A stretch of 64,000 bases of DNA, from NCBI RefSeq assembly GCF_006345805.1, contig NC_043020.1, positions 21,080,001 to 21,144,000 of the forward strand, written 5' to 3'. Each line of letters opens with the position of its first letter. The stretch's first letter is position 1. The translations under genes were made by a program, and so were the position numbers. Positions 1 through 64,000 of this stretch are shown piece after piece. The notes under the pieces are model-generated. The model was not told the DNA's origin. It saw only the letters and a list, made by a program, of their open reading frames with translations, and did not search any database. Source of the DNA: Octopus sinensis (Eukaryota).

Positions 1-439
1 GTTGTTCTTTAATCCCATCTTTGTGTGTTTTTTGTCTTTTTTCTTTTCTTATTTAAGGATCATATATAATATACACTCACGTGGTCCCCCACTTTTCTCG
101 CGGACTCTCATCTACTTTTCGACCTACTTTTTAGACTATTGCCACCACTCAAGGACTCTCTTACCACCGGACTCCGAACGGATTATCGATGGAACTATTT
201 ACTACTTAGAATATCACCTTCATGGATTTTACTGAGAACTGTTGTTGATTTGTAGTGCTGACATGGCTGACGGAAGGTAAAAGCTCGTCACATAATAGAT
301 CAAAAGAACTCGGATATTCCCTGGCAACATGGAAGCTGCTCGGCACTGATGGAAAGAGTGATATCGTCGGAAGGTTAATTTCCAGTTAACAGCTGATAAA
401 TGATGTCTTTTTGTTCAAACTGTGTGGTGTATGTATGTA

Positions 440-822
<383 letters not shown>

Positions 823-859
823 CATATATCGGAAAAGAAGCACACTCTAACTAATAGAA

Positions 860-1950
860 GCAGTAATTATTACAAGAAAAATTGAAAGTTTGGACATAGA
901 GTTACCAAAGGTTTCGTATCCACAAAGCCAAAGCCTTATGGACAGCTCGTCAGACTCTATACAAAGACAAAAAATTAAAACTTTCTAGGTCGCGGACTTG
1001 AGGAAAGGCTCAGAAATCGAGATTTAAGCCTTAACATATAAAAACGTTAATGTGTACGGATTGTCTTCTCTGAACCAGATGATAAAATATCCCTAATAGA
1101 CCTGAAAATGTCTAACCAGCAAATGGGGAGATCTAATTTTACAGTAGGTAGCGTTTGAAGTGGACACATTTAGAGAAAATTTCTTTACGACTATTTAATG
1201 TGCCAGGTTTAGTATATGAATTTTGGCTCTCTCCGCAATGCAGATTTTACAACGGCCTTTCGCATTAATATATAGGCCTGGATGATCTATTATTTTCCAC
1301 CTGATATCAGGTGCCAGATATGGCGGAACAGGGACGTGACAAACCGTCTTTCTGGGACTCTGAAGGACGACTGGTGGTTGCGGAAGCAACGTTTGGGAGA
1401 TGTACTGGCTGATCCAATATATTTATAGACTAGGGATGTGGCTATATACGCACTCCTGGTATATCTCTGATAGGCTCCGATCCTGGGGATGCTGTTGGTA
1501 ACACCGTTGCTGACTCAGTTGATATGGCACAATGATCTGGCGTGTTATCGCCGTGGTTATCACTGCTGGTCGTATGATTGGCGATGTTGCTGCGTGCGGC
1601 CGACCTTAACTCGTCTAGCCTAACGACCCTCCGTGTTTGTTTTCGTTTGGTTTGTTGTGCGTCTCTACTGTCCTGCTTTTGTTACCCTCCGCAAATCCCA
1701 AAGTTTATTTTGGTTCGCGGGAGCATCAGTTTTTCGAAGCCTCATATTGTCGTTAATTGCTCGAAATGTGGAGTAGATGAACAGCCAACAACTGATGAAG
1801 GGTCCTTCTTTATGTTACTCGTCTTGTTTTCCATTTGTTTCTCTCGTTGTTCGCATATCCAAGTTTCCTTTCGTATTTCATGTTATTTTCGTGTTTCATG
1901 ATTCATGTTGTTTGCGTATTTCATGTTGTTTACGTTTTGTGACGTCCTGT
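860..1950 (-). mobile_element. Penelope-like element (PLE) remnant with a frameshifted GIY-YIG endonuclease
   Basis: Minus-strand frames at about 1500-1200 read IYQECV / YKYIGSASTSPKRCFRNHQSSFR..FVTSLFRHIWHL / DIRWKIIDHPGLYINAKGRCKICIAE. This matches the PLE GIY-YIG pattern (YIG, NH.SSF, HIW.L, W.I, C..C). Outer limits are approximate. Confidence 0.75.
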
Positions 1951-2013
1951 AGCCATATATGCATATATATATATACATATATATGTAAGTATGTTCATAT
2001 ATGTATGTATATA

Positions 2014-2101
<88 letters not shown>

Positions 2102-2114
2102 ATATAATATATAT

Positions 2115-2158
<44 letters not shown>

Positions 2159-2235
2159 ATATAGATTATAGGTCCCGCGTTGAGTCGGGGTTAACCACAG
2201 TCAATAAGGTACTCAATACATAGCAGAGTAAATTA

Positions 2236-2395
2236 ATTTATTTTATAGAAGGAGCTTCTACAGGACTAGAACTGTTTCATTCAAAAGAAATCATCAGGAA
2301 GCTAGTAGACAAGAGTTGTTTTGGCATTTATACATTTAGGCAGGTTTAAATGGGTAGTGGTGGGGGACTTTTCTGGGGGGTAGGCATGGCGCAAA
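2236..2395 (-). repeat. Left arm of a 160-bp inverted repeat (PLE pseudo-LTR-like), partner at 3805-3964
   Basis: Reverse complement of 3805-3964 with 2 mismatches by manual comparison. Confidence 0.93.
2253..2303 (-). ncRNA. Minimal type I hammerhead ribozyme (copy 1)
   Basis: Exact reverse complement of 3897-3947. Confidence 0.75.
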
Positions 2396-3664
2396 ACTGT
2401 CATTATAAGGGGAGTGGTCAAAGGAATCGTTGGTAAAGTAGATAATAGAATAAATAAAAGAATAAAAAAATAAAAAATAAAATAAAAGAAAAATAGGGTT
2501 TGAGGTTAGTAGGGAGACTCTCACTTGTACATCTACATATATATATATACACATATATACATCCGCAATTCACATATATCTATACATATACATACACCCA
2601 CATATACATACATATATATATATATAATATATAATACATACATACATACACAACATATACATATATATATACCATACATATACATACATACATACACATA
2701 CCCATGTACGTACACACAGATACAACATATACATACATATACATACATATATGTATACCCACTCGCACGAATATATACAAATGCATATACATGCACACAC
2801 AAACACACACATTTTTATTCTCTTATTTTAATTTTATTATTACTGCTTTTTGTTTATATCTTTATTTTTATTTTTTATTTTTATCTTGACCGGTCAATCG
2901 GTCTCAAGGGACGATATAAAGATTCCGTTTATCTGTCTACTTACTTATACGAAGAACGCAGGCACTCACCCACGCCCACACGCTCACACGTACACACACG
3001 TACGTGTTATATTCATACACGCATACATCTACATACATTCACGTATATTCACATACACGCATACACATACATACCTCAACACACTCACAGAAGACTAGTC
3101 CATACATATACACTAATTAATATATATGCACATATACATATACACATACATACACATACATACATATACATACACATATACATATATATATATATACATA
3201 TATACTCATATACATATACATACACATATACACTCATACATATATACACACACACATACATATACATATACATATATATATATATATATATATAAAACGG
3301 GATACATGCATACTCAACTAATAATAATAATAATAATAATAATGATAATAATAATAATAAAAATAATAAATATATATACGTGCAGTTACCCATTATACAA
3401 ACGGATACATACATATAAACATACCCATATATACCTATTTACACATATGTATATATACATACATACATACATACACACATAACTCTACATACCTACATAT
3501 ACATAAACATACAAGCGTACATATATATATACATATATATACACATATATATATATATATATGTGTATATATATATACATATATATATACATACACATAC
3601 ACACACACACATATATATATACACATCCATATACACATACACACATACACACATACACACACAT

Positions 3665-3696
<32 letters not shown>

Positions 3697-3804
3697 TATA
3701 TATACATTTACACACACATCTACACATATATATACACATACACATACACACACATATACATACACATACATATATATATATACATATATATACATATATA
3801 TATA

Positions 3805-3964
3805 TTTGCGCCATGCCTACCCCCCAAAAAAGTCCCCCACCACCACCCATTTAAACCTGCCTAAATGTATAAATGCCAAAACAACTCTTGTCTACTAGCT
3901 TCCTGATGATTTCTTTTGAATGAAACAGTTCTAGTCCTGTAGAAGCTCCTTCTATAAAATAAAT
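3805..3964 (+). repeat. Right arm of the 160-bp inverted repeat
   Basis: Reverse complement of 2236-2395; abuts (TA)n. Confidence 0.93.
3897..3947 (+). ncRNA. Minimal type I hammerhead ribozyme (copy 2), predicted cleavage after GUA at 3941
   Basis: AGCTTC-CTGATGA-T(TTC TTTT GAA)T-GAAA-CAG TTCTAGTC CTG-TA-GAAGCT. Intact CUGAUGA and GAAA core, 6-bp stem I, 4-bp stem III with a CTAG palindrome in loop 3, and a weak stem II with a U-U mismatch at 10.1/11.1. Confidence 0.75.
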
Positions 3965-3980
3965 ATATATATATATATAA

Positions 3981-4261
3981 TACAAAATTAGAGAATGGAG
4001 AAACATACTTAAATCAATAAAACATCAACTATCAGATGATACCCAATCAATACTTTAATACACCATTACATATCAGTAAAGGCAAATTACATATTATATT
4101 TGAAATTTTATACTTATATCTCTTTGTCTATTTACTCTTACTGTATATTTTGTATAATGCCTTTACTGATATGTAATGGTGTATTAAAGTATTGATTGGG
4201 TATCATCTGATAGTTGATGTTTTATTGATTTAAGTATGTTTCTCCATTCTCTAATTTTGTA
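3981..4261. repeat. Perfect 104-bp inverted repeat (3981-4084 / 4158-4261) with a 73-bp spacer
   Basis: TACAAAATTAGAGAATGG...GTAAAGGCA versus TGCCTTTAC...CCATTCTCTAATTTTGTA. Confidence 0.92.
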
Positions 4262-4494
4262 GTATTAATTTACGGTAATATTATTACCTTTACCCATATA
4301 ATACAATAGATGAACTGATTGTTTGACAATTTTTAACATCTATGTATTAGTCTTGTTGGGTACCTATCTAGCAGTATATTGGATATATATTATCCCATGG
4401 TGGGTTGAATTTTCAACCCCTATCTCATTTTATAACCTATATATATATATAAATGTTTTACGTTCCTGTCCCAGTTTGTATTTTTTACATATAC

Positions 4495-4585
<91 letters not shown>

Positions 4586-4664
4586 ATGTATATATACATA
4601 TATAGATATATATATCATATATATATACATACACATATATATATATATACTATATATATATTAC

Positions 4665-4697
<33 letters not shown>

Positions 4698-4716
4698 TAT
4701 ATATATATATGTATAT

Positions 4717-5545
4717 GTAAAAAAATACAAACTGGGACAGGAACGTAAAACATTTAGAAGACGATACAAAAACACGACGACGGACATTCGAAGCCTTCAA
4801 TCTTCAGTCAAGAACCGGATCATCTTCGCAATTTCGGCTGATTAATCTTGAGATTCCTCCGATCTGGCCAGCCCCAAGGGAAAATCTAAGCCAAGCGCAT
4901 TAGATTCCTTGGAAGAAAGCCTCGAATGTATACAAAACAAGGACGAAAAACAGGACGATGTTACACGAATAAAAATGCAAAAATACGTAAAAACAATAAT
5001 GATACTAATAATAACAACAAAAACAGGACATCACAGACAAGCGTCTTTTCGACAGGACGAGTAAATGTTTGAGCTGGCGTTAGAAAAAAGCCTTAGGGCT
5101 AGAGAGAGAAAAAAAATTGTGTCTTGCCGCAACGGCTGCTGACCACGAAAGGGTTAGCAATCGGTCGGCTAGTCACGTGTGAGAAGAGAGAGGAAAAGAG
5201 GGACAGAAAGAAGGCGAACAAGGAACAAAGGAGGAGGAGAAGAGAGAGAGAGACAGAGAGAGAAAGAGACGATCAAAGAGGAGTGCGAAGTGTGAAAGGC
5301 AGAGAATTGTCCTGTTTTCCATCCTTGTTTTGTATACATTCGAGGCTTTCTTCCAAGGAATCTAATGCGCTTGGCTTAGATTTTCCCTTGGGGCTGGCCA
5401 GATCGGAGAAATCTCAAGATTAATCAGCCGAAATTGCGAAGATGATCCGGTTCTTGACTGAAGATTGAAGGCTTCGAATGTCCCGTCCGTGTTTTTGCAT
5501 CGTCTTCTAAATGTTTTACGTTCCTGTCCAGTTTGTATTTTTTAC
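4717..5545. mobile_element. Non-coding element with about 240-bp inverted termini (4717-4956 / 5309-5545) embedded in (TA)n; possibly PLE-related
   Basis: The arms are near-identical reverse complements. A diverged homologue lies at about 45110-45500. The PLE assignment is inference. Confidence 0.7.
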
Positions 5546-5621
5546 ATATACATATATATATATATAATATATATATATAATATATATATATATTATATAA
5601 ATATATATATATATAATATAT

Positions 5622-5668
<47 letters not shown>

Positions 5669-5731
5669 ATTATATATATTATATAATATATAATAATATA
5701 TATATAATATATATATATATATATTATAATA

Positions 5732-5776
<45 letters not shown>

Positions 5777-5832
5777 CATATATATATAATATATATATAT
5801 ATATATTGTATATATATATAATGTAATATATA

Positions 5833-5887
<55 letters not shown>

Positions 5888-5896
5888 TATATATAT

Positions 5897-6030
5897 ATAA
5901 TTTTAATCCAAACGGGAAACAAAAAAACAACAACAATGGAACAATTACAGTATTATTATTAATAGGCGCTCAGGAAAAGGAAGCAGGGAGGTATGACGTT
6001 TCGAGCGGAGCTCTCGTCGGAAGGAAACAT
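5897..6030 (-). repeat. Interspersed repeat terminus, second copy at about 14490-14580 (+)
   Basis: Shared CCTGAGCGCC..TAATAATAATACTGTAATTGTTCC..TTGTTGTTG..TTTCCC.TTTGGATTAAAA next to (TA)n. Confidence 0.7.
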
Positions 6031-6672
6031 AAGAAGGAAGATGAGAAGGAAAGAAAGATCCCAGAGCGGGCAACAGGGAAAGAGAAAAAAGACGACTGGT
6101 GTTACGAGTTGCACATGGTGAAAGGCGGATGTTTACGAAAACAGAGCAAAGTGGGTTTTTAAAGGCAAAAGAGTGGAGACAAGGTTGGTAACGCAACAGA
6201 TGTGTGTGTATGTGTGAGTGTGTGCGGTGCGTGTGTGTATGTGTGTGTGTGAGGCGAGATGAAAAACAAAAAAATATATATGTGTGTGTTAGTGTGTGCG
6301 TCTGTGTGTAGGCGTGTGAGGTAGGGCGAGATAGTGGTCAGCTTAGCAGACAAAGGTCAGTAGTAAGAAAAAGAAGGAAGGAGGAAGGGAGGGAGGGGAG
6401 GGGTGGGGGGGCGTATGTAGCGTGCCAGCGTTTTTGTTGAGTAGTGGTGTGTGTGTGTCCAGTGTCGTGGTGGTATAAATGGCGAGTAGATTGAATGTGT
6501 GTAAGAGTAATGTATATATTTAAGCAATGTGTGTATATGTGTGCGCGTGTGTGTAACGAAAAAGGGGGGGTTAAGGAAAAAGGACTCCAGCTGAGGGGAA
6601 GATGGAAGAGTGGTCCCGCGGAGGCGGGCGTGGGAAAACCCAACGACACGCGACGGTCCCAGGAACGGGCGG

Positions 6673-6727
<55 letters not shown>

Positions 6728-7407
6728 AAAAAATACAAACTGGGACAGGAACGTAAAACATTTATATATATTACAGAAAAAAAAGGAAAAAGAAAAGAGG
6801 AAGAGAGACAAAAGGGAGGGACAAAAAGAGAAGCATCCATAACATGAGGTAGAGAGAATGTAATTGCAACGCTTTCATGTAATTAGTTAAAGAGAAAGAA
6901 AGAAGAAAAGGAGAGGGAAAAAGAGGATAAGGCGAAGACTGAAACAGAAAGAGGAAGAAAGAAAGAGAGATAGAGAAAGAAGCGTCCATGACGTGAGGTA
7001 GGGGGAACGTAATAATTTTAGCAGAGGGGTGATGTTCTGATGGTGTGGTTAAAGAAAGGCAGAGAGAGAGAGAGAGAGGGGGGAGAGAGAAAGAAAGAGG
7101 GGAGAGAGAAGGAGGAGAAAGATGGTGGTGGTGGTGGAGATGGAGGTGGTGATCGTGACTGGATAGTGAAAAGTATACTTTTTTTTAAATTGAACTAAGT
7201 TTTTTTTATATCACTTAGCGCATGCACAATTCCGTGAAATATTCACGCTTACTTATGTGGCAGATATGTACAATTTAACTAAAGGTTGTATCATATGTAC
7301 GGGATTTTTTCTTTTGTTTATGGAGAAAATGGAAAAATAAAGTGAATATTTATTTTAGGAGTGCTGTGTATTAAGTCTATAAAATTGTGCAATTAGTATA
7401 TAACATA

Positions 7408-9012
7408 ACTAGCATTATGACCCGTCGTTGCCGGGTCATAGTGTTAGTACATGTACTTTTGTGTATATATATGTGTACATATTACATGTACATCTATATA
7501 TATACATCTACACATAAAATACAAAATACAAAGTTATATCTTGATATCGCTAGTGATAACAATACTCAAAATATATAACAGACTGGAATTGTAGGCTTGC
7601 CTCTTGCAATTTCGATCAATTGTATCTTGTCCTCTCTCTTGTATAGAAGTGTGGCTACAATCCAGCCTACTTCTACTTCTGGGGGGACATTTTAAATTTT
7701 TATCCGAGACGTCCTACGTCCCAGATATAAAGGTAAAAATAAAATATTTCCACTTTGCAAGGTACGAGTCGAGTACTCCCTTGCACGCTCCGTTTACTGG
7801 AACCTTGCTTCTATTGTGGCGAATTTACCACCTCTGATTAGATATCTTTCATAGTCGCACCAAGACACTTTTCGATGGTGCTTTCCTCCAGGTATTCAAC
7901 TCTTTTTTTCTTCTCTACATTGTATACTTTATAGACAATAGTCTTTTCTTTAATTTAATTTTTTATTTCGTTTGGTGGTGTTATCCTAGATTCACCGCCT
8001 TTGTCGGTGATCAATCCGAAATAGGTTTGTATTCCTTCCATTTTAATTTTAATGAGTTCGCGCCCGCCGACGGCTGCAGCGAAATTCATTTTTGGACTTT
8101 CTTCTATCGAAGGCATTCTAACGAAAATGCTTCCGTGTAAACGGTGAAAATATTGTCGATTTCCCCAGACAGGGAGACAATTCAATTTTTAAACAATAAC
8201 CAAAGCTCCTTCTCCCAAAGGGGACTGGTTACAGTTTACAATTATTTAACAAATGCAACACAACAACGTTTCCCTTACGAGGAACCAACAAACGTGATAA
8301 CAATAGTTAAACAGTAATAATAATAACAAAAAACCTTACGGTGAATCAAAAAGCAGTACGCAGTTGAAGCTATAGTCCTTTATGTATAATAGTCCATCTG
8401 GACTATTCCATTTCTGCACGCTAATTTTATTTTTAATTTATTCCCATTCATGTGAAACTACTTATTCAAGTTCAAGCCATTGATGCAATTTTATACCAAT
8501 TGCTATTTTTACTTTTGTTATGTTTCGATTATATTATACTTTAGTTTGATTTTAATTATTACTTACTACATATAATTCAATTGTTATTATTATCTATAAT
8601 TTTTATTGTTAAAGTGAAAGTATCTGACATAAAATAGAGAAATGTTTTTGTTTCACTTTTAACACGTAATACTAAAATAGTGGAGAAGATATGATATTGC
8701 TATGGGCTCACCCTAGACAAGAAGTTGAACATTTTTTTGCCCATGAAACTACATGGACCTTAAGTAAGGCATGTGTAAAATTTGAATGAAATTGGTTGTG
8801 TAGTTCTCAAGTTTTAGGGAATCGTAGTGGAGAAGATATGATATTGCTGTGGGTTCGCCCTAGGCAAAAAGTTAAAAAAATTTTTGCCGATGACACTCCC
8901 CGGACAGGTATAAAATTTGAATGAAATTGGTTGTGTAGTTCTCAAGTTTTAGGGAAACACACAGACAGACAGACAGACACACACACATTCTCAGTTTTAT
9001 ATATAGAGAGAT
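7408..9012 (+). mobile_element. Non-autonomous Helitron-family element (Lep1/HINE-like)
   Basis: 5' ACTAGC followed by a 9-bp hairpin TATGACCCG..CGGGTCATA (7416-7440). 3' end has (GACA)n then TTCTCAGTTTTATATATAGAGAGAT. Internal tandem unit of about 148 bp at 8678-8955. Termini are shared with 23316-23714 and 25280-25670. Confidence 0.6.
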
Positions 9013-9090
9013 ATACGATAAATGAGTAAATGTTCGAATGAATATTCATATAGATATTCTTCTTCTTCTTCTCTTCTTCTTCTTCTTCTT

Positions 9091-9157
<67 letters not shown>

Positions 9158-9173
9158 GCAGTAAATATATAAT

Positions 9174-9240
<67 letters not shown>

Positions 9241-9243
<3 letters not shown>

Positions 9244-12200
9244 CCGGGGGACGTTTAACGGAGAACACCAGGGGACGTTTAACATGTGAGAGTTATAAAA
9301 CAGTGCTCTGAAATCTACCCACAAACATCGGAAACAAAGACATCGCATGGAGCCAAAAAATAACTGACAAAGGTTTGGACTATATCCGAGTAAGTAATAT
9401 TCATTGAAATTTATTGCTATTTTCCAAGCGAAATGATGTATTTTAACTCGATATCATCTCCAACCATGTAAACATGCTTGATACATTACGATCCATCAAC
9501 AACAGATCATCTCCGACCCCAAACACCATGTACAAAAAAACTACGAAAAATTAAATAATACCAGTATTATTCAACTCAAGAATAACAATCTGGAAGTACG
9601 TACTTTAAATTTGTTACACAAAAAGTACGAAAAACTACACGTGCAAAACAATGTGAAAATGACGACCGTCAAAATAATGGACCGGACGTTGTTCCTCATG
9701 TCCCGCAAATAAAACCAAAAAGGCATAAATGGACACGTGAGGAATACATTTCAATCCTACACGCTTACTTTACAGCAGTGCTCTACCCAAAGAACGAAAG
9801 CACAACAACATATACATATAAAATATAGAAGAAAAATAACATAAATAAAGACTTGGATACAGCAATGAACCCTAATAAACTAGCTAACGTACGAAGATAT
9901 ATTCTCAACGCAAAAAAATATCAGAAATAGAAATAGAACATTTAAAAGAAAAAATACACCAGGAAAATGTAGATAGAAGCCACACAACAATGCCAAATAA
10001 TATAAACACTGAAACTGTAAAACACAAAGACAAACGCAACATTTCCAACAAAAACAATATAAACAAAAAACAACAAACCCAGACCGTAAAGATGCATAAT
10101 AATGCACGACAAGCAGCAAGTCAAAACACGACAGACAAACATACGAATGAGAAAGAAAGTGATACAAATCTAAAATCTGGAAACAACGAAGGGGAGCCTA
10201 ATGATTATGATACTATAAAAAGTAGAATAATCAAAGAACTGAAAAACACAGATCTCAAAATGGACCACCGACCATACCTCCCAAAAATCAAAATAGACAA
10301 AAAAACAACATCAATTATAAACAGCATGAACCTAGCCGTCACAGAACTAATAGCCACCGAAACAAATAGCGATATCACTGAGCTAAATGACTTAGTATAT
10401 GCAGCAGCCACTGCAGCCACAAAAGAAGCTGGATACTCCCTCAAACCCATCCAAACAGGAGTACCAGCACCCAAACAAACCCTGTGGATAAATAACATTA
10501 AAAAAATACAAAAAGTGAGAAAAGATCTGTCGATTCTTAATGAAATCAGTAGACAATCAACGCTACTAAGCAACAAAAAGAAAACAAAAATACTGTGCAA
10601 ATACCACAGTACAGAAAAAGATTTACCCGAGATAAAAGAAAAGCTGAAGCAAGATATCCTTGCCAAAGCACAAAGGATCCGCCGGTACGAGAAACGCCAG
10701 CGCTTCTTTGAACAAAACAAAAAGTTCAACTCCAAACCCAAAAAGTTCTACCAAGAACTTGGCAAAAATAAAATAGACATCACTGCAGCACCAACGGCAG
10801 AAGAAGTGGAAGAATTCTGGAAAGAAATATGGTCGGCGAAAGAACAACAACCAAAAAAAAGGAGTATTAAAATAACAAACTCAGCATCTGAGCAACTTTG
10901 GACTCCCATAACAAATGAAGAGGTAACCCAGGCACTGCAAAGACTAAGCAACTGGAAGGCACCTGGGCATGACAAGATCCCCAACTTCTGGTTGAAATAT
11001 CTGACAGGAATGCACAAAAAGCTGGCTGAAAACTTTAACAACATACTGGCAGAGCCAGAGACAATGCCTGAATGGCTCACGAAGGGGAAAACCAACTTAA
11101 TTCCCAAATCCAATGAGACAGCAAAACCAGAAAACTACAGACCTATAACCTGTCTCTCTACAACGTACAAAACATTCATTGCAGTAATATCACAAAGATT
11201 AAACAAGCACCTGGACGAAAACAACCTGTTTCCAGAAGAACAGAAAGGATGCCGCAAAGCTTATATGGCTGTGAAGATCAACTAATGATCAATAAACCCA
11301 TAACTGAAGACAGCCACAGAAAGAAGAAAGGCCTCAGTATGGCCTGGATCGACTACAGAAAGGCGTTTGATAGCATCCCCCACGCATGGATCCTCGAAAC
11401 ACTAGCCATTAACAAAGTAGCACCAACAATTATAAGAAACATAGGACACTCTATGAATAAATGGCAAACAGTGCTACAGCTCCAAACAAAAGAGGGACTC
11501 GTGAAAACCAAAGCCATTTCCATTAGAAGAGGAATATTCCAGGGATCACGCCCTCTCCACTCCTTTTCTGCTTGGCATTGTCACCTCTATCTGATATGCT
11601 AATTAGAACTGGATGCGGATATAAATGTTACGGCAAAACGATCAGCCACCTTTTATATATGGATGACCTAAAACTATACGCTACAAATGACAAACAGCTG
11701 GAAACACTACTAAAGACAGTTCATGGATTCACCAAAGAAATAGATATGAAATTTTGATTAGAAAAATGCGCCAAAGTAACCCTGAAAAGAGGAAAACTAG
11801 TTAAGAGTAGCAACATCACACTAGATAAAGCCAATAAAATAAGAGAATTAGACCAAAGCCAAACTTACAAATATTTAGGAATCCATGAACTAGATAAGAC
11901 ACAGCACACACAAATGAAAGAGAAAATAAAGAAACAATACTATAGACGAGTGAGATCAATACTAAAAACAGAGCTCAATGCTAAAAACAAGATAATAGGT
12001 ATTCACACTTTAGCCGTCCCAGTTATAAGCTACAGCTACAATATCCTTAACTGGACGCTAAATGAACTAACCAAAATAGATAGGAAAACAAGAAAAATAA
12101 TGACAGGATCCTGGATGCATCACCCAAAATCTGACATAGAAAGGCTATATATATAACGTATAGAAGGTGGTAGAGGCCTTATAAAGCTGGAAAACTACTA

Positions 12201-13306
12201 TGAAATAACCACCATAGGACAGCAAAAATACCTACTTCAGAAGCAAGGAAAACTGATACAAATAGGTGCAAAATACGAGCAAAACAAAAAATTGTTCTCA
12301 GTATTTAAGGAAGCTGACAAATACAAACAAGAAATCATACCACCTAACAAATATGAAGAAGAAGAAGAAAACACAACAAAAGCTATAAAGCAAATGAAAT
12401 CAAAACTAATACTAGAACAGCAACGGACCATGATAAAACGATGGCAAGAAAAGCCCCTTCATGGCAAATACTGGACTAAACTAAATGCAAAAGAAATAGA
12501 CAAAGAAAAATCCCAGTAGTGGTTAAGAAGCTCAGGACTCAAAGCAGAGACAGAGGGATTTTTAATTGCAGCACAAGACCAAAGCCTCCCCACCAGAAAT
12601 TACCAAAAACATGCAATGAAAAGAAATATAACAAGTAACTGCAGAATATGTGGAGATGGACAAGAAACAATAAATCATATTTTCTCTGGCTGCCCAGTCC
12701 TGGCTAAGAAGGAATATATTCACAGACACGACAGAGTTGGGACCTACATACACTGGAAGCTATGCCAACATTATGGAATAACAACAGAAAAAAATGGTAT
12801 AGGCACACACCAGAAAAGGTCATAGAAAACGAGAAAGCAACCATACTCTGGGATATGCCAATACACATAGATAGAGAAATTAAGGCCAACAGACCAGATA
12901 TAGTTGTCAGAGATCATGAAGAAAAAAATACTTTCTAATTGATGTATCAATACCAGCAGATGACAACGTTTCTCTAAAAGAAATGGAGAAACTTTCAAAA
13001 TACAAAGACCTGGAAATAGAGGTAACTAGAACGTGGAATCTAAAAACAGAAACAATTCCTATCATAGTAGGTGCATTAGGCATGATAAAAAAAATGTTCA
13101 GACAAATACATAACAAAAACACCAGGACTTACAAACACATATAACATACAGAAAATTGCACTACTGGGCACTGCACACATCCTATGCAGAACACTTTCAA
13201 TACAGTAACCATCAGAGCATCACAGCAAATCACAGCACATACCCAAGGCACACAGAGCTGCGCTCGGTAGTGAAGTGAAAGCACGTTATAAAAATAAAAC
13301 TACTGA
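9241..13306 (+). mobile_element. Near full-length R4/Dong-clade non-LTR retrotransposon (RT plus restriction-like endonuclease), inactivated
   Basis: N-terminal RHKWTREEY motif; RT motifs KAPGHDKIPNFWLK, PENYRPITCL, WIDYRKAFDSIPH, RRGIFQG, HLLYMDDLKLY; CCHC knuckle CRICGDGQETINHIFSGC; RLE motif NRPDIVVRD..LIDVSIP..KYKDL. Flanked by (TAA)n at the 5' side and (TGA/TAA)n at the 3' side. Confidence 0.88.
9700..13208 (+). pseudogene. Dong/R4 polyprotein ORF broken by frameshifts and stops
   Basis: ORF pieces 9990-11285, 11249-11602, 11572-11757, 11914-12156, 12292-12519 and 12616-12825 tile one protein ending LGTAHILCRTLSIQ*. Confidence 0.88.
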
Positions 13307-13321
13307 ATGATGATGATGATG

Positions 13322-13353
<32 letters not shown>

Positions 13354-13363
13354 GATAATGATA

Positions 13364-13416
<53 letters not shown>

Positions 13417-13426
13417 AATGATAATC

Positions 13427-13515
<89 letters not shown>

Positions 13516-13565
13516 AATAATAATAATAATAATAATAATATAATAATAATAATAATAATAATAAT
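13307..13565. repeat. Mosaic (TGA)n/(TAA)n microsatellite at the Dong 3' end
   Basis: Direct inspection. Confidence 0.95.
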
Positions 13566-13870
13566 AGTGGCCTGCAAAGGAGATGAGACTTTCTGAAAAT
13601 CAGCAAAGACATGCTGCTGCACGTTTGATGGAGTCTCAAGGGAGAAAGGAGATGAGACCTTCCAAAGATCAGCAAAGGCATGCTACAGCACTTAATGCTG
13701 AAGCATTAAAACAACGTTTAACGCGCCAGATTACACAGAGGTCCAATAGAACAACTCTCAGAAACAGACCACGCACAAATTCGTTCTTCACAACTCCTGG
13801 AGCTGCTTTCAGATATGATCCACCCATTCTTATGAAAATTATAATTCTGTCCAAATTGGTGTGCTAAACT
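13566..13870 (+). pseudogene. Helitron Rep/helicase N-terminal fragment
   Basis: Repeated RL..DQQRHA motif, then AAFRYDP and a frameshifted HSYENYNSVQIGVLNSNC, resembling the AAF.YDP..Y....V.IG....C segment of animal Helitron RepHel proteins. Confidence 0.6.
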
Positions 13871-13937
13871 CAAATTGTTGTTAGAAAATTACTATTTGTA
13901 AATCTCACAAGGAGATATTCAGCAACAGTACTTTGGA

Positions 13938-14280
13938 GTAAAGATTATTTGCCAACATAACATGGCAGTCATTGCTTAGGACGAATGTTGCTGTAATTTA
14001 GCCCCAGGAGACACCGTCTCCAGCTGGCTATACGACACGATCTGTGTCCTTATATTTTCGAACAAGGGAACAAGCTCAAAACAATATCTGTGTATCCCGG
14101 AAATCGCGATACACAGATATTGTTTTGAGCTGAGTGGGGGTGCTAGATTCCCTTGTTCGAAAATATAAGGACACAGATCGCGTCGTAGAGCCAGCTAGAG
14201 ACGATGTTTCCTGGGGCTAAATTACAGCAACATTCGTCCTAAACAATGACTGCCATGTTATGTTAGCAAATAATCTTTAC
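13938..14280. mobile_element. Foldback/MITE-like palindrome with 133-bp outer arms and a 24-bp perfect inner stem
   Basis: Arms 13938-14070 and 14148-14280 (7 mismatches counted by hand). Inner stem 14073-14096 / 14108-14131. Confidence 0.8.
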
Positions 14281-14367
14281 CTCAAATTGTTGTTTCTGCA
14301 AATTTACTCCACAATTGTTTTGTCGTCAATGCTGCACTTTCCTGTATCACCTGTTTCAACACAACTG

Positions 14368-14419
<52 letters not shown>

Positions 14420-14599
14420 TACAAACTATGCCATTTTAATCCCGAGCAACGACGGGTATCTCTGATACTGTATGTATTTATATGTCTTGCTTCCATCTCC
14501 TGAGCGCCTTTTAATAATAATACTGTAATTGTTCCTGTTGTTGTTGTTTTTTTGTTTCCCTTTTGGATTAAAATTATATATATATATATTATATATATA

Positions 14600-14651
<52 letters not shown>

Positions 14652-14725
14652 CGAATAAGTAGAATGACCAAAGACTAGCCACACGCTTGAAACTCATAGT
14701 ACCAAGGAGTTTGAATTAAACTGTT

Positions 14726-15002
14726 TGTGAGATGACGTCAGCAGCTGGGGAGTTGACCGGAACTTGGGGCTGACCGGAAGGGACAGCCGTGACGCGCGCG
14801 CAGCGAGCGGGGCATTCTGGCTTTCGAGTCAGGTCGTCGAGGGGTTAAGAAGGGTCATCACGTTGTTAAGGTTGGGTGAAGCAGCTGCCATCTCTAGCGT
14901 TCGGGTCGGGGCTGTGTTGAAGGATCCGTTACCACTGAAGGGTCTCCATCTGAGCGAAGAGAAGGCAGGTGCCGTTACTTCGAATCTCTCGCATACGCCA
15001 CA
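14726..15002 (+). repeat. 5' LTR (277 bp)
   Basis: Matches the 3' LTR with 7 substitutions and one 17-bp insertion (TTGACCGGAACTTGGGG). Confidence 0.95.
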
Positions 15003-15014
15003 AGCTATTTCGGC
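15003..15014 (+). promoter_or_regulatory. Putative primer-binding site AGCTATTTCGGC, complementary to nt 1-12 of tRNA-Phe
   Basis: Directly abuts the LTR-terminal CA. It is the exact reverse complement of GCCGAAATAGCT, the conserved 5' end of metazoan cytosolic tRNA-Phe(GAA). The same 12-mer occurs in copy 2 at 56788-56799. Confidence 0.75.
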
Positions 15015-15037
15015 GCTCCACATAAGACGTCATCACG

Positions 15038-15777
15038 ATGGCAGTGAAAATCAGGATCGCCAGCGACATCATCAGACCCTTTAATGGTGAAGGCGATGTA
15101 GTGGCCTGGATTCGTAAAATCAGGCTGGTGGCAAGACTGCAAGGTATAAGCGATGTGGCAAGTCTTATGGCGCTGTATTTGGAAGGGAGCGCGTTGACGC
15201 TATATCTTGAGATGGACGGGGAAGAACGTCTGAGCAAGGAAAAGATAGAGCAACGTCTGAGGGATGCCTACACAGAGTGTGAATACACAGTTTTTGCTCA
15301 GCTGGGTACGATCAGATGGACGGGAGGACAGGTGGACGAACATGCGGCAGAAGTTCGAAGGTTAGCGACGCTGGCTGGGTTTACAGGAGAAGGGCTGGAG
15401 AGAGCAGCGCGACTGGCGTTTGTAAATGGGTTCCCCGACGATGTAGGGATTCACCTACAACGATTGCCCGGGATTAAAAAGATGGCGCTGAGCGAACTTG
15501 TGACTCAAGTCCGCGTGTTGAGGCGACACTCTGGGCGAAAGGCGATAGTGATAGCGGTGACGGAGGTGCGTAAATACGGACGACGACCGGAGAAAGACGT
15601 ATAGAACCTACCATGCAACGACAGCGGCCGTTCTCAGGTCGGTGTTTTAGATGTCAGGGGTCGCACATGGCGCGGGACTGTACGCAACCGGGGCCCGTTT
15701 GCTATCGATGCAGGCAGACAGGACACATCGCCCGCGGGGAAGTTGCTGCCTCTCGAACTTTCCCTGCAAACGAGTAG
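15038..15777 (+). pseudogene. gag: gag with two CCHC zinc knuckles (frameshift near 15602)
   Basis: ORF 15038-15604, then the shifted frame GRCFRCQGSHMARDC..VCYRCRQTGHIAR. Confidence 0.85.
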
Positions 15778-18420
15778 AGGCGCTTTTGGAGACGCTGCCA
15801 TTAATTGACGTGGAGGCCGAGGGGAAGACGTTGAAGGCCCTCGTGGATACCGGCTGTGCGACCACCCTTGTGACTTCAAGGGTGACGAAGAAATGGAACG
15901 GGGCAAGTAGCATCCGGGCGGTCGACGGCAGCGAAATCCGTTGCAGAGGCAGCAGCAAGGTAGAGATAGTGTTGGGCGGTGCGACGCTAAGGCTGCAGGT
16001 AATTGTGGCTGAACGCGTGATAGATGGGGTTGATGTGGTGATGGGGATGGACGCCATCAACCGCCTCGGTGGCGTCAGCATTGTGGGAGATGAGGTCATG
16101 TTCGGAAGCGTGGGGGCGTCGTGCACTGCGAGTCAGGATCGCCAGAGAGAGCAGAACCCCGCGAGGGACTGCGCTGCGCCGCTTACACCATTGAGGACAA
16201 AGACTTTCAGGCGGCGTTCGATGGTCAGCGGTGGACGATAGAGTGGCGAAGGAAGGACGAGCCCCCGATGCTGAAAAACAGAGTGAGCTGCTACCAGCAT
16301 GCCCTGAAAGGCCACGTCAGGGTTGAGTTTGAAGACGATGTGAAGAGGTCGATCGAGGAAGGGGTCCTTGTCCCGTGGAAGGAGGAGGTAGCGGGCGGAG
16401 TGATACCCCTGATGGCGGTGGTGCAGCCTACGAAGGGAAAAGTCAGACCGGTGCTGGACTTCAGGGAGCTAAACGAGCATATATCGTGTCACACGGGAGG
16501 TGAGGCGACAGACGTTTGTGGCGAGACGTTACATGCGTGGAGACAGTCGACCGAGGCAGCGACGATTGTCGACTTGAAATCGGCATACTTGCAGCTCCAT
16601 GTGAGCGACAAACTGTGGTGCGGTACAAAGGCCGGACGTACTGTTTAACCAGGCTGGGTTTCGGGCTGAATTCCGCTCCGAAGATCATGGCAGCAGTGCT
16701 TAAGTCCGTCTTAGGGAAAGACGGCAAGATTAGAAAAGCCACCAGCTCCTACATTGACGACATTTTGGTGGACGAAACTGTAGTGCCAGCCAACGAGGTA
16801 GTTAGACATCTGGAGAAATTCAGACTGATTGCGAAGCCACCGGAGTCGATGGAAGGAGGAGCCGCGCTGGGGCTGAAGCTGCGAAGAGATAGATCGGGTG
16901 AGTTGGTGTTCTGGAGATGGAATGAAATTCCAGAGCTGAGTTCCAGCGTCAGCAGGAGAGTGCTGTTTTCGGTGTGTGGGAAGTTGGTCGGTCACTACCC
17001 GATCGCTGGATGGCTGCGCACGGCGTGCAGTTACACCAAGAGACGAGCGGAGGGGGAGAGTTGGGGCGACAAGGTGGGAGATGATGCAGGAAATCCTAGA
17101 GAGGACGAGAGCGGAAGACCCAGTCAGGGGTAATTGGTACGTGCCCAAGACGGAATGCGGGACCGTCTGGTGTGACGCTAGCAGTATAGCGATAGGGGTT
17201 GTGTTGGCAATCGAAGGCGCTGCGGTGGAGGACGCGGCCTGGCTTCGGAAAGCAGATGATTTTAACCAAATCAATGTCGCCGAATTAGACGCGGTGCTGA
17301 AAGGGGTGAACTTGGCCCTGAAATGGGGGCTGCAATTGAAACCCGGACGGATTCGGCCACTGTGCTTGGCTGGGTAGGATCGGTGATCACCGGTGAAAGG
17401 AGAGTGCGGACGAAAGGTGTCGCGGAGATGTATATGAAGCGCCGTCTAGGAGTTCTAGGTGAATTGATCGCCGAGTTCGGACTGAAGCTGAACGTGGTTT
17501 TCGTGCCTTCGGAGAAAAACAGGGCGGACGCACTGACCAGGGTGAAAAGAGCGTGGTTGGAAGAACCGGAGGGGGCCCGGAAAGGGATAGCTGCGGTGTG
17601 TCGGTTGGATGACTGAACTGAAGAGACTGTATGCTATGCATCACCTGGGTGTGGACAGGACCCTGTATCTGGCGAAGAAATTTGATGCTGACGTCACTAG
17701 GAGAAGCATCCGGAAAGTGGTCGGAAGCTGCGACCCTGCTCCGTGTGGGCATGAACAGGGAAGCCTTTCGGTGGAGCAGAACTGGAAAAGGCTAGCTGTG
17801 GATGTGACGCACTACCGTCAGGGAATGTATCTCTCCATGGCCGATTGCGGGCCGGGCCGGCTGGCCATTTGGAGGGAATTGAGAACGGACATTGCTGACA
17901 GATCGCGCAGATCTTGAACGGGATATTTTTAGAGAGAGGTCCCGTGGAAGAACTGCTGATGGACAACGGGGCGGCGTTTCGTTCGGAAGCATTGAGGGTT
18001 ATGCTTGATCGGTGGAAGGTGCGTCGCTTGTTCAGAGCAGCGTATAAACCGAGCAGTAACGGGATCGTAGAGAGGCACCATCGGACAGTCAAGGCCATAG
18101 CGGAAAGAGGGCACATTTCGCCGCTTGAAGCAGTTTTTTGGTACAACTTGTCTCCCCGATCTGAACAAACTGAGGAATCTGTGCCGCAGAAAGCTGTATT
18201 TAAATATGAATGGAGGCACCCGAGCAAAGCGCCGGGGGGCCACGAGGAAGAGAAGGGACCCGTTTGCGTGAAAATAGGGGAGGAAGTCTGGGTTAAGCCA
18301 CCAAAGGCGCGCTGTACGTCTCAATGGAGCAGAGGAACGGTGACGGCGGTCAATTCCAGAAACAACGTCTCCGTGGACGAATGCCGCGACACGTCTTGGA
18401 CCTTCGCAGGATTGTCGCTT
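15745..18420 (+). pseudogene. pol: pol (protease, RT, RNase H, integrase), disrupted
   Basis: ALVDTGC (PR); VRPVLDFRELN, DLKSAYLQ, LGFGLNSAP, YIDDILV (RT); WCDAS (RH); LAVDVTH, LLMDNG, NGIVERHHRTVK (IN DDE). Confidence 0.92.
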
Positions 18421-18557
18421 CGACGGACAACGATTGTGGAGAGGGGAGAACGAGGTGCCCAGCTTGAGAAGATCTCGACGCGCAAGGCGCCCTCCCGGTC
18501 GGATGGTGGACTACGACATGGAGTAGAGAGATTGTGATCTTTAAGATCAGGGTGGCG

Positions 18558-18817
18558 TGTGGGATGACGTCAGCAGCTGGGGAGCTGACCGGAAGGGGCA
18601 GCCGTGACGCGCGCGCAGCGAGCGGGGCATTCTGGCTTTCGAGTCAGGTCGTCGAGGGGTTAAGAAGGGTCATCACGTTGTTAAGGTTGGGTGAAGCAGC
18701 TGCTATCTCTAGCGTTCGGGTCGGGGCTGTGTTGAAGGATCCGTTACCACTGAAGGGTCTCCATCTGAGCGAAGAGAAGGTAGGTGCCTTTATTTCGAAT
18801 CTCTCGCATACGCTACA
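18558..18817 (+). repeat. 3' LTR (260 bp)
   Basis: TGTGGG...GCTACA, preceded by a weak purine tract AAGATCAGGGTGGCG. Confidence 0.95.
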
Positions 18818-19399
18818 CTGTTTTGATCTATCTGTGTGTGTGTGTGTGTGTGCGGTGTTCGGGGTCATCACATGCAGTGTGTAGATGTAACTACTGTTGA
18901 AGTGAAAATGGAAAATGTAAGGTTCTCACGTTGGAGATACCACGCGAAAGAGAACACCTAAGAAGAATGAATAATATTTACAAATTTATTTGCCCGCAGT
19001 TGTTAGTAAGACAGCAGTAACTGTACATAGTTGATAGTGACAAGATTTCGCCCGCTGGTTCTTAGTCAGTAGTGTGGAAGTTACGTTCAGCTGGTAGGGA
19101 GAGAAAGAGTAAGGATTGCACTCTACTGACAGAGAGGAAGAAAGGGTAAAGGTGACATGGTCCCTTTGACTCGGCCGAAAGGTGCGCTTCGGTTGCCGAC
19201 AGAAAGTTGAAGAGGCTGGAGAAAGAAATGCCATGTTATATACTCTATGGCCAGGATGTAGGTTAAATCCTAAACAAGTATTTCCCATTAATCATTCAGT
19301 GTGGAGAGGCAAAGACAAAGGAATTTCAGACTTGCTTGACAAGCAACAAGCGATTGGATTCTATAAAGATATATCTACATATTTCTTTAATACTTATTA

Positions 19400-19488
<89 letters not shown>

Positions 19489-19493
19489 CTCAC

Positions 19494-19561
<68 letters not shown>

Positions 19562-19669
19562 CATGCATACATAGATATATAATATATATATATATGCACA
19601 TATATATATGTATGTATATATATATATACATAGATATATAATAAATATATATATACACACACACACACA

Positions 19670-19739
<70 letters not shown>

Positions 19740-19765
19740 GATATATAATATATATATATATATGC

Positions 19766-19800
<35 letters not shown>

Positions 19801-19865
19801 TAGATATATAATATATAGATATATGCATATATATATATATAATATATATATATATATATACATAG

Positions 19866-19935
<70 letters not shown>

Positions 19936-19941
19936 GCACAC

Positions 19942-20016
<75 letters not shown>

Positions 20017-20018
<2 letters not shown>

Positions 20019-20909
20019 CGAGGTGCGATGAGAAAATTGTCGCAAGTTCATATTTTTTTATTTCGCGCATACGCATTGCTTGTTTTTTATTTTGTTGACT
20101 ACACAGTATAGTAGGGTCAGTTGGGCACCGTCTGTGAGAAAAAAAGCACCATGATGCAATTCACTCTGCCAGAAATTTGAAAACGACATGTTGTGCTGCT
20201 TGCTTTTCGCACCGGAAGCTCCAATACAAACATTTCAGAGTGTTTGGGTGTGAATCTGAGGACAGTGCAATCTGAGGACATGTACCAAGAGTGATAAAAA
20301 TCAAACATCCAGTCAACATCATGGTGTTTGGAGTGATCACTAGTGATGGTGACATAATGCCTCCATTCATCTTCCCACACGGTCTCAGACACAACACGAA
20401 GGCCTACACCAAGTGCATGGAGGAGGTAGTGCAACCCTCGGTCAATAGGATGGTTGCTGGCGAACTCAATGTCTAGCAACAGGACTCTGCACTATGTCGC
20501 ACAAGCAGAACTTAGTCATGGCTATCAGGCAATTTCTGTGACCTCATCACCCCTAACATCTGGCTACCTAACTCCCGAGCTACACCCCCACCCCCGATTA
20601 TTATGTGTGGGGCGCAGTTGAGCGACAAAGCAACAAAACTCCTTGAAACACAAAAGATGAACTGAAGGCAAGGATTATGGCAGCATTGACTAACTTAGAC
20701 AAGGAGACCGTCCAGAAGAGTTGCAGGAAATTCCGAAGGCGTCTGGAGGCCATGGTTGAATCCAATGGCGATTTTATGGAATGAATTTACTCTTTAGTAT
20801 TTCATGATATTTTTATGTAATTTTGGTAAATATATCAGTTAAAATGAGATCTCAGTGTTATTTCCATTTTTGCGTAATTTAGACGACAATATATTCACCG
20901 CAGCCTGTA
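20017..20909 (+). mobile_element. Internally deleted Tc1/mariner-superfamily transposon (DD37D/maT-like)
   Basis: Degenerate TIRs TACGAGGTGCGATGAGAAAATTGTCG / CGACAATATATTCACCGCAGCCTGTA with TA ends. Transposase remnants KHPVNIMVFGVITSDGDIMPPFIF, QQDSA, W.PNS..DYYVWG. Confidence 0.8.
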
Positions 20910-21070
20910 TGTGTGTTTGTGTGTAATATGTGACAATTGTTCGATAGCTCTGATAAAATTCCGAAACATCAGAAACCGAATAATTGTCACATATTATATT
21001 TACAGATAAATTTCTGTTTACATAATATCGAGGTCTCTTTCGTTCTTTTGTTGTCTTACCAATACCATTA

Positions 21071-21114
<44 letters not shown>

Positions 21115-21124
21115 CACACACACA

Positions 21125-21155
<31 letters not shown>

Positions 21156-21159
21156 TAAC

Positions 21160-21480
21160 TGCAACCATGCTGGGGCACCACCTTGAATAATTTTTGGTCG
21201 AACAAATCGACCCCAGGACTTTTTTATGCCTGTAACTTAATCTGTCGTTTCCTTTGGCCGAACTGCTAAGTTAAAGAAAAGAAAACACGCCAACACCGGT
21301 TGTGAAATGGTGGTGGGGATCAAACACAGATATGAAGACTCACGCATAGATATATACATCTATATACGACAGACTTCTTTCAGTAACCGTCAAGAAAAAT
21401 CCATTTGCCCAAGGTGCCAGGCACTGGTACTGAACCCGGAACTATGTGATTGGGAAGCAAGCTTCTTACCACACAACCAC
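21160..21480 (-). mobile_element. tRNA-derived SINE (family 1) with an internal microsatellite
   Basis: Minus-strand head GTGGTTGTGTGGTAAGAAGCTTGCTTCCCAATCACATAGTTCCGGGTTCAGTACC with A/B-box-like motifs. Related fragments at about 26705-26790 and 59765-59850. Confidence 0.75.
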
Positions 21481-21567
21481 CATTCTGATGTTCCTTCACT
21501 TGTTTCAGTCATTCGACTGCAACCTGGTTTGATGGGTTTTGTCGAACGATGAGCTCTCACACATACG

Positions 21568-21622
<55 letters not shown>

Positions 21623-21919
21623 ACGCACGCACACATACACGCGCACGCACACACACACGCACGCACAAATACACACTCATACAGGCGTAAGTATGGCTGT
21701 AATTAAGAAGCTCGCTCTACAACCAAGTGGTGGGCGGAGAGGGAAATGCTCTGTCCCAGTGAATTTGTGAAAAGCTGGATTACAGTGGTAGAAATAACAC
21801 ACACGCACACCAATACACACACACACGCCGGTATGTTTCTGCGTATACTTGTGTATACGAGAAACTTGTTGCGTCTTATGTGTTACGTGCCCCTCCCTTT
21901 ATTAATTTTTGAATTCTCC

Positions 21920-21953
<34 letters not shown>

Positions 21954-22060
21954 AGCAGCAAGTAGTTTAGTGAAACGTCATTTATTTAGTATTTCTCTTA
22001 ATTGCACACGTAATTCTCTCACTCTCTAGACAGCAGCAGTTTAAACGTGCGTGTGTGTGT

Positions 22061-22156
<96 letters not shown>

Positions 22157-22454
22157 ATAATATATATATATATATATACATACACATATATATATATATA
22201 TATGTATGTGTGTATGTGTGTATTTTTAAATAACAAATGGAAACTTCTATGTCAAATACCCAAGACGTTGACAGTACAGAGCCGCCAGAAGATCCTGTTG
22301 ACGATGAAGTAGAAGCAAAGCTATCACTTTATGAAAGGTAATGATAATAATAATTCTTTATAATTTTGGCATGGGGGGTGGGGGGCAATAATTTTGAAGG
22401 GAGCGGAAGCCCAGTATTTGACTGGCGCTTTTTTTTTGTTTTGTTTTTCATCGG

Positions 22455-22800
22455 TGAAGAAAGGATGACAGGCAAAGTCGACTTCGGCGGAATTTGAACA
22501 CAGAACGAGAAGACAGACAGAATGTTTGGCGGCATTTCGCCCAGCGTGCTAACGATTCTGCCAGCTCATTGCCTTCAGTGATAATACTTTCAAATATTGA
22601 CCCAGCTAACATCTTCGGCGGTGATGGCATGTCGATTACATCAACTCCAGTGCTCAACTGGTACTTATTTTATCGGACCCGAAAGGATGAAATGGAAAGT
22701 GGACCTCTGCGACATTTGAACTCAGAACACAGAGACGGACGAAAGGCCTTTAAGCATTTTGCCCAGCGTGCTAACCACTCTGCCAACTCACCTCTTTAGT
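22455..22800 (-). mobile_element. Two tRNA-derived SINE (family 2) fragments
   Basis: GAAAGGATGA..GGCAAAGTCGAC.TCGGCGGAATTTGAAC.CAGAAC..TTTCGCCCAGCGTGCTAACGATTCTGCCAGCTC, shared with 23720-23815, 29258-29560, 35550-35672 and 53460-53585. Confidence 0.8.
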
Positions 22801-23315
22801 GATGGTGGTGATGATGATAACAACAACAATAATAATACATCCTTCTAATTTATACACAACTTCAGTAATTTTGAGAGAAGTATGGTAGAGGTTTGCAGTG
22901 GTTTTTGTCAGCTCGGCTCCACGGAAAATTTTCTTTTGCTCCTCAGAGTGGAGATAATATCAATAAACTATTTAGCTTTCCATGCACCAACTTTTCCTTT
23001 CTGTTGAAATAGCAATCAAAATTGACTGCCCTTCCCATTACTATGTCAGAATTTTGAACTTGTAAAAGGGTACTTTTCCTTTTTTTTTCCTTTCAAAACT
23101 TTGTATATTTACATTTTAAAATATGGAAAAAAGTGTGATGAGGCGGGTTAGTACAACGAACCATGAACGTCAATAAGGGATTTTGCAGAATCGGATTTTA
23201 TAAGCTAATTAAGTTATGGCTTAAATCCTCAAACACAGAAACTTCAAATTAAAAGGAATATATGTTGTGAATTTTTGTGAAACTCTCTGGTCTGATTATT
23301 TGTATTTATTTATTC

Positions 23316-23714
23316 ACTAGCAGTATCGCCCGGCGTTGCTCGGGTTTGTAAGGGAAATAACTATATAAGCATTTTTAGAGAGTTATAGCCAAAAAATAGC
23401 AAAAAAATGCATTAAAAATGGAAAAAACATTAAGGTAAATTTTTTTAAAAATCGTTGACACATCGTAGATATTTTTAGAGAGTTACTTCCCTTATATAAT
23501 AGCGAAAAATGCATTAAAATGGAAAAATATGATGGTAAATTTTTTTTTAAATCGTAGACTCATCGTAGACGCGCGCTAATACCCAGAAGGGCTCGATATG
23601 ACTCACGACTTTAAGATACCCGCTTTTGGTGAAACTGCACCGCAAAATGTGGGAGTAGTTACGAATCTAAATCGTAGGAGACAGACACACAACTTCAGTT
23701 TTATATATAAAGAT
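23316..23714 (+). mobile_element. Non-autonomous Helitron-family element (Lep1/HINE-like)
   Basis: 5' ACTAGCAGTATCGCCCGGCGTTGCTCGG; 3' GACAGACACACAACTTCAGTTTTATATATAAAGAT. Confidence 0.65.
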
Positions 23715-23719
23715 ATAAG

Positions 23720-23815
23720 CCACGACTCCGGCGGGATTTGAACTCAGAACGTAAAGACGAACGAAATGCTGCTAGAGATTTTGCCCGGAGTTCTAACGAT
23801 TCTGTAAGTTCACCG
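23720..23815 (-). mobile_element. SINE family 2 head fragment
   Basis: GGCGGGATTTGAACTCAGAACGTAAAGACGAACGAAATGC..TTTTGCCCGG..CTAACGATTCTG. Confidence 0.75.
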
Positions 23816-23816
23816 C

Positions 23817-23867
<51 letters not shown>

Positions 23868-23924
23868 TATTATTATTATTATTATTATTATTTTATTATT
23901 ATTATTATTATCATTATAATAATA

Positions 23925-24481
23925 AATGCCCTGATGCAGTACCAGGCAGTGGCTCTCGTGGCTTCTGATCTTAACTGATTAGAAGTGTTATCATGTACAT
24001 TGTTTTGTCTTGGTATAAAAGATGGGCTACAGCAAATATTCTGCTCAATACCACAGATTTGCTTGTCAGTTGTTTGACCGTAACCAGTTGAGCATGTCCC
24101 TTAGTGGCTGACAATATGTGCATCTCTGATCACGAGCAGAAGTAGTGGGGGAGCATCATAGCCATGTGTTGAGAGGGATTCTTTGCGGTTTGAATAATTC
24201 ACCTCTGGAAACATGGGTGGTTCTTTCAACATCCTTAAACAACCCTTATTCAGGGACCTTTTGAGCGGGATGGGTTACTCAACCTGAAGAAAATTCTAAC
24301 TGGGCCCCACCTGCAAGGTCATGTGCTGTTTATCTTGATATGAGATCACCATGTCGCGCACATATGGTTGTGATGCATGTGCCTAGTGTACCCTTATCAG
24401 ACGGGTAGTCATGATGGGTATATTGGGCTTCGTATATTTTACCCCAGTGTCACTTTGATGGCATGCACTGCTCTCTCACTC
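23925..24481 (+). mobile_element. Unclassified non-coding retroposon-like insert of about 557 bp within (TAA)n
   Basis: Complex sequence flanked on both sides by (TAA)/(TTA) tracts, ending ..CTCTCACTC(AAT)n. No ORF. Its status as an interspersed repeat is inferred. Confidence 0.5.
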
Positions 24482-24544
<63 letters not shown>

Positions 24545-24776
24545 TAGCTGGACCCGTTGAAAAATTCACAAGCACCTCTAAATTGTGTGCTGGTGCCATG
24601 AGAAATGTTTCTATATTGTGACAGTTACAGAATATAGAAAGACGTGTAAAACCGATAACTATATAATCCAACCAAAATATCTTAGTGACGCAAACGTAAA
24701 CAGAATTATTATTTAACCTTAAAATACATCACACATATTCAAAGAAACTTCTTGGTTTAGTGGTACGAAAGTTCGG

Positions 24777-25027
24777 ATCTTTTCCTTTTGAACGGCAGTT
24801 TTCAACACAATTTCTAGTTAACTAAACACTTTTAAACTTCGTATACTGGTAAAATGTGTCAAAATAAAACATTTTTTTCTCTTGGCTTTCTTGAGAAAAT
24901 TGTAATTTGTAAGTTTAACGTAGTTTAATTTTTCGAATTTTAACCAATCCTATTCCCTCTATTGAGCTAAAATCATTTGCTGCGTCTAAAACTGAGACAA
25001 CATCCTGTCACTAACCCTAACCCTAAA
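24777..25027 (+). mobile_element. Truncated copy of the TIR element family at 34363-34926
   Basis: GGATCTTT..CCTTTTGA...AAACTTCGTATACTGGT..AATGTGTCA shared with the other copy; ends in CTAACCCTAACCCTAA. Confidence 0.7.
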
Positions 25028-25279
25028 ATTTAGCCTTTCGTTTTTTTTTTTTCTTAATTGTTAAGCGTGTGTCTAAAATGATTCGTTTTGTTTTTGTTTT
25101 GAGGTTTTGCTTTCGTTTTAGCCTTTCGTTTCTTTTTCTTAATTGTTAAATTAAAATTATTTTCCATTGCTTTCGTTTTAGCGTTTGGTTTTTTTTTCTT
25201 AATTGTTATCCTTAAATTAATTTTTATGTGTGTGTGTGTTTGCGTCTGTGTTTGTCCTCCTGTGTGTATATATATATAT

Positions 25280-25670
25280 ACTAGCAGTATCGCCCGGCGT
25301 TGCTCGGATTTGTTTCGACCCGCTGGAATTGGAATTTTTGAAAAGTAAAAATTTTGCATTATGTAGCTTGTTATTCTCTTCAAGTGAACATTTTTCTGGT
25401 TGAAATACACCGAAAAGTGGCGACACAGCTGTCAAAAAATCGTAAAAAATAGGGATTTTCATAGAAAAAAGCACCTTTTTGATATAAATCATTTTTGGTG
25501 TTAACATGGTCCGATTTGAATTTTATCTTCTACGGAAGGAAGAGCAACCCTTCTTCTATCATACTCTCAATTTTGGTCAACTTGCGCCGCAGGGTCTCGG
25601 AGGAGATAGTGTTAGTTGAAGGTTACCAAACCTGGCGCGCACAGGCAACTTCAGCTTTATATAGAGAGAT
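25280..25670 (+). mobile_element. Non-autonomous Helitron-family element (Lep1/HINE-like)
   Basis: 5' ACTAGCAGTATCGCCCGGCGTTGCTCGG, identical to the 23316 copy; 3' CAACTTCAGCTTTATATAGAGAGAT. Confidence 0.65.
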
Positions 25671-25855
25671 AACACACACACATTAATACACATAATACAC
25701 ACACACACACACACCACACACACACACACACACATGTATGTATGTATGGATGTATGTATGTATATATGTACATCTGTCCACTTCTTGCCATATTTTTATC
25801 CTTCACTTCCTACACACACACACATACACTCACACACAGACACACACACACACAC

Positions 25856-25895
<40 letters not shown>

Positions 25896-26024
25896 TCTTA
25901 GCTCACAATTTCTTTTTTTCAACAGTTGACAACTGAAGTACGCTCGCAAATTAATACTACCAAAACTTAGCGACAGAAAGTAAATTAAAAACCAATTTTA
26001 ATTTATAAAATATAGAATGGAATG

Positions 26025-26609
26025 TACTTCGAAAAATCATAGGTAAATTCCAATTGAAGAAATTGTGTGAGGAGTAAATCGTTATGTATTTATTTGTTTC
26101 TGTTTCCTGTGTATTTTTTTTTTTTTTTAGTAGTGGTTGAAGGTACACTTGCAAAGAGAAAGTAGGAGAAAGTGTGGTAATAGAAGGAGTGAAGCAGTTG
26201 AAATTAGTGAGGCAAATCGTAAAATATTTAGTTTTCTCGAATTTTTGCTTAATTGGGGATCAAATTGAAAAAAATTTATATGCCATGACCCAATCGAATC
26301 TACTTCGAAAAATCATAGGTAAATTCCAATTGAAGAAATTGTGTGAGGAGTAAATCGTTATGTATTTATTTGTTTCTGTTTCCTGTGTATTTTTTTTGAG
26401 TAGTGGTTGAAGGTACACTTGCAAAGAGAAAGTAGGAGAAAGTGTGGTAATAGAAGGAGTGAAGCAGTTGAAATTAGAGAGGCATATCGTAAAATATTTA
26501 GTTTTCTCGAATTTTTGCTTAATTGGGGGTCAAATTGAAAAAACTTTATATGCCATGACCCAATCGAATCTACTTCGAAAAATCATAGGTAAATTCCAAT
26601 TGAAGAAAT
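26025..26609. repeat. Tandem duplication with a 270-276 bp unit, about 2.15 copies
   Basis: TACTTCGAAAAATCATAGG recurs at 26025, 26301 and 26571. Confidence 0.92.
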
Positions 26610-27295
26610 TCTATATTGTACAATTGTATTAAAAACAAACTATGTGAGAGGCAGATAAAATCTGCCTTTTATCATAAGATATCATAAGATATATATATAT
26701 ATATATGACGGGATTCTTTCAGTTTCCGTCTACCAAATCAACTCACGAGGCTTTGGCTGGCCCGAGGCTATAACAGAAGACACTCTTTAAAGTACCTACC
26801 TGTTGTGTATCTACCTGTTGGCAATTTTTCTCCCCCACCCGTTTTGTAGAGGTATTACCCATTTTTCTGGGCTCTTTTCACAGCTATATCCTGTTCGAAA
26901 TTTGCATTAGATTTTGTATGAAAAAAAAGGAAGAGAGTGGGGCTCGTTTGTAGTTTCTAGAGAAAACGTTAAACGTGCCTGAAAAAAAAACATGGTCTTT
27001 CCCCACCTACTAAAAGACACGAAGAACTATGAAACAGAGTGAATAAGTACCAGGGTGGGGGAAAGAAGAGAGAACTAACACTCAATCGTTCTAGAACTTC
27101 CAGAATAAAAACGTAAACACCTGAAAGACTTTCCCTCTATTCATTGCTAAATGTCTCTCCACTCTTCTTCATTGTTAGAAGCAAAGAAGCTAGAAAAGAT
27201 CGATCGTATTTCAGTCTAATTGTCATTGTAAATGACTGAGGCTTTCCTTTCTCTGTCTTTATCGCTTCACTCCTTTTCTCTACGGTTAAGAGAGT

Positions 27296-27610
27296 GAAGG
27301 TACGTGGCTCAGTGGTTAGGGGTATTCGGCCCACGATCGTAAAGTCATGAGCACGATACCCTGCCGTGCGTTGTGTTCTTGAACAAGGTACTCTACTTCA
27401 CCTTGTTGCAGTCCACTCAGCTGTCAAAAGTGAGTTGTACCTGTAATTCAAAGGAGCCAGCCTTGTCACATTCTATATGAAGTTAAATCTCCCTTAGAAC
27501 TACGTTATGGTATGCATGTCTGTGGAGTACTCAACCACTTGCGCATTAAATTTACGAGCAGACTGTTTGTTGATCAAAAAAACAGGAACCTTGTTGTCGT
27601 AACCGTAAAG
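27296..27610 (+). mobile_element. tRNA-derived SINE (family 3)
   Basis: Head GTGGCTCAGTGGTTAGGG..TTCGGC; body CAGTCCACTCAGCTG..AAAGG..CAGCCTTGTCACATTC..GGAGTACTCA.CCACTTGC. Further copies at 27915-28065 (+) and 52050-52340 (-). Confidence 0.8.
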
Positions 27611-28306
27611 CGTGAAAGGAAAGGAAATGTTCCACAGCGTGAGGTAAAAATGTCGTGTTTAGCATAAGCAATGAAAGCTAAGACGAAATAATTGCTATTC
27701 CGTCGTGTATTCGGCCTCGACTCACGCTCAGCTTGATAACAACAGCCTGCGCGTCGATGTTTATTTGGAGGCTTGGCCTCCAGATCTGTGAGACCCACAA
27801 ATGCCGCTGTTAGGACCGGATTAACACCCATAGTGACCCTAACGACTAAAAAGACTTCCCTGTCCCTGTATAGAATCTTTTTTCGTTTTCTTCCAACCAC
27901 TTGAAGGCTTATCTTGATCTAGTCCACTCAGCTGGCCAAAATGAGTTGAAGCTGTAATTGAAAGGGGTCAGCCTCGTTATATTCTGTGCGAGGCTGAATC
28001 TCCTTGAGAAGTACGTTAATAATATGCATGTCTGAGGAGTACTCAGCCACTTGCGAGTTAATTTTATCCTCGTGTGGTAATGAAAAGTGAAAGTGACATC
28101 CAATATTTTCTGCGTCTATGTATAAACTTTTCTTTGGATCTACCGTCTCTCTCACTTTCTCTCCTCCTCTTTCACTTCCTTTGTGTTCCTCCTCTCTCCC
28201 TCTTTTAACTTAACAATGTGTGTATGCATTTATGTGTCTACTTTACTTGCGATGTGATTAACGTTTAAAAACACAAATCGAACGTCGTCACCACTCATTA
28301 TCTCTG

Positions 28307-28351
<45 letters not shown>

Positions 28352-28802
28352 TACTTCCTCTCTGAATCATTTATAAACACAAAACGAATGCCGTCACAAC
28401 TAACTGTCTCTTCAATTCACTCTCTCTCACACTCTCTCTCTATCTCTCTTACTTCCTCTCTATCCTCCTCTCTCTCTCTCTCTCTCACTTTGCCACTCAC
28501 TTCTTTGAAGTATGTGTGACACACACGCCAGGTACGTACAAAAAGAAAAATTGACATATTAATATTATCGACAATCTTCCGACTGAATATACCATGAGTC
28601 GGCTGAACACACACTGCAACTATTGTACTGCGCATAATAGACTCCAGACCCACGCTTATTGCAAGTTCCAAGTAAGGTGAATAACAGATGGAAATTGGTT
28701 TATTCACTATAGCTGTTTTAAATGAGTTTTCTTATTGATAAATATAATTGTTACATCATGCGAAAAAACGGTATATGTATGCATGTGTGCACGCACACAC
28801 AC

Positions 28803-28868
<66 letters not shown>

Positions 28869-28886
28869 CAATGATATATATCAATG

Positions 28887-28928
<42 letters not shown>

Positions 28929-29224
28929 ATATATCAATGATAACGGCGCACAAGTCGTTAGAAAAGAGGAGTTAAAACTCTCATTTAAACCACCAATAAT
29001 ACTGAAAGATACGACAGAAAATCAACAGTCAGGCTAATGGCTTAAAGAATTTTTAACATACCTATATACCCAAATGCTATATATTTTGGTATTTGTCTAT
29101 ACGTTTACAGTTTATTACTTTTAATTTTTACGATTATAGATAACTCAAACTGTAACAGATCCGAGTCAGGCGCGTGTGAACGATGTCGAGAGAATGTCTG
29201 CTACGAATAATATACTTTATTTCT

Positions 29225-29560
29225 ACATAAGGCCCAAAATTTTGGGGGTTGGGAGCCAGTCGATTAGATCGACCCCAGTACGCAACTGGTACTTAATTTA
29301 TCGACCTCGAGAGGATGAAAGGTAAAGTCGACCTCGGCGGAATTTAAACTCGGAACGTAAAGACAGACGAAATACCTATTTCTTTACTACCCACAAGGGG
29401 CTAAACACAGAGAGGACAAACAAGGACAGACAAACGGATTAAGTCGATTATATTGACCCCAGTGCGCAACTGGTACTTATTTAATCGACCCTGAAAGGAT
29501 GAAAGGCAAAATCGACTTCGGCGGAATTTGAACTCAGAACGTAGTAGCAGACGAAATACG
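29225..29560 (-). mobile_element. SINE family 2 tandem: two 119-bp SINE segments separated by a 65-bp LINE 3' tail
   Basis: A1 29258-29376, tail 29377-29441, A2 29442-29560. Confidence 0.85.
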
Positions 29561-32500
29561 AATTTCTTTATTGCCCACCGGGGGCCAAACATAGATTATG
29601 GACAGTACAACTGATGGGATCAGTGAATCGATATGATTTTATATAAATGTGACTTTATAAATAAAATACAATACATAAAAAATCGAATGGAATACACAAT
29701 ACAAAAACAATACAAATGAAGCGATGATCAGGTTACGCCCCGACCCCACGAGCCCCGATCTACCGCTTTTGCTATTGCTACAACCGTGAGAAAACAATTC
29801 TTACCTTCGTTCGTTAGAACTCCCGGTGGCTCAATTTTTATAATTGACTCAGTCGACAGCTGTACTCTTCCTTCGCCGGACAACAGGTGTTCAGCATAAG
29901 CCCACATTTCAGTTATCTCCGGACACTGAACAATAGCGTGAGGGACGGTTTCCCTGTCCCCCCCCCGCATCTTGGACAGGTCGGCGACTGACGTTTACCA
30001 TGTCTTGCGAGCTTATCCCAAACGGGCTAGGCACCTCTGTAGCATTGCCAGGTTAAGGACTTTTGGAAGTTGTCCATCGTTCTCAACCCGAATGTACGAT
30101 GAAACAGGCTGTCCAGTTGTATAAATCCAAGACCTAGAGTCGACCCCAGGCCATCGTCGCATTCAGACTCTACCAACCCACTATATAAAATCCGTGTGGA
30201 ACCCCCACCGCTGGCGTTGCCCGAGCGCCGGAACAGCAAGAGGGCCTTACGGCACTCTTTATGCCACTCACTTGACCTCGGTCTACGAGAACACCAGGCT
30301 TCCTGTTCGCAAAAACTCTTGAACTCAGGGAACATTTGTCTGGCCAGCGGAGACCACACCCGTTCACTATCCAGGAGAAACCAGAGATGCCTCAACCTCA
30401 ACGCATGTCTGCGCATCATTAACCAAGGCATCCCTAAACCTCTCTTTAAAGGCTTTTGACAGCAGACAGAGCGTTTCACAAGTGGCGACCTGCCCTTCCA
30501 CAAAAAGCGAAAGAGCTGTCTCTCCAACCTGATCAACCACGAATCCGGACAGGACACGATGGTCAGGCGGTAGGTAATGACCGATGCGATAAACACATTG
30601 GCCACCTCCGCCCTCCCTTTCAGGGATAGGCCCCCGCCAAGACCAGGTCTTGACTACTGCAGTCACCCTGCTTAATACCTCCGTCCAGTTCTTCTCTATC
30701 TGGAGGCCTGGTCCAAACCAGACTCCCAGCAACTTAACCGGTCCCTCCGTCCAGCGCCCAACAACGATGTCTGAAGGCATCGACTTGCCAACCCAGGTGC
30801 CGAGCTGCAAGTCGATCGACTTTTCCCGGTTAATCTTTGCTCCTGCTACCTCCTCGTAAGCCTCAATAGTCTTACCTACTTCACGTAGGCGTGCTACTGT
30901 GGTTACACTGATAGTGATATCATCCGCGAAAGCCGTAACAAACTCCTCTAGTCCTGGTTCTCTCGGGATGCCACTCAACCTTCGCAGAAATGGCTCGAGA
31001 GCCATCACATACAAAATTGGTGAAAGCGGACATCCCTGATGAACCGAGCGTTTGATGCAGAACGGCTTCGAAAGGAAACCGTTCACCCGAACTATCGAGT
31101 CAATGTTGTGGTATAAAGCGATAAACCACCTGAGGAAGCCAAGACCCAGGCCAAACCGCGCAAGTACAGTCGCTAGGTATCGATGGTCAACCCTATCAAA
31201 AGCTTTAGACTGGTCCAAATGCACCAATGCCCAACCTTTGCCAGATTTATTACCAACCCTCTCTATGGTATAGCGAATAAGATGGAGAGTATCCTGAATG
31301 GTTCTGCCTGCGATGGCACATGTCTGTGCCTCCCCGACTATACCATTCGCGACACGCGCCAACCTTTTTGCTAGAATCTTGGCCAAAATCTTCACTTCTG
31401 CGTTTAACAGAGTGATGGGCCTGAAATTCTCTAGAACGCCCCCCTTGTCCGGGTCCTTTCTGACCAACATCACTACTCCCCGGCGCACAGATCTGGGGAT
31501 AAACCCATTTTGTTTCCAGTTCGCGTACACGTCAGTCAGTAGTTGCCCGAACAAGTCTGGCATACATTTATACAGCTCGTACGGAAGACCATCAAGTTCC
31601 GGCGACTTACCCGCTTTACAATCGGCCAAAGCCTCCATCACCTCCTCGGGCGTGATTGGCCCTTCGCAAGACTCCGCATCCTACCCCGAGAGGCACGGCA
31701 GCCCGGCAAGAAAGTGCTCGAGGGCTCTCCCACCACCAGGACCGCCGTCGCCCCCGAACAGCTGGGTGAAGTACTCCTGAAAGACCTCACACATTTTCTC
31801 GGGTTCGTTTACCAAGACACCATTTTGATTCGTCAAAGACCGAATAGAGGAACTATTTCCTTGCCGAGCTTCCACCACTCGGGCCCATCCAGCGGCCTTG
31901 ATTCCTTCACTTCCCATTGCACGTAACTTAGCTCTGGCAATACTTCCCATGTGGTGGGTTTCAAGATACTGGTTTAACTCCAGTCTTTTCATCCTCGCTT
32001 GGTCTGCATTACCAATCCTCCAAGCTTCTTCTAGTTCCTTAACTCGACCATCTCCTATTTTACGTCCCTTCTTAGCTAAACTTATGCTAAACCTAATAGA
32101 CTCATATTTGATGGCTCTTTTTAGGGCGTACCACCATTTGTTATTAATGATGGTACCTGTTAATGCCCTCTGTATTAACATCTTGATCCGCTTTCTGTAC
32201 TCCTCAATCGCCAAAAGGGACGTATTGAGTTTCCAGTAGCCAGATCCCTGTCTATGCAACTTATCTGCCGTCAGTTTACTGGTAACCATCTTGTGGTCAC
32301 TGTAGCTGACTAGAAAAAACTGTGGACACTCAACTATGGACTTATCTTTTTCTCTAATTAAAATCCTATCTAGATATGTTCTGGTAGACCCATCACTATT
32401 TGACCACATCCACTGTGGAGTGTTCGGTTGCTCCAAGCTATATGGATCTGCTAGCTGAAATTGACTTAGCAGATCACGAAAACCTGGGTTACATTTTCTG

Positions 32501-32585
32501 TTCATGTTCGAGCTCGAGCCAACACGATCTGTGTGTGCTGCACATATTGTATTAAAGTCTCCTAACAGTACTAGTGAATGCGACG
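29561..32585 (-). mobile_element. 5'-truncated Tx1/L1-clade LINE (ORF2: APE, RT, CCHC), degraded
   Basis: LVLLGDFN, YLDRILI, SDHKMV, GYWKLNTSLL (APE); NFRPITLLNAEVKILAKIL, LDQSKAFDRVDH, QGCPLSPILY, AFADDIT (RT); RETVPHAIVQCP (zinc knuckle). Confidence 0.88.
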
Positions 32586-33152
32586 TCCTCAGCAGCACTA
32601 TCGTGGCAGTCAGCATCATCATCTGATATTTCAATACCACCATCGGGTGGAACTGGAATTGGCAGACTGCCATTTTGAGTCACAGGTCTCATTGCAGAAT
32701 ACAAATTTGGATACACAATTTTGTGTTTATTCTTCATAGAAAATCCTGTGACAGTTAGTTTGCAAAAATAACAGTAATTAAAATGGTCTTTTGGCTCCCT
32801 CCATATCACTGGAATGGCAAAAGGCATGGACTTCTTATTATTGAACCAGTCACGTAAGCCATTTGAGCAAGCTGATTTAAGATGATGAAATATTGCATCT
32901 GAACTATGCAGCAATGAATAATGTAGTTTATTTTAAAGGTATGTTTCCATGATGTAAATGAAATACATGCATATACGTTATTAACTGGAATTTCTATATA
33001 ATGCGTGAGCTAAAACAAAAAAAAAAAAACTTTCTCATCTTGAAAATTGTACATAATGTCAAAAAACTAATTGTATATTTGAAATCAGCATTAAAAAGTA
33101 GACTAGGTACACCTTGACATATGCTTGCTGAAAAATACTTGTTTAACCAGTG
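32586..33152 (-). mobile_element. 5' end of a Chapaev3-like (CMC) DNA transposon
   Basis: ORF 32552-32914 C..GLRDWF..KSMPFAIPVIWREPKDHFNYCYFC..KIVYPNLYSAMRPV fits the Chapaev3 N-terminal zinc-binding region as I recall it. Terminus CACTGG at 33152. Confidence 0.6.
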
Positions 33153-34201
33153 TAATTGTTAAATTATAATTATTGTATGTATACCTTATTTCCTGATATT
33201 ACCTATGAGTGAGCAAACTTTTTACCACACAGCTACGCCTGCGCTTGTGTGTGTGCGTGTGTGTATAACCATTGTGTTGTTTATTTAACAGTATAGTTGT
33301 ATTCATTACTTTCCTTTTCATCTTTTATTGTTTGAAGAAAAAACAAAAGACAATCAGGAAGCCACATGACTCTGGCAACAATCAATCCCACAACCACCAT
33401 ATTTCATTATCACCTCACAATCGGTACGCAACTGCGAAATATTTCTTCCTTTACCCAGTAAAAATATTTTTGTCTCATTTCACTTAATTCTTTGGAAACT
33501 GGTGTGTGTGTGTGTTGAGTTACATTTACTTTCGTTATATTTGCTGTTTTGTTACATTTTATTTACCAACACCACTACCACTACCATAAAAAAAAATCTG
33601 TCGCACTAGCTCAGGCTACTAGAAATAGCAGTCAAAAGATAAAGGGCTGGAGAGCACATTAGATAATTATAGCGTCATCAGGGACGGGATGTCTTTGCAG
33701 ATCATAAAATCGGCAGATCTGAGAGCGCAGGGCATGAGAGAAGCAGCAATCTGTTATTTAATGGTGACTTTCTTATCCGTTATCGAATCAAAGGAAATTA
33801 CGGTTTCTTAATCCACCATCGTTATTGTTTTAAAGTATCAAATAAAAACTTCTGGAAAGTTGGCACATACACACAGACACGCGTACTCTCTTTCTCCCCC
33901 CCCTCTCTCTCTCTCACACACACACACACGCACACCAAACATCAGCACACTGTATACTCACCTGCACAGACAGTCATACATATGCACATATGCATACTCC
34001 CACTCCGCAGACGCAGTCACACACACAGACAATACAGCATACACGCACACACGCTCACAGACATAGATGCACACAGTATACACAGTGGCCTCTGCACCTG
34101 TATTCTTGCGCAATTGTATTCTCTGCCTTGTATTTACAATCTATAATTTATTAATTTAAGAGATACGCCAGTGTGTGTGTGTATGTGTGTGTGCGTGTGT
34201 G

Positions 34202-34249
<48 letters not shown>

Positions 34250-34362
34250 TGTGTGTGTGCGTGCGTGGAAGACAAGACGATGTGATCTGTCAACTGAAAG
34301 TTTGAATGTAGTTTGAATCGTCGGAGATAGGATGGTCCAATTGCATTCTAACAGCCGGATTG

Positions 34363-34926
34363 GGATCTTTACCTTTTGACCGACAGACTTAGAAAATAAT
34401 TTTTTGTAACAAAACATTTTCAAACTTCGTATACTGGTAGAATGTGTCATATAAAATATCTTTTACTCTTAGCGTTTTTGACAAAAGTTTGTTTATGATG
34501 TTATTCCGTGTTAAAGTTCTCGTATTTCGGTAATTTCAACCAATCAATGACGTGTATTCAGCTAAATAAAATTACTACTATTGTTTGTCAACATCAACTA
34601 TCGGCGGTGTATTTTTCGTTTGTCACTGTTATTTATGACATCGTTCGTGCGTTTGTACTGGTTTTAGCTTTAGGGTTTTAGGGTTAGGGTTAGAGTTTTA
34701 GGGTTAGGATTAAGGTTTTAGGGTTAAGGTTAGGGTTAAGGTTTTAGGGTTAGGGTTGGGGTTTTAAGGTTAAGGTTACGGAAAAAAATGAAAAACGAAC
34801 CATGAACGATTATGGTGGTGCCATGAAGTAAGCATGCTTCTGATACACTCACCAGTATACGAAGTTTGAAAGTGTTTACTTACAAACAATTATTTTCTAA
34901 ATCTACTGGTCAAAAGGTAATGAACC
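34363..34926. mobile_element. MITE with about 76-bp imperfect TIRs and an internal degenerate (TTAGGG)n array
   Basis: TIRs 34363-34439 and 34851-34926. TTAGGG/TTTTAGGG array at about 34669-34778. Confidence 0.8.
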
Positions 34927-35199
34927 AGCGAGTGTTTGCGCAACTCAAAGAAAATAGTAAAAGTAACATATGAAAAAATTCTAATGGTGTAGAATCATCA
35001 ACAGCATCAGCATCGTCTTCTTCAGCTACTGCTGCTTCTCTTCGTCCCCTGCTTCTCCCCCTCCTCTTCCTCTCCTTTTCTTCTCCTCCTCCTCCTCCTC
35101 CTCCTTCTTCTTTCTTCTTCATGGCAGATGTATGTCTGACTAAATGTATAATTATTAATTAGTAAATCATTTAAAGTGTTGAACTAGGAGAACTGATGG

Positions 35200-35672
35200 A
35201 CATCACATAAAATGCTCTGCAGCATTTATTCTGACTGTACGGTCTGACTTGAAACCTTTCTGAGGTCACCTTTGCCTTTCATCTTTCTGGTATCAATAAA
35301 GTACCTATCAAGTACTAGAACTGATGGTATTGATTAATCATCTCCCCTTGAAATTCCTGGCCTTGTGCCTAATCAGAAGACATTAGTTACTAAATCAACA
35401 TAATCAACGAATGTTTGAGTGCATATACTTGCATTGATTTCTGTTGTGCACAGGCTGCAATGTGTGTACACATACACATGTATGCACATAGCTCAGAGAG
35501 AAGTAATTATTTTAGTATGTATTCTTTTGCTTTGTTACAATATTGGTTTCAAATTTTGGCACAAAGCCAGCTGTCAACCTCCACAGGATTTGAACTCAGA
35601 ATGTAAAGACAGATGAAATGCCACTATGCATTTTGCCTGGCATGCTAACAATTCTGCTAGCTCACCACCTTA
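35200..35672. mobile_element. Two CpG-decayed SINE family 2 copies (about 35200-35390 on +, 35550-35672 on -)
   Basis: GAGGTCACCTTTGCCTTTCATCTTTC and GGATTTGAACTCAGAATGTAAAGACAGATGAAATGCC. Confidence 0.7.
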
Positions 35673-36899
35673 CTTCGTCACAGTGTTGTCAATTCAAATG
35701 ATGATCAGGTACATAAATATAAATGTATAAATATATTGTTTGCACATATCATTTTCATCCTTAAAAGGAAAAGAGAGAACCCACAGCAATTGCGCATAAA
35801 ATTTTACCAAAATATTCTTCTGGAATTACTACTGTCCGAGACTGATTTTCCAATGTTTTCAGTATAGACAATGAACAAATGCATAAACATAATTGTATAA
35901 ATATATACCATTTGCATTTGACATATATAAATGCATATAATTTGCATTTGCAATTATATTTTCATTCTTTCAAAATTTTAAAAAACATATTGATATGTTC
36001 AGTAAGTAAATTTCAGTACTTTATGTTCTCATTATTAAATAAATATTGCCCCTTTATTCCCATTTTGCTCGGTTATTTTGCTATAAAACCCTCTGTGTAA
36101 CATGGGAAGAATAAATACTATAGAGTGTTTTTGTTCAAGTTTAACCAATTTAACTTTTTCTCTCAATATATGCACAGACATGTGTACACACACACACACT
36201 CACACACACACACGCACACATGCCCATTTCCTTGCTTCACCATCACTTGTCCATCCATCATACTTCTTGTCTACTGTATTATTCAGTCAAACTCCTAACT
36301 ACATATCATATCATCACCCTTTCTGTATTGTCATCAATAACTCCCTCTCTGTGCCACTTTCTATTGACATCCCTCCCTCATACTTACTATTGACCGTCCT
36401 TGACCTTGTTCACCATTGACTGTCTTTACAGCCTGACTACCTCTATCCTATTTCCATGCATCACATACTCTCCCTCCTCACATGTTTTAGCAACCTCTAT
36501 CCACCTTTCCTGATTCTTCTCTCACCATACTCCCTTCTATTATTGGAAATATTTACCTTAAGGTTATGCTTTGGCTCCTTGTCACCACCATCTTTATCTC
36601 TCTCTCTCTTTCCAACATCACTCCATCAACTTCCCTCCAGCTCTATATAATCTAGGTGGTGGAAAGGGTAGCCCTAAATCTCCTTATATTCAAACCACCC
36701 CACTGTTTTCTTGATACTATTCTTCTCAATCCCATTTGTTACTTTCTTCCCCAAGGCTATCTTCATTTGTCTCTGTTATCACATTCTCACAAAAATAAAC
36801 TGGTTTCTCCTGTCATACTTTTAACTTCTCAACACTTCACCTAAAGTTCTCACTCTCTCTTATTCTCCCCCTCAATTGTGAAGGCTCTTTAATCTTGCA

Positions 36900-37102
36900 A
36901 GTTGCAAGGCAACCTCAATAATGCTGGTGCCCCACAAAAGGTACCCAGTAAGTACACTCTGTAAAGTGGTTGGTATTAGGAAGTGCATCCAGCCTTAGAA
37001 ACCAAGTCAAAATTGAGACACTGGACCAAGATATCATTCTCCTACCCATTGAATCCTGTTGAACTGTAAAACTCAAACCAACATGGAAAGCAGATGTAAA
37101 AT

Positions 37103-37143
<41 letters not shown>

Positions 37144-37390
37144 TGTAAATATATAAATGTATGGATTTCTGTCTACCAGCTTCAATCTTTAATGCCTTAT
37201 TAGTCAATATGAGGTGGTGTAATTCATAGTGGTGAAGGATATATACAAAAGTATAGTTGCTAGAAAAAGAATAGAATGGAGAAGGTTCAGAGAGCTGTTA
37301 CCTCTGTTGGCAAAAAAGGGCCTCTTTCTCAGAGTGAAAGGCAGATTGTACAATGAGTGTGTACAAACAGCAATGCTACTATTTTCTTTA
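36900..37390 (+). mobile_element. RTE-clade LINE fragments (3' UTR and C-terminal ORF piece)
   Basis: Tail motif AAAGTGGTTGGTATTAGGAAG.GCATCCAGC; ORF WRRFRELLPLLAKKGLFLRVKGRLYNECVQTAML. Confidence 0.7.
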
Positions 37391-37394
37391 ATCG

Positions 37395-37700
37395 GCAAAT
37401 TTTGTCTTGCTTCATGAGGCTATTGGTCTTCAAGCATATCCATTTTGATGCTGCTCACTGACCATGTCTGCTACATGCTTCTCTAGAATTGGCGAGTGTA
37501 CAGTGCCTCCTCTCATTGCACATTTTGTGCTGCTGGATATACTTCTTAATATGTTTTCCTTTAATCTCCAAACTCTTACCATCTCAGTTACACCGTATTC
37601 TCTTGCAGCAGCACAATTGTTGTGGGACTTGGCATATGCTACCACTTTCAGCTTAAAGTCAGCTTCATATTTCCGTCGTTTATTACTTGGAGCAATGAGG
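37395..37700 (-). pseudogene. pogo/Tigger-like transposase N-terminal (CENP-B HTH) fragment
   Basis: RRKYEADFKLKVVAYAKSHNNCAAAREYGVTE..VRVWR..LEKHVADMV. Confidence 0.7.
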
Positions 37701-38119
37701 GGGTTTTACAGTTGCTAGAAATCAATGTTCACCCAGTGAGAGTGCTGCTGCTTATGAAAGAGAGACAACTTGAGCCTTTTGAAGAAATCCTGTCTGTAAA
37801 TGTTTGAAAGTAACCAATAACTGTAAGCTTTATTGTCATTAGTCTGACTGACACAAACTGGCCAGGTACAGAAGGTACTGATACATGCTGCTAATCTGCT
37901 GTAACAGGTGGGGTAGTTACCGTAAACTACACTTTTGCTGAAAGCCCTTGGCTGGCTGGGTGCTATTATGAGAGAGTGCTTTAATGAAGCCCTGTAAACA
38001 GAACAGACCCTGGGACCTGGCTGAATGGTCTGATTGTTTACATTTTCTGTTCGTCAGCTGTTGCAAATGGTGACTGGTGGCTGTCCACTAAGTTTGCTGC
38101 ACAGTTATTTTAATATGAT

Positions 38120-39790
38120 CTTACTATTAACCCAGCTTCCCAAACATGTGTAAGTACCAGTAGAAAATTCTAGCAGACAAGGTGTCCAGTACTAAGGAGT
38201 GGCAGAAATAGCCTGAAACCAGGACTGGTCTACTGGTCCTATTGCTAGGAGATGGTAGGAGTTCACTGCCCTGCTCACAATTTTATTGGATGAAGCTGAG
38301 CATTCTTAACCAACTAGAAGAGATGTACTCTTGGTGTTAAAAAATCACAGTAGAGTCCACTCAAACAGACAGCCATGTTAAAGTGGCTATGAATATTACT
38401 TTTCAGTACAACTACTGTATTGATCTCTTAGAGTGATTTTAGAACTAGCATTTTTGCTTGTTGCAAAATCAGCAACTGTGTGTTCGCTTGAAATATATAT
38501 ATTGCATGCAGGTAAAGAACATAGTATAAGATTTTCTGAGCAGGGAACACTGATGGTGTCAGAGGTGTGGAGAAATGGGTTGATAAGGTAATCAAGGTAG
38601 TAAGAATCTGTGACAGAATACTTTAGATTAGTGCTGCAACATGGTTTAGCAACCATTATCTCAGCCTATGCCCCTCAGCCGGGGGCTACCTAATGAACAA
38701 AAAGACCAATTTTATGATACCCTCTTGCAGACTACCTCGTCGATGAATGACAGGGACCTTCTCTTTGTGGCTGGTGACTTCAATGGGCATGTTGGACAAC
38801 ATGCAGGGGCCTTCCATGGCATACATGGAGGCTACGGTTTTGGTTCCCACAATGAGGAGGGAACCAGGCTGCTGGATTCTGTGATGCAAATGATCTTATG
38901 GTTTGTAACACTTACTTCAGGAAACCTGCCAGTTACCTATTCACCTACCAATCTGGTAAACACACTGGTCAAATTGACTACATCCTCACCAGGAAATGGG
39001 AAAGATGGCTACTTATAAATACCGAAACCTTCCCAGGTGAAGAATGCACCCCACAACATAGATAAGGTTAGGTAGCAACTTCAGGATCAGGGCTAAATGG
39101 ATGACCAGCATAGAGAAGAAGGGTCTAGAAGCTTAAGGATCCTGTGAATGGTCAGAGATTTGGAGACATATTACTCAAAGCTTTTGACAAAATAGAGCGC
39201 TGTATAGCATCACATGATGTAGAAGACAACTGGAGGTGTCTTGGATGGTGCAGATCTGTGGATGGTGCAAAGTCCCCTCTCAACCCAAGGTAATGTGGTG
39301 GTGGAGCAACGTAGTTGACAGAACCATTAGGGAAAAGAAACAGGCATGGAAAGACTGGAAAAATGGTGGTAGCAGGGAACTGTATCTGATCGCCAGAAGG
39401 GAAGCTAGGAGACAGGTTTATTTAGCCAGAGGGGAAGCAGATAAGAAAAAAATTGCCAATGTTCTGCATTATGAGGACCAAAGATTTGAAATGTTTCATG
39501 TTGCAAGACAGTGTGTGAGAGAAAATCATGATGTCATAGGAGGAAAATGTGTCTGCATGGATGATAGCTCACTTGCATTTCATGAGGCTGCAAGGAGAGA
39601 GACTTGGAGACACCACTATGAAAGGTTGCTAAATGAAGAGAACAAATTGGAGAAAGAGAGTCTGCTAAATGTCAACCCAACAGAGGGACCAGCTATCCAG
39701 ATTGACAGTACCTTGGTAGATAAAGCAATTTGAAGACAGAGAAAGCTCCCGGCCCATCAGTAATCAAGGACTACATTATCCACTGTAATC
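38120..39790 (+). mobile_element. RTE-clade LINE fragment (APE plus linker)
   Basis: KDQFYDTL..LFVAGDFNGHVG..GGYGFGSHNEEG; WWWSNVVDRTIREKKQAWKDWK; WRHHYERLLNEEN. Confidence 0.82.
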
Positions 39791-40579
39791 CTCATTTTTT
39801 TCTCCTCCTCATCATCACCATCTATATGATTGGAGTCAGTTCTTATTTGAAGTTGCTACCCTCCTAAATAGCTCAGGTGTCACATTTCGTATTTTCCTTG
39901 TGGGAAATTTGGTTACTATTTCCAACAGATCCCAGAACCTGGAAGCATGTGATTGGGAAACTTATTTTTATTTTGATTAAAATACCAGTGACTTGAGAGT
40001 AAAACATCTCTTACAGTTCACCTGCATCTAGCATCTCTGACTGTCACTCACTCCCACTCTCTTGTTTGATGGCTGATGTGAAACACACTGCATTTTATTA
40101 AATGTAAGATAAGATTAATTTAGCATTAAGAAAACAGAATGAACTTTTAACTACAAAAGACAAGCTGAACAACTAAGCAGGGATACTGTTGCAGCAAGTA
40201 GAAATGTTGTTGGATAATTTAGAAAACTTAAACTGTTATAAGACAAGTATAAAAAATAAGCAAAATACTTTCAGCTCATGTCAAATGATATGGAAAGGAC
40301 ATTTTCTAAAGTGGAACAAATTCAACAGCTTCAAATGGTAAATTGTTAGTCACAAAACAAAAGTATATTTATTAGGGTGTTTGGAAAATAATTTGCATTT
40401 TACCAGAAATTATATAAAAGCTATGTTTATCTGAACAGTTTTTATCGAAAATGTAATCACAATTGTTTTCACTGACTTCAGTCCAACAGGAAAGTAACTC
40501 TTTTGTGTTACATTCAAAGAAATGACTTATTGGTCTGAAGCACTTATTTAAGGAAACCAGCCAGCCAGCCAACCACCTA

Positions 40580-41400
40580 ATCACTTATCAATCTGGTGGG
40601 CACACAAGCCAGATTGGCTACATTCTCACCATAAACAAAGATAGAGGCTTATAAATGTGAAGAATATGCAGCCCAACATAAGTTGGCAGTTAGTAACTTC
40701 AGACTTAGGGTTAGATGGACTCAGAAGCACAAACTAGTCTTAAAAAGGAAGATAAGGAAGCTTAAAGATCCATGAAACAGCCAGAGACTTAGAGACGTTC
40801 TGATTAAAGTGTTTGATGACAAAATAAAAGGAGATAGTGATGTGTAATGTAGAGGATAACTGGAAGTTCTTGTAAGACAACTTTCTGCAAGCTGCAGACC
40901 AAGGTTTCTGTCAGAGTGAGGGTGACATGGTTGTGAAACAGTGAGGTAGACAGGGGCATAAAAGCAAAGAGATGGGCTTGGAAAGACTGGAAAAAGGAAG
41001 CAGGAAAAGTAAATTAAAAATGGAGGTAGCTAGGAGCGAATTTAAGCAATACATTTATCTTGCAAGGACAGAAGCAGAAAGAGGTTTATTAATGTCAACC
41101 AGAAATGAGAGTTGTTCTGGATTGCTAGAGAGGGTATCAGAGAGGATCAAGATGTTGTGGAAGAGAAGTGTGTGTGGATAGATAATGGCATGCTCACACT
41201 TAGTGACTCTGAAAAAAAAAATGAAGTGTGGAAATGCTACTATGAAAAGTTTTTACATGTGAATGCAAGAGAAAGGCCAGCTATTCTAGTTGACAGCAAA
41301 ATGACAGATAAGACCATTAAGAATACGAAGACAGGAAAATCCCCCTGGTCTATTGGGAATTCTGCAATTTTTAAAATATCTGGAGGAGCAGGATATAGAT
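40580..41400 (+). mobile_element. RTE-clade LINE fragment, same family as 38120-39790 and 59905-61920
   Basis: IAREGIREDQDVVEEKCV..WKCYYEKFLHV..KTGKSP. Confidence 0.78.
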
Positions 41401-41750
41401 GAATGTGTACTGCAACTGAATCAACTAAATGCACATAAGTGCTACATCAAAGAACATTAGCACACATATCTAGCAGAAACATGTGTCAAGTTGAAATTTG
41501 ATGAGAATAATACTGTAATAAACTAGGTTTGAAGGTGTATAATTTTCCATTCTTTTTTAAGATTTCTTGATTATATACTCTGTATGCTGTATCAAATCCA
41601 ATAAAGCAAACTCAGGACTTACCTATCAAGTGAAGTACCATGTAATTGTTTATCTTAAACACTTCTGTATGCTCCTTATCATTCAATGTGGTTAACCAGA
41701 TCTAGATTATATCAGAATGATCTTTCTCAATGAGCACATTTGTCTTGGTT

Positions 41751-41820
41751 ACTTTAAAAGAAAACCATAGATTAATTGAATTGTAAAAAATTCAATTAAT
41801 CTATAGTTTTCTTTTAAAGT
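41751..41820. repeat. 70-bp hairpin with 32-bp arms, 1 mismatch and a 6-nt loop
   Basis: ACTTTAAAAGAAAACCATAGATTAATTGAATT-GTAAAA-AATTCAATTAATCTATAGTTTTCTTTTAAAGT. Confidence 0.9.
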
Positions 41821-42499
41821 AGCATATTTCTTGCCTTACTCTTCCACTTTTGACCTAACTTTTTTGTTAATGAATCAGTCCCACCCATGCCAGCATGGAA
41901 GGCAGCCATTAAATGATGATGATGATGAATCAATTTTTAATTATCTGATCTCAAAGTATAACTGGAGCCTGGCCCATCACTGCTAAAAAAAATTTGCCCA
42001 CTGCCGTGGATGGATGATGTATTCAAGTATGAATTACAAACAGTGCAAGTGTTGTAAACATTACTGAACACACAAAATATATGTGCTTTGCTTGTTTACT
42101 GGTTGGCTGTAATTCTCAAAACAGTAGGTGTTAAAAGATCTAAAAGTCATAGTCATAGACAGGCAAGACAACTCACCCCAAGTTTCATTCAGGAATGATG
42201 AACATTGATGTTTCACCAATTTTGTGGCTTATCAACATCATGCACCTGAATTGAACTAAAGGCAAATTGAATAGCCTGTGCATGACTATATGTAAAATGG
42301 TGTAAAAACCATCAACTGGTATGCTCAAACAATGCATACATAAGGATAAATTCAAATATGAATTACAATTGGTGTGAGTGTCCATGTCTATGACTTTTAG
42401 GTGTTATAACATTCAACACTTTGAGAAAATCATCTCCACTGTGTCATCACGTTCATTAATGCTTGTTAGAACATCATTCCTGTCACTTTTTCTCATCTT

Positions 42500-44500
42500 T
42501 CTTTTGATCTTTGCATGCTCCATTCTCTTCCTTTCATATTCCTTTTTGCCTTCTTACACAACTTTTTTCATTTTTCTCAGCACTGTGTTAAATCTTCCCA
42601 GTTGTCAATTGGAACATTTATCTTATTCAGTCCCAACTTCTGACAATCTTTGTACCTCATCTTTGGTTTGTGGGATGGACACTTACCTGTCACAAATTCT
42701 CAGTAAAAATGTTGTTTAGACATTCTGTTGTTTGTCATTCTGACTAAGTGTTACTCCATTTCAATCTGTACTGCAATAGCAAAGCTTCAGTACTGAAGCT
42801 TTTCCCTCTTTCAAGCACCTCATCATCTCTCACAAACATTTTCCAGCTGATCCTCAAAATCCTTCTGTGGCATTGTTGATGAAAACATTCCATAAGTGCT
42901 TACGATACACAGTCCATGTTTCGCAAGCATACAATAAAGAGGTTAAGGTACATGTATTGTATACCTTAATCTTTGTCGCAGTGGAAATACCATGTCTACA
43001 CCATAGGTGATCTTCCAGTTTGCCAAACGCAAAACTGACTTTCTGAATGCATAGTGACGTGATTCACTGATGCTTAGTGACATGATTTACTCTTGTATTT
43101 AGTGTGCTCCCTAAGTAAACAAACTTAGAAACCACAGCAAGTTTTCTTCTATACATGAAGATATCATGTTCTATGTATGACATTCCTGGTGCTGGCTGAA
43201 ACATGACAATAGTTTTAGTAAGATTTATGGTTAAGCCAAGTGCCTCACAAACCATTGAAATTGCATTCATAAGATTTTGCATGTCCTCCTCAGTATGAGT
43301 GATAATATCACAATCATCTGCATAGAGGAGGTCTCTAATAAGAGTTGAGGACGTCCTTGACTTAGCTGACAGTCTTCTGATGTTAAAGATTTTTCCTGCT
43401 GTGCGATATCTAATATATCTGCCTTCATAGGAGCCTTTGAAAGCCAATTGAAAAACTATAGTAAAATAGAGGGTGAAGAGAGTGGGTACTAGTATGTCAC
43501 TTTGTTTAACCTCATTCATGACAGAGTTAGACTATGAGAGCTTTCCACCAAGTTGATCCTTACTTCCATGCCATCATGAAACTGCTTCAGAATAGTAAGA
43601 AACTTTACTGGGCATCCAAGTCTCCTCAAGATCTCCCACAAGGCAGTTCGATTGATAGAGTCAAAAGCCTTAGTAAGATCAATGAATACCTGATAAAGTC
43701 CTATTTGCTGTTCAACACACTTTTCCTGTAATTACTGTGCAGAGATGATCATGTCAACAGTACTCCTTCCATTTCTGACTCCACTCTGTGATTCAGCAAG
43801 AGTCTCATTAGCCACATATATCTGCAGCCGGTCCAACATTATTCGTGATAAAACTTTGCCAGCTGTAGCAAACAGGTAAATACCACGAAAGTTATTGCAT
43901 TCATCCTTTTGTCCCTTACCCTTGAACACAACTTCCATGACTGCAGTCTTCCAGTTTTTTGGCATAACTTCATTTTTCCATATTTTCTGTATTACTCCTG
44001 TTGGCATGTCTAGCAGTAGTACCCCCAAAACTTAAATAGTTCTACATTCAGACTATCAACTCCCAGTGCTTTGCCATTGTTCAGCTTTGATACTGCTTTT
44101 ATTGTTTCCTCCATTGACGGGGTGTCATCTAAGCACTCAATGGGTGCATTCTGTGGAATCATATCAATACTTTTTTCACCAGCAACTGATGGTCGATTCA
44201 GAAGTTCATTGAAATGTTCCTCCCATCATTTTAAGATGTTTTTGGGCTCCCTCAATAAAACACCATTCCTATATTCTTCACATAAGCCAAAGTAGGACAT
44301 GAAGGAGAGTATATAACTTAGTGTTCTTAACATTGGAAGCAGCCTCTATCTCTTCTACTTTCTTCCACCACCAAGTATCCTGCATGCTTCACTATACAGA
44401 AATCTCTCTTACCTCGCTTTCTAGTTATCATATAGTCTATCAGGTGCCATTGTTTTGAACTGGGGTGCATCCATGTAGTTTTGAACTTACCTTTTTGTTA
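42500..44500 (-). mobile_element. RTE/BovB-like LINE, degraded RT
   Basis: KGQKDECNNFRGIYL..AGKVLSRIML..AESQSGVRNGRSTVDMI; VKQSDILVPTLFTLYF..DLLYADDC; LLYACETWTVYR. Confidence 0.85.
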
Positions 44501-45109
44501 AAATGTAGTGCTCATAATAAATAGATTCAGCTCAGAACACATCTGTAACAAAACTAAGCCATTGCTGTTACAATTTCCTACTCCGTGTCTTCCAACCACA
44601 CCCCATGTCTCAAATCTTTACCAACTCTAGCATGAAAATCGCCCAATATGATAATCTTATCCTCATGTATGTAACCTGTTTGTAAGCTCATGTGTCCATG
44701 TGTAAATATGCATATATTTTGATAGCTTTGCATACATATACATGTATGCATTTAACATGTCTGCAATTAGCAAGATCATTTACTGTAGAAAATAACATAA
44801 TGTAGAATAAGGAGTGAATCATTGACTTACAGCACACTCGTATATATTAAAAGAAATCAAACCTGTAAAATATTTGGGAGATGATAAATATATTTTTCTT
44901 ATTTTCCTGTCCTTTTGACATTTTTATTTACATCCTCATATTCTCATTAACAACTTTCATCATGTCCATTTTTCAACAATATCTCCAATTGGTAAAATCA
45001 AATATTCATCAATAAAAACCAAAATGTTGTAATTTTCATACAGTTTAGTAAAACGCTCAATAGCGTTATTAATAGCTCAAAACTTCTAATATATATATAT
45101 ATATATATA

Positions 45110-45500
45110 TCAAGGAATACAAAAAATGGGACAAGAATGCAAAACATCCAGACAAATGATACAAAAGAGGGACAAGACAAAACACAGATGGGTCATTCAA
45201 AGTTTTCTTTCTTCAGTCAAGTTCCACATTATCTTCACAATTTCAGCTGGTTATACTTGATATTGCTCCAATATGGCTAGCCCCAAGGAAAAACTAAGCT
45301 AAGAGCATTAGATTTTTTGGGAAAAAGCAGCAAATGTATACAAAAACAAGGACGGGGAAAAAAATGGAGAAATGGTACACAAATACAAATGCAAATAACA
45401 GGACATAACAACAGGTGTCTTTCAACTGAGAACGAATTAAATTAAGCTGGCGTGTGTGAAAGTGAAGCCTTACAGCAGGCTTATAAGAGATGATAGGCAT
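45110..45500 (+). repeat. Diverged homologue of the element at 4717-5300
   Basis: AATACAAAAAATGGGACAAGAA..CTTCAGTCAAG..GGCTAGCCCCAAGG.AAAACTAAGC..GCATTAGATT..AAATGTATACAAAA. Confidence 0.75.
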
Positions 45501-45840
45501 GGGGAGGAATATAGATGTTGCATGGATGGTAGTCGAACCAAGAAAGAAAGGTCAGGCTTGGCCGAACACCAGTCACGTGGGGAGAGAGAAGACAGGTAGA
45601 GGCAGAGGGACAGAAGAATTAGGGAGGACGAAAAAAAGAAAGGGAGAGAGTGAAGTGAAAGAGGAGGGAATGTGAGAATGAAGAGAAAGCCAGGAAATGT
45701 GAGAGCGGGGGGGAATGAAAGAAAGAAGAGTGGAAAGAACGAAGTAAGTGTGAAGAGGCTGATAGAAAGAAAGAATGAAAGAGAGTTGTACAAAATTTAG
45801 ATATATAAATATATATGTATAGTAGATGCAGTCATTTGGC

Positions 45841-45879
<39 letters not shown>

Positions 45880-46693
45880 CATCATCATCATTTAACATCC
45901 ATGTTCCATGCAGGCATGGGTTTGACAGGATTTGATGGGCCCAAGGACTACATTGTGCTCCTGTGTTAATTTGGCATGCTTTATATGTGTGGATGCTTTT
46001 CCTAAAGCCAACCACTTTACAGCCTGTGTACTGGGTACTTTTTGTATGCCACAAGCACTATTAAGGTCACCATGTAGCTTGCAAGACTAAGAACCTTGAG
46101 TGGGAAGAGGAAACTTCTTTGCTTAAGAAATAGGGAGTTTAGAGGAGTAATGTAACGAGAGAAAAGAGCTAAAAGCAAAGCAGTTTTCTTGTAGAAGAGG
46201 AGCTGTATGACTGTTCACATTTTAGAGGAGGTGTGTGGAGCTTGAAATTGGGGAAAAAGTGTCAGAATGAACCTTCAGGGTACAAAGCAGCAGGAATGAG
46301 TAGGGCTGAAATGAGAGGGAAGAGTAGAGGATATCTACTGCTGGACAGCAGAATAAAAATGATGATACAGTAAATGGGCCAAAGAAAGAGAACTGACATG
46401 CTGTTGAGTGGGTTACTGAGTGGACAGGGAATAGTAAGAGGAAAGCATAGTGTATAAGAGGGGTGAAAGTATGGTGAGAGTTGGGGTAGGATCAAGGAAA
46501 ATGTGGGTGGAGATCAGAATTAATAGATGAATGATGGATAATAAACGAAGTGCTTCTGGTTAGTAAGTGAAGTTGTGCAAAGCAGGAATTGCAATGAAGG
46601 AGTTGATGGGTGGTGAAGCATTGTGAAGAGCAATTGTGCATATATGCACACACGCTCATGCACATGCACACACATGCACACACACACGCATGT

Positions 46694-46731
<38 letters not shown>

Positions 46732-47150
46732 ACTCAACCCTGCTGAAACTCAGTTATGCTGGCATGAATGGGTGTTCTTGAGAACTGTTTATTGCCAGTC
46801 TTCCAGGTCCTTTCTTACCTCCTCCATAAGGGTCAAGGTCCTGAGATCAACCTTCACCACTTGGTCAAGTGTATTCTTGGGTTTTTCTCTTCTGCAATTT
46901 CCATCCACTTTTAGTGATCAGTATTTCTTTAGGCAGCTCTCCTCATCCATACATTTTACATGTCCATACCAGCACAATCTTCTATCTTGTACACTATGAG
47001 AACATACTCTTATGCCCAGTTTTGCACATAGCACCTTTTTACTGTCTTCCATGCACACTTATATTGCACATGCTCACTTCATTTCTTTCCTCTCTTCTCG
47101 TGTCCTCCATATTCATGCATAGCATTTCTAACACAAGCATCATATAATCT
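45880..47150 (-). mobile_element. RTE 3' end fragments (about 45880-46090 and 46740-47150) separated by purine-rich low-complexity DNA
   Basis: (ATC)n tail plus GGATGCTTTTCCTAAAGCCAACCACTTTACAG. The second piece matches the RTE C-terminal region at 49000-49390. Confidence 0.65.
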
Positions 47151-47159
47151 GCTCTTCAC

Positions 47160-48434
47160 TCTAAAGTAAAAAATCTCCATCATCAACAGCAATAGGAGTG
47201 ATGCTAGAGCTTTGAAATCTTGCCTGCATTGGTTTCACCTCTTCTTCTTATTAATAACTGCATTGTTTCTTTCCAGGTAAATTGACATTTGACTGTTCAG
47301 AAAAACTTCAGAAGTAACTAGTAACGATTTCTCTTGAAAATGGACAAAATTTGGCATCATGTTGTTATCAAGTACCTGCAGAAAACGGGTTTAGCCCCTA
47401 AGGTCATTCATACTGACACGGTTGCTATATTAGGGGATGATGCTCCAGATTTATCAATAATGTAAAAGTGGACAGCTGAACAGGAGAAGAAGGGAGAGTC
47501 TTGAAGATGACCCAAGGTCTGGATATCCTACAACTGCCACCATTGAAGAAAACATAGATTGTGTTCACCACATGCTGATGGATGACAGGTGATTGACTAC
47601 AAATCAAATAGCTAATGTTATTAGCATATCCTGTGAGAGAGTTGAGAATATTCTGCTCAATGAACTTAGCAAGATGAAAGTTTCTGCTCAGTGGGTATCA
47701 TGTCCTCTGGCACCTGATCGAAAGCACACCAAGCTGATTACATTATGGGAAGAATCTGACAAATCAGGCTGCTTTCCTTGAACATTTCCTAACCCAGGAT
47801 GAGTATTGGCTTTATCACTTTGAGCCAGAGACAAAACAACAATCCATGCAGTGAAAACATCCCTCCTCACCTGCTCCAAAAATGGCCAAGATCATTTCTT
47901 TGGTAAGGAAGGTGATAGCCTCAGATTTTGGGGATGCAAAAGGCATTGTATTTATTGACTATTTTCAAGAGGACCACACCATCCGTGGAGAGTAATTATG
48001 CCAACTTGTTGAGGCAGTTATGAAAGGCTATCAAGATCAAACACCAAGGAAAACTGACAAAAGGGGTCTTGTTTCATCAGGACAATACTTGAGCACACAA
48101 GTCCTTGGTTTCAATTACTGCTGTGCACGACTGTGGCTTTAACTGGTTGATCAGCCTCCCTATTCTTCTGATTTGGTCCCATCTGACTATCATCTGTTCC
48201 CCAGCAGGAAAAACACTTGGGTGGGAACCAGTATCACAGTGATGATGAGATCATATCATGACTTTTTTGACCAACAGGATGAAAGCTTCTTCACCAGTGA
48301 GATCCAAGCACTGCAACACCAATGGAAGAAGTCTGTGGATTGTAAGGAGGTCTATGTTGTAAACTAAACTGCATTTGGTCACATTCCATGAGAATATCTT
48401 GGTCAGCCTAAGAACTTTTCAGCTGACCCTCATA
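47160..48434 (+). mobile_element. mariner (DD34D-like) transposon remnant
   Basis: ATG at 47340 (MDKIWHHVVIKYL); AQWVSCPL; TQDEYWLYHFEPETKQQSMQ; FHQDN; PYSSDLVPSDYHLFP; 3' TIR AAGAACTTTTCAGCTGACCCTCATA. Confidence 0.85.
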
Positions 48435-48744
48435 TATAAGACACAGCTCAAATGTTGCAGGAGACTTCATTTGAGAACTAAACCTGAGTTTCAAGGTGAG
48501 CTATGGATCTTGTAGCAATGAAAGAAGACATTATCTTGGGAGATGCATTGAACATATAGTCATGAAGAAAGAGTAATAGAAAGAAAAACTCAAGCCTCAT
48601 AGAAACAAAAGAATAAATTATCTTAGAAGAGAAATTTAATCATTCTCTTTCCTCATAATTGGGTGTGTGGGTGTGTGTGCGTGCATGCAGATATATACTA
48701 GTGCTTTACACCTAAAATAAGGTAGTACTTTGTTTCATTGAAAT

Positions 48745-49390
48745 CATCATCATTATCCTCATTTAGCATGTTTTCCGAGCTGACATGGGTTAGATGGTTT
48801 GACTGGAACTGGTAAGCTGGAGAGCTGTACCAGGCTCCAGTCTGATTTTAGCCTGGTTTTACAGTTGGATGTCCTTCCTAATGCTAACCACTCCAAGAGT
48901 ATAGTGGGTACCTTTTACGTGTCACTGTCACAGGTGTCTTTTATATGTCACTGGCACTGTCCATGATTTCACTTGGCCTGACGAGTCGTCTCAAGTACAG
49001 CAACTCCAACAAAGGCTTCAATCATTTGTCATCACCTCCATGAGACCCAACATCTGAAGATCATGCTTTGCCACCTTGTTCTATGTCTTCCTGGATCTTC
49101 CTCTTCCACAGGTTCCCTCCACATTTAATGATCGGCACTTCTTTACACAGCTGTTCTCATCCATACACATCACATGACCTTACCAGAGCAGTCTTCTCTC
49201 TTGCACACCACATCTGACACCATCTTATGCCCATTTTTTCTCTCAAGACACTAATACACTCTGTTGTACACGCACACTAACATTGCACATCCAGCAAAGC
49301 ATACTAGCTTCATTTCTTTCAAGCCTTTGCATATCCTCTGCAATCACAGTCCATGTTCTGCTACTGTGTAGCATGGCTGTCTACACGCAA
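48745..49390 (-). mobile_element. RTE-clade LINE 3' end
   Basis: (ATC)n tail and GGATGTCCTTCCTAATGCTAACCACTCC..GGGTACCTTTTACGTG UTR; C-terminal ORF remnants. Confidence 0.75.
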
Positions 49391-49909
49391 GTAATATAGG
49401 TGTAATTCAAGAAACAGTTAGGTAAAAGAAGGTGATTCATTATAGTAATATGAGAAACATTTAATAGATTATCATACACACATTTTAACTGTTTTTATTT
49501 CTGCATTCAACATTATATAGAAAAACCATAGACAGAAAATTTTGATAACTAATGTATATGTAGACAATAATTTTAGTGAATTTAACATTTTCATAATTGG
49601 GATGTTTGTGAGAGCCTCTTGGTGTAGTAAATTTCTGTCTGATGATTCCCCAGCTGATCGATTCCAAATATGTTAGCAGGGGAAGAAACTGAAATAAAAA
49701 CAGCGATAGTTAAATATATAACATTTCACAAGAACAGTAATAGATAGATATGTAGCATAGAAGCTTCATCATTTTCTTTCCATTCTGTAATAAACTTACT
49801 TCTGTTGAAAGCAGTGGCTAAAAATCTTTAAAAATCAGGTCAAGAAATCTATATATGTGTGTCTGTGTACATACATACACATATACATACACACATACAT
49901 ACATATATA

Positions 49910-51880
<1,971 letters not shown>

Positions 51881-52049
51881 ACATATAAACATGTATATAC
51901 ACAAATACGTACATACAGAGCAAGATAAAGAGGGCAGCAGTGAACTGAATGGGAAATTATATTACATGTATATATTTGAGAAAAATTAATATAGCAAGTG
52001 AAACTGGAAACTGCCATTTTGTCAGTTGTGATGAGGAAGCTTGCAGGTG

Positions 52050-52340
52050 ATGCAAACAACGGAATAGCCTGCTTGTAAAATTAACCTGTAAGTGACTGAG
52101 CACTCCACAGACATCTTGTGTACCCTTAACATAGTTCTCTGGGAGATTGAGCATGACACAGAATGTGATGAGAATGTGACAAGGCTGGCCCTTTGAAATA
52201 CAAGAACTACTCATTTTTGTCACCTGAGTGGACTGGAGCAACATGAAATAAAGTGTCTTGCTCAGGGGCGCAATACGTTGCCAGGAATCAAACTTATCAC
52301 TTTACAATCGTGAGCCAAATACCCTAATCACTAAGCCATA
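52050..52340 (-). mobile_element. SINE family 3 copy
   Basis: Reverse complement of the 27296-27610 type (GTGACAAGGCTGGCCCTTTGAAATACA..CTGAGTGGACTGGAGCAAC..ACTAAGCCA). Confidence 0.8.
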
Positions 52341-53639
52341 TGCAAGTATAATATACACGAGCATGTGTGTGTGTGTGTGTATGTATTTATGTGTGTATTC
52401 ACGTAAGTGTGTGTGTGTATATTTATGTGTGCATACATACAAGTGTGTTTGTCGCCGCTCCCCCACCCACATCATAATCATTATAATTATCATCATCACC
52501 AGCAACAGTATTCCACATTCCACAGTAACAACCTTAATAGATGTGTGTCTTATCGTCTTATCTTATCACTACCAGTATGCTACACATACCAGAACTAATG
52601 TATTTGTTAATTATCTAGTAAGAACTTAATACAACATATTTACTCACACTACCACCATCACCACTATCACCACCACTGCTGCTGTCGCCACCAACACCAT
52701 CATGTCTATCTACTCATACCACACCTGCTATTACCACAATAATATCACCACCACATATATTACATCATCATCACCACCACACTTGTAAATAAAACAATAT
52801 CACAACCTGTACAACTACCTGTGCTTCCACAACAATATCACCACTTCTACTAACACCCCAGCTTTCTAACATCGTCATATCACCAGTACCACTCTTATTA
52901 TTACATCACATCACCATTACCATTATAAGTATTACCACAACAATAGCACAAGTACAACAACAACACCTACCACAACAATATTTCCTCCATTACAACCACC
53001 CCTACAACACCAATGTCACCACAAACTTTTCTTACAATATCACTACCACCCTTTCTACCATTTTATCAATATCACAACCACCATCACCATCACTCAATAG
53101 TAACAATATCACCATCAACACCACCAACACCATCACCATGGCAATAACTCCCCCACACACACACTCAAACATACGACCGAGGTTGGCTCTATGCACTCAA
53201 TAAATTAGGATGTGCCAAAATCGGGGATGTCACAAATAACTCAGATGAAATTTCTTAATCCAATTAAAAACTTGTAGACTCAGTAATGGAGCAGGTGAGG
53301 TCAGATCAGGAACTAAAAAGCATGAAGAACATGGCTGGATGGTTATGAGAGAGAAAGGCTCATGTGGTCAAGATGCTTGTAGTTCATGGTTTTGTATGAA
53401 AGATCTCAGATTTGACCCAAAATAGATTTACTCTGCAATAAGTATGATGAAAGGCAGCTAATTAGCAGTCATTAATGCATTGGCTAAATTGCTTTGCAGT
53501 AATCTTTCCAATTCACTGTGCTCTGAGTTCAAATATCACCAAGGTCATCTTTGCCTTTCATCCTTTCAGGGTCAGTAAATAAAATGATTCACAAAAAAAA
53601 CACTTCCCAATGTGTACATTTAGATACAACTAGAATTAA

Positions 53640-56600
53640 TTAAATGCAGAAGGCATCACAACAGTGATGAAGACATTGGTTTCATCATAAACCAGCAAAG
53701 ATCGCTGAGAGCATCAGCAGTAACCATCATAGAGCTGCACTTCGCAGATGATACAGCACTCATATCTAATGAAATCAAGCTCAACAGCTGCTTAGCAGAG
53801 TAGAAACATCAGCTGCTAGAATAGGACTGAACAGAAATGTCAAGAGAACAGAATACATGTCTTTCAACCAATCAAGTGACGCTGAACTGTTTGCTTTGTG
53901 CAGTTCCAAATTGAATGTTGCTGAAGTACTTAGGTGGTTGGGTGAGCAGTTCAGAAGCAGACATCAAGATCAGGAAGGCACAAGCATGGACAACCTGTCA
54001 TAAACTAAAGGAAATGTGGAACTCCAAATTGTCCAGGTAACTCAAAATCAAGCTGTTCATTGTAACTATCAAATCAGTGCTATTATATGGCAGTGGAACA
54101 TGGACATTGACAAAGAACCTATCAAACGGGCTAAATGGATGCTACGAATGGCTCTAAATATGAAATGGCAGCAACATATGACAAACACATGTCTATAGAA
54201 ACCGGCTGGAATTTAGTGAGATGATCAGGCACAAATGGCTTCTTCGCCAGATACAGGGTCCTGTCCACACCCAAGTAATGCATAGCATGCAGTCTCTTCA
54301 GTTCAGAGTCATCTAACCGACACGCTGCAGCTATCCCTTTCTGTCCCTCCTCCGGTTCCTCCAACCACGCCCTTCTCACCCTGGTCAGTGCATCCGCCCT
54401 GTTTTTCTCCGAAGGCACGAAAACCACGTTCAGCTTCAGTCCGAACTCGGCGATCAATTCACCTAGAACTAGACAGTGCTTCACCAACATCTCCGTGGCA
54501 CCTTTCGCCCAAACTCTCCTCTCACCGGTGATCACTGATCCTACCCAGCCAAGCACAGTGGCTGAATCCGTTTGGATTTCGATTGAGCACAGCCTCCATT
54601 TCAGGGCCAAGTTCACCCCTTTCAGCACCGCGTCTAATTTGGCGACATTGATGTGGTTAAAGTCATCTGCTTTCCAAAGCCAGGCCTCGTCCTCCACTGC
54701 AGTGCCTTCGATCTCCAACACAAACCCTATCGTTATACTGCTAGCATCACACCAGACGGTCCCGCATTCCGTCTTGGGCACATACCAGTTCCTCTTGACT
54801 GGGTCTTCCGCTCTCGTCCTCTTTAGGATTTCCTGCATCATCGCCACCGTCCCTTCTCCCACCTTGTCGCCCCAACTCTCCCCATCCACTCGTCTCTTGG
54901 TGTAACTGCATGCCGTGCGCAGCCATCCAGCGATCGGGTAGTGACCGACCAACTTCCCACACACCGAAAACAGCACTCTCCTGCTGATGCTGGAACTCAG
55001 CTCTGGAATTTCATTCCATCTCCAGAACACCAACTCACCCGATCTATCTCTTCACAGCTTCAGCCCCAGTCCAGCTCCTCCTTCCATCGACTCCTGTGGC
55101 TTCGCAATCAGTCCAAACTTCTCCAGATGTCTCACTACCTCATTGGCTGGCACTACAGTTTTGTCCACCAAAATGTCATCTATGTAGGAACTGGTAGCCT
55201 TTCTAATCTTGTCGTCTTTTCTTAGGACGGACTTAAGCATTGCTGCCATGATCTTTGGAACTGAATTCAACCCGAAACCTAGCCCGGTTAAACAGTTCGT
55301 CCGGTCCTAGTACAACAGCTGATATCGTCACAGTTTGTCGCTCACATGGAGCTGCAAGTATGCTGATTTCAAGTTGACAATTGTTGCTGCCCTGGTCAAC
55401 TGTCTCCACGCATGTAGCATCTCACCACAAACGTCTGACGCCTTGCCTTCCGTGTGGAACGATATATGCTCGTTTAGCTCTCTGAAGTACAGCACCGGTC
55501 TCACTTTTCCCTCGTCGGCTGCACCACCTCCATCAGGGATAGCAATCCGCCCACTACCTCCTCCTTCCACAGGACAAGGACCCCTTCCTCGACCAACCTC
55601 TCCACCTCGTCTTCAAACTCGACCCTGGCGTGACCTTTCAGGGTATGCTGGTAGCAGCTCAGTCTGTTTTTCAGCATCGGGGGCTCGTCCTTCCGTCACC
55701 ACTCTATTGTCCACCACTGACCATCGAATGCCGCCTGAAAATCTTTGTCCTCAATGGTGTAAGTGGGGCAGCCCCTCGTGGAGCTCTGTTCTCTCTGGCG
55801 ATCCTGACTCACAGCGTACGACGCTCTCACACCACTATCTCTACATTGCCGCTGCCTTTGCAACAGATTTCGCTGCCATCGACCACCCAGATGCTACTTG
55901 CCCCATTCCATTCCACTTCATCGTCACCCTTGAAATCACAAGGATGGTCATGCAACCCGTATCCATGAGGGCCTTGAACGTCTTCCCCTCAGCCTCGACA
56001 TCTATTAAGAGCAGCGTCTCCAAAAGCACCTCTATTCGTTTGCGGGGAAAGTTCAAGAGGCAGCAACTTCCCCATGGTCATTTCCCTGGTCACAATCACG
56101 GGTGATGTGCCCTGTCTGTCTGCATTGATAGCAGACAGGCCCTGGTTGCGTACACTCCCTTCCCATGTGCAACCCCTGACATCTAAAACACCGGCCTGAG
56201 AATGTCCACTGTCGTTGCACGGTAGGCTTCTTCCCGTCCTTCTCTGGCCGTTGGCCGTCTTTTTGTGCCTCCATTACCACCATCGCTATCGCCTTCCATC
56301 CAGTGTTTCACATCAACACGTGGACTTGAGTCACAAGTTCGCTCAGCGCCTTCTTTTTTCCCCCATGCAATTGCTGCAGTCGAATCCCTATGTCATCCGG
56401 GAACCCACTTACGAATGCCAGTTGCGCTGCTCTCTCCAGCCCTTCTCCTGTAAACCCAGCCAGCATGGCTAACCTTCGAACTTCCGCCGCATATTCATCC
56501 ACCTGTTCTCCCGTCCATCTAATCGTGTCCAGCTTAACAAAGTCTGTGTACTCACTCTCGGTGTAAGCATCTCTCAGACGTTGCTCAATCTTCTCCTCAT

Positions 56601-57320
56601 CCAGACATTCTTCTTTGTCCATCTCAAGATATAGTCAACACACTCCCTTACAAATACAGTGCCATAAGGCTCGCCACGTCGTTAATTCCTAGCAGTCTTG
56701 CCACAAACCTGATTTTACACATCCAGGCCACTACATCGCTGGCGATCCTGATTTTAGCTGCCATCGTGGTGATGTCTTATATGGAGTGCCGAAATAGCTT
56801 GTGGTATATGCGGTAGATTTGAAATAAGGACACCTACCTTCTCTTCGTCGATGCAGACCTCTCCAGTGGTAATGCACCCTTCCATGTGGCCCGACCCGAA
56901 CGCTAGAAATAGCAGCTGCTTTTCCCCTACCTTGACAAAGCGCTCACACGTCCAACTCTGTCGGCTACCCCAATCAAAAAGGGCCAATGCTCCCCTGCTT
57001 GCGTGCACGTCACTCCTGCCCCTTCATCTTCCAGTCAGCTCCCCAACTGCTGACATCATCCCACAATGATCAGGCACAAATGGCTACAACTATCTGGTCA
57101 CTGTGTGCACCACCCTGAGATGGAAGCATCAAAAATTAGTCTTCTTGAACCCACTTCATGGCGATGTAAGAAGAAGAAAATGTCATCACACATTGACAAC
57201 TTGATTGTAGACACTGGCCTGGAATATATCCAGGAATTGAAGCAGTGATGATGAACTGAGAAGTGTGGTGGATAGGTTTTTGTTGCTGCAGTCCAGGTTG
57301 GAACCTGGCCATAATAATGG
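53640..57320 (+). mobile_element. RTE LINE fragment (53640-54240 plus 57066-57320) interrupted by the truncated gypsy copy
   Basis: LHFADDTAL; the frame RNRLEFSEMIRHKWL|QLSGHCVHHPEMEASK is continuous once the insert and one TSD copy are removed. Confidence 0.85.
54241..57065 (-). mobile_element. 3'-truncated Ty3/gypsy relative of 14726-18817 (5' LTR, gag, PR, RT, RH, start of IN)
   Basis: LTR 56800-57065 (TGTGGGATG..CCACA), PBS 56788-56799. Homology stops at the IN codons LYLAK (54241). Flanked by the 20-bp direct repeat ATGATCAGGCACAAATGGCT. Confidence 0.92.
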
Positions 57321-58789
57321 TAATTATCATTGCATTGTGGGCATTTGATGCAGTAGAGGAGATTTTTTTGGTTTGAAAATCATATTTGCATTCACTTTAA
57401 ATTCTTTCTCATTCTTCAATGTTTTGGTTGTTCCACATTCAGTCATTTCACATGTCCACAAGAAGGGTCTCCACAGTTGGCTACCTACATTATTTCTTTC
57501 TCTGATGTGAATCACAACTCTGTCTCAGAAATCCCTGACCCCAACTAATTTTTATAGATCCTCAAATGTAGTTGAGTGCTCTTTGTTCTCTATGGGAACA
57601 CAGAAATACCCCAAATATAGCATTGAATATGGATTGGTGTTCAGTACAATAGCTGTACCACTGCTATTGTGCAAGTCTGAACATACTTGATGTAATGAGT
57701 CAAGAAATACTAATCAAAATTGTACCTTTGCTGAAGAGAAAGAAGCAAAGGTCAAAGGTAGCAAAGGAGACAGCTGAAGTTGTATATGTGGAATTTCAGA
57801 AATACCCAACCTAAACATTAGTGCTTGAAAAAGAAAAAGTAAAAAAAGTAAACAACAAATGTGAAAATCATTAAATAAATTGAACACGAAAATTAAGAAA
57901 CGAATAGAAAAATACTTTGGTATTTAGAATGTTGTGGATGAAATTGTTTTTGGCTTTTTTCTTGTGTTAAAACCTGAAATTGCTGACATTGATTTTACAG
58001 CATCTGCTACAGTTGTTCCTCTACACCACCACCACTACTGAAAATACTCACTCTCTGTACACAACCATCTACTGTGTTCCCACTCAACATACATAGACAC
58101 ACACACACAGCAGCTTCATCCCCACACACACACATGTCCACTCGTCCCCTCACATACACACTATGCTTCTCCATCACATCAACATTAACAACACTGTAAA
58201 TAACAACCATGCTAGAAATTTTTTCCAACTTGAAATTCTGTAAACATCTTCCAGTGCACCAACACATGCACACACACACCTGTACACTCTCTCTTTTACA
58301 CACACACACACACACGCACACACACACATGCATGCATGCACTACTGCTGTTGTTACAACAAATATTACTACCACTACTACTATCAACCACAACATCACAT
58401 GACAATCACAAATTCCCCCATCGCCACTACATTTCCACTACTTCTGAAACTGCTATCACTACCCACCAAATCCTTCATAAACCAATTTGGATTCCTACTT
58501 GTATCCTTTGCACATATGAAAAAAAAAAAACTATGCATGTGTGTGTGTATTTCTGTACATGTGTGTATGTGTGTGCATTCACTTTTACACATGTGTATCT
58601 ATGCCTGTATGTGTCTCTGCTGTTTACTCCTATAGAATGAAGGCCCAGACAATGAGGGTATATATCACTAACAGAAAAGATAAATGCTAAATGTGCTCTC
58701 TCTTTTACAATTTGACACTTGGAGTTCATTTTCCACACAAAATATTAGCTAACTATAGGAGAAAAGAGAGACACAGCAGCACTGGAATT

Positions 58790-59736
58790 TTCGCTGATAA
58801 CTCTAAGCTTCTGAAAGTTGTTGACAGGGCAGGAGACTGGACTAATCTCCAGTCAAATCTGCTCACTGTTATCTGATGGGTGAGAAAACACAATATGCAG
58901 CTAAATGAGAATAAATTTGAATTAATCCACATCAGCAAAGAGGCTTCACTTACGCTACTATATACACTCTTCCCTCAGGTGAAAACTTCATGGCATCAAA
59001 CACTGCTAGGAATCTCAGAGTAACCATCAACAACAACTTAAGCTGGGGTGCTTACATAACAAAGTTGACATGGCCTGTAAGGCATACTCCTGGATGTTTT
59101 CGGTCTAGAGATGCTTCTACCATTATCCTTCTCTTCTCCACCTTCACTCATCCTCATCTTGAATATTGTTGTCCACTGTAGTCTCCCTATATGAACCAAA
59201 ATATTATACAAATTGAAGTGCCCCTAAAATTGATCACAAGAAAAATAGACAGCATGGCAGGTCTTGATTATTTGGATCATCTTAAACTTAAACTTTATTC
59301 CCTCCAACGCCACCATGAGTGCTTTATCATTTGTATGATGTGGAAAGTATCTGGCAGCATTTTCCAAATGTTGCTGGCATCAACTTTCAAATTCACCCAA
59401 GGCTGGTCTCTATGCAAAAATCATAGTTGCATCACAGCACTTGATAGAACTATTTCATTTAAACTGCTCCTACTCTCTGTAGCATCATCAAGAACCATAA
59501 GAGATAGAAAAGATCTCAAAACATTCAAATAGTTCCTGAATGAATCTCTCCTATAAAATCCAGATAGACCACCTACACTTAGCTATATCTGCTAACAATA
59601 ACTAATTACTTGAATGGGCTCTGGTGTCCAGAGAATGACTAATGTGAAGCATCATTAAATGTCCTTCATTGTTAGTATTAAGTTAGCCATAGCCTGGGCC
59701 AATTTTGTCCCAAACTTTTCTAAGTATTCTAAGTAT
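58790..59736 (+). mobile_element. 5'-truncated CR1-clade LINE, degraded
   Basis: IFADNSKLL; RNLRVTINNNLSW; HPHLEYCCPL; LKLYSLQRHHE; tail (CTAAGTATT)n. Confidence 0.82.
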
Positions 59737-59904
59737 ATATGTAGACACTCATTATGTAGATATAACTTGAAGCTATAGGAGAGGAGTCTTGCCCAAGTTG
59801 CTATGCAGTGGGACCAAACCAAGAACTGCATAATATAAAGCAGATTTTTTAATTATAAAATGATGCCTGCACTGAACCCCTGCATAGATACAACTTTTTC
59901 TCGG

Positions 59905-61920
59905 TAGGCAACAATGAAGGGACAAGGCTGCTGAAGTTTTGTGATGCTCATGGCTTACTGGTCTGCAAGACTAATTTCAGTAAACCTGCCAACCATCTGA
60001 ACACTTATCAATGGATGGGGCACACCAGCCAGACTGACTACATCCTCACCAAACACATGGATAGATATATGCTTGTAAATGCAAAATCTTTCCAACTCAA
60101 CACAAGCTAGTGGTTAGTGACTTCAGGCTTAGAGCCCAAAAGATGCAAGCCAATATGGAAAAGGAGGCTGTGGAAATTCAAAGATCCTTCAAACAGGCAG
60201 AGATTTAGCGATGTCCTCAATGAGGCCTCTGATGAGAAGGAGGATAGAGCCACATGACATAGAGAACAACTGAAAGTTCCTATAGGACAATCTACTAAGG
60301 GTATCAGACCAAATTTGTGGTTGGAGCAAAGCCTCTGCCAGACCAAGTATGATGTGGTGATGGAACAGTGATGTTGACAGGGCCATAAAAGAGAAGAAAC
60401 AAGTCTGGACAGACTGGAAAACAGGGGATAGTAAAGAATCATATCAGAAAGCTAAAAGGGAGGTGAGATGTCAGGTTTATCTAGTTAGAGTAGAAGCAGA
60501 AAAGAAGAGATCTGTCAATGTCCTACAGTGTGAAGATCAGAGGCTTGAAGTGTTCCAGATTGCTAGACAGTGTGTCAGTGAGAATAAAGATATTGTAGGA
60601 GAGAAGTGTGTGTGGATGGATAATGGTCTGCTTGCAATTAGTAATGTGGATGAGAAAGAGATGTGGAAAGTTACTATGCAAGACTGTTGAATGTAGAAAA
60701 TGAATAGAATAAAGGGAATTTCCCTCATGTGAAACCAACAGAGACCAGCTATCATAGTGGACAGTAGTATGATAGATAAGGCAATTAAAAATATGAAAAC
60801 TGGGAAAGCCCCTGGTCCATCTGGCTGAAATGCTCAAAATATCTGGTATGGTAAGATATGGGCTTGTCACCCGCATAGTTAATCAGGTCATTCAGGAAGG
60901 TGTTATACCCTGTGGCGGATGTAGCAGCATTATTGTTAGCTGCTACAAGTATAAGGGTGATGCCTTAGACAGAAGCGATTATAGAGGCATCAAACTCTTG
61001 GACCAGGTGATGAGAATTACAGAGCAAGTTATTGCCCAATTAATTAGGAGCAGAATTAGGGTAAACAAAATATAGTTTGGCTTTATCTGGGGGAGGAGAA
61101 GCACTACTGACATAGTCAGGCAACTGAAAGAGAAGTACATAGCTAAGAATAAACCATTATACTTGGAATTCACTGATCTAGAGAAAACCTTCAATAGAGT
61201 ACCCTGCTGTGTGATATGGTGGGGTCTGAGGAGGCTAGGGATAGACAAGTGGCTAGTGAAATCTATACGGGCCATGTACAATGATGCTGTCAGTAAGGTG
61301 AGAGTTAACCATGAGTAGAGCGAAGAATTTGGTGTACAGGAAGGGGTTCATCAGGGCTTACTCTTCAGTCTCCTCCTTTTCATCATTGTCCTCCAGACTA
61401 TAACAGAGGGATTCAAGACCAGCAGCCCCTGGAAACTACTATATGCTGATGATATTGTCCTCATATCAGATTCCTTACAGAGCTTGAAGAGAAATTCCAG
61501 GTGTGGAAGCAAAACCTGGAATCTAAGGGCCTTAAGGTTAACTGACCTGATTAAGCAAGAAAACAAACAGGACCATACCTGCTTCAGGTTAGAGGCCCTG
61601 CTTGATTTGTAGGAAAGGTGTAGGTAGGAACTCCATGTGGTGTATCCAGTGTAAGTTATGGCCACACAATGGGTGCAGTGTGTTAATAGGAAGGTAGTGT
61701 TCATATGTGGAAGATGCACAGGATCTATAAAAACTATAGAAACTTGGAAAATTGATTCTCTCAAATACCCTGGTGGTTCATTAGAGGTAGTAGATAATTT
61801 CTGCTACCTTGGGGATCAAATTAGTTGTGAGGGAGAATACACAGAGAGTATGATAGCTAAAATAAGAATAGGGTAGAGGAAATTCAGAGAGCTGTTACCT
61901 CTGTTAGCTACAAAAGATTT
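59905..61920 (+). mobile_element. RTE-clade LINE, degraded APE end to RT
   Basis: YKGDALDRSDYRGIKLL; FTDLEKTFNRVP; VHQGLLFSLLLFIIV; LLYADDIV; LEVVDNFCYLGD. Confidence 0.85.
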
Positions 61921-62339
61921 CTGTCACTCAAGATGTTATTAAATCATTTATATCTTCATATGTTTTGATGGATGCATCCAAAATATGTCTGACAGGTCAG
62001 CTATACATAAATCTCTTCAGGGAGGATATAAAAAACAGTACTCATCAAATAGACATTTTAACAGATATATGAAGCTTCAGAAAATGTGACGTATATATAT
62101 GCATATGCAAACATGCACACATATATGCAACATGTGTTTAGATTAAACATATATTTTTTACAAATATTACATATATACATATAAACACACACATTGATAC
62201 ATACATATATATGCACATACATACATGCATACGCAAACCCATATATATATATACACATATATACATATACACCAACACCATATGAGACTAGGTTTTTCCA
62301 ACACCTACAATATTTTACAAATTGTAGCATCACATAACA

Positions 62340-62830
62340 GCTGTGTTCTAAGAGGTTACAGTGTCTCTCCTAATAACCCTAGCAACTTTAATTAAGTTTA
62401 CAATAATATTAACGATAATCTCTCCTTAAATCATAATATCAATGAAACTAAGCCTTGCAATTGTGGTCCTCATATAGTCTGTGTCCGAAATGGAAACTGG
62501 AGAATTAAGAATGCCATGTACCAGTACAAGATTACCTCTTGTAACAAGGAATATTTTTATATAGGATTCTCCTCTACAGAACTGAAATTGAGACTGGCTA
62601 ACCATTTCTCTACCTTCAAATACAATCGTAAGTGTAATTCCACAGGGCTTAGTAAACTAATCTGGCACCTTAAGGACTCTAACAAGCTTTTTTCTTTAGG
62701 CTGGAAAATTTTATTTTCATCATTTCCCTATGACAAAGGGAAACCTTTGCACAGAGGAACAAAATTTACAATACTGTTTTCCAAACATAATCTGGTGAAC
62801 ACATTTATGGAGTGAGTTTACAGATGTAAA
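62340..62830 (+). mobile_element. Penelope-like GIY-YIG endonuclease fragment
   Basis: KPCNCG..C..NG..NAMYQYKI..YFYIGFSSTELKLRLANHFSTFK..STGLSKLIWHLK..WKIL..PY. Confidence 0.8.
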
Positions 62831-64000
62831 TACTGGAAAAAACACACCTTCGTTCTTTTTTCAAATAGTATCTACCTAACAATAATTTCTGCAAATTATC
62901 CTTTATGTTTTCTTTATTATTTATCCTTACTTCCAATAACCTTTATTCCTCCATTCATTTTTTTCCCATCTTTTATAAAATCCAATTTTGCCCGCTCCTC
63001 TCCCTCACTCTCTTTTAACTTTGTTTTAATTTTTCCCCCCTCCCTATTCACCTATGCCTTCTCTTCTCTTACCTTATGAAGTATATTTCCTTAATGGCAT
63101 TTTCAAATTTTAGCATTCCCTTCAATACTTAGCTTTCCATATATGTATATGCGTGTTTATCTGGTTTTGTCCCTGTATGTATGCTATGTTAGTGCTATGT
63201 GTGTATGTGCTTATCTAAGCATATGTCAGTGTATGTAAGTATGCGTTTAGATGTATTGCGTTTTTTTTTGGATGTGTATGCTCCTGTATGTGTAAGTGTA
63301 CTTATGTATGTAAGTACGTAGTCATATATGTCTATTAATGTTAGCATATGTATATATGTATATGTTGTGAGTATATATATGTGTGTAGATGTGTTTGTAT
63401 GTATGTGTGTATGCATGTGTGTATGTATATATGTGTATGTTTGTGTGTATATGTATATATATATATATATATATGTGTATATATATATCAGCATATACAT
63501 GAGCATGGCCACAGCTCTGAGCTGGAACCAAAAAAAATGTATATGTACATATATTTATGTGTGGATGTATATATATGTACATGCGTATATGTGCCCTTCT
63601 ACACGTGTATGTGTATAAATGTATATATAGAAATATATATGTTTGTATGGGTATATGTATGTATATATGTATCCATATGTATGTGTGTGTGTGTATATGT
63701 ATATATATATGTATATATATATATATGTATATATATATATGTATATATATATATATGTGTGTATGTATGTATGTGCATATGTATATATGTATATATATAT
63801 ATATATAATAAAATATTAGGGAATAAATCCAAACTTACAGGGAAAAAATCAGATTTAGGATTAATTCCAATTTTATAGTATAAATATATTATATTATATT
63901 ATATTATATTAAATTAGAGATAAAACCACTATTAGGCAAATCAAACAGTGAAAAACATAAGCCAATACATAAAATTAATTTAATTTATATTATTTTAAAT

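What the first reader, a model, noticed from the sequence alone, without database searches (positions are those of the whole stretch)
15003..15014. Gypsy element with a primer-binding site complementary to the 5' end (nt 1-12) of tRNA-Phe
Seen: directly after the 5' LTR CA the sequence reads AGCTATTTCGGC, with no TGG and so no tRNA CCA-end PBS. Established: metazoan cytosolic tRNA-Phe begins GCCGAAAUAGCUCAG, so this is the exact complement of nt 1-12. Pairing stops at the LTR edge, because tRNA nt 13 (C) would need G and the sequence has A. The non-canonical priming modes I know are the half-tRNA(iMet) primers of copia/Ty5 and the self-priming of Tf1. Inference: this lineage primes reverse transcription with a very short 5' fragment of tRNA-Phe (10-12 nt, cut in the D-stem). 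The fragment could be a host 5' tRF, or be made by the element RNase H after the intact tRNA anneals, by analogy with Tf1. I am not aware of this priming mode being described, but could not search the literature.
Basis: partly seen in the sequence, partly recalled or inferred. Interest (0 to 1): 0.9.

Follow-up and report, generated by a model that had tools for sequence, protein, structure and literature searches.

The report
Retroelement primer site matching tRNA-Phe's start
A small retrovirus-like mobile element in this octopus sequence, and 13 relatives from molluscs, a bryozoan, an insect, a crab, Hydra and unidentified hosts, carry directly after the left repeat a conserved 12-base site that pairs with the first 12 bases of a transfer RNA instead of its last 18, which points to a way of starting DNA copying that I could not find described.

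Summary
AGCTATTTCGGC (15003-15014) directly follows the terminal CA of a 277-bp 5' LTR. The element is a dead 4.1-kb LTR retroelement with a 5-bp target duplication. A second, diverged, truncated copy on the minus strand has the identical 12-mer at the same junction (56799-56788).

I recovered 15 LTR/internal junctions from this family: Octopus x4, Aplysia, Watersipora, Hydra, Macrosteles, Portunus and six contigs of unknown host. Conservation is complete from the LTR end through position 6 and at positions 10-11, near-complete at 12, and collapses from 13. The LTRs and leaders are otherwise unrelated. Young copies from identified hosts carry the exact reverse complement of tRNA-Phe nt 1-12. 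One unknown-host element carries the exact complement of tRNA-Lys3 nt 1-12.

No LTR holds a Tf1-style self-primer, no TGG-type site exists, and in several elements gag starts 0-1 nt after the 12-mer. The best reading is minus-strand priming from the 5'-terminal 12 nt of a tRNA, freed by a cut in the D-stem. That step is inferred, not shown.

"Gypsy" is a doubtful label: the RNase H is of the cellular/retroviral type and the nearest solved RTs are retroviral. I found no published report of this priming mode.

The parts
14721..14725 (+). Left copy of the 5-bp target-site duplication CTGTT (copy A)
   Evidence: CTGTT lies immediately before the 5' LTR and again at 18818-18822.
14726..15002 (+). 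5' LTR of copy A (277 bp, TGTGAG...CCACA). It carries a 17-bp extra segment relative to the 3' LTR.
15003..15014 (+). 12-nt primer-binding site AGCTATTTCGGC, the reverse complement of tRNA-Phe nt 1-12
15038..15777 (+). gag remnant. The capsid-like ORF is 15038-15604. Two degenerate CCHC-like knuckles lie in another frame at 15613-15777.
   Evidence: translations; frames. There is no Pfam hit for the first ORF.
15651..16241 (+). Aspartic protease remnant (DTG at 15846-15854)
   Evidence: (gag-asp_proteas, Asp_protease_2, RVP).
16121..17133 (+). Reverse transcriptase remnant, split over two frames (RPVLDFRELN at 16445-16474, YIDD at 16750-16761), followed by DUF7047 (about 16951-17085)
   Evidence: Intact relatives hit RVT_1 only weakly.
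16976..17616 (+). RNase H remnant, split over two frames. It is of the cellular/retroviral type in intact relatives (RVT_3, RNase_H).
17609..18537 (+). Integrase remnant, split over two frames
   Evidence: weak rve hit. Relatives hit Integrase_H2C2 plus rve.
18543..18557 (+). Polypurine-tract-like motif AAGATCAGGGTGGCG abutting the 3' LTR. The motif AGATCA(A/G)GGGG is shared by relatives.
18558..18817 (+). 3' LTR of copy A (260 bp, TGTGGG...CTACA)
18818..18822 (+). Right copy of the target-site duplication CTGTT
56800..57065 (-). 5' LTR of copy B (diverged, about 76-83% identical to the LTR of copy A)
56788..56799 (-). The identical 12-nt site AGCTATTTCGGC of copy B, directly after the LTR's CA. 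The leader after it differs from copy A at four positions, mostly CpG-type changes.
54240..56787 (-). Internal part of copy B (gag ATG at 56764; PR, RT, RNase H). It is truncated at the equivalent of nt ~2954 of copy A, and no 3' LTR was found.

Best explanation
The 12-mer is the minus-strand primer-binding site of a compact (~4 kb) animal LTR retroelement lineage. It pairs with the 5'-terminal 12 nucleotides of a host elongator tRNA: the whole 5' strand of the acceptor stem, nt 8-9, and the first three bases of the D-stem. That tRNA is tRNA-Phe(GAA) in the octopus and in every identified host with a young copy, and probably tRNA-Lys(UUU) in one sub-lineage.

Proposed cycle; every step below is inferred. 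(1) Gag/nucleocapsid melts the tRNA and anneals nt 1-12 to the site (predicted duplex -18.7 kcal/mol). (2) The tRNA is cut between nt 12 and 13, because nt 13 (C) always faces the A of the LTR's terminal CA. My preferred agent is the element's own RNase H acting on the RNA duplex, as in Tf1. A host nuclease or a ready-made 5' fragment are the alternatives. (3) RT extends the new 3'-OH into U5-R. (4) Plus-strand strong-stop synthesis copies the primer and runs off at tRNA nt 1. This explains why conservation ends exactly at position 12. (5) The 12-nt copy mediates the second strand transfer.

Shown here: the position of the site, its exact complementarity, and the conservation profile. Confidence 0.6 applies to 'a tRNA 5' end is the primer'. 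Within that, cleavage by the element's own RNase H is roughly an even bet.
For: Position: the 12-mer abuts the LTR's terminal CA in all 15 junctions. The LTR ends are fixed independently by 5-bp target duplications in 7 elements.

Conservation: the 5' LTRs share nothing beyond their terminal bases, and leaders are unrelated across Mollusca, Bryozoa, Arthropoda and Cnidaria. Yet positions 1-6 and 10-11 are invariant, 12 is 14/15, and 13 onward is variable.

Active copies: Hydra (LTRs 100% identical), Macrosteles (99.5%), Aplysia and O. sinensis (98.6%) all carry the exact tRNA-Phe complement.

tRNA sequence: the tRNA-Phe 5' end is identical in human and Drosophila.

Variation: it is confined to positions 7-9, which correspond to tRNA nt 4-6 in the middle of the acceptor stem, the part that differs between tRNAs. 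Element L132 reads AGCTATCCGGGC, the exact complement of tRNA-Lys3 nt 1-12. Its closest sampled relative, L137, shares the CC-type middle.

No alternative site: there is no TGG, gag starts 0-1 nt after the 12-mer in four elements, there is no self-primer in any LTR, and there is no other complementarity of 8 nt or more to tRNA-Phe within -200..+250.

Precedent for the principle: the copia 'half-tRNA', Ty5 internal cleavage and Tf1 tRNA-independent priming (PMC5371799), and self-priming (PMC4600332).
Against: No experiment and no small-RNA or cDNA data were available, so priming is inferred from sequence alone.

The tRNA-Phe of octopus, Aplysia, Hydra, Macrosteles, Portunus and Watersipora was not read.

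Five unknown-host elements and the old Portunus copy have other triplets at positions 7-9 (ATC, TCC, CCC, CGC, CTA) that I cannot match to a known tRNA. If those hosts have the canonical tRNA-Phe, then only AGCTAT...GGC is constrained and the tRNA reading weakens.

The tRNA-Lys3 match is 1 of about 6 variants, each with a 1/64 chance, so it is suggestive but not decisive.

From my own knowledge, 5' tRNA fragments are usually 14 nt or longer, and no nuclease is known to cut at nt 12/13.

tRNase ZL, a natural 12-bp ruler, cuts one base too far and is inhibited by long 5' leaders (PMC9141469).
Confidence: 0.6

Rival explanations
1. Same site and same tRNA, but the primer is a ready-made host 5' tRNA-Phe fragment of 10-12 nt that is packaged and annealed. 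No cleavage occurs on the template.
For: The pairing is limited to nt 1-12, and no other part of tRNA-Phe finds a partner within -200..+250. An intact tRNA therefore has no additional anchor.
Against: From my own knowledge, the described 5' fragment classes are 14-16 nt or longer, and a 12-mer ending in the D-stem is not a known abundant species. A free 12-mer gives little specificity for packaging. No small-RNA data were available.
Confidence: 0.15
2. The 12-mer binds the tRNA 5' end, or another factor, for a purpose other than priming, such as packaging, dimerisation or translation control. Reverse transcription would then start by another route.
For: Function was not tested. Positions 7-9 tolerate variation in some elements.
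Against: The site occupies exactly the place that defines a primer-binding site, the first base after U5, in every element. In four elements nothing else lies between the LTR and gag. No alternative primer site or self-primer was found.
Confidence: 0.08
3. The primer is a different cellular RNA whose 3' end happens to read ...GCCGAAAUAGCU, and not a tRNA fragment.
For: Only the complementarity is observed, not the identity of the partner.
Against: Conservation ends exactly where the tRNA begins. The variants keep the tRNA-universal U8-A9-G10-C11-U12 and vary only at acceptor-stem positions 4-6. One variant equals tRNA-Lys3. I know of no such RNA.
Confidence: 0.05
4. Tf1/Tj1-type self-priming: the 5' end of the element's own transcript folds back on the site.
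For: The length (11-12 nt) and position of the site resemble Tf1 and Tj1 (PMC4600332).
Against: In nine elements the best LTR window gives only 8-9 Watson-Crick pairs of 12, at inconsistent positions. A self-primer would be free to co-vary with its site, yet the same 12-mer is kept across phyla with unrelated LTRs.
Confidence: 0.02
5. Chance resemblance or a meaningless relic.
For: None.
Against: There are 15 independent junctions, including copies with identical LTRs. An exact 12-mer is expected about 0.008 times per window.
Confidence: 0.01

Closest known systems
Half-tRNA priming of copia (Drosophila) and Ty5 (yeast): a 5' fragment of initiator tRNA-Met made by internal cleavage
   Same: The primer is not the tRNA's CCA end. 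It is a 5'-derived fragment that needs an internal cut, and the site lacks TGG and abuts the LTR (PMC5371799).
   Different: Here the site pairs with nt 1-12 (acceptor 5' strand plus the start of the D-stem) of an elongator tRNA (Phe, possibly Lys). In copia/Ty5 it pairs with the anticodon stem-loop region of tRNAiMet. The fragment would be about 12 nt rather than about 39 (my own knowledge for the copia length). The whole fragment is paired, so plus-strand copying runs off the tRNA's 5' end. The element lineage also differs (PR-RT-RH-IN order, not copia order).
Self-priming of Tf1 (S. pombe), Tj1 and the Tf1/sushi group
   Same: An 11-12-nt site lies directly after the LTR. The primer is the 5'-terminal 11-12 nt of an RNA and must be released by an endonucleolytic cut after duplex formation. 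In Tf1 the RNase H domain makes the cut (my own knowledge; the self-priming principle is in PMC4600332).
   Different: The paired RNA is a host tRNA, not the element's own 5' end. No LTR complement exists, and the site is identical across unrelated LTRs.
Canonical 3'-end tRNA priming of retroviruses and of Ty1/Ty3
   Same: A host tRNA is used, the site is the first sequence after U5, and a polypurine tract precedes the 3' LTR.
   Different: The opposite end of the tRNA is used. The site is 12 nt rather than about 18, and has no TGG/CCA pairing. Such elements would not be recognised by tools that search for tRNA 3' ends, or by 3'-CCA tRNA fragments, which match the site of tRNA-primed elements (PMC7472051).
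Recently named animal lineages: Odin retrotransposons (sea anemones) and Kuafuorterviruses/Troyka
   Same: These are animal LTR retroelements outside the classical superfamilies. Odin combines a retrovirus-type RNase H with no env.
   Different: Kuafuorterviruses have I/V/LADD in the RT (PMC11673190), and their Troyka members induce 3-bp target duplications per a Repbase report title in that paper's reference list. This family has YIDD and 5-bp duplications. Odin was found only in sea anemones after a screen of 3,624 animal genomes (PMC9040795), whereas this family is in molluscs, arthropods, bryozoans and Hydra. Neither paper mentions a primer site.

Membership tests
LTR retroelement (Ortervirales-type, integrase-bearing) | Two direct LTRs with TG...CA ends and a short target-site duplication | tested here: met
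   Copy A has LTRs at 14726-15002 and 18558-18817 and the duplication CTGTT. 5-bp duplications are present in 6 relatives.
LTR retroelement (Ortervirales-type, integrase-bearing) | [quoted passage not shown] | tested here: met
   In the window copy all reading frames are broken.
   RVT_1 is hit only weakly (26-37 bits). A family profile against all PDB chains finds foamy-virus, HIV-2, HIV-1 and MLV RTs first (E 6e-9 to 3e-5), with no Ty3 chain among the best 60. No phylogeny was made.
   The RNase H region hits RVT_3 (PF13456) and RNase_H (PF00075), preceded by DUF7047. No Gypsy-type RNase H family appears in any of the 6 proteins scanned or in the precomputed lists.
BEL/Pao (Belpaoviridae) | Pao-type peptidase A17 and the DUF1758/DUF1759/DUF5641 domains (feature list from my own knowledge) | tested here: not met
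   The protease hits gag-asp_proteas, Asp_protease_2 and RVP. None of the BEL/Pao families appears.
Kuafuorterviruses / Troyka | I/V/LADD in place of YXDD (paper text); 3-bp target duplication (Troyka members, from a Repbase report title in that paper's reference list) | tested here: not met
   YIDD is at 16750-16761, and duplications are 5 bp. Definition from PMC11673190.
Canonical 3'-end tRNA primer site | Site begins with TGG (complement of CCA) and continues as the complement of a tRNA 3' end | tested here: not met
   There is no TGG between the LTR and gag in copy A. In four relatives gag starts 0-1 nt after the 12-mer.
Tf1-type self-priming elements | Site complementary to the first ~11 nt of the element's own transcript (within the LTR) | tested here: not met
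   There is no run of 11-12 pairs. The best is 8-9 Watson-Crick pairs of 12 (one 10-pair run only if G-U is counted), at varying positions in 9 LTRs.
copia/Ty5 half-tRNA priming | Site complementary to the anticodon stem-loop region of initiator tRNA-Met | tested here: not met
   The complement is to nt 1-12 of tRNA-Phe. The class definition is from PMC5371799.
copia/Ty5 half-tRNA priming | Primer generated by internal cleavage of the tRNA | not testable with these tools
   This needs biochemical work or sequencing of replication intermediates.

The most novel reading that the evidence does not exclude
A pan-metazoan, so far unclassified lineage of very small LTR retroelements (gag; PR-RT-DUF7047-RNase H-IN; about 4 kb) starts reverse transcription from the 5'-terminal 12 nucleotides of an elongator tRNA (Phe; Lys in one branch), released by a cut in the D-stem. 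This would be a third non-canonical priming mode beside half-tRNA and self-priming. It would be invisible to tRNA-3'-end search tools and to 3'-CCA tRNA-fragment surveillance.
Probability: 0.55. Interest if true: 0.9.

Novelty: new variant of a known kind. Interest (0 to 1): 0.85.

Why it matters
Every textbook account has LTR retroelements and retroviruses primed from the 3' CCA end of a tRNA, with two known exceptions: half-tRNA(iMet) and self-priming. A conserved site for the first 12 nt of tRNA-Phe would add a third exception.

It would pose a concrete enzymological question: what cuts a tRNA at nt 12/13? Apparently active copies in Hydra and a leafhopper offer material for testing.

It also has practical consequences. 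Annotation tools that look for tRNA 3' complements will report these elements as lacking a primer site. Host defence by 3' tRNA fragments, which target the classical site (PMC7472051), would not see them.

The family itself is widespread in marine and other invertebrates, is among the smallest autonomous LTR elements, and has a retrovirus-type RNase H. It appears to lack a name.

Tried and rejected
(1) I scanned the metagenome collection for ACAAGCTATNTCGGC. The 120 hits were bacterial chance matches. None had the family's gag or pol next to the match; one locus, L026, had a weak RT-like hit upstream that I did not examine.

(2) A protein-pattern scan of IMG/VR found no relative.

(3) Two Oratosquilla loci (L001, L003) had no LTR pair and no site-like motif. 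They are probably fragments.

(4) Contigs L131, L133 and L135 lack the 5' region.

(5) I looked for a host tRNA-Phe gene in the window and in 19 loci with ARAGORN, and in the window with Rfam. None was found.

(6) A search for a second tRNA-Phe contact, as in Ty1/Ty3/HIV, within -200..+250 found none.

(7) Membership in Odin or Kuafuortervirus was rejected.

(8) tRNase ZL as the cutting enzyme is attractive, because it measures 12 bp. But it cuts after the next unpaired base, is inhibited by 5' leaders longer than 8 nt, and works worst when the 3' trailer begins with C (PMC9141469). I kept it only as a minor possibility.

(9) Literature searches found no report of such a site. These covered the exact 12-mer, PBS + tRNAPhe, PBS + '5 end of tRNA', 'complementary to the 5' + PBS, self-priming/half-tRNA, and copia tRNA fragment. 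The library lacks most subscription journals and Repbase Reports, so absence is not proof.

Housekeeping: the script wrote the interval of copy A to a scratch file for a self-BLAST. Only coordinates were printed, and all scratch files were deleted.

Full report
**What is in the window**

Copy A spans 14726-18817 on the + strand (4,092 bp).
- The 5' LTR is 14726-15002 (277 bp) and the 3' LTR is 18558-18817 (260 bp). They are about 97% identical and have TGTG...ACA ends.
- The 5' LTR has a 17-bp extra segment relative to the 3' LTR.
- The element is flanked by the 5-bp target duplication CTGTT (14721-14725 and 18818-18822).
- A purine-rich motif, AAGATCAGGGTGGCG (18543-18557), abuts the 3' LTR.
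The gag ATG follows at 15038, with no TGG in between.

The coding region is dead. The pieces lie in alternating frames:

| Piece | Coordinates |
|---|---|
| gag | 15038-15604 |
| two degenerate CCHC-like knuckles | 15613-15777 |
| protease (DTG at 15846) | 15651-16241 |
| RT (YIDD at 16750) | 16121-17133 |
| DUF7047 | about 16951-17085 |
| RNase H | 16976-17616 |
| integrase | 17609-18537 |

Copy B is a second copy on the minus strand, 76-89% identical to A.
- Its LTR is 57065-56800.
- It carries the identical 12-mer at 56799-56788, and its gag ATG is at 56764.
- It is truncated near 54240.
- Between A and B the leader after the 12-mer has four substitutions in its first 24 bases, mostly CpG-type. 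The 12-mer, which itself contains a CpG, has none.

**Host and family**

- The best protein matches are Octopus bimaculoides and O. sinensis (up to 86% identity), so the window is octopus DNA.
- Relatives with the same architecture occur in Argonauta, Aplysia, Oratosquilla, Palaemon, Portunus, Trinorchestia, Penaeus, Macrosteles (an insect), Watersipora (a bryozoan), Trichuris and Hydra.
- They also occur in hundreds of unnamed contigs of about 4 kb from ENA, JGI and Logan assemblies.
- Intact relatives have a gag of about 230-260 aa and a single pol of about 900-980 aa. The whole element measures 3.8-4.4 kb in seven of the nine LTR-flanked copies (3.2 kb in the degraded Watersipora copy).

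**Is it a Gypsy element?**

The gene order fits, but two tests do not.
- The RNase H region hits the cellular/retroviral families RVT_3 and RNase_H, preceded by DUF7047. It does not hit the Gypsy-type RNase H families.
- A profile of 12 family members searched against all PDB sequences finds foamy-virus, HIV-2, HIV-1 and MLV RTs first, with no Ty3 chain in the best 60. RVT_1 is hit only weakly.

Other named groups are also excluded.
- It is not a Kuafuortervirus. Those have I/V/LADD in the RT, and their Troyka members make 3-bp duplications (PMC11673190).
- It is not BEL/Pao by domain content.
- Odin elements were reported only from sea anemones (PMC9040795).

I therefore call it an unclassified, compact LTR retroelement with a retrovirus-type RNase H. 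A proper phylogeny was not made.

**The junction in relatives**

I recovered 15 LTR/internal junctions, shown here as the bases before the site | the site | the following bases. 'LTR identity' compares an element's own two LTRs.

| Element | Junction | LTR identity / note |
|---|---|---|
| Octopus A | CCACA\|AGCTATTTCGGC\|G | about 97% |
| Octopus B | CCACA\|AGCTATTTCGGC\|A | no 3' LTR |
| O. sinensis a | CTACA\|AGCTATTTCGGC\|A | LTR pair 1.6 kb apart |
| O. sinensis b | TCACA\|AGCTATTTCGGC\|A | 98.6% |
| Aplysia | CTGCA\|AGCTATTTCGGC\|G | 98.6% |
| Hydra | TTACA\|AGCTATTTCGGC\|A-ATG | 100% |
| Macrosteles | CCACA\|AGCTATTTCGGC\|ATG | 99.5% |
| Watersipora | CTACA\|AGCTATTTTGGC | 94%; CpG-type change, still a G-U pair |
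| L007 | TAACA\|AGCTATTTCGGT | 87% |
| Portunus | TTACA\|AGCTATCTAGGC | 91% |
| L006 | CCACA\|AGCTATATCGGC\|ATG | 99.6% |
| L134 | CTACA\|AGCTATTCCGGC | single LTR in contig |
| L137 | CCACA\|AGCTATCCCGGC\|A-ATG | single LTR in contig |
| L138/L139 | TTACA\|AGCTATCGCGGC | tandem array sharing one LTR |
| L132 | CTAAA\|AGCTATCCGGGC | single LTR in contig |

In seven elements a 5-bp target duplication fixes the LTR ends independently of the alignment.

Per-position information across the 15 junctions:

| Position relative to the site | Information (bits) |
|---|---|
| -1 to +6 | 2.0 |
| +7 to +9 | 0.84-0.96 |
| +10, +11 | 2.0 |
| +12 | 1.65 |
| +13 | 0.76 |
| beyond +13 | 0.07-0.6 |

The 5' LTRs share only their terminal ACA and a weak bias in the few bases before it.

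**What it pairs with**

- GCCGAAATAGCT is the 5' end of cytosolic tRNA-Phe(GAA) in human (primer in PMC10505166).
- It is the same in Drosophila (5' probe GCTCTCCCAACTGAGCTATTTCGGC in PMC7038984). Identity between fly and human makes the same sequence in other bilaterians very likely. I could not read any host's gene.
- All young copies from identified hosts carry the exact complement.
- The variable positions 7-9 face tRNA nt 6-4, the middle of the acceptor stem. The invariant AGCTA faces U8-A9-G10-C11-U12, which many tRNAs share.
- L132's site is the exact complement of tRNA-Lys3 nt 1-12, GCCCGGATAGCT (PMC8715211).
- L132's closest sampled relative, L137 (56% aa identity), has the same site but for one base.

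The tRNA-Lys3 match has roughly a 1-in-10 chance of arising among six variants. It is therefore suggestive of a primer switch, not proof. The other variants (GAU, GGA, GGG, GCG, UAG at tRNA nt 4-6) come from unknown hosts or from an old copy, and remain unexplained.

**Rivals tested**

- Self-priming: in nine LTRs the best window gives 8-9 Watson-Crick pairs of 12, at inconsistent places.
- Canonical site: there is no TGG. In four elements nothing lies between the 12-mer and gag.
- Second tRNA contact: none of 8 nt or more within -200..+250.
- Chance: excluded.

**Mechanism (inferred)**

- The 12-bp RNA duplex is predicted at -18.7 kcal/mol. Opening nt 1-12 of the unmodified tRNA costs about 9 kcal/mol.
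- The base before the site is always A, while tRNA nt 13 is C. The primer's 3' end therefore cannot lie beyond nt 12, and the tRNA must be cut there.
- The closest precedent is Tf1, where the element's RNase H cuts an RNA duplex after nt 11 (my own knowledge; principle in PMC4600332).
- copia and Ty5 show that internally cleaved tRNAs can prime (PMC5371799).
- A 5'-terminal primer explains the sharp 3' boundary of conservation: plus-strand synthesis copies the primer and runs off at tRNA nt 1.
- If, as in retroviruses, the copied primer contributes to the progeny site (PMC7472051), the site would be reset to the tRNA sequence each cycle. That would explain its invariance.
- With the site abutting CA, the U5 end of the linear DNA would be blunt. 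This is also an inference.
- tRNase ZL measures 12 bp, but it fits poorly.

**Novelty**

None of the literature searches returned a report of a primer site complementary to a tRNA 5' end. The exact 12-mer occurs only in northern-probe or oligonucleotide lists (the Drosophila probe was read). The library is incomplete, so I rate this a new variant of a known kind (tRNA-dependent priming of LTR retroelements), with high interest.

Noticed in passing
L002 1-1749 (Octopus sinensis): An LTR pair only about 1.6 kb apart (97.5% identical) has the same 12-mer after the first LTR and an A-rich leader. It is probably a non-autonomous (TRIM/LARD-like) derivative that uses the same primer site. The left LTR runs off the locus.
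   Followed up: partly
L131-L135 (GTDB genome contigs): Eukaryotic retroelement contigs of this family are binned in bacterial MAGs (Granulosicoccaceae binchicken_co345_16, Planctomycetota SCS4bin.42, Pseudomonadota P01_B01_bin.22). This is contamination of the MAGs. L132 and L134 have identical terminal overlaps of 141 and 127 bp, that is, a repeat-collapsed assembly.
   Followed up: partly
L138 1-7941 (JGI 3300071644): Tandem arrangement pol - LTR - gag - pol - LTR - gag - pol, with identical site regions at 2311 and about 6172. Neighbouring elements share one LTR.
   Followed up: no
window 14763-14800: The 5' LTR of copy A has 17 extra bases (GACCGGAA... repeated) relative to the 3' LTR, giving 277 versus 260 bp.
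   Followed up: no
position +13 of the 15 junctions (window 15015): The base after the 12-mer is A in 10 of 15 elements (0.76 bit). This may only reflect A-rich leaders and the nearby start codon, or a non-templated or leader-derived base. It is unexplained.
   Followed up: no
window 18543-18557; same place in L002, L005, L006, L007, L008, L129: A shared motif, AGATCA(A/G)GGGG(N)2-3, lies directly before the 3' LTR. It is a conserved polypurine-tract region, with a GATC core upstream of the G-run.
   Followed up: partly
window 56912-56905 (-) and L130 about 5854: Copy B and the Macrosteles element each have a second, partial, same-sense copy of the site motif (GCTATTTC / TATTTCGG) 113-135 nt upstream inside the LTR. 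This is probably chance.
   Followed up: no
window 51130-52059 (-): A mechanical ORF through a microsatellite-rich stretch ends in ...[10 protein letters not shown]. This resembles the conserved RT motif of non-LTR (LINE) retrotransposons, so a LINE fragment probably lies at about 51130-51230.
   Followed up: no
window 13265-13561; 26016-26667; 14400-14660; 19530-20010; 22040-22220: There is a 9/12-nt periodic tandem array, a ~270-bp tandem repeat (3 units, 94-98% identical), and long (AT)n/(TATATA)n microsatellites that flank the insertion site of copy A.
   Followed up: no
family as a whole: At about 3.8-4.4 kb with a pol of about 900 aa, these are among the smallest autonomous LTR retroelements. 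Pfam knows the segment between RT and RNase H only as DUF7047.
   Followed up: partly
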